DNA of 54,611 nt, taken from Clostridia bacterium (lineage in GTDB: Bacteria; Bacillota; Clostridia; CAKSNL01; HGM11501). The notes below the pieces were generated by a model. The model made no database searches. It had not been told where the DNA came from and saw only the letters and a program-made list of their open reading frames with translations. Made by a program: the position numbers and the translations under genes. Below, piece by piece: positions 1 to 54,611 of this stretch. Numbering within the stretch: the stretch's first letter is position 1; each line of letters starts with the position of its first letter. Where the stretch lies: contig JAZQAZ010000048.1 in the NCBI GenBank assembly GCA_045545475.1, forward strand, positions 1 through 54,611, in the 5' to 3' direction.

Positions 1-260
1 TGCGAAGCGAGGTTTTGCGAGCGTAAAAATGCGAAAAGCCGGAGTGAGCGAGGAGCGAATGCTAAGGAGCGACGAGAACAGCGGGGGCGAAGCATTTTAG
101 CGAGTGAAACACGATGTTATCAAAATGCAAATAGCATTTTGCACAAATTCATTGAAAAGTTTTTGCGCAGTCAGGTTGTAAAAACGAAAAGCTCGGCGAA
201 TAGCCGAGCCGTTTTTATAACTAAACAATCAAAACCCTAACAGGGTTTTGTGCAGTAAAG
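1..260 (+). repeat. Structured REP/MITE-like element (same family as 33430-33843 and 34919-35160), truncated by window start
   Basis: Shares modules with the other loci: TCAAAATGC-N5-GCATTTTG (120-141 vs 35115-35136), GGC-GAATA-GCC loop hairpin (168-222 vs 35060-35107), and ATCAAAACCC-N5-GGGTTTTGTGCA (228-254; reverse complement resembles 33430-33455). Confidence 0.75.
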
Positions 261-303
261 CTAGAGAGAGTGCTTTGGCGGGAAAAATAAATTGTTGCAT
301 AAG

Positions 304-390
304 GAGATTCTTCGTTTCACTCAGAAAGACAGGATGTGTAAGTGTCATTCTGACGACGGCGTTTTTATAAAACGCCTACGGAAGAATCTC
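304..390. repeat. REP-like branched inverted repeat
   Basis: GAGATTCTTC (304-313) pairs with GAAGAATCTC (381-390); inner arms TCAGAAAGACA/TGTCATTCTGA (321-353) and GGCGTTTT/AAAACGCC (358-376). Confidence 0.6.
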
Positions 391-440
391 TTATCTTGAC
401 CGTAGCCCTTTTTCGTGCTACAATACCGGAAGGTGATAAT

Positions 441-998
441 ATGTCTGTCGAAAAGATTTACTTAAACGGCGTTGAAACAGAATATGAACTTGTGCGAAAA
501 AATGTTAAAAATGTAAACCTTCGTGTAAAAGGGGACGGCATGATTTATGTTTCTGCAAACCGTTTTACAAGCAAAAAATTCATCGAGGATTTTATTCGGA
601 AAAATTCTGATTTCATACTACGGGCGAGAGAAAGACAGAAGGAAAGAAGAAATAAGGTAAACACGGAGCATTTTTCGGAAGACGAGCTTAAAAACTTTAT
701 CTTAAATTTCTGCAAAGAGATTTATCCTTATTACGAAAAAAGGGGCATTGCATTCCCTTTAATTAAATTTCGCAAAATGAAAACTATGTGGGGAAACTGC
801 CGTAAAGAGAGAAGAATATTGACCTTTAACTTAAACCTTAAATATGCACCGAAAATGTGCGTGGAATATGTAGTATATCACGAATTTACTCACTTTTTCG
901 TATCGGGTCACGGCAAGGATTTTTACTATGAGCTTTCAAAGGTCTGCCACGACTGGAAAGAACAAAGAAGTAAGCTAAAAGAAATAACCTTAGGGTGA
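441..998 (+). CDS. YgjP/DUF45-like zinc metalloprotease (M48-like)
   Basis: HEFTH zinc motif, MKTMWGNC and FNLNL segments typical of DUF45; ATG 441 with RBS GGAAGGTG chosen over the TTG at 396. Confidence 0.85.
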   Translation: MSVEKIYLNGVETEYELVRKNVKNVNLRVKGDGMIYVSANRFTSKKFIEDFIRKNSDFILRARERQKERRNKVNTEHFSEDELKNFILNFCKEIYPYYEKRGIAFPLIKFRKMKTMWGNCRKERRILTFNLNLKYAPKMCVEYVVYHEFTHFFVSGHGKDFYYELSKVCHDWKEQRSKLKEITLG

Positions 999-1003
999 TT
1001 AAT

Positions 1004-1378
1004 ATGTTTATAACAGCGGCTGAACGTAAAGGAACTTATTATTTTGAATTTCACTATTGTAAATACGAAAATCCGGTATACGACGGTAAAACAAATTGGA
1101 TAATCGTCGAACATTGGGCAGAAGATTCGCTTTTGATGAAAGCTGATGATTTTGATGAGTTTCTCGAAAAGTATTATAAAAGCGTATTGGACGGTGCATT
1201 GCTCCCGAACGGAGATACGGGATTTGATTATTGCGGAGTTAATTATTATGATGCCGATAAAACCGTTGAATTTTTGAAAAAGGCTGAACCTTTGCTTGAA
1301 GAGAAATATAGTCAACTCATCCCTTGGCTCAGTGAAGCCGTAAAAAGAAAGATAGGGTTTTACATATTGGGTTTATAA
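1004..1378 (+). CDS. Hypothetical protein
   Basis: ORF directly after the DUF45 gene; ATG 1004 with AGGGTG RBS (GTG 995 is the alternative); followed by terminator. Confidence 0.75.
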   Translation: MFITAAERKGTYYFEFHYCKYENPVYDGKTNWIIVEHWAEDSLLMKADDFDEFLEKYYKSVLDGALLPNGDTGFDYCGVNYYDADKTVEFLKKAEPLLEEKYSQLIPWLSEAVKRKIGFYILGL

Positions 1379-1385
1379 CATTAAA

Positions 1386-1417
1386 ATAAAAATGAGTTGC
1401 AATGCAACTCATTTTTT
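1386..1417. terminator. Bidirectional intrinsic terminator
   Basis: AATGAGTTGCA-A-TGCAACTCATT with A/T tracts on both sides, between convergent genes. Confidence 0.8.
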
Positions 1418-2143
1418 GTATTCCGACGGGCATTTTCCTGTGAATTTTTTAAAAGCGGTGGAAAAGTTTTTCTCATTTTCATATCCTGACATTTCGGAAA
1501 CCGTTCTGACCGAATAATATCCCGTTTCAAGAAGCTTTTTTGCCCGTTCAAAGCGAAGGCTTTTAATATAGGCGGAGGGGGAAGTTTTAAGATGTTTTGA
1601 AAAAAGCATACGAAGATATGCCTGGCTTACGGAAAGGCTTTCGGAAAGTGCTTCTATGGAAAAAGAGGAATCAAAGCTTTTGACATCCATTATATCTATG
1701 GCTTTGGATAATATTGGCGGAAGGCTTTCTGTATTTTTAGTTAAAAACAAATTGAGTATTTCATAAATTACGGAAAGGCACAGAAAGTGAGCGTTTTCGC
1801 CTCCCGAGGTGTAAAGGCTGTATGCCTTTTTGAAAAGCTCACCTGCTATTTTGGAATCCTTTGGAGTAAGTGCGGTGAGGTCGGGAAAAAGATCGGCATT
1901 TACCTTGAAGTGAATGGCGATAATTTCGTCTTCGGTTTCGCTTTCCTGGCTGTAAAAAATGTTTTCAGGCACATACAAAATGTCATTTTCGGAAACGTGC
2001 ACGTTTTTTCCGTTGCGGTAAAAAACGGCGTTACCTTTTGTTCTGAAGCTTAAAACCGAAAAGTCCCTGGGAGATGTGAAAAAAGCTTCTTTCCTGCGTC
2101 TGTTTATAAAAACGCCTGAAAAGGATTTTACATAAATATCCAT
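1409..2143 (-). CDS. AraC family transcriptional regulator
   Basis: C-terminal double HTH (SIEALSESLSVSQAYLRMLF...GYENEKNFSTAFKKFTGKCPSEY); ATG 2143 with AAAGGTG RBS; divergent from the GH13 gene. Confidence 0.9.
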   Translation of the reverse strand: MDIYVKSFSGVFINRRRKEAFFTSPRDFSVLSFRTKGNAVFYRNGKNVHVSENDILYVPENIFYSQESETEDEIIAIHFKVNADLFPDLTALTPKDSKIAGELFKKAYSLYTSGGENAHFLCLSVIYEILNLFLTKNTESLPPILSKAIDIMDVKSFDSSFSIEALSESLSVSQAYLRMLFSKHLKTSPSAYIKSLRFERAKKLLETGYYSVRTVSEMSGYENEKNFSTAFKKFTGKCPSEYKK

Positions 2144-2300
2144 AAGCTTCACCTTTCGCAAAATGAAATATATATACATAATATCACGGAAAAAACGATT
2201 CGTCAAGTTGCGAAATTCAAACCTTTATAGCGATATGAGGGATTGAAAAGAACAATTTTATATTATATAATCAAGATATAAATATGAAAGGGTGATTTTT

Positions 2301-3596
2301 ATGAACAGTATGATTATTTATCAGCTTTCTTTCAGAGCCATGACACCGGAAGGAACAATAAATGCGGCGGCAAAAATGCTTCCCTACATTAAAAGCCTCG
2401 GCGTAACCTGGGTTTATATCGCCCCGGTCTGGAAGTCGGACGATTCTATGGATGAATCCTCCTGGAGCCCGAGACAGAGAAACTCCGGTTGCGGCAACCC
2501 CAAAAACCCCTATAAAATGGTGGACTATTTCAACGTGGACGAAGAATACGGCACCAACGAAGACCTTTTGGCATTCGTGGCTGAGGCACACAGGATAGGC
2601 CTTAAGGTTATGTTTGACCTTGTATATCTCCACTGCGGAGTAAATGCGGTATTTATCAAGGACCATCCCGACTGGGTGCTTCAGAATGAGGACGGAACGC
2701 CCCTGGTTGGCGAAACCTGGCCCTTTGCAAGAATAAACTATGACAATTACGATGTGAGAGAGTATCTCTACACCAATATGGAAACCTTTGTAAGAGACTA
2801 CGGATGCGATGGATTCCGTTGTGACGTGGGCGATTGCATCTGCATGGACTTCTGGGCAGAGGGAAGAAAGAGGGTTCACGCCATAAACAAAAATGTCATC
2901 TTCCTTGACGAGGGAATGAAGCCTGACTATGTAAATAGTGGGGTTTTCGATCTTCAGTACAGATGCCTTGCTTTTGGCGGCAGAGGCTGGAGAAGGCTTA
3001 TGGAAGCGGAAAACAAAACGGAGGAATTTAAGATAAACGAGGCATATTCCGCAAAGGCTGGCTATAAGCACGTTAACCTTTTTGAAAATCACGACCACGC
3101 ATCGGACAACGAGCGTCTTGATAATGTCTTTACGCCCGAGCAGACCGAGTGCTGTTATTTCCTTATGTACACAGTTCCCGGTGTTCCCTTTATATGGAAC
3201 GGCAACGAAATTGCGGACAAGGCGGAGCAGTGTATGTTCTCAAACCGCTTTTACGGAAAGCGAATCGGCATTAACTGGTCAAATGCTCTTCGTGAAGAGG
3301 GAATGGACAGAATGGAGTTTATCGAAGAGATTAACGCCATGAGAAAAGACTATCCCATGCTTTTCGATGCGGATATGAAAATTACAAGCAAGAATAAAAG
3401 CAGTTTAATCACATTTGAAAGAACAAAGGGAGATAAAAAAATCCTTGTGCTTGTAAACCTTTCCGATAAAAAGGCAAAGTATGAAAAAGACTTTTTAAGC
3501 TTTGCAACTGAAATTTCCGGAAGAAGATATGACTTTGAGGGAACAAAGGTAACCCTTGACGGCTTTGGCTTCTGCGCCCTTGAGTTAAAGAGATAA
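2301..3596 (+). CDS. GH13 alpha-amylase family glycosidase (no signal peptide)
   Basis: Conserved regions DLVYLH, GFRCDVG (nucleophile), FLDEG (acid/base), FENHD. Confidence 0.9.
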   Translation: MNSMIIYQLSFRAMTPEGTINAAAKMLPYIKSLGVTWVYIAPVWKSDDSMDESSWSPRQRNSGCGNPKNPYKMVDYFNVDEEYGTNEDLLAFVAEAHRIGLKVMFDLVYLHCGVNAVFIKDHPDWVLQNEDGTPLVGETWPFARINYDNYDVREYLYTNMETFVRDYGCDGFRCDVGDCICMDFWAEGRKRVHAINKNVIFLDEGMKPDYVNSGVFDLQYRCLAFGGRGWRRLMEAENKTEEFKINEAYSAKAGYKHVNLFENHDHASDNERLDNVFTPEQTECCYFLMYTVPGVPFIWNGNEIADKAEQCMFSNRFYGKRIGINWSNALREEGMDRMEFIEEINAMRKDYPMLFDADMKITSKNKSSLITFERTKGDKKILVLVNLSDKKAKYEKDFLSFATEISGRRYDFEGTKVTLDGFGFCALELKR

Positions 3597-3599
3597 AAT

Positions 3600-3634
3600 A
3601 AAATCAGGCATTGACAAGCAATGCCTGATTTTTT
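3600..3634 (+). terminator. Intrinsic terminator
   Basis: AAATCAGGCATTG-ACAAG-CAATGCCTGATTT followed by T tract. Confidence 0.85.
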
Positions 3635-3887
3635 ATTTCTCCCGGTTCTGGATAAGTATTGATGGGTAAAAGGATAAAAAGGTGCATATAAAATTATTTA
3701 TACGTTTATAGTATGCACCTTATCATATGTGTATTTAGTTCGCCAAATTGGGATGTGTCGAATAAATAAATGGCAGATGGAAAAAACTATCTGCCATTTC
3801 GAAATCTGTAATTATTTATTATCAAAGCTTGGATTAAACACCTAAAAGTTCTTTGAGTTCAGTCTGTCATAAAGAAGACGCAAGCCT

Positions 3888-4340
3888 TTAAATACTATTT
3901 CCTTCAGTGCTATTGGTAAGATATTCGTGATTTTGATAAATTATAAGATAATACCTGAATTCGATAGATTCTGTCCTATTGTATATTCCATGGTCATGAG
4001 AATCCATATATGTATATGTTACTGTTTCTTTTTCTAAATAGGCTGTTCCAAATTTTATGAGTCTGTTTTTTTCGTCCAATACTGCGATAATAACACCATC
4101 ATAAACATAGACTTTTTGAAGTTCACATCTTGAAAGTTCGAAATTTGTTTCGAACTCGTTGCAACGGACGGGCTTACTCTTAACCAGAACGTCAACATCA
4201 TGAGTAACTTTTCTTATAAATATACAGTTACATTGCTGTTCAATAGTCAATTTTTTCAAACGATTTATATATTCTTCTGGGATACTGTTTAACGATTCTC
4301 TTTCTGCATCTGTTAAAATTTTTAATTCAACTATTTCCAT
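3888..4340 (-). CDS. AT-rich hypothetical protein
   Basis: 150-aa ORF with AAGAGG RBS; visibly lower GC than its flanks; no recognisable motif. Confidence 0.65.
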   Translation of the reverse strand: MEIVELKILTDAERESLNSIPEEYINRLKKLTIEQQCNCIFIRKVTHDVDVLVKSKPVRCNEFETNFELSRCELQKVYVYDGVIIAVLDEKNRLIKFGTAYLEKETVTYTYMDSHDHGIYNRTESIEFRYYLIIYQNHEYLTNSTEGNSI

Positions 4341-4670
4341 TTGTTTTAAACCTCTTTCCGCTTATATAGACTTAAAAATTAGTAAAATGTTCTGGTTTTA
4401 AATACAATTATGCCGCATTATGAGAAAATTGTCACTGCCCTTATAATATTTTTAGTATCAAAAGGGAACGGTCTACATTTCAATTTTTGGAATTCTGTTT
4501 TTTTATGGCACAGCTTTTATCAGCATGTCAAGGGACATATTAACTTTGCCGTTTTATAACCTCTACAAAAACATTTACACTTAATCGTATGTTTTTCTGT
4601 AGTCATAAAATGGTTTTATGCATATTAACTAGTAATTTTTGGGGAAATTACGTATCTGGAAATGGGAGCT

Positions 4671-5591
4671 TTATTTTAAGAATCCGTTTATAATCTGCTC
4701 TTCGGCTTCTGCTTCGGAAAGACCTAAGGTCATAAGCTTTGTAAGCTGTTCGCCTGCAATTTTTCCGATTGCCGCCTCGTGAATAAGAGAAGCGTCAATG
4801 TTGTTTGCGGTAAGTGAAGGAACTGCAACAACCTTTGCATTGTCCATAATAATAGCGTCGCACTCGGTGTGGCCGGTGCAGGGACCGTTTCCGATGATTT
4901 CTGAATCAAACTTTTGATAGGAATTATCCTTTGCAACGGAACGGGAAACAACGTCGGCAGATGCACCTTCGCCGTTAAGCTCGACAACATAGTCGCTTAT
5001 GGCTGTCTGCTCACCGTGAGTCATAAGTCTCTCCCTTACAAGAAGACGGGAATTTGAAGCCATCTTAACCGTGGACTTACGAACCGTTGAGTCAACACCC
5101 TTGATCTGAACCATTTCCATTTCAAGGCTTGAGCCCTCCGCCATTTCTACTTCGGTTACGGGATTGAAAACTCTTTTGCCGTTTCCATCCCCGTCTCCGT
5201 AGTGCTTTTCCACATATTTAACGTGGGCACCTTCTTCCAAAAAGAAGCGGTGTATACCATCGTGGGTAGAATCCTGATCGCCGCAGTTGTGAATTCCGCA
5301 ACCTGCGATGATTACAACATCGGCATCCTTGCCAACGTGAAAGTCGTTGTAAACGGTCTCCTTGATGCCGCTTTCGCTGATGATTACGGGGATATGAACA
5401 CTTTCCTTTTTTGTGCCTTCCTTTATATAAATGTCAATTCCGCTGACGTCGGTTTTATTAACTATGTCAATGTTAGCGGTGGTGTTTCTCGCCTCCATCT
5501 CGCCGTTTGCACGGATGTTGTATGCACCCTCGGGGATTTCGTGAAGGTCAGCAACCTCAAGAAGTATATTTTTCTTTATAGCGTCAAGCAT
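4671..5591 (-). CDS. SufB/SufD family Fe-S scaffold protein (SmsB-like)
   Basis: Beta-helix composition, GHTECDAII and LIHEAAIGKIAGEQLTKLMTLGL motifs; overlaps the upstream sufC. Confidence 0.9.
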   Translation of the reverse strand: MLDAIKKNILLEVADLHEIPEGAYNIRANGEMEARNTTANIDIVNKTDVSGIDIYIKEGTKKESVHIPVIISESGIKETVYNDFHVGKDADVVIIAGCGIHNCGDQDSTHDGIHRFFLEEGAHVKYVEKHYGDGDGNGKRVFNPVTEVEMAEGSSLEMEMVQIKGVDSTVRKSTVKMASNSRLLVRERLMTHGEQTAISDYVVELNGEGASADVVSRSVAKDNSYQKFDSEIIGNGPCTGHTECDAIIMDNAKVVAVPSLTANNIDASLIHEAAIGKIAGEQLTKLMTLGLSEAEAEEQIINGFLK

Positions 5592-6330
5592 TATTAGCTC
5601 CCCCTTCCTCTAAGCGCTCGCAGAAGGAGCGGTCGGCAACCTTTAATATTTCGGAGAGTACCTCGCCGGAGTTGCCGCGTTTTTCAACCTTACCGTCCGC
5701 AACAACGATGATTTCATCCGCAATATTAAGTATTCTTTCCTGATGGGAAATGATTAAAATAGTGCCATCTTTAATGTTCTTTCTCATTCTTTCGAAAACG
5801 CCGATTAAGTTTTTAAAGCTCCAAAGGTCAATTCCTGCTTCAGGCTCGTCAAAAATGGAAAGCTTTGTGCCGCGGGCAAGAACGGATGCAATTTCGATTC
5901 TTTTAAGCTCACCGCCCGACAAACTTGCATTTATCTCACGCTTTATATAATCCTTCGCGCAAAGTCCCACGGCGGAAAGATATTCGCAGGCGTCGGACAC
6001 GGAAAGATTACGCTTTGCACAAAGACGCATAAGGTCAAGCACATCAATTCCCTTAAAGCGGACGGGCTGCTGAAAAGCAAAGCTTATTCCCATATTGGCA
6101 CGCTCGGATATGCTTTTTTCTGTAACATCCACACCGTCAAAGAAAATTTTACCGCCTGTCGGCTTTTCAATGCCCATAATGAGCTTTGCAAGGGTGGATT
6201 TACCGCCGCCGTTGGGGCCCGTTATTACGGCAAACTTTCCGTCATCTATTGTTAAGTTTATGTTGTCTATTATTTTTTTTGTTGCACTGCCGTCATTTAC
6301 TTCAAAGGACAGATTTTTAAGTTCAAGCAT
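5584..6330 (-). CDS. sufC: SufC-like ABC ATPase (SmsC-like)
   Basis: Walker A GPNGGGKST, signature LSGGELKR, IFDEPEAGID; coupled to SufBD gene. Confidence 0.85.
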   Translation of the reverse strand: MLELKNLSFEVNDGSATKKIIDNINLTIDDGKFAVITGPNGGGKSTLAKLIMGIEKPTGGKIFFDGVDVTEKSISERANMGISFAFQQPVRFKGIDVLDLMRLCAKRNLSVSDACEYLSAVGLCAKDYIKREINASLSGGELKRIEIASVLARGTKLSIFDEPEAGIDLWSFKNLIGVFERMRKNIKDGTILIISHQERILNIADEIIVVADGKVEKRGNSGEVLSEILKVADRSFCERLEEGGANNA

Positions 6331-6426
6331 AGACATTTCCTTTCTCTGGGGTATTACCAAAGGGTATTTTAATATAATTCCCTTTAAGAAAATAAGTATA
6401 CCATATTATGTAGAATTTTGCAAGTG

Positions 6427-9168
6427 TTAATCAGTATAAATTCCCGTTTCGATGAAGCAATAGCTTTTGTGCCGCTCGGTTTTTCCCGGTTTAAAGGGAT
6501 GATAGTCCTCATAAAAGCTCTGAGGCTCGATTAAATCGGGCTCGCCTGCAACTAAATGGTGGGGACCTAAAAGGTTACGAAGGGAATTCGAAAGGGTTAT
6601 TTCAATTTCGTTTTCATCCTTCTTTATAAAGGGCGAAAGGTCGGCTTTATCGTAGTTGAAAATAAAATCCTTTGCCTTTTTGCCGTTTACCTTCACCTCG
6701 GCTACACTTATGCCCTTCTTTGAAATGGAAAGCGAAAGGGAATTATCTTCCGCATCAAAGGTGTTTTTAACTGTTATCTTACCTGCAAAGAAGGGAAAAC
6801 CCTGCTGTTCTATATGAGATAAGCTTATCTTTTCGGGGAAGGGGGTAAGAATGAAGGGGCCTTTTGTCCTTACGGCATTATTTGGTAGAGACTCATAACC
6901 GGATTCGCTCATTACCGCAAAGTCACCGACGATGTAAATTGCTTCCGTTTCCGTGTCAAACTTAATCTTGTTTTTCTCCGCCTCAAATTCCTTTGAACGC
7001 TCAATCTGCTCTAATACCTCGTCCGATTGGGTAAGGCGGAATTTTACGGAAATTATGTTTTCGCCCTTTACAATAAAGGGTGCTATGTCAATCAAAGATA
7101 CCGAGCGGTCAAAAAACGTGTCTTCCGCCTTTTTGGAAATAATTTTCCCGTTTATCTTAATTTCGTCCATTTTATCCAGATCTTCAATTCCCGCAAAGAT
7201 GTTTTCTGGAAGAAAATCTGTTTTAAAGCGAAAAATAAGCTCTGTAAGAGGCTCTTTTTTGAGGTTAAGTGCCTTTCCCAAAATGTTTAATACGTATTCG
7301 TTTTCCGCAATCAATTCCCCGTCAAAGTAACAATCACAATAATCCAAAGTTATTGCATTTGGCGAATGTGCAACTATATCCCAGTTTTTATCTGAAAGTG
7401 TCAGCTTTTTTGATGGAATGGGGAGTGTGGGACGGGAAATGTCATCTTTTTCGATTAAAATTATGCTCTCAAATGGAGCAAAGGTGTAAGTGCCGTCAAA
7501 ATCAGACAGCGTTCCGTCCGTCAGGGATAATATAAGATTTCCTTTTTTTAATGTATGGCTTACGGTATCGGGGGTGGAGTTTACGAAATAGTGTGCCGTA
7601 AAGTCAGTAAAGCGGCGGTAAGTGTATGAGAGGGGGCCTTCTTCTGTTATATCATTTGCGGGAAGGTCATTGGCACGAACGATTTTTCCGCCCTGATTTT
7701 TAAATTTCTCAATTAAAGCTTTTACCTTGGGAAGGTGGAAATCGCCCTTTGGCAGGATGATGGTATGATAGCTTTGCTTTCCTATGTGTATAAGACCGCC
7801 TTCTACCCTTGCTTCGTTTTCCATAATAAGCTCGTCACCCATATCAAAGGGGATATGCTTGTCTTCCAGGGTTTTTATGTCTTTTAGGAAAGCACCCTGA
7901 ATTTCATAAACCTTTTCGTTTTTTGCATTATCAAATTCTGCCCAACAAGAAACGATTGGGTGAAGCAGTAAAACTCCGAAATCGGTTTTGCCCTCGGATA
8001 GGATTTTTCCTATTCTTCCCACGGTTTCGGTAAAGATGTGATACTTGTCCCACCAGGGCTGATTGAAATATATCTGCGGGGGATAGTCACGTTTACGAAG
8101 TCCCCTCATTGAATAGTGCTGGGTGTGGGGGCAAAGTAGTGTTACGCCACGAACAGCCTGCCATTCGTAAAGAGCCTTGTAGGAATCAAAATCCATTCCC
8201 TGGCCGGATGCGGCATAGGTTTCGGAAATTACCTCTTTGCATCCCGTCTGATGTGCTACGGAAGAAACCTGAAGTGCGGAAAGCACGTGTCCTCCCGGCA
8301 CCTTCTTTTTGGTTAAAAGGTCGCTTCCGGGGATGTGCATATAGCGGTACTGAGCCATTATGGAGCCGGAGGCTTTTATCTGGCTTGGGAAATCCTCCTC
8401 TAAAAGATAGTGGCCGGTAAATATGTAGCCGTATTTTTCGCACCAGTCATAGATTCTCTTGGTATAGTTTTGAGAAAACAGCTTTGCGATAAGGCGCCAG
8501 TATTGTATTTTTATCTCTTTTGAGTTTTCTCTTTCAAAAAACAGTGCCGGAAGATGGGGCGTCAGGGAAAAGCCGTATTCTTTTTCAAATTCGGATAGGA
8601 GAATAAGGCTATAGGGAAGACCGCCCTCACGCATAAGCTGAGGCTCATCTGTGAAAAAGCCTAAAATTTTATTTCCGAAGCGCTTTCTGTAAGGCTCGTA
8701 GGCAAATTCGATAAACTTGTCCGTAACTTCGGGATCTAATAGATCGGAATAGTGAGTGTTTTCCTTATAATAAAAGTGTAAACCGTCAACATTTGCAACG
8801 GTGGTATCCGTTTCTTTTTCTCCCTCTTCACATAAAAGCTGTTTCTGGGTGTATTTTCTGCCGAGGGAGGGCACTTTGCCGTCAGCAAAGCCCGAGGGCC
8901 AGCCGTTTTCGTCATAGGCAAAGGGTAAAAGTGAGCAATCATTGGCTTCGGATGCAGCATAACCGATATTAGTAAGCCATTCTTCGCCCATGTATTCATG
9001 TTCGAGTCCGCCACGGGCGTGAAGGAAAAATCCGCCGAGACCTTCCTTTTTCATAATTCTTACCTGGCGGCGAGTTTCCTCTTCTGTGAGAAAATCATTA
9101 AGGGTCCAGAAGGGGCGGGGACGGTAGGTGTTTTCAACTGTCTCAAAGTCAAATTCCGAAAAGTTCAT
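6427..9168 (-). CDS. Large glycoside hydrolase, GH106 (alpha-L-rhamnosidase)-like
   Basis: Motifs RPRPFW, GLGGFFLHARGGL, YDENGWPSG, GFFTDEP, SET; C-terminal beta-sandwich; no signal peptide. Family assignment from motif memory only. Confidence 0.7.
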   Translation of the reverse strand: MNFSEFDFETVENTYRPRPFWTLNDFLTEEETRRQVRIMKKEGLGGFFLHARGGLEHEYMGEEWLTNIGYAASEANDCSLLPFAYDENGWPSGFADGKVPSLGRKYTQKQLLCEEGEKETDTTVANVDGLHFYYKENTHYSDLLDPEVTDKFIEFAYEPYRKRFGNKILGFFTDEPQLMREGGLPYSLILLSEFEKEYGFSLTPHLPALFFERENSKEIKIQYWRLIAKLFSQNYTKRIYDWCEKYGYIFTGHYLLEEDFPSQIKASGSIMAQYRYMHIPGSDLLTKKKVPGGHVLSALQVSSVAHQTGCKEVISETYAASGQGMDFDSYKALYEWQAVRGVTLLCPHTQHYSMRGLRKRDYPPQIYFNQPWWDKYHIFTETVGRIGKILSEGKTDFGVLLLHPIVSCWAEFDNAKNEKVYEIQGAFLKDIKTLEDKHIPFDMGDELIMENEARVEGGLIHIGKQSYHTIILPKGDFHLPKVKALIEKFKNQGGKIVRANDLPANDITEEGPLSYTYRRFTDFTAHYFVNSTPDTVSHTLKKGNLILSLTDGTLSDFDGTYTFAPFESIILIEKDDISRPTLPIPSKKLTLSDKNWDIVAHSPNAITLDYCDCYFDGELIAENEYVLNILGKALNLKKEPLTELIFRFKTDFLPENIFAGIEDLDKMDEIKINGKIISKKAEDTFFDRSVSLIDIAPFIVKGENIISVKFRLTQSDEVLEQIERSKEFEAEKNKIKFDTETEAIYIVGDFAVMSESGYESLPNNAVRTKGPFILTPFPEKISLSHIEQQGFPFFAGKITVKNTFDAEDNSLSLSISKKGISVAEVKVNGKKAKDFIFNYDKADLSPFIKKDENEIEITLSNSLRNLLGPHHLVAGEPDLIEPQSFYEDYHPFKPGKTERHKSYCFIETGIYTD

Positions 9169-9194
9169 AAAAACACATCCTTTCAATCAATACG

Positions 9195-9252
9195 ATTATA
9201 AAGGATAAAAAGTGCACTGTCAAGTTGACAATTTTATAAATTTGTATATAAT
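9195..9252. promoter_or_regulatory. Back-to-back consensus sigma-A promoters
   Basis: Minus: TTGACA (9223-9218)-17-TATAAT (9200-9195). Plus: TTGACA (9225-9230)-16-TATAAT (9247-9252). Confidence 0.8.
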
Positions 9253-9282
9253 AATAGGGAAGAAATCAAGGGAGGAATTACC

Positions 9283-10446
9283 ATTACTGACTTAATTTTA
9301 CGTGTATTTGTGGGAGAGGGTGCAAATGAAGGTGAAGGCAGCCGTAAACGCTACGGAAATGTGGCATCTGTCCTCGGCATTTTATGCAATGTGTTTTTAT
9401 GTATCATAAAGGGTCTGGCAGGCATTTTATCCGGATCCGTTGCAATTATTGCCGATGCGGCGAACAATTTGTCCGATGCGGGAAGCTCTGTTATTTCTTT
9501 AATCGGCTTTGCGGTGTCGGATAAACCTGCAGATGAAGAACACCCTTACGGTCACGCAAGGTTTGAATATATATCATGTCTTGCCGTAGCTTTTGTTATT
9601 TTCGGAATCGGAATTGCACTACTTAAATCCTCTGTGGAAAAAATAATCAATCCGGAGGCGGTGGAAAAAAGCTTTGTGGTGTTCCTTATTTTAATAATTT
9701 CAATTATCGTAAAGCTGTGGATGAGCCTTTTTTACAGAAAGGTGGGAAAGATTATATCCTCCTCTGTCCTAATGGCAAATTCAAAGGACTCATTTAACGA
9801 CGTAGTATCAACCGGAGCTGTATTTTTAACAACTCTTCTTTATACCATCACAGACATTAATCTTGACGGTTATGTGGGACTTATTGTTGCACTTTTCATT
9901 ATGTATGCAGGCTTCGGTGTACTTAAGGAAACCTTTGATAATATCTTAGGCACGGTCCCCGATGCGGCACTGGTTCGTTCCATAACGGAAAAGCTTAACT
10001 CATACGAGGGGGTACTTGGAATTCACGACCTTGTGGTGCACAGCTACGGCCCTGAAAAATATTTTGCCTCTGTACACGTTGAAGTGCCCTACGATGTGGA
10101 TATACTCTTAAGCCACGATATGATTGACAATATTGAGCGGGAATTCAGGGAAAATGAAAATATTAATCTTGTCATTCATTTGGACCCCATTGTGACGGAC
10201 GACGAGGAAGTAAACAGCCTTAAAGCAAAGACCGTTGAAATCGTAAAAGGAATAAATTCGCTTTACGGCGTTCACGATTTTCGTATGGTAAGGGGCGAAA
10301 CCCATTCCAATTTAATTTTCGATGTGGGAATCCCCGTGGGGGATAAAATCACTGAAGGTGAATTAAAAGAAAAAATTTCCTCCGAGGTAAAGAAAATTGA
10401 CGAAAAGCTTTTCTGTGTGATAACCGTTGACAGAAATCTTGTGTGA
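9283..10446 (+). CDS. Cation diffusion facilitator (FieF-like) transporter, probable ATT start
   Basis: ADAANNLSD, KPADEEHPYGHARFEY, DSFND and HDLVVHSYG motifs; GGAGG at 9271-9275 is 7 nt before an in-frame ATT (GTG 9310 lacks an RBS). Confidence 0.88.
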   Translation: MTDLILRVFVGEGANEGEGSRKRYGNVASVLGILCNVFLCIIKGLAGILSGSVAIIADAANNLSDAGSSVISLIGFAVSDKPADEEHPYGHARFEYISCLAVAFVIFGIGIALLKSSVEKIINPEAVEKSFVVFLILIISIIVKLWMSLFYRKVGKIISSSVLMANSKDSFNDVVSTGAVFLTTLLYTITDINLDGYVGLIVALFIMYAGFGVLKETFDNILGTVPDAALVRSITEKLNSYEGVLGIHDLVVHSYGPEKYFASVHVEVPYDVDILLSHDMIDNIEREFRENENINLVIHLDPIVTDDEEVNSLKAKTVEIVKGINSLYGVHDFRMVRGETHSNLIFDVGIPVGDKITEGELKEKISSEVKKIDEKLFCVITVDRNLV

Positions 10447-10454
10447 GACATTCT

Positions 10455-10497
10455 GATGCAGATATTTCTCCGAAAGAGAGGAATATCTGCATCTTTT
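10455..10497 (+). terminator. Intrinsic terminator
   Basis: GATGCAGATATTTCTC...GAGGAATATCTGCATC-TTTT. Confidence 0.75.
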
Positions 10498-10517
10498 AAT
10501 ATTAAAAAAATAAAAAA

Positions 10518-10535
10518 TTGTCAAAAAATTAACAA
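10518..10535. promoter_or_regulatory. Possible Rex-type operator upstream of surface-protein gene
   Basis: TTGTCAA-AAAA-TTAACAA, one mismatch from the clostridial Rex consensus TTGTTAA-N4-TTAACAA; the region is AT-rich, so chance is possible. Confidence 0.3.
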
Positions 10536-10610
10536 TTAAATATTGACGGAGAATATATTTTTTGATAAAATAAAGAAAAAGATAAATGCATTCAAGAAAG
10601 GCGTGATTTG

Positions 10611-13568
10611 ATGAAATTGACAAAGAAATTGACAGCGGTGCTTATGAGCATTTTTATGCTTATATCGCTTATAAGCGGAAATGTGCTTACAGCATTTGCG
10701 GAAGAGCCTCCTGTTTTGGTTACCAAAATAGATGTGCCCTCCGGCGGATTTGAGATCGAAAGAGAGAAAAAGACATCCGTAATGGCGGTAATAGAACCCG
10801 AGAATGCCACAAATCCCGCTCTTAAGTGGGTTATTGCAGACCCGACTGTTGCAGCATTTATGTGGGACGGAAACGAAGTGGCAACTCTCGAGACGGACGT
10901 CATCGGTCCCGACGTTGTAATAAAGGGGATTAAGAAGGGAAAAACCACCGTAACAGTAACGGCACAGGACGGAAGCGGAACAGAGGCTACCTTTGATGTT
11001 GATGTTCTGCCCAAGGAGTGTGTGGTTATTTTTAGAGCGACTCCCGTAGGAGGCGGAACAGCAGGCCCCGAAGGTGCGCATAAAGAAGGAACTATTGTTA
11101 CCGTTGAGGCACAGGCGAACGATGGCTATAGCTTTGTGAAGTGGACAGAGGACGGAATTGATGTATCAACTGATGCAATCTATACCTTCACGGTGGAAAA
11201 AGACCGAGAGCTTACTGCGGTGTTTGAGAAAAACAGCTATAAGGTTACGTGGGATAACGGCGACGGCAGAAGCTATGAGCAGTCCGTAAAATACGGTGAC
11301 GTTATAACAATTCCCACAAGTGATCTTTTTAATGAAACGGTAAGAAAAACAGGTCATACATTAGCTTCCTGGCAGGGCTATACCGAGGGTATGACAATGC
11401 CCGCAGAGGATGTAACTTTTACCGCCTCATACGAAGCAAACAGCTATATGGTTACGTGGGATAACGGCGATGGCGGAAGCTATGAGCAGTCCGTAAAATA
11501 CGGTGACGTTATAACAATTCCCACAAGTGAGCTTTTTAACGAAACGGTAAGAAAAACAGGCTATACATTAGCTTCCTGGCATGGCTATACCGAGGGTATG
11601 ACAATGCCCGCAGAGGATGTGACTTTTACCGCTTCGTACGAAGCAAATGAATACACCGTAAGCTTTAATGCAGGCGGAGGAGAAGCGATTGAAGCAATTA
11701 CCGTAACCTATGGCGAAGCCTATGGCTCCCTTCCCGAAGCATCAGATGTCAGAGGGCTTACGTGCGACGGAAACTGGTATCTTACCGATGCTGACGGTAA
11801 TGTTACGGATGAAATAATCACAGCAGAAACAATAGTTAAAACCGCACGTAACCATACACTTTCTGTAAAGCGAGATGTTGCCGAACCGATTCTTTCAATA
11901 AATCTTACGGCACCGGGATGCATTTCTGATAATTACGGATATTACAATCCGGAAAACTCCACAAGAATAATTACTGTAACAGTTGGCAATAAAAACGAGG
12001 ATGTATTAACCTACAGTTATGAGTGGTATAAGGAAGGAGAATTGGTTTCAGACAGCGACACATATGATGATGTATTAACCCTTGACGGAAACGTATCTGA
12101 CAGCGGAACTTATAAGGTTGTTGTAAAGGCTGAACTTGATGGAGAAGCCGGGATAGCATCGGAAGAAGCGGCAGCATCAGCCGAGGCGGAAAAGGTAGTA
12201 ACAATACGCCGTATTTCAAATACACTTTCCTATGATGCGGCCGGTGGAGAAAACGCACCGGGCAGCCACTATACAAACGGAGAAAGAATCACAGTTGCCT
12301 CAGGCATTCCTGTAAAAGAAGGCTATCGCTTTGAAGGCTGGAACACAAAAGCGGACGGAAGCGGTATATCTTATCCGGAGGGAAGCGAATATATATTTGA
12401 AGAGGATAACGGAAACGGCGGTTTAAAGGTTACTCTTTATGCCATCTGGGTTGAAAAGGAAACGCTTACCATTGATGAAGCTATTCAGGAATCCACCTAT
12501 GACGGAGAGGCTAAGGCATTTGAGATAAAAGGCGATGTCACGGAAGGCTTTACCGTTAAGTATAAAAAAGGCGAGGATGAAGTAACACCCATTGACACCG
12601 GAACATATGACGTTGTAATTACACGCGACGAAGACAATGATTACAAGAAGTTTGAAAAGACAGTTACCGGCGGACTTGTGATAAACAAGGCGACTCATAC
12701 CATTACAGAAGCTGACCTTCCCGAGGCAGGACGTATTGTAAAGGGAAAAACTCTTTCTGAAGTAAAGCTTACTCCTTATGAGCTTAAGGACGAAGAAGAA
12801 AATGTGATAGGAACCTTTGAATGGGCAGAGCCCGATGAGGTTTTAAGCGAAAGCGGCACATTTACAAAGGAAATAAATTTTGTCCCCGCTGACAGTACCA
12901 ACTACAACGGGCAGACCTTTGAAATTACTTTTAAGGTTTTTGTAAATCTCGGAAGCGTGGGCGGAGACGATACCAGATACTTTAACATTCAGTTTGAATC
13001 CAACGGCGGAAGCTATGTATCCATTCAGAATGTAGAAGAGGGAATGAAGGTTAAGGAGCCCAAAGCACCCACGAAGGAAGGATATGAGTTTGCCGGCTGG
13101 TTTACCGATAAGAAGCTTACCAAGGAATATAACTTCAGCAAAAAGGTAACTGAGGGCTTCACTCTTTATGCGGCATGGGAAGAGGAATCTGATGAGAAAA
13201 ATCAGATAATTCTTACTATTGACAAGAAGAATGCCGTTGTTTTCGGTGAAACCGTGACAAATGACGTTGCACCGATAATTGTAAACGACAGGACAATGCT
13301 CCCCATAAGATTCATTGCGGAAGCACTTGGAGCAGAGGTAACCTGGGACGAAGATAAAAGAGAGGTTACAATTTCTTGTGACGATACAGAAATTGTTATA
13401 ACCATTGATTCTGATGAGGCAAAGGTTGGATGGGAATTTGTTAAGCTTGACAGCCCTGCCTTTATCGAAAACGACAGAACATATCTTCCCTTAAGATTCG
13501 TTGCCGAAAATCTGGGTGCGAAGGTAGAATGGATAGAGGATGAAAGACAGGTTATTATAACAAAATAA
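10611..13568 (+). CDS. Secreted multidomain surface protein (Ig-like, InlB-B/Flg_new repeats, MBG-like, C-terminal Cu-amine-oxidase N-terminal-type domain)
   Basis: Signal peptide ending AFA-EE; PENATN Ig domain; GY(T/E/R)FxGW-type repeats; C-terminal RTMLPIRFIAEALGAEVTW / RTYLPLRFVAENLGAKVEW. Confidence 0.85.
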   Translation: MKLTKKLTAVLMSIFMLISLISGNVLTAFAEEPPVLVTKIDVPSGGFEIEREKKTSVMAVIEPENATNPALKWVIADPTVAAFMWDGNEVATLETDVIGPDVVIKGIKKGKTTVTVTAQDGSGTEATFDVDVLPKECVVIFRATPVGGGTAGPEGAHKEGTIVTVEAQANDGYSFVKWTEDGIDVSTDAIYTFTVEKDRELTAVFEKNSYKVTWDNGDGRSYEQSVKYGDVITIPTSDLFNETVRKTGHTLASWQGYTEGMTMPAEDVTFTASYEANSYMVTWDNGDGGSYEQSVKYGDVITIPTSELFNETVRKTGYTLASWHGYTEGMTMPAEDVTFTASYEANEYTVSFNAGGGEAIEAITVTYGEAYGSLPEASDVRGLTCDGNWYLTDADGNVTDEIITAETIVKTARNHTLSVKRDVAEPILSINLTAPGCISDNYGYYNPENSTRIITVTVGNKNEDVLTYSYEWYKEGELVSDSDTYDDVLTLDGNVSDSGTYKVVVKAELDGEAGIASEEAAASAEAEKVVTIRRISNTLSYDAAGGENAPGSHYTNGERITVASGIPVKEGYRFEGWNTKADGSGISYPEGSEYIFEEDNGNGGLKVTLYAIWVEKETLTIDEAIQESTYDGEAKAFEIKGDVTEGFTVKYKKGEDEVTPIDTGTYDVVITRDEDNDYKKFEKTVTGGLVINKATHTITEADLPEAGRIVKGKTLSEVKLTPYELKDEEENVIGTFEWAEPDEVLSESGTFTKEINFVPADSTNYNGQTFEITFKVFVNLGSVGGDDTRYFNIQFESNGGSYVSIQNVEEGMKVKEPKAPTKEGYEFAGWFTDKKLTKEYNFSKKVTEGFTLYAAWEEESDEKNQIILTIDKKNAVVFGETVTNDVAPIIVNDRTMLPIRFIAEALGAEVTWDEDKREVTISCDDTEIVITIDSDEAKVGWEFVKLDSPAFIENDRTYLPLRFVAENLGAKVEWIEDERQVIITK
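11231..11644 (+). repeat. Intragenic 207-bp (69-codon) tandem duplication
   Basis: 11231-11437 and 11438-11644 are near-identical (about a dozen substitutions by eye). Confidence 0.95.
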
Positions 13569-13575
13569 AAGCTGC

Positions 13576-13602
13576 AGGGGCTGATAGCATCAGCCCCTTT
13601 TT
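13576..13602 (+). terminator. Intrinsic terminator
   Basis: AGGGGCTGAT-AGC-ATCAGCCCCT-TTTT. Confidence 0.85.
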
Positions 13603-13670
13603 GCTGTCTTGACGGAAGTTCGCTTTTGTGTTAAAATACCATTTGTGCTTTTAAAGAAAGGCGGTTTATT

Positions 13671-14465
13671 ATGGATAAGCAGACGGAAACAAAAATTGAA
13701 GAAATAATAAAAGAAGCGGGAAAAATTATGCTTTCGGCCCGCTATAAAAATATGAATGTGGACGAAAAGACAGGATGTGCAAATTTCGTAACCGAATATG
13801 ATGTATTGGTGCAGAAGTTCCTTGAGGAAAAATTCCTTGAATTAATCCCCGAAGCAAAATTCCTTGCGGAGGAAGAGGGAGAAGACGAAAACAAGGTTGG
13901 CGACGGCTTAACCTTTATAATAGACCCCATTGACGGAACAAGCAACTTTATGTATAATATGAATCTCAGTGCAATTTCCGTTGCCATCGCAAAGGATAAA
14001 AAGACCGTATTCGCTGCCATATATAATCCCTATGCCGATGAATATTTTACGGCTGAAAGAGGAAAAGGCGCTTATCTTAACGGAGGTAAAATAAGCGTTT
14101 CTTCCGTTAAGGCATCAAGTTCTCTGGCACTTATCGGAACGGCGGCGTATTATAAGGACTCCATTGGAGATAAAACGGTAAAAATGTTTGAAAAGGTTTT
14201 TTATTCCTTCGGGGACATAAGACGATGCGGCTCTGCGGCCATTGATTTATGCAATATTGCAAAGGGAAGTGCCTCGGCGTTTTTTGAATATGTTCTGTCT
14301 CCCTGGGACTATGCGGCAGGAGCTTTGATTGTGACGGAAGCAGGAGGATATATCACCGACTTTAAGGGAGAAAGCCTTCTTGACAGATATGAAAAAAGTA
14401 CCGTCCTTGCAGCAAATGCCGTTGTTTTTGACGAAGCAAAAGAAATTGTAGAAAAAATTTACTGA
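13671..14465 (+). CDS. suhB: Inositol monophosphatase family protein (SuhB-like)
   Basis: NFVTEYD, AEE, IIDPIDGTSNF, RRCGSAA, PWDYAAG motifs. Confidence 0.85.
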   Translation: MDKQTETKIEEIIKEAGKIMLSARYKNMNVDEKTGCANFVTEYDVLVQKFLEEKFLELIPEAKFLAEEEGEDENKVGDGLTFIIDPIDGTSNFMYNMNLSAISVAIAKDKKTVFAAIYNPYADEYFTAERGKGAYLNGGKISVSSVKASSSLALIGTAAYYKDSIGDKTVKMFEKVFYSFGDIRRCGSAAIDLCNIAKGSASAFFEYVLSPWDYAAGALIVTEAGGYITDFKGESLLDRYEKSTVLAANAVVFDEAKEIVEKIY

Positions 14466-14544
14466 TTGTTCATTTTTCTCTCTTGCTTTTTAAAAGGAGA
14501 GAATATATAATAGAAAATAAGTTATTATGTAAAGGAGAACGAGC

Positions 14545-15855
14545 ATGGAAGAAAATAAGGATTTGAATATCGAAGCCGAAGAAGAAAAGGAAGCCGTTGA
14601 TAAAGCGGATTTTGCCGAAGTAAACTATGGCGAAGATAATAAGGAAGAAACAGAAGAAGCAGCAGAAAAAACAGGCGAGGAAGAAACAGAAGAAACCAAG
14701 GAAAAGAAGCCTAAGAAAAAGAAAATTATCGGTTTGGTAATTGCAATAGGATTGGTATTAATTCTTCTTATTGCAAGTGTTGCGAAATTTGCAGGCGGAC
14801 AAAATGCAGGTCTTTCCAACAGATTCGGTGTTGTTATAGGTATTCCTAAAGGAGGCTATCTTATACATACCGACTATAACGGCGACAAGCTTTATAAGTC
14901 AGGTATTGCAAAGAACAACATTGGCGAAAATGAAGTGATTTCCAACGACATTGCTCCCTGGGGATTTACAGAGCATGGCGGTTCCATCTACTTCTTTGAC
15001 AGAATGAAAAACGGTATATATAAGCTTGAGAAAAACGGTGCAGCTACACTTATTTATGAGGGAGTCACATATTATCATCAGTATTGCGGCAAATATGTTT
15101 ACTTCATGGAACCTGAAGCAAGCTACGGCGGATTTGTAAAGAGAGTTCCCTTAAAGGGCGGAGAAGCCGAAACAGTTCTTAATGTATACACTACAAGCTT
15201 TGCTGTTTCAGGAAAAAATATCATTTACTACGATTCGTCATTAAACGATTTGCTTGTGACAACTCTTGACAATGCATTGGAATTTGCAAAAGCATCTGAA
15301 GGTGAAGCTATGACATCTGCTGATATAAAGGCTATTGTTGTTGCAGCTGACAGATATGCACAGAATATAAATGTGGTTGGCGATGATGTATACTTTACAG
15401 ATGCATCCAAGGACAATGTAATTTGCCGTGCAAGCATAAAGACAGGCGAAGTTGAGGAAGTTAATTTCGGCACAACAGGAACATCCCTTAACGTATATGG
15501 AAAGTATATGTTCTATGTTGGTTCGGACAATTGCTTATATCGTATGAATCTTGACGGAAAAGATATAAGAAATCTTACAGGTAATGCATTTAAAACATTT
15601 GCAGGTTTCGGCTTGTTCAAAAACAGAATAGTTGCATATGCACTGATGGGACAGCTTAATGCTGAAACCATGCAGACAGATTATATGCCTGTGATAGTTG
15701 TTATGGACTTTGAAGGTAAGCCGATAAACGTAATTCCTGCCGTAGATATGTCAATGAACAATATGTATCCCGGTGGGGGAATGCCCGAGGTGCCTGAAGA
15801 AGTACCGGAGGAAACAGAGGAAGAAAGCGAAGCAACTGAAGAAACAGAAGGTTAA
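14545..15855 (+). CDS. Membrane-anchored beta-propeller protein (DUF5050-like)
   Basis: Acidic N-terminus, KKKK plus one TM helix, repeated IYF/IYKL and LYRMNLDG blades. Confidence 0.7.
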   Translation: MEENKDLNIEAEEEKEAVDKADFAEVNYGEDNKEETEEAAEKTGEEETEETKEKKPKKKKIIGLVIAIGLVLILLIASVAKFAGGQNAGLSNRFGVVIGIPKGGYLIHTDYNGDKLYKSGIAKNNIGENEVISNDIAPWGFTEHGGSIYFFDRMKNGIYKLEKNGAATLIYEGVTYYHQYCGKYVYFMEPEASYGGFVKRVPLKGGEAETVLNVYTTSFAVSGKNIIYYDSSLNDLLVTTLDNALEFAKASEGEAMTSADIKAIVVAADRYAQNINVVGDDVYFTDASKDNVICRASIKTGEVEEVNFGTTGTSLNVYGKYMFYVGSDNCLYRMNLDGKDIRNLTGNAFKTFAGFGLFKNRIVAYALMGQLNAETMQTDYMPVIVVMDFEGKPINVIPAVDMSMNNMYPGGGMPEVPEEVPEETEEESEATEETEG

Positions 15856-15858
15856 AAT

Positions 15859-15894
15859 AAAAATCTCAGAGCCATTCGGCTCTGAGATTTTTTT
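15859..15894. terminator. Bidirectional intrinsic terminator
   Basis: AAAAATCTCAGAGCC-ATTC-GGCTCTGAGATTTTTT between convergent genes. Confidence 0.85.
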
Positions 15895-17515
15895 ATTCTG
15901 TGATATACTTTCCTACATACTCAATTACGTTTTCGGTGTCCGAGCAATTTTCGAATTTATTTCCTTTATATATGAATTCTTCGGTGTTGTTAATTATCGC
16001 AACGGGACAATGACAGTCGATAAAAGTGTTGTCCGAAACTTCGATTTTGCCGTGGAAGTATTTGCCTTCTTCAAATTTGGGGCGTTTCATAACCTCCACA
16101 AGGCCCTTGCTGCCCCAGCTGCTCTTTACATATTTGCAACGGGTAAAGGTATTGCCTGTTATAAGAACATCTCTTACTCCGCCTGCTTCAAACCAGTATT
16201 TTCCGTCGGACTCAAACTTGATGGGAGTTCCGGGATTGTCAAAAAGATTGTTTCTTATAACGGTTTTTCCCGCACTTGCAAGAAGCATTCCCCTTGCACG
16301 GTTGTTTTTAAGTGTGCAGTTTTCAAAAATTACTTCGGGAACTCTTGAAACCTCTGTAACATCGTCGCCCACCAGAATATCTTCTGTACCGCCTTCAATT
16401 TCAACACTGATATATTCATAGTTGATTTTGGTAACGGATGAAACCCTGTAGCACTTTTTCGGAATCAATGATTCGGGATCGCAGGTTTCTATTGTATCTC
16501 CTGCCTTGATAAATTCAATTCCCTGCGCCTGATTGTGCATATATTTAAGAAGTATGGATTTTTCCGTCTTATCCATTATACGAAGGTAGATGCCGTGAAC
16601 GTTTAATGCATCGTCAAGCTGTGCCTCAAAGTATGAATCGTGGATATGTATAAGACCGTAGCAGTGAACAAAGTGGGTAGCATCGGCACCCAGGGTGATT
16701 ATGCCGTCAGCGTAGGGTACCAATTTCATTCCCGATATTTCGATGTTTTCGGAAACCTGGGCGATTACGCCCATTCCGGGGCCGTTGTGGCGGGTAAAGT
16801 TTTCGATTTTTATATTTTTTGAATGGTCGATAAATATTCCGCAGGATTCTCTGCTTCCGGGATCCAGTGAAATTTTATCGCCTGTTTTAAGTCCGTTGTT
16901 ATAATAGTAGGGGGAGTCTGTATGATAAAGGATATTCCCTTCGGAATCTGTAAGCTTGGAAAATGGAACACCGGCAAGACCAAGGTCGGGAAATTCGGGA
17001 GTCATATAGCCGGTTTCCTTATCCCAGGCGTTAAGGCGTGAAAAATAAGCAAACTTTGAGTTTCTTCTTGCTACCTTAAGGCAGGTTCCGTGAAGCACCA
17101 CAGGAGAGCCTCCCGTCTGGAGAAATGTAAAGCCTTTTTCGGAGCACTCTGTAACAACCCCTTCTGCTGTCAGGGGGTCAGATGTCCTTACGGATACGTT
17201 TTTTATTCCGATGTTTTCTGAGTCGATTACGGCAAAGGGGAAGGCGGTATCGTCAATTATAAGTTCGCTTCCCGAAAAATCCAAGGTAAAGTCCTTGAAG
17301 CCTTCCAAAAGGAATATGATTCCGCGAAGCCCGTTGTCGTGATTTGAAATTGTTACATATCTTTGCTCTGCGAGGGCGGAAGATATGTTATATGTACCTT
17401 TTGGGAAAACAAGAGTGTCTTCGCCATGCTCTTTGCAGTAGCAAAGAGCGGCTTTTATATCAAGCGTAATATTATCGGTTTTGTTAAATTGTTCAAAGTT
17501 TACCATCGGTGTCAT
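15893..17515 (-). CDS. GH110-like alpha-1,3-galactosidase (parallel beta-helix)
   Basis: DATHF...DDALNVHG catalytic segment, NNRARGML and WFEAG motifs; no signal peptide. Confidence 0.8.
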   Translation of the reverse strand: MTPMVNFEQFNKTDNITLDIKAALCYCKEHGEDTLVFPKGTYNISSALAEQRYVTISNHDNGLRGIIFLLEGFKDFTLDFSGSELIIDDTAFPFAVIDSENIGIKNVSVRTSDPLTAEGVVTECSEKGFTFLQTGGSPVVLHGTCLKVARRNSKFAYFSRLNAWDKETGYMTPEFPDLGLAGVPFSKLTDSEGNILYHTDSPYYYNNGLKTGDKISLDPGSRESCGIFIDHSKNIKIENFTRHNGPGMGVIAQVSENIEISGMKLVPYADGIITLGADATHFVHCYGLIHIHDSYFEAQLDDALNVHGIYLRIMDKTEKSILLKYMHNQAQGIEFIKAGDTIETCDPESLIPKKCYRVSSVTKINYEYISVEIEGGTEDILVGDDVTEVSRVPEVIFENCTLKNNRARGMLLASAGKTVIRNNLFDNPGTPIKFESDGKYWFEAGGVRDVLITGNTFTRCKYVKSSWGSKGLVEVMKRPKFEEGKYFHGKIEVSDNTFIDCHCPVAIINNTEEFIYKGNKFENCSDTENVIEYVGKYITE

Positions 17516-17629
17516 CCTTTCTTCGGGGGTTTACTTAATTTTACCATATAAAAACCGAAAAAGCAACAACAAAGAAAACAGGAATTTTTATGAACAAAAA
17601 GTAAAATATAACAAAATTGTTAAAAAAGT

Positions 17630-17658
17630 TTGACAAAATTAAAATATTGTGTTATAAT
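17630..17658 (+). promoter_or_regulatory. Sigma-A promoter of NlpC/P60 gene
   Basis: TTGACA-17-TATAAT with extended -10 TG. Confidence 0.75.
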
Positions 17659-17733
17659 ACGGTAAAAGTTACATAAACTCATTTGAGAAAAGCTTTGTTT
17701 TAAGATAGATGAATTGGAAAAAATGGAGGATTT

Positions 17734-18408
17734 ATGTTTTTTAATATTAAGAGATTAGGCTCACTTATGGTTACGGTTGCTTTAATTGCAATCAATACAA
17801 TTTGTACGGATGCTGAGGTAGGTATAGTTATTGCATCAAGCCTTAATGTAAGAGAAAAGGCAAGTTCAAGCTCTGCAATTGTGGCAGAGGTTGAAGCGGG
17901 AAGTGAAATTCTTCTTCTGGAGCGTACAGGTGACTGGTATAAGGTTAACGTCGGCGACATCGGATATGTTAATGCAAACTATATAAGAACAGAGAGCGAA
18001 TTTTCAACGGGAACCGTTAATGAAGCTCCCACAACAGATGCAACCATAACAAAGGGACAGCAGGTAATAGACCTTGCCAAGCAGTATATCGGTGTGCGTT
18101 ATGTATACGGAGGTACAACTCCCAACGGATTTGACTGCAGCGGTTTTGTTCAGTATGTATATAAAAACATGGGAGTAACCCTTAACCGTGTTGCGGCAGA
18201 CCAGGCTAAAAACGGTATTTATGTAGCAAAAGAAAATCTTCAGCCCGGAGATTTGGTATTTTTTAAAAAGCCGGGAAGAGCCATCCACCATGTCGGTATT
18301 TATGTGGGAGACGGAAACTACATACATGCTCCCTACACAGGAAGAACTATCTGCATAGAACCCATGACACGTTCCGACTATTACACGGCAAGAAGAATAT
18401 TCTATTAA
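17734..18408 (+). CDS. SH3b + NlpC/P60 peptidoglycan endopeptidase
   Basis: Signal-like N-terminus, LNVRE..WYKV..GYV SH3b domain, YVYGG..GFDCSG..HVGIYVG..YIHA. Confidence 0.93.
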   Translation: MFFNIKRLGSLMVTVALIAINTICTDAEVGIVIASSLNVREKASSSSAIVAEVEAGSEILLLERTGDWYKVNVGDIGYVNANYIRTESEFSTGTVNEAPTTDATITKGQQVIDLAKQYIGVRYVYGGTTPNGFDCSGFVQYVYKNMGVTLNRVAADQAKNGIYVAKENLQPGDLVFFKKPGRAIHHVGIYVGDGNYIHAPYTGRTICIEPMTRSDYYTARRIFY

Positions 18409-18425
18409 TGCCCGGAAAAAAACAC

Positions 18426-18492
18426 TTGATTTTCTTGAAAAAGTGTGTTATAATATAAAAAGCGTAAAAGAGTGGGAATTCTCCCACTCTTT
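18426..18492 (+). promoter_or_regulatory. Promoter and rimP leader hairpin
   Basis: TTGATT-17-TATAAT followed by AAAGAGTGGGA-ATTC-TCCCACTCTTT, the terminator-like hairpin typical of rimP-nusA leaders. Confidence 0.7.
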
Positions 18493-18543
18493 CGTGTTGT
18501 ATTAAGGAATTTATATTTTTCTCTGGAAAAGTGAGGTGTGAAA

Positions 18544-18999
18544 ATGTCCGTAATCGAGGAAATCGCAGAAAAGGAAGCTTCGGCGATTTGTGAAAAAGAG
18601 GGACTCTACGTTTATGAAGTAGAGTATAAAAAAGAAGGAAGCGACATGGTGCTTAGAATTTTTATAGATTCTGATACCGGCGTCACTCTTGATGACTGCG
18701 AAAAGGTAAGCCGTGCTTTATCTGACAGATTTGACGAGCTTGATCCGATAAAAACGCCGTATGAACTTGAACTTTCTTCGCCCGGTATAGAAAGGCTTCT
18801 TACAAGGCCATGGCATTTTGACAAGGTAATCGGCGAAAAGATAAGCGTTAAACTTTTTAAGCCAATTGATGGAATAAAAAACTTTACGGGAATCTTAAAA
18901 GAAGCCGACATCGAAACCTTTACTATTGAGGTCGGAGAAAATTTATTGAAAATTGAAAAAAATAAAGCATCACAAATAAAAACAGTATTTGAATTTTAG
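18544..18999 (+). CDS. rimP: Ribosome maturation factor RimP
   Basis: LRIFID..GVTLDDCEKVS, YELELSSPGIER; first gene of nusA operon. Confidence 0.95.
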   Translation: MSVIEEIAEKEASAICEKEGLYVYEVEYKKEGSDMVLRIFIDSDTGVTLDDCEKVSRALSDRFDELDPIKTPYELELSSPGIERLLTRPWHFDKVIGEKISVKLFKPIDGIKNFTGILKEADIETFTIEVGENLLKIEKNKASQIKTVFEF

Positions 19000-19015
19000 G
19001 GGGTATTTAAGAAAA

Positions 19016-20050
19016 ATGAACCAGGAACTTATGCAGGCTTTGGAAGAACTCGAACTTACCAAAGACATTAAAAAAGAGTACATGATAGAGGCTATAAAGG
19101 CGGCACTTGTTGCAGCTTGCAAAAAGAATTATCTTGACAATCTTTATGTACGTGTTGAAATGAACGAGGAAACAGGTGCAATTCAGGCCTTCACACAGAA
19201 AATGGTAGTGGAGGAAGTTGAAAGCCCTGCAAACGAAATTACTCTTGAGGAGGCTCGTGCAATAAAGCCTTCCTATGAAATCGGAGATTTTGTTGATTTT
19301 GCGGTAGATCCCATGCGTTTCGGAAGAATTGCCGCACAGACAGCAAAGCAGGTTGTTATTCAGAAAATCAGAGAAGCTGAAAGAGGACACCTTTTTGATG
19401 CATTTACGGAAAAGGAAGGAAAAATCCTTACCGGTATTATTCAGAAAGAAGACAAAAAAGGAATTATTGTTTCTCTTGAGGATAATGCCGAAGGTCTTCT
19501 TATACCGAAGGAGCAGATTCCCGGAGAAGAATATCCTTTCAATAAGAGAATGAAGTTCTTTGTTATGGAAATCAAGAAGGCTTATGCAGGTCCTCAGATT
19601 TTGCTTTCAAGAACTCATCCCGGACTTATAAGAAAACTCTTTGAACAGGAAGTTCCTGAAATTGCTGACGGAACAGTTGAAATCAAGAGCGTTGTCAGAG
19701 AAGCGGGTTCGCGCACAAAGATGGCTGTATGGTCTAATGATGAAAAAATTGACCCCATTGGTTCATGTGTAGGACAGAAGGGTATGAGAGTCAATGCCGT
19801 TATGGACGGTATGGGCGATGAAAAAATCGATATTATAAAGTATTCGGAAGATCCTGCCGAGTTTATAAAGGCGGCATTAAGTCCTGCTAAGGTTACAAGC
19901 GTTACCATAAACGAGGAAGAAAAGAGTGCTGCTGTTTTAGTTCCCGAATATCAGCTTTCCCTCGCAATCGGTAAGGAAGGTCAGAATGTTCGTATTGCGG
20001 CAAGACTTACCGGCTGGAAGATTGATATCAAGAGCGATAATGCCCAGTAA
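19016..20050 (+). CDS. nusA: Transcription factor NusA
   Basis: FGRIAAQTAKQV, REAGSRTKMAV, SLAIGKEGQNVR motifs. Confidence 0.97.
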   Translation: MNQELMQALEELELTKDIKKEYMIEAIKAALVAACKKNYLDNLYVRVEMNEETGAIQAFTQKMVVEEVESPANEITLEEARAIKPSYEIGDFVDFAVDPMRFGRIAAQTAKQVVIQKIREAERGHLFDAFTEKEGKILTGIIQKEDKKGIIVSLEDNAEGLLIPKEQIPGEEYPFNKRMKFFVMEIKKAYAGPQILLSRTHPGLIRKLFEQEVPEIADGTVEIKSVVREAGSRTKMAVWSNDEKIDPIGSCVGQKGMRVNAVMDGMGDEKIDIIKYSEDPAEFIKAALSPAKVTSVTINEEEKSAAVLVPEYQLSLAIGKEGQNVRIAARLTGWKIDIKSDNAQ

Positions 20051-20064
20051 CAGAGGTGATTTCT

Positions 20065-20328
20065 GTGGCTAAAAACATTCCTTTGCGTATGTGTTGCGTA
20101 TGCAGAGAAAGCAAAGAAAAGAAAGAACTTTTAAGAATTGTTAAAAATAAGGATGGCGAAATTTTTATAGACCCCTCCGGCAAAGCCAACGGCAGAGGTG
20201 CATATATCTGTAAAGACGGAAAGTGTGCTGAAGAAGCTGAAAAGAAAAGGGCACTTGAGCGGTCTTTCAAGGTAGCTATCGACAAAGAATTGTTTTCATC
20301 TCTTATGGAAATGAAGACAGCAGACTAA
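20065..20328 (+). CDS. ylxR: YlxR (RnpM) family nucleic-acid-binding protein
   Basis: [21 protein letters not shown] motif; GTG 20065 with GAGGTG RBS. Confidence 0.92.
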
Positions 20329-20344
20329 TCATGGAGGTGTTTCT

Positions 20345-22606
20345 ATGGCTAAAATTAAAGTAAACGAACTTTCTAAAGAGCTCGGCGTAAAGAGTGCTGA
20401 GCTTGTTGAATTACTTAGAGATACAGGTTCTCAGGTAAAGGGCTATTCCAGCGTACTTTCTGATATGGATATGAATATAATCCTTGAGCATTTCACAAAG
20501 CTTTACGATGACGGCTCTGATATTTATGAATTCATGAAGTCGTTGTGCCCTGTTGAAGAGCCTAAAAAGGAAGAACCCAAGAAGGAAGTTAAGAATGTTT
20601 CTGAAGAAAAGGAACCTGCTCCCGTAAAGGAATCCGGCACAAAACCCAACCGAAACACGGAAAAGAGATATGTTGACACCCGTGCTAACGTTGTGGATCT
20701 TTCCAAGTATAATGACAGTGAAAAAATCGAGGAGCTTGCTCCTGAACTTAAGGATACTGTTACAAACAAACAGAAAATTAAAAAGGGACAAAAGAATAAA
20801 ATGCAGCAGCAGAAAAATAATTTTGTTCCCAAAAAGGAAGAACCCAAGAAAAAGGAAAAGCTTGAAATAGAGATTCCTGATGAAATCATCGTATCTGACC
20901 TTGCGGAAAAGCTTAAGGCATCTGTTAACGATGTAATCAAGCGTCTCATGTTAATCGGCGTTATGGCCAATGTTAATCAGGCTGTTGACTTTGATACTGC
21001 AAGTTTAATTGCAGAAGATATGGGTGCAAAGGTAACAAAGGAAATTATTGTTACAAAAGAGGATGTTCTCTTTAATGATACAGAGGACGCTCCTGAGGAT
21101 TTACTTCCCAGAGATCCCGTTGTTGTTGTTATGGGTCACGTTGACCACGGTAAGACATCACTTCTTGACGCTATAAGAGAGACAAACGTTGTATCCGGCG
21201 AGGCAGGCGGTATTACTCAGCACATCGGTGCGTACCGTGTTAAAATAAACGACCGTCAGATTACTTTCCTTGATACACCCGGTCATGAAGCGTTTACCGC
21301 AATGCGTGCCAGAGGTGCACAGGTAACTGATATTGCAATTCTTGTTGTTGCGGCTGACGACGGAATTATGCCTCAGACTGTTGAAGCGATTAACCACGCT
21401 AAGGCTGCAGGTCTTACAACAATTGTTGCAATCAATAAAATTGATAAGGAAAGTGCGGATATTGCAAGAGTAAAACGTGAACTTTCTGAGAATGATATAT
21501 TGATAGAAGAGTGGGGCGGAGATACTGTTTGTGTTGAAGTTTCCGCAAAACAGAGAATCAACATTGAAGGCCTTCTTGAAATGGTTATCTTAAGTGCCGA
21601 TATGCTTGAGCTTAAGGCTAACCCCAACAGAATGGCTAAGGGTACAGTAATTGAGTCCCGTCTTGATAAGGGAAGAGGTCCTGTTGCAACCGTTCTTGTT
21701 CAGCGTGGTACACTTAAACAGGGTGACGTGGTTGTTGCAGGAACAAGTGTAGGTAGAGTTCGTGTAATGTCCGATGATAAGGGCAATAAGATTAAAGAGG
21801 CAGGGCCTTCCGTACCTGTTGAGATTGTTGGTCTTTCAGAGGCTCCCGAAGGTGGCGAAGTATTCTTTGCGGTTGACGATGAAAGAGCTGCACGTGACGT
21901 TGTAGAGGCAAGAAAGCAGAAGATTAAGGATGAGGCTATTTTGGCCCAGTCTGCGGTAAATCTTGATGATCTCTTTGCTCAGATTTCTCAGGGTGATGTG
22001 AAGACTCTTAACATAATAGTAAAGGCCGACGTTCAGGGTAGTGTTGAAGCGGTACGTCAGAGTCTTGAAAAGCTTTCCAATGAGGAAGTTAAAGTTAAGG
22101 TTATTCACGGGGCAGTCGGCGGTGTAAATGAGTCCGACGTTATGCTGGCATCCGCATCCAACGCCATTATCGTAGGATTTAATGTAAGACCCGACAGCGG
22201 AGCAAGAGTGGCTGCTGAAACAAAGGGCATCGAAATGAGAATGTATCGTATTATTTACGATGCAATTGATGAAATTGAAGCTGCCATGAAGGGCATGCTT
22301 GCACCTAAGTTCCGTGAAAAGGTAACAGGTCATGCAGAGGTACGTCAGACATTCAAGGTTTCCAGCGTAGGTACTATCGCAGGATGCTATGTTACAGACG
22401 GTGTAATCCAGAGAAACAACCAGGTAAGAGTTGTTCGTAACGGTATCGTTATTTACGAAGGTGCAATTGACTCTCTTAAGAGATTTAAGGATGATGCCAA
22501 GGAAGTTGCATCAGGCTTTGAATGCGGTATGAGTATTGAAAAGTTTAACGACATCAAGGAAGGCGACGTATTCGAAAGCTTTACAATGGAAGAGGTTGAA
22601 AGATAA
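20345..22606 (+). CDS. infB: Translation initiation factor IF-2
   Basis: [30 protein letters not shown] motifs. Confidence 0.98.
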
Positions 22607-22969
22607 ATGAGTTTCGACAGGATTGAGCGAATTTCCGGCGAAGTAATGAGGGAGCTTTCAAATATTTTAAGAGAAATAAAAGATCCCAGAATGAAGGGCA
22701 TGGTAAGTATTCTTGCCGTTAAGGTGGCAAAGGATTTATCGCATGCCAAGGTTATTTTAAGTGTGCTTGGTACCGAGGAGGATAAAAAGTCAACTCTCGC
22801 TGCATTGAAATCTGCAAGCGGCTATATAAGACGCGAGCTTTCGGGCAGAGTTGACCTTCGTATCACTCCCCAGTTAAGCTTTGAAATCAGTGATTCCATT
22901 GAACACGAAATTCACATAAGTAAAATTATTGAAGATGCGTTAAAGGGAACTGAGGGAAAAAATGAGTAA
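22607..22969 (+). CDS. rbfA: Ribosome-binding factor A
   Basis: IKDPR..DLSHAKV..ASGYIR..LRITPQLSF; position after infB. Confidence 0.95.
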   Translation: MSFDRIERISGEVMRELSNILREIKDPRMKGMVSILAVKVAKDLSHAKVILSVLGTEEDKKSTLAALKSASGYIRRELSGRVDLRITPQLSFEISDSIEHEIHISKIIEDALKGTEGKNE

Positions 22970-23942
22970 ATTTTCTGATATTATAAAAGAAATTGAAAAA
23001 GCGGAGAGCATCGCTGTTTTCGTCCATGTAAATATGGACGGAGATGCGGTAGGCTCCGCATTTTCCTTTGCCAATGCATTGAAGGATTTTGGCAAAAAGG
23101 TTACGGTTGTGCTTAATGATAATCCTCCGCCTTATTTGAAATATTTCTGCGATGACTATGTAACAGAGTCGGACGAAGAATTTGATCTTGCCGTGGCTCT
23201 TGATTGCGGAGATATGGCAAGACTGGGATGGTGTAAGGCACTTTTTGAAAAAGCACACCGTCATGTTTGCATTGACCATCATGTGTCAAATGTGGGATAC
23301 GGCGACGTAAACTATATAAAAGCGGAAGCTTCAAGCACAAGTGAAATTATTTATGAATTTATTATGGAATTTACGGGGAAAATTTCCCCCCGCCAGGCAG
23401 AACAGCTTTATGCAGGCTTTATCACCGATACAGGAGGATTTAAGTTTTCAAACACCACGCCCGAAAGCTTTATATACAGTGCCGAACTTTTAAAATGCGG
23501 TGCCGATATAAGCAGGGTTTGCATAGAAATTTATGAGTGTGTATCTTTGGGTAAGCTTAAGCTTAAGTCAAGGGCACTTGATTCACTTAAGCTTTACTCC
23601 GGAGGAAAAATTTCTTCTGTTATTTTAACCGAAAAGGATTTTGAGGAAACCGGAACGGAATTTTCCGATTGCGAGGGATTTTCTGAAATCGGAAGAAGTG
23701 TTGACGGAGTTGAAGCGGCGTTTTCTATAACCATTAAAAACCAGGTAAAAGTAAGTCTTCGCAGTAAATCCTATGTGGATGTGTCCCGTGTTGCGACTCA
23801 TTTTGGCGGAGGAGGACATGTGAGGGCGAGCGGATTTACATTGCCCGGCGATACCGATGTACCGCATCTTACAGAGGAAATAGTTAAGATGCTTGAAAAA
23901 GAGATAATGGAGCACGAAAATGAACGGAGTAATAATAATTGA
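22962..23942 (+). CDS. nrnA: DHH/DHHA1 oligoribonuclease/pAp phosphatase
   Basis: DGDAVGS, IDHH, TDTG, VSLRS, GGGGHVRASG motifs. Confidence 0.88.
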   Translation: MSKFSDIIKEIEKAESIAVFVHVNMDGDAVGSAFSFANALKDFGKKVTVVLNDNPPPYLKYFCDDYVTESDEEFDLAVALDCGDMARLGWCKALFEKAHRHVCIDHHVSNVGYGDVNYIKAEASSTSEIIYEFIMEFTGKISPRQAEQLYAGFITDTGGFKFSNTTPESFIYSAELLKCGADISRVCIEIYECVSLGKLKLKSRALDSLKLYSGGKISSVILTEKDFEETGTEFSDCEGFSEIGRSVDGVEAAFSITIKNQVKVSLRSKSYVDVSRVATHFGGGGHVRASGFTLPGDTDVPHLTEEIVKMLEKEIMEHENERSNNN

Positions 23943-24804
23943 CAAGGAAGCAGGGTTTACAAGCTTTGACGTTGTTGCTAAGGTGAGAAAACTCTGCAGG
24001 CCGTTTAAGGTCGGTCATACGGGGACGTTGGATCCTGACGCTACCGGGGTGCTTCCTGTTTGTATAGGAAATGCAACAAGAGCGGCAGACATAATGAGCG
24101 GAAACGACAAGAAAAGCTATCGTGCAGTAATGCGTTTGGGCTCTGCAACGGAGACCTATGATGCATCGGGTGCTGTTACGGAAAGTGCAGACGCCACCGG
24201 AGTTACGGATGAGCTTGTTGAAAATGCTCTTTCCTCATTTCGTGGAGAAATTATGCAGGTTCCTCCGATGTACTCGGCAATAAAGATAGGCGGAAAAAAG
24301 CTTTATGAGCTTGCCAGAGAAGGTAAGGAAATAGAAAGGGAAGCAAGAAGGGTTATAATTCACTCTCTTTCTGTTGTGGCACGGGAAGGAAACGATATAA
24401 CCATTGACGTGGATTGCTCAAAAGGAACATACATAAGAAGTCTTTGCCACGATGTTGGCATAAAGCTTGGGTGTTTTGCCCATATGGCATCTTTGAGAAG
24501 AACGAAAAGCGGAAACTTTACACTTGACGATGCAGTTAAGCTTTCTGAATTAGTGGATGCTTCGGACATTGAAAAGCACCTTATCCCTACCGAAAGACTT
24601 TTTGATTATCCCGATTTTACGGTAAGTGAAAAACAGGAATATCTCGTAAGAAACGGCGTGAGTGCTTACTGTGAGGGAGAAGAAGGCAAATACAGAGTAT
24701 TTAATAAAAAAGGTGAATTTCTTTCTGTTTCGGAAATTGTCAATATGGACGGAAGAAAGTGTTTGAAGCTTGTGAAGAGCTTTTACGGAGCAACAAAGGA
24801 CTGA
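23920..24804 (+). CDS. truB: tRNA pseudouridine(55) synthase
   Basis: KVGHTGTLDP, QVPPMYSAIK, CSKGTYIRSL. Confidence 0.96.
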   Translation: MNGVIIIDKEAGFTSFDVVAKVRKLCRPFKVGHTGTLDPDATGVLPVCIGNATRAADIMSGNDKKSYRAVMRLGSATETYDASGAVTESADATGVTDELVENALSSFRGEIMQVPPMYSAIKIGGKKLYELAREGKEIEREARRVIIHSLSVVAREGNDITIDVDCSKGTYIRSLCHDVGIKLGCFAHMASLRRTKSGNFTLDDAVKLSELVDASDIEKHLIPTERLFDYPDFTVSEKQEYLVRNGVSAYCEGEEGKYRVFNKKGEFLSVSEIVNMDGRKCLKLVKSFYGATKD

Positions 24805-24808
24805 TTTT

Positions 24809-25717
24809 GTGATAATATTAGGCGAAGATAAAAAACTTAATAACACATCTGTCTGCATAGGAAATTTTGACGGAGTACATATGGCACACAGGGCACTTAT
24901 AAAAATGGCCAACGATGAGAAAGATAATCTTGAAAGTGTCATATATACCTTTTCGCCTCATCCTAAAAAAGTTTTCGGAAAAGAGCTTTGCTTTATACAA
25001 AGCGAAGAGGAAAAAAAGAAAACATTGTCAAAAACAGAATGTGATTATCTGTTTTTGAAAGAAACAACCAAGGAGTTTCTCGGGAAAAGTCCGCTTGACT
25101 TTGTAAGGGAAGAACTGGTTGAAAGACTTGGGGCAAAAAAGGTTTTCGTGGGTTATGACTTTAAGTTCGGCAAAAACTCCGAGGGTGATGCAGATCTTCT
25201 TTCATCTCTTGGGAAAGAATACGGATTTTCTGTTCATATCCTTTCGGAAATTAAAATTGCGGATATTCCCGTGAAGAGTAGTACTATAAGGCGTTTTATT
25301 GAAGACGGAGATTTTTACAGTGCCAATCTCCTGCTCGGAAGACTCCATTCCTATGAGGGGGATATAGTCCACGGAAAAAGTCTTGGAAGAAATCTCGGCT
25401 TTCCCACGGCAAATATTTTTCCCGGAAGGGAAAAGGCACTTCCGCCATTCGGAGTATATGCAGCAAAGGCAGAAGTTGAAGGCGAAATTTATGATGCTGT
25501 TGTAAATGTGGGGATTAATCCCACGGTTGAAAACGGGGATGTTCCCAAAATGGAAGTTAATTTAATAGATTTTAATAAAGATATTTACGGAAAACGGATA
25601 AAAATTTCTTTTTTCAAAATAATAAGAAGAGAGAAAAAGTTCAAAAATATAGATGAACTTAAATATCAAATTGAAAAAGATGTAAAAAATGCAAAAAAAT
25701 GTTTGACAAACTGTTAA
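24809..25717 (+). CDS. ribF: Bifunctional riboflavin kinase/FAD synthetase
   Basis: IGNFDGVH, VGYDFKFG, SSTIR, LGFPTAN motifs. Confidence 0.95.
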   Translation: MIILGEDKKLNNTSVCIGNFDGVHMAHRALIKMANDEKDNLESVIYTFSPHPKKVFGKELCFIQSEEEKKKTLSKTECDYLFLKETTKEFLGKSPLDFVREELVERLGAKKVFVGYDFKFGKNSEGDADLLSSLGKEYGFSVHILSEIKIADIPVKSSTIRRFIEDGDFYSANLLLGRLHSYEGDIVHGKSLGRNLGFPTANIFPGREKALPPFGVYAAKAEVEGEIYDAVVNVGINPTVENGDVPKMEVNLIDFNKDIYGKRIKISFFKIIRREKKFKNIDELKYQIEKDVKNAKKCLTNC

Positions 25718-25810
25718 ATATGTGTTAAAATAAATGATGGCTTATGAATGGCCGAACCTTATGCGAGGTTTCGGGGTTCACCGCCCTTTGCTTCGTGTAA
25801 AGGAGATATT
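25703..25810 (+). promoter_or_regulatory. rpsO promoter and S15 autoregulatory leader
   Basis: TTGACA-17-TAAAAT (25703-25731), then a structured leader GAACCTTATGCGAGG...CTTCGTGTAAAGG resembling the Firmicute S15 leader. Confidence 0.6.
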
Positions 25811-25828
25811 AAATTAGGAGGTGTAGTA

Positions 25829-26092
25829 ATGTTAAAGGACAGAAAGCAGGAAATTATCGCTACTTATCGCACAAGCGAGAACGATACAGGTTCTCCTGAA
25901 GTTCAGATTGCTCTTTTGACCGAGAGAATCAATCATCTTAATGAACATCTCAAGGTGAATAAGAAGGACCATCATTCAAGAAGAGGTCTTCTTAAGATGG
26001 TAGGTAAGAGAAGAAGCTTACTTAACTATCTTGAAAGAATCGACATCGAAAGATATCGTGCAATCCTTGAAAAGCTTGGCTTAAGAAAGTAA
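25829..26092 (+). CDS. rpsO: 30S ribosomal protein S15
   Basis: [28 protein letters not shown]; ATG 25829 with AGGAGG RBS. Confidence 0.98.
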
Positions 26093-26100
26093 TTATATGC

Positions 26101-26135
26101 AGGCGGTCGTTACTTTAATGACCGCCGCTTTCTTC
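26101..26135 (+). terminator. Putative rpsO terminator
   Basis: GGCGGTCGTTA-CTT-TAATGACCGCC followed by T-rich tail. Confidence 0.6.
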
Positions 26136-26186
26136 TATTTGAGAAAGTTCGTAAAGTATGCATTAAAGCGTAAAAAAACAAAAAAT

Positions 26187-26260
26187 GGCCGAAAGCGATT
26201 AGCAGTTAGATGTGCTTTTTCTCCTTGAGAAGGCAGATCTAAGTGCTAAATGCTTAGGCC
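26187..26260 (+). promoter_or_regulatory. Long imperfect hairpin in pnp 5' leader
   Basis: Nested pairings GGCC/GGCC, AAGC/GCTT, TTAGCA/TGCTAA, TTAGAT/ATCTAA, TGCT/GGCA, TTCTC/GAGAA. Confidence 0.65.
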
Positions 26261-26294
26261 TGGAAAATATTAATAACCGAAAGGAAGGTATTTT

Positions 26295-28409
26295 ATGAAG
26301 AAAATATTCACTACAGAAGTAGCAGGCCGTCCCTTCAGCGTTGAAGTTGGAGAACTTGCACAGCTTGCAAACGGAAGTGCATTCGTTAAATACGGAGAAA
26401 CTGCAGTACTTTGTACAGCAACAGCTTCCGCAAAGCCCAGAGAAGGCGTGGACTTTTTCCCTTTAAGCGTTGATTATGAAGAAAAGCTTTACAGCGTAGG
26501 TAAGATTCCCGGAAGCTATACACGCCGTGAATCCCGTCCTTCTGAGCATGCTATTTTAAGCTCCAGATGTATTGACAGACCTATCCGTCCCTTATTCCCC
26601 GCAGACCTTCGTAACGACGTAACAGTTATCACAACAGTTATGTCCGTTGATCAGGATTTCCAGCCTGAGGTAACCGCATTAATCGGTGCATCTCTTGCGA
26701 TTTCTATTTCCGACATTCCCTTTAACGGTCCCATCGCAGGTGTAAATGTTGGTCTTGTTGACGGAAAGCTTATCTTAAACCCCACAGAAGAAGAAAGAGC
26801 AGCTAGCTCCCTTAACTTAACCGTTGCAGGTACAAAGGAAAAGGTTAACATGATCGAGTGCGGTGCTGACAGTGTTCCCGAAGATACAATGTTAGAAGCA
26901 ATTTTACTTGCACACGAAGAAATCAAAAAGGTTTGCACATGGATTGAAAGCGTTGCAGCTGAAATCGGCAAGGCAAAGTTTGATTATGAACATGTAACAG
27001 TTGATGAAGAGCTTTTCGAAGAAGTAAAGGCTTTTGCTATTGACAGAGTTAAGTGGGCGCTTGACACAGATGATAAGAGAATCCGTGATGAACACATGGC
27101 AGTTGTTTCTTCCGAGGTTTACGAACACTTTGCTGACCGTTATCCCGAAGCAGAAGGACAGGCTGTACTTGACGGAGTATTATACAAGCTCCAGAAGTTT
27201 GTTGTAAGAAGATGGCTCCTTGACGAAGGCAAGAGAGTTGACGGCAGAGGAATGGACGAAATCCGTCCCCTTTCCTGCGACATCGATCTTCTTCCCAGAG
27301 TTCACGGTTCTGCACTCTTCACAAGAGGTCAGACTCAGGTGCTGACAGCAACAACTCTTGCTACATTATCCGAGGCTCAGATGCTTGACGGTATCGATAA
27401 TGAAGAATCCAAGAGATATATTCACCACTACAATTTCCCCTCTTACTCTGTAGGTGAAACCCGTCCTTCAAGAGGACCCGGAAGAAGAGAAATTGGTCAC
27501 GGTGCACTTGCTGAAAAGGCACTCGTTCCCGTAATCCCCTCAGAGCAGGAGTTCCCCTATGCTATAAGACTTGTATCCGAAGTTTTATCTTCAAACGGTT
27601 CTACAAGCCAGGGAAGTATCTGTGCAAGCACACTGTCTTTAATGGCAGCAGGCGTTCCGATTAAGGCTCCTGTTGCAGGTATTTCCTGCGGCCTTATCAC
27701 AGAAGGCGACAGATTTATCACCATGACAGACATCCAGGGCTTAGAGGACTTCTTCGGCGACATGGACTTTAAGGTAGCAGGTACAAAAGACGGTATCACA
27801 GCCATTCAGGTTGATATAAAGATTGACGGTCTTACACCCGAAATCATAAAGACAGCGTTCGAGAAGACAAGAGTTGCAAGACTCCATATCTTGGATGATG
27901 TAATGCTTAAAAGAATTGCAGAGCCCAGAGAGCAGCTTTCTGCTTATGCTCCCAAGATCATCTCCACAAAGATTGATCCTGAAAAGATTCGTGAAGTTAT
28001 TGGCTCCGGCGGTAAGACAATTCAGAGAATTACAGCAGAAACCGGTGTTAAGATTGATATCGAGGACGACGGAAGCGTATTTATCGCTTGTGTAGATTAC
28101 GAAGCAGGTATGAAGGCGTTAAAGATCGTTGAAGGTATCGCATCTGAGCCTAAGGTTGGAGAAACCTACACAGGTAAGGTTATGAGAATTATGGACTTCG
28201 GTGCATTCGTTGAATATCTTCCCGGCAAGGAAGGCCTGGTTCACATCTCCAAGCTTGACACAAAGAGAGTTGACAAGGTAACAGATATCGTTTCCGTTGG
28301 CGACGAAATTCAGGTTAAGTTAATCGAAGTTGACCGTCAGGGAAGAATAAATCTCTCCAGAAAGGACGCTCTTTTAGACCTCGAAAAGAAGGCTGAAGAC
28401 GCAGAATAA
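26295..28409 (+). CDS. pnp: Polyribonucleotide nucleotidyltransferase (PNPase)
   Basis: DFFPLSVDY, RPIRPLFP, HGSALFTRGQTQ, GDMDFKVAG, KH and S1 domains. Confidence 0.98.
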   Translation: MKKIFTTEVAGRPFSVEVGELAQLANGSAFVKYGETAVLCTATASAKPREGVDFFPLSVDYEEKLYSVGKIPGSYTRRESRPSEHAILSSRCIDRPIRPLFPADLRNDVTVITTVMSVDQDFQPEVTALIGASLAISISDIPFNGPIAGVNVGLVDGKLILNPTEEERAASSLNLTVAGTKEKVNMIECGADSVPEDTMLEAILLAHEEIKKVCTWIESVAAEIGKAKFDYEHVTVDEELFEEVKAFAIDRVKWALDTDDKRIRDEHMAVVSSEVYEHFADRYPEAEGQAVLDGVLYKLQKFVVRRWLLDEGKRVDGRGMDEIRPLSCDIDLLPRVHGSALFTRGQTQVLTATTLATLSEAQMLDGIDNEESKRYIHHYNFPSYSVGETRPSRGPGRREIGHGALAEKALVPVIPSEQEFPYAIRLVSEVLSSNGSTSQGSICASTLSLMAAGVPIKAPVAGISCGLITEGDRFITMTDIQGLEDFFGDMDFKVAGTKDGITAIQVDIKIDGLTPEIIKTAFEKTRVARLHILDDVMLKRIAEPREQLSAYAPKIISTKIDPEKIREVIGSGGKTIQRITAETGVKIDIEDDGSVFIACVDYEAGMKALKIVEGIASEPKVGETYTGKVMRIMDFGAFVEYLPGKEGLVHISKLDTKRVDKVTDIVSVGDEIQVKLIEVDRQGRINLSRKDALLDLEKKAEDAE

Positions 28410-29626
28410 TGATAGAAATTAAAACTCTTTCAAACAAATTGAAAATTGCATATGAAAGATTACCTCACGCCCGCTCAGTTTCAGCGGGCGTTTGGGTTTT
28501 ATCCGGGTCCAGATATGAAAAGATAAGCGGAATTTCACATTTTATAGAGCATATGCTGTTTAAGGGAACCAAAACAAAATCTGCCAGGGAGCTGGCCGAA
28601 AAGATGGATTTGACAGGCGGACAGCTAAACGCATATACCACCAGGGAATATACTTCATATTATGCTCTTACGGTGGACAATAGCTTAGAAGATGCCCTTG
28701 AGGTTTTAAGCGATATGATTAAAAATTCCCGCTTTTCTGAAAGTGATATAGAGCTTGAGAAAGGCGTGGTTTTAGAAGAAATCGCCATGTATGAAGATTC
28801 GCCCGAGGATCTTGTTTATGACCTTCTTGAAGAGCATGCTTTTTCGGGAAACAGCTTGGGACGTAATATAACAGGAAGCAGAGAAAGCGTTATCAGCATA
28901 ACGAGAAATGATATACTTTCTCATATGGAAGCTTTTTACACACCGTCCAACATGGTGCTTTCTGTGGCCGGGAACTTTAATGAGGACGAGCTTTTGTACT
29001 TTGCAGACAAGTATTTCGGGGATATGAAGGATAGCTTTGCTGTTACGCCGGAATATATCAAGCCCGCATTTACAAGCGGAGAAAATACCACTGTAAAAGA
29101 AATTGAGCAGGCAAATATTGCTATAGGTTATGAAAGCTTCGGATACGATAATGATTTAAGATATCCTCTTATAATTTTGAATAATGCCTTTGGTTCATCC
29201 ATGAGTTCCAGACTTTTTCAGAGAATAAGAGAAGAGGAAGGCCTGGCGTATTCTGTGTACTCATCGGTGGCAAGCTATCGTGACATAGGGCTTTTCAGTA
29301 TTTATGCAGGACTTAAGGCGGAAAATCTTTCTAAAACTGAAAAGATAATTAAAGAGGAAACGGAAAAACTGGTGAAAAGCGGACTTACCGAGGAGGAAAT
29401 AGCGAGGGCGAAAAAGCAGATTGCGGGAAGTCTTATTTTGAGCGGTGAATCTGTAAGTAGTCATATGAGCACGATGGGTAAGGGGATTTTGTTAAACGGT
29501 GCAGTTAAAACCGAGGACGAACTCCTTGCAAAAGTGGAAGCGGTAACAGATAGAGACATACTTCTGGTGGCGGAAAAGGTTTTTGCAAACGGAAGTTGCT
29601 TTAAAGAAATTGTAAAAGGAAAATAG
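28409..29626 (+). CDS. M16 (pitrilysin) family peptidase, MlpA/YmxG-like
   Basis: HFIEHMLFKGT inverted zinc motif; SSRLFQRIREEEGLAYSV. Confidence 0.92.
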   Translation: MIEIKTLSNKLKIAYERLPHARSVSAGVWVLSGSRYEKISGISHFIEHMLFKGTKTKSARELAEKMDLTGGQLNAYTTREYTSYYALTVDNSLEDALEVLSDMIKNSRFSESDIELEKGVVLEEIAMYEDSPEDLVYDLLEEHAFSGNSLGRNITGSRESVISITRNDILSHMEAFYTPSNMVLSVAGNFNEDELLYFADKYFGDMKDSFAVTPEYIKPAFTSGENTTVKEIEQANIAIGYESFGYDNDLRYPLIILNNAFGSSMSSRLFQRIREEEGLAYSVYSSVASYRDIGLFSIYAGLKAENLSKTEKIIKEETEKLVKSGLTEEEIARAKKQIAGSLILSGESVSSHMSTMGKGILLNGAVKTEDELLAKVEAVTDRDILLVAEKVFANGSCFKEIVKGK

Positions 29627-29635
29627 CAGGAAATG

Positions 29636-29672
29636 AAAAAGCGTATCACCAAAAAGGGGATACGCTTTTTTT
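29636..29672 (+). terminator. Intrinsic terminator
   Basis: AAAAAGCGTATC...GATACGCTTTTTT. Confidence 0.8.
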
Positions 29673-29682
29673 AATGGGAATT

Positions 29683-29721
29683 TTGTCGTAGGGTTTTTGT
29701 ATGATAAGCCACGGTGCGACA
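29683..29721. promoter_or_regulatory. Possible Spo0A boxes upstream of spoIIE
   Basis: TGTCGTA (plus) and TGTCGCA (minus), each 6/7 to TGTCGAA, before a gene that is Spo0A-activated in Bacillus and Clostridium. Confidence 0.4.
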
Positions 29722-29777
29722 GCATTTTCGGTTTTACTTTGGTATAATGAAAAAAAGCTTGTCCGGGAGTGTTTGTT

Positions 29778-32027
29778 TTGTGGATTTCGGAAAAATGGAA
29801 AAAAGTAAATAAAGAAAAAATTTTAAGAGTAACCGTGTTGTTTCTTTTCTCGATAACGAAGCTATATGCAGATGTGGAACCTTTTGGCCTTCCGGCTTTG
29901 TGCATATGGGGAAAAAATCCGCTTGATATTCTTGTATGCACGATAGGATTACTTGTTTCAAACGTGGGATTTTCTGCATATTTAAGACACGTTTTTGCAA
30001 TGGTGATTTTTAAAATTTCTGAGCGTTTTTTGAAAGATGTCCTTCCTGAATTTATCATTATGGGGAGCTCGGTTTTGCTTGGGGGTGCATTATCTCTCTT
30101 TTTACTGAAAGAAAAAAGCTTGGTTCTTTATTCCTTCGCAGCGGCAGAAGCCATAACTTCCGCTGTTTTTATATTCGTTTTCAGAAAGACAAAGGAAGTT
30201 TTAAGAGCAAGGAATAGAGGCGAGATTATAACAGAGGGAGAGCTGAGTTTTCCTTTGATTTCGGGAATGGTGCTGTGTCTGGCGTTTTCGGGGATTGATT
30301 TTTGGAGAATGTCTGTCTCGTGTATGCTCCTTATTCTTTTCGGAATGGTGGCATCGTATAAATACAGAGCTCCTGTAAGTGCGATGGTAAACATGGCGGC
30401 AGGTTTTTTGTGCCTTTCTTTCACTCCGGGAAATGCGGCCGTTTCACTGTATCTTATACTTTCCGGATTTTGTGCTTCCGTGCTCAAAAAATACGGAAAA
30501 TTTCTTATTCCCGTTACATACATGGTGCTTTTTCCGATTTTTGCTTCGCTAAAGGTTAATACTACGAGTATTTATCTTGAAGATATTACGGTGGCATCTG
30601 TGATTTTTCTGCTTTTGCCGGCCAAAATTTACGGCTACTTTGAAGCTATTCCTTACACGAATACGGAGGAAGCTTCGGTTCAAAGAATTTCTGAAAAAAT
30701 AAGCATTGCATCAGACACCTTTTATTCCATTTCGGAAATATTTTCAGGAATGGAGTTTTGCACTTTCGAAAAAGAGGAAAAGGATGCACCAAGGCTTACT
30801 GTGGAAAGTGTATGTAGCGATTGCGTATTTAAGGGTAAATGCAGTGAGGAAGCGGAAAAGGTACTTAGAGCGTATACCTCCGGGAAAGAAAAATTCAACG
30901 AACAGAGGATAACCTGCACACGAAAGAGAGAACTTCTGTCGGCCTTTTCCGGTAATTACAGGGTTCTCAGAATGGAAAACATGCTAGACAGTCACATCAA
31001 AGAGGCGAATGCGGCTTTAAGTGAAGAAATGATTTGCATTGCCGAACTTTTAAAGGGGATTGCATGCAGAGAAGAAACCATGCTTAAAAGAGACAAAACA
31101 GCAGAAAACGAGCTTTACAGAACATTGAAAAAAGGTGGAATTAGGGTAAAGAGCATTGTTGCCGGGAAAAATACGAAGGGATTGATGCATGTTATAATCA
31201 ATATGTATCCCTGTAAAGGATGTGATTTTTGCGACGAGTATGTGCCTTCTTTAATAAAAGAAACGCTGGGCATTAATGTTATCCGCTACGGAAGCAAGAG
31301 ATGTGAAGCCTGCAAGGTAACATACTGCGAAACACCGGCCCTTAAAATTGAAACGGCAATGGCGGGAAGAGCATCTTCTGAAATATCCGGAGACAGTGTA
31401 GATTTTTCTTATGTGGATGATGAACATTTTGCTGTAGTACTGTCGGACGGGATGGGAACCGGCAATCTGGCGGGATATAAAAGCAGAGCGGCATCTAAGC
31501 TTTTACTTGAGCTTCTTTCTGTGGGAATGAGTATAAATTCGGCTTTGGAAATGGTAAATGCTATGCTTCTGAGGCAGAGTGGCAGGGACTTTGTTACTCT
31601 GGATACGGCTCTTTTGAATCTTGAAACAGGAGAGGTGGAATTTTCTAAAAATGCCTGTGCGTCAAGTTATATATTAAAGTGTGGGGGAAGGGTTATCCCG
31701 CTTGAACTTTGCGGAAGTCCATTGGGGATTGTGGGCAAGGTTCAGTCCGGAACAAGAAAATATCGCATAGCGGAGGGTGATTTCCTCATTATGGTATCGG
31801 ACGGAGTTGCGGATTGTTTTTGCGGAAAAGAGTCTCTGAAAGGAAAAATAGAGGAGTTTATTCCGGGGTCTGTAAAAAATCTTGCAGACTATATTTTGGC
31901 AGAAGCAGTTCATATTAAAGGAAAAAATATTACGGATGATATGACGGTGGTTGCGGTCGGATGCATAAAAAAGCAAAAAAGTGGTAAAACTAAAGAAAAA
32001 GGAGGTCAGGTATATGAGAAGCGATAA
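29778..32027 (+). CDS. spoIIE: Stage II sporulation protein E (membrane PP2C phosphatase)
   Basis: Multi-TM N-terminus, Cys-containing middle domain, PP2C motifs SGDS, LSDGMGTG, TLD, MVSDGV, DDMTVV; start uncertain (TTG 29778 after GGGAG, or GTG 29769). Confidence 0.8.
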   Translation: MWISEKWKKVNKEKILRVTVLFLFSITKLYADVEPFGLPALCIWGKNPLDILVCTIGLLVSNVGFSAYLRHVFAMVIFKISERFLKDVLPEFIIMGSSVLLGGALSLFLLKEKSLVLYSFAAAEAITSAVFIFVFRKTKEVLRARNRGEIITEGELSFPLISGMVLCLAFSGIDFWRMSVSCMLLILFGMVASYKYRAPVSAMVNMAAGFLCLSFTPGNAAVSLYLILSGFCASVLKKYGKFLIPVTYMVLFPIFASLKVNTTSIYLEDITVASVIFLLLPAKIYGYFEAIPYTNTEEASVQRISEKISIASDTFYSISEIFSGMEFCTFEKEEKDAPRLTVESVCSDCVFKGKCSEEAEKVLRAYTSGKEKFNEQRITCTRKRELLSAFSGNYRVLRMENMLDSHIKEANAALSEEMICIAELLKGIACREETMLKRDKTAENELYRTLKKGGIRVKSIVAGKNTKGLMHVIINMYPCKGCDFCDEYVPSLIKETLGINVIRYGSKRCEACKVTYCETPALKIETAMAGRASSEISGDSVDFSYVDDEHFAVVLSDGMGTGNLAGYKSRAASKLLLELLSVGMSINSALEMVNAMLLRQSGRDFVTLDTALLNLETGEVEFSKNACASSYILKCGGRVIPLELCGSPLGIVGKVQSGTRKYRIAEGDFLIMVSDGVADCFCGKESLKGKIEEFIPGSVKNLADYILAEAVHIKGKNITDDMTVVAVGCIKKQKSGKTKEKGGQVYEKR

Positions 32028-32283
32028 AAAAGTAATTATTCTGGATAATATAAAGTCCGACTGCATAGAGCAGGCTATGTTTATATTAAAGGATTCACGT
32101 CCTGAAAACATTGATGCCGTCCGCGAAGCTGAAAGAATCGTTGAAAATTATACGAAAAGATACCATTATACCTTATATTCAAAAATGCTTAAAAAGAGAA
32201 AGGTTTCGGGAGCTGTACTCGCCGGAATTATTTTGGGATGTACGGCTTTTCTTGGAGTGGCTCTGGTTATGTGGATTATATAA
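32014..32283 (+). CDS. Small hypothetical protein with C-terminal TM helix
   Basis: AGGAGG RBS, overlaps the spoIIE end; VIILDNIKSDCIEQAMFILK segment. Confidence 0.75.
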   Translation: MRSDKKVIILDNIKSDCIEQAMFILKDSRPENIDAVREAERIVENYTKRYHYTLYSKMLKKRKVSGAVLAGIILGCTAFLGVALVMWII

Positions 32284-32319
32284 AAATATGCACTTACCTC
32301 GTGGTAAGTGCATATTTTT
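32282..32319. terminator. Bidirectional intrinsic terminator
   Basis: AAAAATATGCACTTACC-TCGT-GGTAAGTGCATATTTTT. Confidence 0.85.
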
Positions 32320-33382
32320 ATATTTCTGTGGTTATTGCCATTCCGGTCTTGGCTGATTCAAAGCATGCTTCCATTACCTTTACAACTCTTAAGGCTTGTT
32401 CGGGCTTAATGGTAAGCTCGGCTTTTCCTTCGATGGCGTTTATCATCTGACGATAGGTGGGATTTAAGTTATCCTCCACATCTGTGGGAGCCGAAATGTG
32501 GATTGTATCCACTGTATCGGGATCACGGGGGGCCATGGTCTTGGAGGGGCCGACTTTATTTTTTGCAATTTCTGCTCCCCAGGTGGACTGACGGTCTTTG
32601 CATCTTACAATTGTTCCTTTGCAGTCCCAGTCTCCGATTTCAAGGGAGCCTTCCTTGCCTAAAACATACCATCTGGGATGCTTTATGAAGTTATTGGTAG
32701 AAACCTCGATATAGGCAGTAACGCCGTTGGAAAGGGTTAATACCAGGTGAAAATTATCGTCAACCTCGGCGTAGTTTATGTTGTACATCTTGCAGAAGAT
32801 GTTTTTGACTTTGGCATCAGGATACATATACATAATCTGATCGATTAAGTGAACACCCCAGTCAAGCATCATTCCGCCGCCCTGGGCTTTGTCTGTTCTC
32901 CAGCCTTTCGGAAGACCGCGGGAACCTTCGACACGGGACTCTATTAAGTAAACATCACCAAGTAAGCCTGCTTCCACATTACGCTTCATAAGTATAAAGT
33001 CCTTATTCACACGACGATTCTGGTCTATAGTGAAGATTTTTCCTTCTTCTTTGGCAACCGCCATAATTTCAAGGAGATCATCGGAGGTTATGGTAACAGG
33101 CTTTTCGCAAAGCACGTGCTTTCCGCTTTTGAGTGCATTTATGCAAAAATCCTTATGAAGGTGGTTGGGAACCGCAACAAGAACAATGTCTATTTCAGGA
33201 TCGGAATAAATTTCTTCTGCCGAGCTGTAAACATAAAGTCCTTTCTCTGTTGCAACAGCCTGTCTTTCCGGATTTATGTCGTATATACCTTTTACCTTGA
33301 TGATGTCTGTAAGCTCTTTTGACTGAGTAAGGTGGTGACCTGCCATTCCGCCGAAGCCTATAAATGCAACATTATGTACCAT
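32318..33382 (-). CDS. Gfo/Idh/MocA family oxidoreductase
   Basis: IGFGGMA Rossmann motif, KHVLCEKP, GGMMLDWGVHLID. Confidence 0.93.
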   Translation of the reverse strand: MVHNVAFIGFGGMAGHHLTQSKELTDIIKVKGIYDINPERQAVATEKGLYVYSSAEEIYSDPEIDIVLVAVPNHLHKDFCINALKSGKHVLCEKPVTITSDDLLEIMAVAKEEGKIFTIDQNRRVNKDFILMKRNVEAGLLGDVYLIESRVEGSRGLPKGWRTDKAQGGGMMLDWGVHLIDQIMYMYPDAKVKNIFCKMYNINYAEVDDNFHLVLTLSNGVTAYIEVSTNNFIKHPRWYVLGKEGSLEIGDWDCKGTIVRCKDRQSTWGAEIAKNKVGPSKTMAPRDPDTVDTIHISAPTDVEDNLNPTYRQMINAIEGKAELTIKPEQALRVVKVMEACFESAKTGMAITTEI

Positions 33383-33429
33383 GGTAATTACCTCGCTGAT
33401 TCGTTAGTTTTTTTGTTTGTGGAATTTAA

Positions 33430-33843
33430 TGCACAAAATCCTGTTCGGATTTTGATTCTGTTCGGTTTAGCTGAATTGCTTCGCTGCTTGCTACGCAACT
33501 ATTCAGCTAAACTCCCATAAATAAATTTCTTCGTTGAAATTTATTTATTCAAAGCTATTCGCCTCACGGTCGTTTTGCACAACTCTCGCTAAAAATTTTC
33601 TTTATTGAAATGGTGATACAAGCCCTATCCGGGCTGTATCAGCTTAAGTTTCACAGAATTACTCAGCTATTCGCTTCGTGACCATTCTGCGAAACTCTCG
33701 CTAAAAATTTCTTTGTTGAAAATTACGAAGCAATTCGCAATTTGCTCATTGCTTTTTTTGTTGCACAAAACTGTTCGGCTATTCGCCTCACGGTCGTTTT
33801 GCACAACTCTCGCTAAAAATTTTCTTTATTGAAAATTTTTAGC
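33430..33843 (-). repeat. Array of modular hairpin repeats (112-bp period)
   Basis: 57-bp block identical at 33554-33610 and 33778-33834, variant at 33666-33721, diverged unit at 33464-33550. Confidence 0.9.
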
Positions 33844-34809
33844 TTAAATCCACCACATATCGCCTGAAGACTGATAGATTAAAACTTCCTTAAGGAAGGA
33901 AACCGCCTTCTCAAGGCCTTCTGTGGGACTCATTAAAGCATCTTCGTGCTCGATGGAAATTGCTCCGTCATAGCCTGTTAACTTAAGAGCACTGATGATG
34001 TTGTTCCATACTTCCTTGCCGTGACCGTAGCCGACGGTTCTGAACTGCCATGAACGGCCGGCCAGATCGCCATAGCTCTTTGTATCCAGAACACCGTTTA
34101 TTTCGGTGTTTCTTCTGTCAATTATTGTATCCTTTGCATGGAAGTGGTAAATGGCACCCTTTAATGCAACTATTGCCGCAGCGGGATCAATTCCCTGCCA
34201 GAAAAGATGGCTGGGGTCAAAGTTTGCACCGATGATGTCACCCACCGCATTTCTTAATTTGAGTAATGTTTCGGGATTATAAACAGCAAAGCCTGGATGC
34301 ATCTCAAAAGCAATTTTCTTAATACCGTGAGCCTTGGCGAATTCAGCCATATCCTTCCAGTAGGGGATGATTTTTTCTTCCCACTGCCACTTTAAGATAT
34401 CTCCGTATTCGTTGGGCCAAGCGCAGGTTACCCAGTTGGGATTCTTGGATTCTTCGCAGTCACCGGGGCAACCGGAAAATCCAATTACGGTATCAACACC
34501 GAGAGCTTCTGCCGCAAGGATTGCGTTTTTGAATTCATTGTGGAATTTTTCTGCAATTTCCTTTGTAGGGTGAAGGGGGTTGCCGTGACAGCTTATTGCT
34601 GAAATTGTGATTTCGTATTTTTCGAGTAAAGCCTTATATTCTTTCGTTTTTTCCGGATTTCCGATAAGCTCTTCAGGCTTTAAGTGTGCATTTCCGGGAT
34701 AGCCACCTGCACCGATTTCGATGCAATCAACACCGAGGGAGTGAAGATAGGAAAGTGCATCCTCAAATTTGTAAGAACTTAAAACGGGATTCATAACGCC
34801 GAGTTTCAT
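33844..34809 (-). CDS. Sugar phosphate isomerase/epimerase (xylose-isomerase-like TIM barrel)
   Basis: FEMHP, NFDPSH, HFHAKD, SIEHED metal-binding motifs. Confidence 0.92.
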   Translation of the reverse strand: MKLGVMNPVLSSYKFEDALSYLHSLGVDCIEIGAGGYPGNAHLKPEELIGNPEKTKEYKALLEKYEITISAISCHGNPLHPTKEIAEKFHNEFKNAILAAEALGVDTVIGFSGCPGDCEESKNPNWVTCAWPNEYGDILKWQWEEKIIPYWKDMAEFAKAHGIKKIAFEMHPGFAVYNPETLLKLRNAVGDIIGANFDPSHLFWQGIDPAAAIVALKGAIYHFHAKDTIIDRRNTEINGVLDTKSYGDLAGRSWQFRTVGYGHGKEVWNNIISALKLTGYDGAISIEHEDALMSPTEGLEKAVSFLKEVLIYQSSGDMWWI

Positions 34810-34918
34810 GAAAATTCCTCCTTAATATAGGTTTGATATAATTATACTACTAAGGAAAACTTTTTTCAATAACAATATTGACTTGTTTTTGAACTATATT
34901 GCTCTTTTAGCAAATAAT

Positions 34919-35160
34919 TTTCAAAAGAGAAAATTATTTGCGAGAGTTGTGCGAAACGGTTGCGACGCGAAAAGCGGAGCAGTTTCGTACAACAAGAAAA
35001 AGCAATGAGCAAATTGCGAATTGCTTCGTAAATTTCAATAAAGAAATTTTTATGCGAGAGTTGTGCAAAACGACAGTGAGGCGAATAGCCGAACAGTTTC
35101 GTGCAACAAAAACGTCAAAATGCAAAACGCATTTTGTACACTTGCCGATTTATCGGCAAA
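34919..35160 (+). repeat. Two-unit copy of the same repeat family in inverted orientation
   Basis: Reverse complement matches 33666-33834, including an identical ~35-bp linker; long hairpins at 34946-34993 and 35060-35107. Confidence 0.9.
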
Positions 35161-35177
35161 AAGCAATATGTATATTC

Positions 35178-36245
35178 TTAAAGAATAACCTCTTTTCCTG
35201 TTTTTGCGGATTCGTATATTGCACAGAGAATTTTAATCATGTTAAGGCCTTGCTGGGGAACGAAATTAGGCTCTGCATTGCCGTTTATTACTTCGGCAAA
35301 GTTGTGAAGCATACCTGCATGACGTTCGTACTTAAGTGGCTTGATATTGGGGAAAACGTCCATAATTGTGCCGTTTTCTTCGGTGAAAAGCTTTAATTTC
35401 TGGTCAAGATTGGTCCATTTCGCTCCTGCTTTTGAACCACGAAGCTCTACAAATCCGTATTCTGTTTCAATGTTTGAAGCCCATGAAAATTCTATCTGCA
35501 TACATGCACCGTTATCGAATTTTATAAAGCCCATGGCAAGATCTTCAACGTCAAAGGTTCCGCCCTCTTTCGCATCGCCGTAGCGTGATGCTGTGGACTC
35601 TTTCGTATCTTCACCTGCGAATTTATTATAAGTGCATCCGGTAACGGAAACGGGCTTTGGATTACCCATAAGCCACATGGTAAGGTCAATCATATGTACG
35701 CCAAGGTCTATTAAGGGCCCTCCGCCGGACATTGCTTTGGTTGTGAACCAGCCACCTTTTCCGGGGATGCCACGACGTCTTATCCAACCGCAACGTGTTG
35801 CGTAAATATCTCCCATTTTTCCGTCTTCTATATATTTTTTGAGGAACGGAGACATGGGGAGGTAACGGTTATTTCTCATAACCATAAGGGTCTTCCCGGA
35901 TTCTTTTGCCGCCTCGTTCATTTTGAGACATTCTTCTACACTGACAGCATCGGGCTTTTCACAGATTACATGAAGCCCCTTGTTAAGAGCTTTTACGGCT
36001 ATAATTGAGTGAAGGTAGTTGGGAGTTGCGATGTCAACGGCATCCAGAGACTCTTTTTCAAGGAGTTCTTCGTAATCTGTATAGGCTGTTGCACCGAAAA
36101 CATCTGCAAAATGCTCGGCTCTTTCTTTGATTATGTCGCAGGTGGCAACGACATCAAAATAGTCTTTAAGCTGTTCCAATGCGGGAGCATGTGCATAGCG
36201 GCATATTCCGCCACATCCGATTATTGCAAGTTTTATTTTACTCAT
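35178..36245 (-). CDS. Gfo/Idh/MocA family oxidoreductase
   Basis: IIGCGGI, LHVICEKP, RRRGIPG..WFT..SGGGPLIDLGVH. Confidence 0.93.
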   Translation of the reverse strand: MSKIKLAIIGCGGICRYAHAPALEQLKDYFDVVATCDIIKERAEHFADVFGATAYTDYEELLEKESLDAVDIATPNYLHSIIAVKALNKGLHVICEKPDAVSVEECLKMNEAAKESGKTLMVMRNNRYLPMSPFLKKYIEDGKMGDIYATRCGWIRRRGIPGKGGWFTTKAMSGGGPLIDLGVHMIDLTMWLMGNPKPVSVTGCTYNKFAGEDTKESTASRYGDAKEGGTFDVEDLAMGFIKFDNGACMQIEFSWASNIETEYGFVELRGSKAGAKWTNLDQKLKLFTEENGTIMDVFPNIKPLKYERHAGMLHNFAEVINGNAEPNFVPQQGLNMIKILCAIYESAKTGKEVIL

Positions 36246-36471
36246 AAAAATCACCTTTCTTATCAATTTGGGCAATAATTGCCGGAATTTGTGTTTTTAG
36301 ACACTGCAAGGTCATTATAAAGTATCTGATTTTCCTTTTCAAGCCGAAATCGGACATTTTTCGTATAAAATCGGATACTCTTAAAGAGCGTGAATGGAAA
36401 TAATACTTGTCAAAAGCTATATTTTGTAGTATAATATATACTTGGTAAGAAGTGTGAAAGGAGACCGCTTT

Positions 36472-36888
36472 ATGTATATACCGCATAAACAGTATGAGCC
36501 GAATGCATCGGAAATGAATGATTTACTTGAACGGAAAAAGCATGAAGAGGAAATGGAAAAAGCATTCAAGAGGATGGAAAATGCAAAACGAAGAAAAAAG
36601 AAAACCTTTCTGTGTGCTGCTACAGGAGCAATTATAGGTATTTTGTATATAGTGTATATAGCTCTCGGAATCCAGTGGATTGATGATTTAATTTCAGCAT
36701 TGGCAGGCACAAATGCTATAGTGAGATTTATTCTTGATTTTCTTCCGCCTATACTTATTACCGGGATAATAGCATATTTTATTGCGAGAAAAGAAAAAGG
36801 TACGGTAACTTATGTTTTCAGTGCAATATCTGTTTTCATGGTGGTGTTATTGGTATTTTTAGTATATGTGAGCCTTATGGTTAGATAA
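36472..36888 (+). CDS. Hypothetical membrane protein (about 3 TM helices)
   Basis: AAAGGAG RBS; hydrophobic segments after a charged N-terminus. Confidence 0.75.
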   Translation: MYIPHKQYEPNASEMNDLLERKKHEEEMEKAFKRMENAKRRKKKTFLCAATGAIIGILYIVYIALGIQWIDDLISALAGTNAIVRFILDFLPPILITGIIAYFIARKEKGTVTYVFSAISVFMVVLLVFLVYVSLMVR

Positions 36889-36909
36889 GCAAAAGAAAGA
36901 AGGTAATTT

Positions 36910-37770
36910 ATGGCTAAGATAAAAATTATATGCGACAGTGCGGCAGACATCCCTGCAGAAACAGCGGAAAAACTCGGAATAAGGGTTATGCCTTTGTGGT
37001 ATACCTTTGATGGGGAGAACTATCTGGCAGACGGAATTGACATGACAAAAAGAGAGTTTTTTGATAAAATGAGAGAAGATAAGATTTTGCCTAAAACTTC
37101 TCAGGTAACAGCACCTCAGTGGGAGCAAGCTTTTCGGGAAGAACTTGAAAATGCGGATTCGATTCTCTGTTTTACCATGAGCTCTGCGGCAAGCGGAACA
37201 TGTCAGTCTGCAAATATTGCAAAAAACGAAGTTCTTTCAGATAATCCCGATGCTGATATTACAATAGTTGATTCTATGGCCCTCTCGTTTACCTACGGTC
37301 TTGCGATAACAAAGATTGCACCAATGGTAAATGAAGGAAAGAGCGTTGAAGAAATTATAGAAGAATATGAAAGAATAATGTCAAAAGAGGTTTATTTCTT
37401 CCTGGTTGAGGATCTTGAATTTCTTAAAAAAGGCGGAAGAATTAATCTTGCAACCCTGGCTTTGGCAAATATTATGGATATAAAGCCGGTTCTTACGCTT
37501 CGTGATGGACTTGTTGTGAGCTGTGACAAGATAAGGGGCGGAAAGAGATTATACGATAAATTTATGCAGATGTATAAGGACAAGGGCTATGTCCTTGAGG
37601 GAAAGGATATTTATGTTGTTCACTCCCTTACGGATGATAAGAGAGACAGCTTTGTTGAAGCAGCGAAAGAGGCGTTTAATCCTGCATCTGTAACTGTGAT
37701 TGAGCTTGGTGCAACCATCGGTTCCCACGCGGGGCCCGGGCTTTCTGCAGTAGTGTATATAAAAGATTGA
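36910..37770 (+). CDS. DegV/FakB fatty-acid-binding protein
   Basis: ICDSAAD, PKTSQ, SGT, LKKGGRI, IKPVL, IGSHAGPG motifs. Confidence 0.93.
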   Translation: MAKIKIICDSAADIPAETAEKLGIRVMPLWYTFDGENYLADGIDMTKREFFDKMREDKILPKTSQVTAPQWEQAFREELENADSILCFTMSSAASGTCQSANIAKNEVLSDNPDADITIVDSMALSFTYGLAITKIAPMVNEGKSVEEIIEEYERIMSKEVYFFLVEDLEFLKKGGRINLATLALANIMDIKPVLTLRDGLVVSCDKIRGGKRLYDKFMQMYKDKGYVLEGKDIYVVHSLTDDKRDSFVEAAKEAFNPASVTVIELGATIGSHAGPGLSAVVYIKD

Positions 37771-37881
37771 CAAAATAATAACAAGAGATAGGCTAACTTT
37801 AGGAATATTTTAACTTGAATTAAAGGAAAAATATGTGTATAATAGTATCATATGATAAGAGAATAGAAAGGATGGATAAAA

Positions 37882-39174
37882 ATGAACAAAAAGACAGTCA
37901 GAGACATTGATGTTAAAGGCAAAAAAGTTTTGGTAAGATGTGACTTCAACGTACCTATGAAGGACGGTGCAATCACAGATGACAAGAGAATTGTAGGAGC
38001 ACTTCCCACAATTGAGTATCTTTTAGAGCAGGGTGCAAAGGTTATTCTTTGCTCTCACATGGGTAAGCCTCACGCTGTATTAACAGAAGGCTTTGGTCTT
38101 ACAAAGAAGGAAAAGGCAAAAGTTGAAGCTCTTCCCGAAGGCGAAAGAGAAGCAGCTAAGAAGGCTATGCTTGAAAAGGCAGCTAAAGAAGATCCCGTTA
38201 AGCTTACATTAAAGCCTGTTGCAGACAGACTTAATGAGCTTCTTGGCAACAAGGTTACATTTGCAACCGACATTATCGGTGAAGATGCAAAGGCAAAGGT
38301 AGCAGCACTTACCGAGGGAAAGGCAGTTCTTCTTGAAAACGTTCGTTTCGATGCAAGAGAAACAAAGAACGATCCTACTTTTGCGAAGGAACTTGCTTCA
38401 CTTGCTGAAGCTTATGTAAACGATGCATTCGGTGCAGCTCACAGAGCACACGCATCAACTGCAGGCGTAACAGAATTTATTCCCGGTGTATCCGGCTTCC
38501 TTATTGAAAAGGAACTCACCGTTATGGGCGAAGCATTGGAAAATCCCGCACGTCCCTTCATCGCAATTCTTGGCGGTGCTAAGGTTTCCGATAAGATCGG
38601 TGTTATCAATAACTTAATTGAAAAGGTTGATACATTAATCATCGGCGGCGGTATGGCATACACATTCTTTGCAGCACTTGGTAACACAGTTGGTACATCA
38701 ATTTGCGAAGAAGATAAGCTTGATCTTGCTAAAGAGCTTATGGCAAAGGCTAGAGAAAAGGGTGTTAACTTCCTTATTCCCGTTGACAACATCATCGGAA
38801 GAGAGTACAAGGAAGATACAACATTCATGAGAATTTATTCCGATTCTATTCCTGACGGATGGATGGGTCTTGATATTGGTAAGACAACTCAGGAACTCTA
38901 CGCTAAGACAATTGAAGGTGCAGGAACAGTTATCTGGAACGGCCCCATGGGTGTTTCCGAATGGGAAAACTTTGCAGGCGGAACAACAGCAGTTGCTGAA
39001 GCTATTGCAAAGAGCGGTGCAATCTCCATCATCGGCGGTGGTGACAGTGCAGCGGCAGTTAAGAAGCTTGGTTATGCCGATAAGATGACTCACATCTCCA
39101 CAGGCGGCGGTGCTTCACTTGAATTCTTAGAAGGTAAGGTTCTTCCCGGAATTGACTGCCTCCAGGATAAATAA
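37882..39174 (+). CDS. pgk: Phosphoglycerate kinase
   Basis: [47 protein letters not shown]. Confidence 0.98.
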
Positions 39175-39183
39175 TTGAAAAAC

Positions 39184-39211
39184 GAGCCCGTCCGGAAGCG
39201 GACGGGCTTTT
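39184..39211 (+). terminator. Terminator-like hairpin between pgk and tpiA
   Basis: GAGCCCGTCCG-GAAG-CGGACGGGCTT-TT. Confidence 0.65.
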
Positions 39212-39258
39212 AGGGTTATTAACTAAGAAACTATTTATATATTGAAAGGGTGTTTATT

Positions 39259-40008
39259 ATGGCAAGAAAGATACTTGCAGCAGGTAACTGGAAAATGAAT
39301 AAAACCGCATCGGAGGCAGCTTCCTTCATTAAGGAACTCGCCGAGAGCGTAAAGGGTGCAAAGAACGAAGTTTTAATCTGCGTTCCTTTCACAAATCTTG
39401 AAACAGCTGTTAAGCTTACAGAAGGAACAAACATTTCTGTAGGTGCTGAAAATATGGACTATCACGACAGCGGTGCATACACAGGCGAAGTAAGTGCTGA
39501 TATGCTTCTTGACCTCGGCGTTAAGTACGTTGTAATCGGTCACTCCGAGAGAAGAGAATATTACAATGAAACAGACAAAACCGTTAACGCTAAGGTATTA
39601 AAGGCAATCGAAAAGGGTATCACTCCCGTTCTTTGCTGTGGCGAAAGCTTAGAGCAGAGAGAAGACAACATTACCTTTGAATGGGTAAGAATGCAGATTA
39701 AGATTGCTCTTAAGGGCTTATCCGCTGAAGATGTTAAGAAGGTTGTTATCGCTTACGAACCCATCTGGGCTATCGGAACAGGAAAGACAGCTACTAACGA
39801 GCAGGCTGACGAAGTTTGTGCAGACATCAGAGCTTGCCTTCGTGAAGTATACGGCGACGATGTTGCTGACAACACAAGAATCCTCTATGGCGGAAGCGTA
39901 AATGCAGGAAACGCTGCTGAACTCTTCGCTATGAACGATATCGACGGCGGTCTTGTTGGCGGTGCAAGCCTTAAGGTTGCTGACTTCACAACAATCGCTA
40001 ACGCATAA
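39259..40008 (+). CDS. tpiA: Triosephosphate isomerase
   Basis: [37 protein letters not shown]. Confidence 0.98.
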
Positions 40009-40067
40009 AAGATGAAGATAAAAGCCGGAGCAAAAGCTTCGGCTTATCTTAAGAAAGGATTGATTTT

Positions 40068-41615
40068 ATGACAAAACCTACTGCTTTAATCATAATGGAC
40101 GGTTTTGCTTTTAATAATGCAACCGAAGGCAATGCGATAAAGAGTGCAAAAACTCCTTATCTTGACAAGCTTTTTGAAACTTGCCCTTACACCCAGATCG
40201 GTGCATCCGGAATGGACGTAGGTCTTCCCGACGGTCAGATGGGTAACTCCGAGGTTGGTCACACCAACATCGGTGCAGGACGAGTTGTTTATCAGGAGCT
40301 TACAAGAATCACAAAGTCCATAAAGGACGGAGACTTCTTTGAAAATGCTGCTCTTAATGCGGCAATAGCAAACTGTAAAAAGAACGATTCTGCTCTTCAT
40401 TTTGCAGGTCTTTTATCCTCCGGCGGCGTTCACAGCCACATTGAGCATCTTTTCGGTCTTCTTGAAATGGCTAAAAAGAACGGCCTTACAAAGGTTTACG
40501 TTCATGCTATTATGGACGGACGTGATGTTTCTCCCACATCCGGTATTGACTTTGTAGCAGAGCTTTCCGATAAAATGAAGGAAATCGGCGTTGGTAAGAT
40601 TGCGACAGTAACCGGAAGATACTATGCAATGGACCGTGACAACAACTGGAACAGAGTTGTTAAGGCATATGACGCTATGGTAATGGGAGAGGGCGACAAG
40701 GTATCCGATGTTCTTGCTGCAATAAAGACATCTTATGAAACCAAGGACGAAAACGGAGCACTTTTGACAGACGAGTTCATCCGTCCTATGGTGCTTACAG
40801 AAAACGGCGAACCTGTTGGAACAGTTAATGCAAATGACTCCTTCGTATTCTTTAACTTCCGTCCCGACCGTGCAAGAGAAATCACAAGAACCTTTGTGGA
40901 TCCCGAGTTCTCCGGCTTTGAGAGAAGAAAAGGCTTTATGCCTCTTTACTATGTGTGTATGACTCAGTATGATAAGACCATGCCCAACGTAGATGTTGCA
41001 TTTAAGCCCGAAAGCCTTACTAATACCTTCGGCGAGTATATAAGCTCAAAGGGATTGACTCAGCTTCGTATTGCTGAAACAGAAAAGTATGCTCATGTAA
41101 CATTCTTCTTCAACGGCGGTGTTGAAAAGGAATATGAGGGAGAGGACAGAGCGTTAATCGCATCTCCCAAGGTTGCAACCTATGACTTAAAGCCTTCTAT
41201 GAGTGCTTACGAAGTAACAGAGGAAGCTTTGAAGCGAATTGAATCCGACAAGTATGACTGCATCATCTTAAACTTTGCAAACTGCGATATGGTTGGTCAT
41301 ACAGGCGTGTTCTCAGCGGCTGTAGAAGCTGTTGAAACCGTTGATGAGTGTGTAGGCAAGGTTGTTGATGCTATACTTTCTAAGGGCGGCGTAGCAATGA
41401 TTACAGCTGATCACGGTAATGCTGACCAGATGGTTGACCCCGAGCCAAAGGAAGCGTGTACTGCTCATACAACAAACCCCGTACCCTTCATTGTGGTAGG
41501 CAAGGACGTTACTCTTCGTGAGGGTGGTAAGCTTTGCGATATCGCACCCACAATGCTTCAGATTATGAATCTTGAAAAGCCCGCTGAAATGAATGGCGAA
41601 AGCTTAATTAAATAA
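40068..41615 (+). CDS. gpmI: 2,3-bisphosphoglycerate-independent phosphoglycerate mutase
   Basis: GQMGNSEVGH, GRYYAMDRD, FNFRPDR, AETEKYAHVT, TADHGN. Confidence 0.98.
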   Translation: MTKPTALIIMDGFAFNNATEGNAIKSAKTPYLDKLFETCPYTQIGASGMDVGLPDGQMGNSEVGHTNIGAGRVVYQELTRITKSIKDGDFFENAALNAAIANCKKNDSALHFAGLLSSGGVHSHIEHLFGLLEMAKKNGLTKVYVHAIMDGRDVSPTSGIDFVAELSDKMKEIGVGKIATVTGRYYAMDRDNNWNRVVKAYDAMVMGEGDKVSDVLAAIKTSYETKDENGALLTDEFIRPMVLTENGEPVGTVNANDSFVFFNFRPDRAREITRTFVDPEFSGFERRKGFMPLYYVCMTQYDKTMPNVDVAFKPESLTNTFGEYISSKGLTQLRIAETEKYAHVTFFFNGGVEKEYEGEDRALIASPKVATYDLKPSMSAYEVTEEALKRIESDKYDCIILNFANCDMVGHTGVFSAAVEAVETVDECVGKVVDAILSKGGVAMITADHGNADQMVDPEPKEACTAHTTNPVPFIVVGKDVTLREGGKLCDIAPTMLQIMNLEKPAEMNGESLIK

Positions 41616-41625
41616 TTTAAGAAAA

Positions 41626-41660
41626 ATCAAAACCGTTGTCCATTGGGCAACGGTTTTGAT
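41626..41660. terminator. Terminator hairpin between convergent genes
   Basis: ATCAAAACCGTTGTCC-ATT-GGGCAACGGTTTTGAT. Confidence 0.8.
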
Positions 41661-41676
41661 ATTGGTATAGAAAATG

Positions 41677-42459
41677 TTATTTTGTGGGAATATCTCCAAC
41701 ACCGTTAAGTATATATTTCGGTGTGTAGGGGAATTCATCCACTGTAGCTCTTGTGCTGCATCCGGTTAAAACAAGAACAGTATCAAGGCCTGTTTCGATT
41801 CCCGCTATTATGTCTGTATCCATTCTGTCACCAATCATAACGGCCTCGTCGGAATGAACACCGAGAAGCTTTAAACCGGTTCTCATCATTAAAGGGTTAG
41901 GCTTTCCTATATAGTAAGCGTTTTTACCGGAAGAAAGCTCTATTGGGGCAACCAGGCTCTTGCAGGCAGGAGCAATGCCCTTTTCTGTAGGGCCTGTAAG
42001 GTCGGGGTTGGTGCCGATAAGCTTTGCACCGTTCATTACGAGATATAAGGCCTTCTCCAGGCTTTCGTAGTTATAGGTACGGCATTCGCCGATTATAACA
42101 TAGTCGGGATTAACATCGTTTATTGTAATTCCTTCTTCGTAAAGAGCGTTGTACAATCCGGGAGCACCTATTACATAAGCCGTTGCACCGGGGCACTGAC
42201 TCTTTATGAATTTTGCTGTTGCAAGAGCACTGGTGTAAAAATGGCTTTCGTCCACGTCAAGTCCCATTCTTGCAAGCTTCTGCTTAAGCTCTGTTCTTGA
42301 ACGTTCACTTGAGTTTGTAAGAAAGAGGAAGTTTTTGTTGTTGGCGTACAACCACTCCACGAATTCTTTAACGCCGTCAAGAATTTTGTTTCCGTGATAG
42401 ATTACACCGTCCATATCGCAGATAAAGCCTTTTTTTGCTCTTAATGCTTCTAAATCCAT
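41677..42459 (-). CDS. HAD-IIA hydrolase (NagD-like)
   Basis: DMDGVIY, LTNSS, IGKPNP, MIGDRMDTDI; ATG 42459. Confidence 0.92.
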   Translation of the reverse strand: MDLEALRAKKGFICDMDGVIYHGNKILDGVKEFVEWLYANNKNFLFLTNSSERSRTELKQKLARMGLDVDESHFYTSALATAKFIKSQCPGATAYVIGAPGLYNALYEEGITINDVNPDYVIIGECRTYNYESLEKALYLVMNGAKLIGTNPDLTGPTEKGIAPACKSLVAPIELSSGKNAYYIGKPNPLMMRTGLKLLGVHSDEAVMIGDRMDTDIIAGIETGLDTVLVLTGCSTRATVDEFPYTPKYILNGVGDIPTK

Positions 42460-42463
42460 CTTG

Positions 42464-42715
42464 CTATTCCTTTCCTTCCGCAGAAATTTCTTCTGCACAT
42501 TTTTTGCATATATTTTTGTCTTTGTATTTTATTAAATTCTCCTGCTCACCGCAGAATACGCAGAAAGGAGCGTATTTTTTCAAGATAATCATATCGCCGT
42601 CGGTGAAAATTTCAACGCCGTCCCGCTCTTCTAAGTTGTAGACTTTGCGGATAGATTTTGGGAGAACTATTCTTCCCAAAGGATCGATTTCACGCACTAT
42701 ACCGGTAGATTTCAT
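42464..42715 (-). CDS. abrB: AbrB/SpoVT family transition-state regulator
   Basis: MKSTGIVREIDPLGRIVLPK..ILKKY..CVFC..IC; own TTGACA-17-TATAAT promoter (42776-42748) and a 6/7 Spo0A-like box at 42719-42725. Confidence 0.85.
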   Translation of the reverse strand: MKSTGIVREIDPLGRIVLPKSIRKVYNLEERDGVEIFTDGDMIILKKYAPFCVFCGEQENLIKYKDKNICKKCAEEISAEGKE

Positions 42716-42831
42716 TTAATCGACATCCTTTCTTAATATGTAATAATATTATACATTGTTTAACAAAAACTGTCAATAATTAAGGCGAAAATAAGTAAAT
42801 TAAAAAAGTGCGAAAAAATATAAAAAAAGTG

Positions 42832-42860
42832 TTGACAAGCACCGTTTATTATGGTATAAT
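42832..42860 (+). promoter_or_regulatory. Sigma-A promoter of tRNA pair
   Basis: TTGACA-17-TATAAT. Confidence 0.85.
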
Positions 42861-42882
42861 TTCTTTTGTTGACGAAAGAAAT

Positions 42883-42958
42883 GCTGGTGTAGCTCAATTG
42901 GCAGAGCAGCTGATTTGTAATCAGCAGGTTGCGGGTTCGAGTCCCATCACCAGCTCCA
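42883..42958 (+). tRNA. tRNA-Thr(TGT)
   Basis: Acceptor GCTGGTG/CACCAGC, anticodon arm GCTGA-TTTGTAA-TCAGC, TTCGA loop, encoded CCA. Confidence 0.97.
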
Positions 42959-42963
42959 TATAT

Positions 42964-43048
42964 GGGGAGATTCCCGAGTGGCCAAAGGGGACAGACTGTA
43001 AATCTGCTGCTTCTTGCTTCGGTGGTTCGAATCCACCTCTCCCCACCA
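42964..43048 (+). tRNA. tRNA-Tyr(GTA)
   Basis: Acceptor GGGGAGA/TCTCCCC, anticodon loop CTGTAAA, long variable arm, GGTGG-TTCGAAT-CCACC, encoded CCA. Confidence 0.97.
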
Positions 43049-43262
43049 GAAAAAGCACCGATTTTGTTTCAAAATCGGTGCTTTTTTCAACGAAATAAAT
43101 CCTTTCAGGATTTGTGAAATACCTTTCGGGTGTGAAATATTGCTTCGCAATGTGAAATGCCTGCGGGCACGAGAGGGTTTATTTCATTTCACCTGATGCG
43201 AAGCATCAAATTTCACGATTTCTGCAAGAAATTATTTCACATCAACGAAGTTGATATTTCAC
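43049..43262 (+). repeat. tRNA-3'-anchored heptamer/hairpin element (complete copy), including terminator 43050-43087
   Basis: Terminator, then GTGAAAT at 43114, 43132, 43152 and ATTTCAC at 43186, 43210, 43234, 43256, with short hairpins between consecutive heptamers; second copy after tRNA-Arg. Confidence 0.88.
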
Positions 43263-43265
43263 TAA

Positions 43266-43294
43266 TAGACAAATTATAATATATGTGTTATACT
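43266..43294 (+). promoter_or_regulatory. Promoter of four-helix-bundle gene
   Basis: TAGACA-17-TATACT with extended -10 TG, starting 3 nt after the last ATTTCAC. Confidence 0.65.
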
Positions 43295-43314
43295 GACTTC
43301 AGGGAGATGATGTT

Positions 43315-43665
43315 ATGGCAGAATCAAAACTTAGAGACTTGTCGGTTGAATTTTCGGTTAAGGTAATAAAATTATGCGAAACGGTTAAAGGGCACCATTC
43401 TCTTGTTAATCAGCTTGAACGCAGTGCTACTTCCATTGGCGCAAATCTGCACGAAGCGAATTATGCACAGAGTAAGAATGATTTTATATCCAAACTGCAG
43501 ATAGCCTTAAAGGAATGTTACGAGACAGAATACTGGTTAGAGCTATTTGTGAAATCAGATATACTGGAAAGAGAAACTGCAAAGATTGTATACAATGAAT
43601 GCGGAACAATTCGCAAAATGCTTATAGCATCGATTAATACAGCGAAGGAGCATACTGAAAAATAA
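43315..43665 (+). CDS. Four helix bundle protein (23S rRNA IVP / TIGR02436-like)
   Basis: QLERSATSIGANLHEA..SKNDFISKLQIALKECYETEYWLELF signature; AGGGAG RBS. Confidence 0.9.
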   Translation: MAESKLRDLSVEFSVKVIKLCETVKGHHSLVNQLERSATSIGANLHEANYAQSKNDFISKLQIALKECYETEYWLELFVKSDILERETAKIVYNECGTIRKMLIASINTAKEHTEK

Positions 43666-43791
43666 AATGGGGCATAAGCTATGTTTTCACCCCGTGGCTT
43701 TCCCGTAAAAAAGCGAATCCACGGTATGGTAGGAGCGAAAATCGGAACTTTGAAATATATGAATGTCTTCTTAAAGCTTGCGGAATAAAAT

Positions 43792-43855
43792 AAAAAAGAG
43801 ATGTTGGCTTAAAAGCCCCAGCATTACACCTTTCGGTGGTTACCGTACATCCCTG
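43792..43855 (-). ncRNA. Candidate orphan structured small RNA
   Basis: Three-way fold (GGGATGT/ACATCTC; CACC-GAAA-GGTG; GGCTT/AAGCC) ending in T6, with TTGACA upstream at 43888-43883; no family recognised. Confidence 0.35.
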
Positions 43856-43893
43856 ATTTTTAGTATATTATTTTTTTATATTTGTCAATACTT

Positions 43894-43921
43894 AAAAAGA
43901 CCTGACTATAAGCAGGTCTTT
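43894..43921 (-). terminator. ymdB terminator
   Basis: AAAGACCTG...CAGGTCTTT with T tract on the minus strand. Confidence 0.7.
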
Positions 43922-43926
43922 GCTTC

Positions 43927-44703
43927 TCACAGACAAAGTGTCTCTATCTTTTCCGCCATTCCTGTTTCATCGTTTACCGAAACTATTACCCCACGGAAGC
44001 GGGAAGGCTCTTTAGATGCCTCATAGCGGACTTTTTCGCCCGTAAGGAATCTTTTTATGGCAATGTCACTACGAAGCCCCAGTACGCTGTTTTCGGGGCC
44101 CGTCATACCGACGTCGGTGATGTAGGCTGTGCCACCTTGAAGAATGCAGGCATCATTGGTCTGAACGTGGGTATGGGTGCCAAGCAGGGCACTCACTCTT
44201 CCGTCAAGATATTGCCCAAGGGCAATCTTTTCGCTGGTTGCTTCAGCGTGAAAGTCAATAAGGATGACATTTGTGCTCGTTTTCACCTTTTCAATAAGCT
44301 TATCTGCCGAGTGAAATGGATTCTCCACTGGAATATCCATATACACACTTCCGAGCAGGTTTATTACGGCAACTTTCCTGCCGTCCTTGGTGCGGAAAAT
44401 ACCGTGTGTATCGGGAAATTCCTTATCCTCATAGTTTGAAGGGATAACGACATTTTCTCCCATTTTGACAAGGGTTTTCACATCTGGCTTGCTGAAGGTG
44501 TGGTTGCCGAAGGTAAAGCAGTCAATACCGGCAGAAGACAACTCCTCATAAACACGGGTGCTCATGCCGAGTCCTCCTGAGGAGTTTTCGCCGTTTGCAA
44601 CGGTAAAGTCTATATCGTATTCGTATTTAATCCTATCAAGGTGGGTAAATACGGCTTCTCTTCCGCTACGCCCCACAATGTCACCGATAAAAAGAATGTT
44701 CAT
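43927..44703 (-). CDS. ymdB: YmdB family metallophosphoesterase (TIGR00282)
   Basis: LFIGDIVG, ANGEN, FGNH, DFHAEATSEK, GTHTHV; own TTGACT-17-TATAAT promoter (44760-44732). Confidence 0.93.
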   Translation of the reverse strand: MNILFIGDIVGRSGREAVFTHLDRIKYEYDIDFTVANGENSSGGLGMSTRVYEELSSAGIDCFTFGNHTFSKPDVKTLVKMGENVVIPSNYEDKEFPDTHGIFRTKDGRKVAVINLLGSVYMDIPVENPFHSADKLIEKVKTSTNVILIDFHAEATSEKIALGQYLDGRVSALLGTHTHVQTNDACILQGGTAYITDVGMTGPENSVLGLRSDIAIKRFLTGEKVRYEASKEPSRFRGVIVSVNDETGMAEKIETLCL

Positions 44704-44788
44704 AAATTTATCCTCTCTGATTAATAGGTATATTATAAGGCAAAAATGGTCTTTAGTCAATAAAAAGAGGAAGAATGACATAAACGTT

Positions 44789-45031
44789 AAAAAAGAGTGG
44801 CTCGATGCCACTCTTTTTTAACTCACTAAAGCAATTTACTTCGCAATGCCGGCATCGACAGTTTCTCTTATGAGATTAACTTTAATCTGGCCGGGATATC
44901 TGATGAAAGTGTTTTCGAAGAAAAAAGAGTGGCTCGACGCCACTCTTTTTTAACTCACTATAGCAAATTACTTCGCAATGCCGGATTCTCTTGTTTCTCT
45001 TATGAGATTAACTTTGATCTGGCCGGGATAT
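44789..45031 (-). repeat. 111-bp direct duplication of rny 3' end, stop codon and terminator
   Basis: 44789-44899 vs 44921-45031, 10 mismatches, period 132 bp; each copy holds an AAAAAAGAGTGGC..GCCACTCTTTTTT terminator. Confidence 0.95.
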
Positions 45032-46524
45032 TCAAGCTCGTTTTCAATACGCTTTACGATATCTCTTGCAACAAGCACCATTCCCTCGTCGGAAACGATT
45101 TCGGGCTTAACCATGATTCTGATCTCACGGCCGGCCTGAATTGCAAAGGACTTGTCAACTCCTTCAAAGGAATTTGCGATTTCTTCAAGCTTCTGAAGAC
45201 GCTTGATGTAGTTTTCAATGTTTTCTTTTCTTGCACCGGGACGAGCTGCGGAAACAGCGTCTGCGGCCTGAACGATACAAGCAATAAGTGTCTGCGGCTG
45301 TACATCGCCGTGGTGTGCTTCAATGGCATGACATACATCGAAGCTTTCGCCGTACTTCTTGGCAATATCTACGCCGATAGCAACGTGAGAGCCTTCAATT
45401 TCGTGGTCAACTGCTTTACCCAGGTCATGAAGTAAACCTGCTCTCTTTGCGAGAGTGACATCAGCACCAAGCTCTGCTGCCATAAGTCCGGAAAGGTAGG
45501 AAACCTCGGTGGAGTGCATGAGCACGTTTTGTCCGTAGCTTGTTCTGTAATGGAGCTTACCGAGTAACTTAACGATTTCAGGATGAAGTCCCTGAACATT
45601 TGTATCAAAGGTTGCCTGCTCACCTTCCTGCTTGATTGTGCGTTCGATTTCTTTCTTGGCACGTTCAACGGTTTCTTCAATTCTTGCAGGATGAATACGA
45701 CCGTCAACAATGAGTTTTTCAAGGGTTATTTTTGCGATTTCACGTCTTACGGGATCAAAGCCCGAAAGGATAACTGCTTCGGGAGTATCGTCGATGATAA
45801 GATCGATACCTGTCATGGTCTCAAGGGTTCTGATGTTTCGTCCCTCACGACCGATAATTCTTCCCTTCATTTCGTCGTTGGGAAGAGCAACTACGCTGAC
45901 TGTAGTTTCCGCAACATGGTCAGCTGCGCATTTCTGAAGTGCATATCCGATAATTTCACGAGCTCTGGTTTCAGCATTTTCCTTTGCTTCCTGCTCGATT
46001 TCCTTAACCATGATTGCTGCTTCGTGGCGAACTTCACTTTCGAGATTTTTGAGAAGATATTCTTTGGCTTCTTCTGCAGAGAGTCCGGAAATCTGCTCAA
46101 GCTTTGCTCTCTCTTCGTTCTGAAGGGCAATAAGCTTGTCTTTTTCAGCATCAAGATCCTTGGATTTGAGTGCTAAGGCTTCTTCCTTTTGCTCTAAAGT
46201 CTCTGTTTTCTTGTCAAGGTTCGCTTCCTTCTGGTGAAGGCGGTTTTCCTGTTTTGAAAGCTCGCTTCGTCTTTCTTTTACTTCCTTGTCCAGTTCTGCT
46301 CTGTTTCTGTGGATTTCTTCTTTTGCCTCAAGCAAAGCTTCTTTTTTCTTGTTTTCAGCTTCTTTGGTTGCTTCATCAACAATTCTCTTAGCTTCGTCTT
46401 CGGCACTGCCTATCTCAGCTTCGGATATTTTACGATTGTATGTAATTCCGGCTTTGAACATTATGAATCCGGCGATTACAGCAATTGCCAATCCGATACC
46501 GAGGCCAATGAAAAGCTGTGTCAT
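44968..46524 (-). CDS. rny: Ribonuclease Y
   Basis: N-terminal TM, coiled coil, KH ([14 protein letters not shown]), HD domain (LLHDLGK), YPGQIKV C-terminus; promoter TTGACA-17-TACAAT at 46638-46610. Confidence 0.97.
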
Positions 46525-46748
46525 TTGTCTTTCGACCTCCTTTATATGAAACGGGGCGTTAGTTTTTAAGTGCATCTCATAAAAAACAAATATTCCCCGT
46601 ATTATATTAATTGTATACTTTTTTTCATAAAATGTCAAGTAAAAAGGAAAATATAATGAGGATTATTTTGAAAAAGAAATAAAAGCTTTTGAACGAAGTA
46701 GTGTAATAAAGAAAAAACACGCATATAAGGCGTGCTTTGAAATAGATA

Positions 46749-46943
46749 TTATTTTTCTTTGCTCAACCCCAGAATGTAATCTGTAGAAACGCTGTAATAT
46801 TTTGCGAGTTTTATCAGCACATCTATGGGGAGTTGTCTTTGTCCGTTTTCGTATTGTGAATAAGTATTTTGTTTTATGTGTAAATATTCTGCCAAATCCT
46901 TTTGCTTTAAGTCAGAATCTTCTCTCAAATCTCGTAATCTCAT
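46749..46943 (-). CDS. Small XRE/Cro-CI helix-turn-helix regulator
   Basis: RLRDLRED..LKQKDLAEYL..QNTYSQYENG..VSTDYILG. Confidence 0.92.
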   Translation of the reverse strand: MRLRDLREDSDLKQKDLAEYLHIKQNTYSQYENGQRQLPIDVLIKLAKYYSVSTDYILGLSKEK

Positions 46944-46976
46944 ATAAAATCATCCTTTTCAGATAATATTATATGT

Positions 46977-47022
46977 TATCTCACAACGAGATATTGACAA
47001 ATATCTCAATTTGTGATATTAT
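46977..47022. promoter_or_regulatory. Twin palindromic operators around a sigma-A promoter
   Basis: TATCTC-N5-GAGATA (46977-46993) and TATCTC-N5-GTGATA (47002-47018) flank TTGACA (46994-46999); -10 TATTAT at 47017-47022. Confidence 0.65.
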
Positions 47023-47050
47023 GATGAAAAAGGAAAGAAGAGGTAGTTTT

Positions 47051-47815
47051 ATGAAAAAGAGAATACAAGGAATAGTAGCAGGTTTTGTTGCAGGAACTTT
47101 GGCTGTAAGCGGAAGCGTATTTGCAAAGCAGGCAAGCGAAATGGCGGAGATTTTTTATAACAATATAAAAATTTTTATCGACGGAGGAGAAATTGTTCCG
47201 AAAGATGCAAACGGAAATATTGTAGAACCCTTCATTTATAATGGAACCACATATCTTCCTGTTCGTGCTGTATCTAATGCATTCGGAAAAGAAGTTTTGT
47301 GGGATGGCGAAACCCAAAGTGTTTACATAGGTAAAAAGGATAGTACAAAGCCCGACAATTATCTTCATAAAATTCAGTATAATGATTATAAAGAGGTAGA
47401 CGGAGATTTTTCTATTATTAACGGGACAATAACAGATTTTGATAATATCACATATACTAATGGATTATTGTTTTACAGAGGATATAGCGGAGGAATAAAT
47501 AAAGATATAGATCCTGACGTATATGATTTTATGGTTTCATATCCATTGAATAGCCAGTATAATAAGTTGGTTGGTAAAATTGTTCTTCCTAAAAAGTTTG
47601 ATACAAAATCATGGGGAAGTGGAGATTGTCAGGTAAGTGAAGCTGATGTCTTAATATATGGTGATGGCGAACTTTTGTATAGAGCTACAAATGTAACTTC
47701 TTCTTTGCCCTTTGATTTTGATATAAAGGTAAAGGGGATAAATCAATTAGTGTTAAAAGTAAAAACAGGACGCTATAATCATGTTGCACTTACAGACCTG
47801 GCCTTGTATAAGTAA
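47051..47815 (+). CDS. Secreted protein, Cu-amine-oxidase N-terminal-type domain plus NPCBM-like domain
   Basis: Signal peptide ending VFA; EPFIYNGTTYLPVRAVSNAFGKEVLWDG; C-terminal IYGDGELLY..FDIKVKGINQLVLK; AT-rich. Confidence 0.8.
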   Translation: MKKRIQGIVAGFVAGTLAVSGSVFAKQASEMAEIFYNNIKIFIDGGEIVPKDANGNIVEPFIYNGTTYLPVRAVSNAFGKEVLWDGETQSVYIGKKDSTKPDNYLHKIQYNDYKEVDGDFSIINGTITDFDNITYTNGLLFYRGYSGGINKDIDPDVYDFMVSYPLNSQYNKLVGKIVLPKKFDTKSWGSGDCQVSEADVLIYGDGELLYRATNVTSSLPFDFDIKVKGINQLVLKVKTGRYNHVALTDLALYK

Positions 47816-47816
47816 T

Positions 47817-47851
47817 AAAAAACGATTGAGTGATAAACTCAATCGTTTTTT
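47817..47851. terminator. Bidirectional intrinsic terminator
   Basis: AAAAAACGATTGAGT-GATAA-ACTCAATCGTTTTTT. Confidence 0.85.
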
Positions 47852-47862
47852 AGGTTAATTTC

Positions 47863-48699
47863 TCATAATTTTGCAGCTTTCAAAGGATTTTTCATAAGCA
47901 TTGCAATTGTCATGGGACCGACACCGCCGGGAACGGGGGTGATTGCACCTGCGATGGGAGCGACATTATCAAAATCCACGTCTCCGCAAAGCTTTCCGTC
48001 TTCTGTTCTGTTAATTCCTACGTCGATTACAACGGCACCGGGCTTTACCATATCGGCCGTTACGAATTTAGGCTTTCCGATTGCGGCAACTAAAATATCT
48101 GCACGGCGGGTAACTTCTTTTAAGTTTTTAGTTCTTGAATGGCAGATTGTGACGGTTCCGTTGGCGTGGAGAAGCAGCATTGCCTGAGGCTTTCCTACGA
48201 TATTGCTTCTTCCTATAACGACGCATTCCTTGCCGGAAATTTCAATTCCGGATTCCTTGATAAGCTCCATAACGCCTGCGGGAGTACAGGGGAGAAAATC
48301 GTAATCGCCAATCATGATTTTACCTACATTTGCAGGGGTGAAAGCATCAACATCCTTTTTTTCGGAGATGGAGTTTATAATCTTTTTTTCGTCTATATGG
48401 GAGGGCAGGGGAAGTTGAACAAGTATTCCGTGGATATGCTTTGAATTATTAAGAACATCTATTAAATCAAGAAGTTCCTTTTCGGTTACATTTTCGGGGA
48501 AGGTATATTCTTCCGAATGAAAGTTGCACGCTTCGCATGCCTTTTTTTTGTTATTTACATAAACACGGCTTGCGGGATCATTTCCTGCGAGTATTACTGC
48601 GAGACCCGGTTTTATCCCTTTTTCCGCCAGAAGAAGAGCTTCTTTTGCCACTTCCTCCTTTATCCTTGCCGATACTTTTTTTCCGTCCAGTAACATCAT
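47863..48699 (-). CDS. folD: Methylenetetrahydrofolate dehydrogenase/cyclohydrolase
   Basis: [44 protein letters not shown]. Confidence 0.97.
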
Positions 48700-50497
48700 T
48701 TTTGATAAACCTTCTTTCAGTTTTGTTTCTTATCAGACATTCGCTTCCGTTTCCGATTAAATCCTCTCGGCCGGCTTTTATCAGAGCTTTTCTCACAAGC
48801 TCATAATTTTCAGGTCTGGTATACTGCAAAAGTGCCCTTTGCATGGCTTTTTCCTCATAGGTTTTTGCAACGTACACCTCTTTCATCGTTCTTGGGTCAA
48901 GTCCCGTGTAGAACATTGCTGTGGAAAGCGTTCCCGGAGTGGGATAAAAATCCTGCACCTGCTGAGGGCGCATATTTTTGGATTTTAAATAGCAGGCAAG
49001 GTCGATTGCGTCTTTCAAAGTGCTTCCGGGATGGCTTGACATAAGGTAGCAGACAAGATATTGCTCTTTGCCCAGCTTTTTTGAAATATCGTAATATTTA
49101 TCTGTGAATTTTTCGAAAACCTTGCGGCCTGGTTTTCCCATGTATTTAAGGACATTATCAGAAATATGCTCGGGGGCAACCTTAAGCTGTCCGGAAACGT
49201 GGTGTGAACAAAGCTCATGGAAAAATTCATCGCTCTTGTCGTGAAGCATATAATCGTAGCGGATTCCGCTTCGGATAAACACCTTTTTTATTCCGGGAAG
49301 AGTGCGGAGCTTTCTGAGAAGCCCTAAATACTCACTTTCATCGGCGTTGATATTTTTGCAGGGAGAGGGAAACAAACACTCTCTTGCCTTGCAAGTGCCC
49401 TCTTTAAGCTGTTTTTCGCAGGCCGGATAGCGGAAGTTTGCCGTGGGGCCTCCCACATCGTGGATATACCCCTTGAAGTCGGGGTCAAAAGTCATTTTTT
49501 TCGCTTCTGTCAATATGGAGGCTTCGCTTCGGGACTGAACAATTCTGCCCTGATGCATGGTGAGTGCACAGAAGGAGCATGAACCGAAACAGCCACGGGA
49601 CGAGGTAATACTGAATTTTACTTCTTCAAGTCCGGGAATACCGCCAAGAGCTTTATATGATGGGTGATATTCTCTTGTGAAAGGAAGGGAATAGGTTTTA
49701 TCAAGCTCACGTCTTGAAAGGGGCATTGCGGGAATGTTTTGTATAAGGTATTTATCGCCGTGTTTCTGGCATAGAGCGTGACCTCGGATAGGGTCCTGTT
49801 CCTCATATTCAATCATTGCCGCTTCGGCATAGGCTCTTTTATCGGAGGAAACTTCTTCAAAGGAAGGAAGCATTATTGCATCTTTCCTTGGCTTGTCGGA
49901 GACTATACATGTTCCCGGTATATTATCCCTTATAAATCCTTTTTCAAGGCAAGCGGCAAGCTCTAAGGTCTGTTTTTCTCCCATGCCGTAGGAAATTACA
50001 TCAGCACGGCTGTCGAAAATGATACTGCGTCTGACCTTATCGGACCAGTAATCATAGTGAGCAAATCTACGGAGGCTTGCTTCAACACCGCCGATGACTA
50101 TGGGGATGTCTCCGAAGGCCTTTCTTATAAGATTACAGTAAACTATAACGCATCTGTCGGGACGGAGGCCTGCTACGCCACCGGGAGAATAACAATCGTC
50201 TGAACGCTTTTTCTTTCCTGCAGTGTAGTGGTTGACCATGGAGTCGATAACGCCGCCGGACACCATGACACCATAACGGGGGCGTCCAAACTTCAGGAAA
50301 TCTTTTTCGTCGGAAAAGCCGGGTTGAGCCAAAATACCCACCTTGTATCCGGCACTTTCCAATACTCTTGATATTATTGCATGACCAAAAGAAGGGTGAT
50401 CCACATAGGCATCACCCGTAACTATGAGGAAATCAAGGCAGTCCCAGCCTCGCATTTCCATATCTTCTTTTGAAATGGGAAGAAAATCGTAGCTCAT
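48578..50497 (-). CDS. YgiQ family radical SAM protein
   Basis: [21 protein letters not shown] (CxxxCxxC), QVQDFYPTP. Confidence 0.93.
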
Positions 50498-50507
50498 AAT
50501 CTGTCCT

Positions 50508-53171
50508 TTAAATATTTGTCGGAGGAAGGATTATATCACCTTCATCGTCCTCGTCATCATTAGGAATATATGAATTTCCGGCATGGTATTCCGATGTGCC
50601 GGGGATGATTACATCTCCATCTGTTTCGTCTTCTTGAGTTTCCTTGGCTCCGCTTAAGCCCGTGCCTTCAAGCATTGCAAGATATTCGGCTTTGGTAACA
50701 AGTACACGGCGGGGTTTGCTGCCTTCGGAAGGGCCTACTATTCCACGGGCCTCCATCTGGTCAACAAGTCTGCCTGCACGGGCATAGCCGACAGAAAGCT
50801 TTCGCTGAACCAATGATACAGAGGCCTGTCCTGAATCAATAACAATTTCAATAGCCTGAGGAAGAAGAGAATCAGCTTCTTTTGCTTCATCTTCTTCAGG
50901 GCCGTCGGAGGAGCCTTCGCCTGCCTTTTCAAGCTGCTCTAAAACATCTTCGTCGTAAACTGCCTCGGAATCTTTTTTTACAAATTCAACAAGTCTTTCA
51001 ACTTCTTCATCGGAAATGAAAGCACCCTGAACTCTGGTGGGCTTATTTGCACCCATGGGATAATAAAGCATATCGCCACGACCAAGAAGCTTTTCTGCAC
51101 CGTTGGTATCAAGTATTGTACGGGAGTCAATGTAGCTCGACACCGCAAAAGCTATTCTTGAGGGGATGTTGGCCTTGATTACACCTGTGATGACGTTTAC
51201 CGAAGGTCTCTGCGTTGCAATTACAAGATGCATGCCCGCAGCTCTTGCAAGCTGTGCGAGACGGCATATGTAGGTTTCAACATCTTTCGGAGCTACCATC
51301 ATAAGGTCGGCAAGCTCGTCTATTATTATAACTATCTGGGGAAGGCGGGGTCTGCCTTCCTTTTCCATGAGTGCGTTATAGCCTTTTAAGTCACGAACGC
51401 CTTCGTCTGCAAAGAATTTATAACGTGTTGTCATTTCCTGAACTGCCCAGTTAAGGCTTCCTGCTGCTTTTCTCGGGTCTGTAACAACGGGAATAAGAAG
51501 ATGGGGGATGCCGTTGTAAACGCTTAACTCAACAACCTTGGGGTCAATCATGATAAGCTTTACTTCGTTTGGTGATGCCTTATACAAAATGCTGGCAATA
51601 AGTGAGTTTATGCACACGCTCTTACCTGAGCCGGTGGCACCTGCGATTAATACATGGGGCATTTTTGCAATGTCGCCTACTATGCATTTACCTGCTATAT
51701 CACGGCCGAGAGCAATGGATAATTTGGATTTGCTTTCGGCAAATTCTTTGGATTCAAGAACATCACGGGCTGAAACTGTTGCAACGCTGTCGTTAGGGAT
51801 TTCGATTCCGATAGCGGCTTTTCCGGGTATGGGAGCTTCGATTCTTACCGCTGTTGCGGCAAGGCTCAATGCTATATCATCTGCAAGGCTTGTTATTTTG
51901 CTTACCCTCACACCGGCTGTGGGCTGAAGTTCGAAGCGTGTAATTGCGGGGCCTTTGCTTATTTCAAGCACTTTAACGTCGATGTTAAAACTCTTTAAGG
52001 TCTCCACAAGCTTTACTGAAAGTTCACGGAGAGCCTGAGGGTTAGTTCTGTCATCTCCGGGATCCACGTTATTAAGCAATGTTGTTTCCGGGAAAGTATA
52101 GGGGATTTCAACATTTTCGCGGTTGATTTCAACGGGTATTTCACCTTCAAGGCGTTTGGGTTTTACAATTACTTCGCTTTCAGGAAGATCTTCGCTCTCA
52201 ATGGTGTCGGGGGTTATGATGTCGGTATCAATAGGCGTTTCCTTCGGAGGAGTAAAGGGTTTTATAGGTTTCTCTCTTTTTTCTGTATAGATATTTATTT
52301 CAGCATAATCGGATTTTGTGGTAGTTTCTCCGGTTTTGGGAAGTTTTTCCACAGCATCGGGCAGACTTTCATAAGAAGAAGCAGTGTCTCCGGGAACAAT
52401 GTCTTCTGCAGCATCTGTGAAACGATTCTTCTTTTTCTTTTTCGAAACATCCTCGGTTACCGGGTGATTGGGAGCAGTTTCGGGAAGGGGTTCTTCGTCT
52501 GCTTTCCTTCTTCCGCTTTCCCTTGATTTTCTAACCAAAGAGGCAATTTTCTTAGTGATGACAAAGTCAGTCATGGCTATAAATGATATAAGCATGATGG
52601 CGATTATTATTATTGAAGCACCTGTCTGCTTGGCAAGGAATACTAAAGGGAATCCTATAAGCGAACCTATAGCACCTCCGCCGAAGTTTTTTGTTGCTTC
52701 CGTCCAGAACGAGACAAAATTAAAGTCAGGGAATCTTGGAGCGTACTGGTATACATAAAAAAGTGCTGAAAGGCAAAATGTGAATATAGCTCCGGAAATA
52801 TAAACCGAGCTACTTGATTTTTCGGAATTTCTGGTTTTTACAATATAGAGGCCTGCTGCAATGCATAAAACAGGGAGAATATAGGCAACAGGACCGAAAA
52901 GTCCCATAAAGAGCCATTTTACGATTACACCGAGATGACCTATGATTGAAGAGCCTGTTATTTTACCTACGGTCGAAGTAGCTTCATTTTCAAGCAGGCT
53001 TGTTCCGTATATGCCTAAAATAAGCAAAATTGAAGCAAAGAAAAGTGCTATAAAAGCAATTTCCTTTTTTGTACTTGCCGGCATAGAAGGTTTTTTTACT
53101 TTTTCTTCATGTGCGGTTGTTTTAGTATTTTTTGCGGGTTCTTTTTTTATTGTTCTTCTCTGCTGAGCCAA
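50508..53171 (-). CDS. ftsK: DNA translocase FtsK/SpoIIIE
   Basis: N-terminal TM domain, [30 protein letters not shown], gamma domain [19 protein letters not shown]. Confidence 0.96.
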
Positions 53172-53198
53172 GGCTATTACCTCCGTTAAGTTCTTATC

Positions 53199-54032
53199 TT
53201 ACAGTACTAAACATAGCTGCCAAATAATTACGGCAAGGCCGACGGTGAGGCAGTAATATGAAAAATATCTGAATTTGTTTCCCGTAAAAAGTTTAATCAT
53301 AAATCTTATTGAAAGATATCCCGATATTGCGGCAATTATCATGCCGAAAAGAGTGGGGCCGATTAATGGTGCATCTGCGGCACCTGTTAAAATATCTATG
53401 ATGTCAAAGAGTGCAGAACCTAAAATTACGGGAATAGACATTATGAAAGAAAATTTAACTGCAAAGGCTCTGTCAAATCCGGCGAGGAATGCACCGGTTA
53501 CGGTGCTTCCGCTTCTTGATATACCGGGAAGGATGGCAAATCCCTGGAAAAGACCGGGAAGGATTGAATCCTTAAGCTTTGCGTTTTCAAGAGTAATGGT
53601 TCCGCTTTTAAGTCTGCTGCTTATAATCATTTCTATCGCTGTTATTATAAGGGCAAAACCGACAAAGATAAGGGGAAGGGTTTCGATGGCATCACCGAGC
53701 AAAAATCCTACTAAAGCAGCGGGAACAGATGCGATGATGACTAAAATGACAAATTTCTGATTTGTATTTTTGTTAAGGTCAACCTGCCTTTTGAATATGT
53801 CACGAACAAGAGAGAAAAATCCTGTTATCAAATCCAAGATATCTTTGTAATATACTGCAAAAACAGCAATTAAAGTTGCCAGATGCAAAAGAATATCGTA
53901 TGTAAGACCCAAGTCGGCAAAGCTTTCTCCCAGTATTTCTTTGAAAATAGCAAGATGCCCCGAGCTTGAAACGGGAAGAAATTCGGTCAGACCCTGAACC
54001 AGACCTAAAATACCGTATTTTAAATAATTCAT
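53199..54032 (-). CDS. uppP: Undecaprenyl-diphosphate phosphatase
   Basis: QGLTEFLPVSSSGHL and PGISRSGST motifs. Confidence 0.95.
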   Translation of the reverse strand: MNYLKYGILGLVQGLTEFLPVSSSGHLAIFKEILGESFADLGLTYDILLHLATLIAVFAVYYKDILDLITGFFSLVRDIFKRQVDLNKNTNQKFVILVIIASVPAALVGFLLGDAIETLPLIFVGFALIITAIEMIISSRLKSGTITLENAKLKDSILPGLFQGFAILPGISRSGSTVTGAFLAGFDRAFAVKFSFIMSIPVILGSALFDIIDILTGAADAPLIGPTLFGMIIAAISGYLSIRFMIKLFTGNKFRYFSYYCLTVGLAVIIWQLCLVL

Positions 54033-54044
54033 AATATAATCTCC

Positions 54045-54266
54045 TTACAGCTTAAAATCTTCTTCGGAAAGAGTGGTTTTGAAAGAGCGGAGTTTTTTTG
54101 GCTTTATTGAAAGTAAATCTGTTTTGAAATGGCGGCAAGAATCATCAGTTTTTTTAAGTCCGTGCTTTCGGCATATTACAATGTATTCATCGGGAAGCTC
54201 TTTTGAGTATATGCAGTTAAGGCACATTTTATAGTCCGAAATATCATAGCCTTTGATTTTTTTCAT
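54045..54266 (-). CDS. Small Cys-rich hypothetical protein (possible metal-binding)
   Basis: GGAGGAG RBS; CLNC..C..H..C pattern; first gene of the uppP-ftsK-ygiQ-folD run. Confidence 0.75.
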   Translation of the reverse strand: MKKIKGYDISDYKMCLNCIYSKELPDEYIVICRKHGLKKTDDSCRHFKTDLLSIKPKKLRSFKTTLSEEDFKL

Positions 54267-54356
54267 TGAAAACTCCTCCCTTTTAATCTTAATATAATAT
54301 TATATCATTTAAAGTAAGAAAAATAAAGAGTTTTTTTAAAAAACTTCAATCCTGTC

Positions 54357-54385
54357 TTGACAAAAAGATGTTGCTGGGGTAAAAT
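54357..54385 (+). promoter_or_regulatory. Sigma-A promoter of tRNA-Arg
   Basis: TTGACA-17-TAAAAT. Confidence 0.75.
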
Positions 54386-54394
54386 ATCTAATAT

Positions 54395-54471
54395 GTCGTT
54401 ATAGCTCAGCAGGATAGAGCGACCGCCTCCTAAGCGGTAGGTCGGAGGTTCGAATCCTCTTAGCGACGCCA
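54395..54471 (+). tRNA. tRNA-Arg(CCT)
   Basis: Acceptor GTCGTTA/TAGCGAC, anticodon arm ACCGC-CTCCTAA-GCGGT, GGAGG-TTCGAAT-CCTCT, encoded CCA. Confidence 0.96.
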
Positions 54472-54611
54472 GAAAAAGCGACAGTAATCGACAGATTTCT
54501 GTCGCTTTTTCAACGAAATAAATCCTTGCGGATTTGTGAAATGTGCTTCGCACGTGAAATACACCTTCGGTGTATGAAATATTCGCTACGCGAATGTGGA
54601 TTTATTTCATT
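54472..54611 (+). repeat. Second tRNA-3'-anchored heptamer/hairpin element (truncated by window end)
   Basis: GAAAAAGC..GCTTTTT-CAACGAAATAAATCC, then GTGAAAT 54536, GTGAAAT 54554, ATGAAAT 54574 with hairpin spacers, then GGATTTATTTCATT. Confidence 0.88.

Follow-up and report, generated by a model that had tools for sequence, protein, structure and literature searches.

The element that starts directly behind a tRNA-Tyr gene in a 54,611-nt stretch of DNA from a Clostridia bacterium (assembly GCA_045545475.1, contig JAZQAZ010000048.1; the whole stretch is called the window here) is a copy of the catalogued Gut-1 motif. We scanned the window with cmscan and Rfam 15 and obtained Gut-1 (RF01706) at 43088-43163 with 74.9 bits (E 3e-13) and at 54511-54585 with 79.5 bits (E 2e-14), against a gathering score of 50, and the alignment to the RF01706 consensus contained three hairpins with (G)UGAAAU words between them. 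The preliminary description had not recognized the element as a described family and had named an Rfam match in advance as refuting evidence; both copies gave such a match above the cut-off, and the idea of an undescribed family is thereby refuted. The RF01706 model spans 77 nt of a unit of ~215 nt, and beyond it we found a mirrored architecture, an own terminator, placement at the 3' ends of stable-RNA genes, presence/absence polymorphism, coupling to a subfamily of PF05635 genes and a mirrored, DNA-type loop bias. We put at about even the chance that the element is a copy of a module that is dispersed in gut and rumen Clostridia, varies in its presence and sets candidate recognition words among mini-hairpins. 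The module consists of its own terminator, a mirrored pair of Gut-1 arms, each with 4-5 identical heptamers set apart by short, fully paired hairpins, and a centre that pairs back to the left arm, to which the complete form adds a promoter and a PF05635 gene. The window holds a gene-bearing form at 43049-43665 and a solo form from 54472 onward, each at the exact 3' end of a stable-RNA gene.

The gene-bearing copy lies behind a tRNA-Thr and tRNA-Tyr pair (42883-43048) for which a promoter scan found a consensus promoter at 42832-42860. The second gene of the pair, tRNA-Tyr (GTA), was called at 42964-43048 on the plus strand by ARAGORN and the Rfam tRNA model, and the first base of the unit, 43049, follows immediately 3' of its end at 43048. 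The inserted unit opens with a hairpin in the sequence that is shaped like a two-way terminator, set between an A-tract and a T-tract (43049-43087) and reading G-A5-G, a 12-bp stem and T6. The plus-strand Gut-1 match forms the left arm, with words L1 (43091-43096), L2 (43114-43120), L3 (43132-43138) and L4 (43152-43158) and hairpins H1-H3 between them. GTGAAAT stands at 43114, 43132 and 43152, the copies being separated by H2 and H3, while L1 is a degenerate fourth heptamer, CGAAAT, that follows CAA and corrects the earlier count of three in this arm. The centre (43159-43186), defined from the sequence and the covariation of its pairing, comprises hairpin H4 (43159-43168) and then GGGTTTATTTCA at 43175-43186, which has the form GG(G/A)TTTATTTCA and lies 3' of the left-arm heptamers. 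GGGTTTATTTCA complements 43091-43102, which covers L1 and the 5' arm of H1, and we named this long-range pairing P0. The right arm (43181-43264) is Gut-1-like on the minus strand, with a cmscan score of 42.7 bits (E 7e-7) that lies below the cut-off of 50 and was seen with relaxed thresholds. It carries ATTTCAC at 43186, 43210, 43234 and 43256, the last copy ending at 43262, and the hairpins between them, H5-H7, have C-GAA-G or GCAA loops on the plus strand. The full unit therefore runs from a plus-strand terminator and Gut-1 through a back-pairing centre to a minus-strand Gut-1. Next on the plus strand come two promoter-like sites that overlap each other and would serve the downstream gene (43251-43294; TTGATA-18-TATAAT and TAGACA-17-TATACT). 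The -35 of the first falls within H7 and R1, and a TTGAAA-N17-TGnTATAAT arrangement is seen repeatedly in related loci. The gene itself (43315-43665, plus strand) encodes a four-helix-bundle protein of 116 aa that belongs to PF05635 and TIGR02436.

The same architecture begins at the first base after the CCA of a second tRNA, as had been claimed for Tyr (43049) and Arg (54472) and as we confirmed in the sequence. The tRNA-Arg (CCT) gene was called at 54395-54471 on the plus strand by ARAGORN and Rfam, and the solo unit (54472-54611, plus strand), identified by its Gut-1 match, a contig overlap and an empty-site alignment, starts at the next base. Within it lie a terminator-like hairpin (54472-54510), Gut-1 (54511-54585), H4 and the first part of the centre. 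From the first base after the tRNA, G-A5-G leads at both loci into a variable stem, then T5-6 and CAACGAAATAAATCC, and (G/A)TGAAAT recurs at 43114, 43132 and 43152 in one and at 54536, 54554 and 54574 in the other; the identical 18- and 20-nt spacing described earlier thus holds at both loci, as do the four ATTTCAC of the complete copy (43186-43262). The end of the window cuts the solo unit, which continues to about C31:246 on another contig, C31; this contig shares 141 nt with the end of the window and holds the matching right half. This insert, 245 bp in all, has no PF05635 gene. The solo copy has a two-way terminator on each side and no promoter-like site inside. We also observed that Gut-1 units break assemblies, the window itself ending inside one.

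Across the source genome (50 contigs, 2.74 Mb), Gut-1 scored above the cut-off at six loci, all of them 3' of a same-strand tRNA gene: Tyr, Arg-CCT, Lys-CTT, Cys (at the end of a five-tRNA operon), Trp and Leu-TAA. At four of the six an opposite-strand Gut-1 match came directly next, and sister minus-strand copies reached 50.7 and 50.3 bits. A strict detector that used no motif model and asked for at least three exact 6-mers followed by at least three of their reverse complements, 13-30 nt apart, found eight complete units in the 2.74-Mb assembly, whereas a shuffled copy gave none. Three of these eight (on C18, C24 and C41) were built on other heptamers, GCTAAAT/ATTTAGC and ATGATG/CATCAT, and a further unit behind tRNA-Leu used the words GT(G/T)ATAT/ATATCAC; this GTGATAT type was present in the source genome as a solo unit, with no gene-linked unit of its type there. 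Relatives added GCGATAT, TGAAATC, TCATTTG, TCATCAC, ATGAAT, GTGAAG and others. Within one unit the words were all alike, the right-arm words were the reverse complement of the left-arm words, and left and right heptamers switched together between families. We count this likeness within a unit and the joint change of its two sides as evidence for a common reader of the heptamers.

Gut-1 was carried by 13 of 14 genomes of the order. Among 27 loci fetched there, units stood behind tRNA operons, a tmRNA gene (L044) and a tRNA 3' fragment (L050), and others stood behind the terminators of protein genes (L034, L045, L036); a 17-codon ORF also preceded copies, and at L047 the left arm lay ~20 nt downstream of a strong TGnTATAAT promoter. 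In one genome three copies stood in tandem, repeating every 230 nt. The tRNA 3' anchoring first proposed thus stands for all six strong loci of the source genome, while copies elsewhere also follow tmRNA, protein-gene terminators or a promoter, so that the tRNA is the commonest setting and not the sole one. In a class sample of 151 genomes, Gut-1 was found at E <=1e-5 in 29, of which 20 were above the cut-off; the matches fell in 20 of 108 genera, and two genomes had at least 20 matches each. When 43049-43320 was compared by blastn with phage and plasmid collections, neither returned a match.

We compared orthologous tRNA loci and found two empty sites opposite filled ones, both in the same member of the genus (G006). 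In that genome, beside BacA, a GCCACC...GGGTGG terminator and conserved flank came immediately after tRNA-Arg(CCT), whereas the source genome had 245 bp between the CCA and that terminator. The insert consisted of the terminator that belongs to the unit, the two arms and a short tail, with GCCA and an A-tract repeated at the right junction. Since the tRNA-Arg of G006 directly meets the terminator that lies after the unit in the source genome, the unit brings a terminator of its own, and an equivalent of its hairpin was absent from the empty site, in agreement with the earlier suggestion that the element carries one. The second empty site was in the Val-Asp-Phe-Gly-Cys operon, where G006 had 49 nt and the source genome 652 nt holding a unit and a gene; G003, G004 and G008 lacked a unit there, and G005 had one of another family. 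In G001 the old terminator follows tRNA-Arg(CCT) along with 85 nt of inserted sequence, beyond which come 20 nt that copy the tRNA end and a unit whose heptamers belong to another family. The arrangement of Thr, Tyr, unit and gene beside YmdB occurred only in G000, G001 and G005, and nine other YmdB-matched loci had no tRNA-Thr/Tyr pair beside the gene and hence provide no empty site for the Tyr locus. The three orthologous Tyr copies were 97% identical, but in G001 the whole of H5 had been swapped for a different hairpin that also occurs in L055, indicating that hairpins are exchanged as modules and do not drift by paired substitutions.

The element had been regarded as possibly a non-autonomous mobile unit. 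It is variably present, but that description covers only part of the picture: the complete copy in the window is linked to a PF05635 gene (43315-43665). No recombinase was linked to the unit. At the far junction, the tRNA end recurred as a direct repeat in 1 of 28 loci when a 12-mer with at most two mismatches was required (control 0.037) and in 3 of 28 when an exact 7-mer was (control 0.043); in the source genome, the Cys locus had a repeat of 10 of 11 positions and the Arg locus one of GCCA with an A-tract. Repeats of this kind, which site-specific integration of the tyrosine-integrase type at a tRNA would be expected to leave, were therefore set aside as not general across the 28 loci. Likewise, a GCATCT... 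motif considered as the conserved right end of the gene-bearing form was set aside, since it lay within 80 nt of the PF05635 stop in only 6 of 79 loci. The motif follows at least seven solo copies, and solo units may be gene-deleted derivatives.

The hairpin spacers of the Tyr and Arg copies are unlike in sequence, yet each is still a short hairpin. Among 466 distinct spacers from 77 units, 47% contained a perfect stem of at least 5 bp, as opposed to 2% of shuffles, which upholds the view that structure rather than sequence is conserved, in the sense that the ability to form a hairpin is kept. The pairing that covaried was P0. Its longest Watson-Crick run had a median of 9, against 6 in mismatched-element controls, and the run was at least 9 in 32 of 60 units, with many different arm sequences taking part. 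It had been proposed that the left heptamers pair with the right heptamers on one strand, of RNA or DNA, in a ladder of stacked four-way junctions. Left and right heptamers are indeed always reverse complements across at least eight heptamer families, and the minimum-free-energy RNA fold of 43088-43266 holds several left-right heptamer pairings (z = -4.7). With the same word on every rung, covariation cannot name the partners, and in 25 units with 4+4 heptamers the flanking bases showed no position-specific pairing, and so no register-specific covariation between left and right. P0 moreover competes with H1 and pairs L1 with the centre, which excludes a nested ladder; half units occur, and the loop bias described below is mirrored between the arms, so that no single strand is optimal for both. 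We consider the ladder very unlikely and have dropped it as unsupported by the 25-unit register test, not as disproved.

We counted stems and loops in 77 filtered units, taking each distinct spacer once, although copies are not independent. The stems contained 2201 Watson-Crick, 27 G.T and 28 A.C pairs (2256 in total), and a structured RNA is expected to hold far more wobble pairs than 27 G.T of 2256. Triloops in the left arm were C-TNC-G in 68 cases, C-GNA-G in 3 and other in 38, and those in the right arm were C-GNA-G in 54, C-TNC-G in 7 and other in 45. GNRA or its complement accounted for 47 tetraloops and true TNCG for 2, and many of the others were GNNA. Read outward from the centre, that is, on the minus strand for the left arm and the plus strand for the right, the loops were C-GNA-G and C-GNNA-G, an orientation opposite to that of the Rfam Gut-1 model. 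On these outward strands G.T numbered 36 and A.C 19, a modest excess among copies that are not independent.

These counts bear on the reading implied by Rfam, by which each arm would be a free small non-coding RNA made by convergent transcription, from the plus strand for the left arm and the minus strand for the right, its unpaired GUGAAAU words between the hairpins titrating an RNA-binding protein as a CsrB-like sponge. The matches do fit a curated covariance model, and in the passages concerned with it Weinberg et al. (2010, Genome Biol 11:R31, PMC2864571) list Gut-1 as a probable non-coding RNA, from human-gut metagenomes only, and in a table rate it as certainly RNA. The L047 promoter is aimed into the left arm, and read-through from strong tRNA promoters is possible. 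Nonetheless, G.U is nearly absent, at 27 of 2256 stem pairs and on a par with the 28 A.C, and the loops in that orientation are UNC, UUGC and UUAC, with two true UNCG tetraloops. The promoter scan of the window revealed no promoter-like site for the minus-strand arm, nor any minus-strand promoter close to the unit; the left arm is separated from the tRNA by a terminator, and solo copies have terminators on both sides. We regard a small RNA as unlikely. Contigs from metatranscriptomes, which are strandless and come without transcript ends or a DNA control, had a depth of 2-12 over the unit and 2-8 over the PF05635 gene; their heavy tRNA cover stems largely from other organisms. In the parts of PMC13674262 that mention it, Gut-1 serves only as a folding benchmark. 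The element resembles RF01706 in the full-length match of its left arm, the three hairpins with GUGAAAU between them and the gut habitat. It differs in being a mirrored pair with a pairing centre, an own terminator, a site at a tRNA end and a PF05635 neighbor, and in loop and wobble statistics that favor the strand opposite to the model's.

The loops on the outward strands have a counterpart in DNA. GCGNAGC and GCGNNAGC are described as extraordinarily stable DNA mini-hairpins, with examples in G4, RSF1010 ssiA and phage N4, in the sections of PMC13037366 devoted to them. The spacers share the loops and the closing pair with d(GCGNAGC) and d(GCGNNAGC) as presented in the pertinent parts of PMC13037366 and PMC3201870, where the hairpins are single ones at phage and plasmid priming and promoter sites, unlike the arrays beside tRNA genes seen here. 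This same mini-hairpin loop chemistry would also suit signals that prime or start transcription on extruded single-stranded DNA, as at the G4 oric, RSF1010 ssiA/ssiB and N4, and two arms on opposite strands recall ssiA/ssiB as portrayed in those sections (PMC13037366). We give this very little credence, as at least eight copies lie next to tRNA genes in the chromosome, we saw no primase or replication gene linked to the unit, and phage and plasmid collections were blank by blastn.

The protein encoded at 43315-43665 scored 86.4 bits with Pfam PF05635 (cut-off 33.8) and 98.7 bits with NCBIfam TIGR02436 (cut-off 24). The family is that of the 23S-rRNA-intervening-sequence proteins and is Avd-like; Avd is a pentamer. 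The closest solved relative is PDB 2RLD (E 7e-24), an entry with five chains; the heptamers number 4-5 per arm. The gene has the Thr-Tyr tRNA pair on one side and YmdB on the other. Each of the four PF05635 genes in the source genome (on C18, C24, C47 and C48) lay directly downstream of a unit, with the heptamers GTGAAAT, GCTAAAT and ATGATG, and one of them lay ~400 nt after a 5S rRNA gene. With the four proteins as queries against one-per-species genomes we confirmed 584 relatives and kept the best 80 loci, all of which came from gut or rumen Clostridia MAGs. Within these best 80 of 584, 71 had at least 260 nt upstream, and at 53 of the 71 a detector-positive unit ended no more than 200 nt from the gene, with 28 of the 53 units directly behind a same-strand tRNA. 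Several detector-negative loci had a tRNA ~330 nt upstream of the gene. In the class sample, whose genomes are related to each other, PF05635 was found in 26 of 29 Gut-1-positive and 25 of 121 Gut-1-negative genomes, and was not detected in three of the Gut-1-positive ones. Genes scoring at least 105 Pfam bits had a unit or tRNA upstream in 0 of 11 cases, while 11 of 18 genes at 91-103 bits had a unit, indicating that the link to Gut-1 is confined to a subfamily of PF05635. The adjacency and co-occurrence could stem from common descent and linkage alone. PADLOC matched the PF05635 protein of the window to no defense family; the 23S rRNA intervening-sequence protein is named among proteins associated with CRISPR arrays in the relevant portion of PMC10910872.

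Alternatively, the heptamers might be operators in double-stranded DNA, some two helical turns apart, bound by the PF05635 protein in autoregulation or by a nucleoid protein in the manner of REP/BIME, with palindromic spacers that are incidental or aid bending and a last heptamer that abuts the -35. Their 18-21 bp spacing is in keeping with this, as are the overlap of R1 and H7 with the -35 of the gene's promoter and the extragenic position of the unit behind terminators, shielded from transcription. Duplex binding would leave unexplained both the perfect-hairpin spacers of freely varying sequence and the strand-specific, mirrored C-GNA-G loop bias, and solo copies have no promoter to regulate. 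On this evidence a duplex operator array is decidedly unlikely.

For the module as we favor it, the most likely function is that of a cis site for the linked protein, inside a variably present cassette, and the other earlier suggestion, a protein-binding scaffold, is our best functional guess for the unit. The heptamers would be the recognition words of the linked PF05635 protein or of another family-specific factor, and would be shown in single-stranded form, with compact mini-hairpins between them. The strands with the stable loops would read outward from the centre. From the loop and wobble counts we infer that DNA, or both strands, is a likelier folding nucleic acid than a small RNA of the classical one-strand kind. 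A bolder version is a tentative possibility that we would not expect to hold: Gut-1 would be no free small RNA but half of a folded site, probably of single-stranded DNA, for a pentameric PF05635 subfamily, site and gene would make up a class of tiny cassettes, not recognized before, that lodge at exact stable-RNA 3' ends, and the PF05635 ORFs of 23S intervening sequences would be the same phenomenon. Each arm would then present five words between mini-hairpins, one per subunit, and cassettes would sometimes stack.

Several known systems share parts of this picture. REP/BIME and REPIN-RAYT of proteobacteria are dispersed extragenic palindromes after terminators, in inverted pairs, with one repeat-flanked linked gene (an HUH/Y1 transposase). 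The units studied here are likewise dispersed, palindromic and placed after terminators in inverted pairs, with a family-specific sequence tied to a linked gene, but that gene encodes a 116-aa four-helix bundle, the array is of words plus hairpins, and the placement at CCA ends is precise; the sole Y1_Tnp match in the genome (C30:129759, 25.7 bits) was on a contig where no unit was detected. The intervening sequences of 23S rRNA with PF05635 ORFs lie inside 23S helices and are excised from the transcript. They share with the present units the protein family, the position in or next to a stable-RNA gene and the inverted repeats, whereas the present units come after tRNA, tmRNA or 5S genes, behind a terminator. 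The attC sites of integrons are imperfect palindromes with a conserved fold and 7-bp inverted core words that act as folded single-stranded DNA, their cassettes stacking at one site. Conservation of fold and not of sequence, 7-bp inverted words and small stacking cassettes are common to both; the units here have 8-10 words as against the four boxes of attC, and their cassette has its own promoter. All seven rows for the integron integrase (TIGR02249) in the genome were far below the 265-bit cut-off. The Avd of diversity-generating retroelements, in the portion of PMC10053308 that treats it, is a PF05635-like helical bundle working on structured nucleic acid. Unlike in those systems, no reverse transcriptase, template repeat or variable repeat was seen near the PF05635 gene, and the genome's only reverse transcriptase match (RVT_1) was on C10, away from the PF05635 contigs C18, C24, C47 and C48.

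Gut-1 and PF05635 are two widespread orphans that have gone unexplained for more than 10 years, and their physical and phyletic coupling gives each a candidate partner and opens a direct binding test. Among the papers searched, none linked Gut-1 with PF05635 or tRNA ends; the supplements of Weinberg et al. (2010) may mention tRNA neighbors or paired copies. A curated "RNA" family may be annotated on the wrong strand, or may really be a DNA structure. In gut Clostridia the tRNA CCA end emerges as a preferred landing site of very small cassettes. One identical terminator hairpin preceded units in four MAG loci, behind tRNA-Trp (L067 and L072), in near-identical form behind tRNA-Arg (L076), and twice without a called tRNA (L070).

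In the related genome G009, three identical complete units (L030, L042 and L049) stand in a tandem array with a period of 230 nt (G009:C10:49500-50200). Every repeat begins within the terminator hairpin of the repeat before it, in the loop, and this suggests that the units were duplicated through unequal exchange. We compared the unit behind tRNA-Tyr in the window with its orthologous copy in the related genome G001 (L136) and found that H5 (window 43193-43209) had been replaced as a whole hairpin among orthologous copies with 97% identity. The replacement hairpin is also present in L055, a MAG that is not related. Such a swap is best read as an exchange of hairpins between unit copies as modules. 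At the second unit of the window, the assembly is broken by the repeat: the contig end (54611) falls within the unit and overlaps contig C31:1-141 by 141 nt.

At several loci, inserts of 85-190 nt separate the terminator of the tRNA from the unit. These were found in the window's genome (C4:20340-20530, L023), upstream in L037, at C42:2523-2650, in L148 (G001) and in L166/L030 (G009). The start of each insert resembles an inverted T-arm, and at its end the 3' end of the neighbouring tRNA is copied over 12-20 nt, CCA included. None of the Rfam matches to the inserts attained the gathering score. The inserts may be what is left of small integrative elements, or else may represent a tRNA-like RNA.

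A subclass of units with the words ATGAAAT or TTGAAAT is preceded by a conserved stretch, not by a tRNA, and this stretch itself lies behind a TATAAT-like site. Members were located on contig C8:2250-2360 of the window's genome (L021) and at L105, L116, L119, L120, L122, L123 and L125. The stretch can be read as a hydrophobic 17-codon ORF, MVGMTVAVAVAIEEACK, and may represent a peptide or an unknown RNA.

Another short ORF (e.g. ...VDRPLGSYHPEHPD...) lies directly 3' of the PF05635 gene at several loci, among them L066 and C18:2290-2440 of the window's genome, a hint of variable cargo downstream of that gene. A figure legend of a large clustering study (PMC10910872) places the 23S rRNA IVP among CRISPR array-associated proteins, and word-plus-spacer units of the Gut-1 kind might have been counted there as CRISPR arrays. 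In the genus member G006, an OLE RNA (RF01071; L036:2881-3072, 163.5 bits) was observed 1.3 kb from a Gut-1 unit; the OLE match is truncated by the end of the locus. Window positions 42748-42860 hold a back-to-back pair of perfect sigma-70 consensus promoters (12/12 matches each), one for tRNA-Thr/Tyr and the other for a minus-strand HAD-hydrolase gene.
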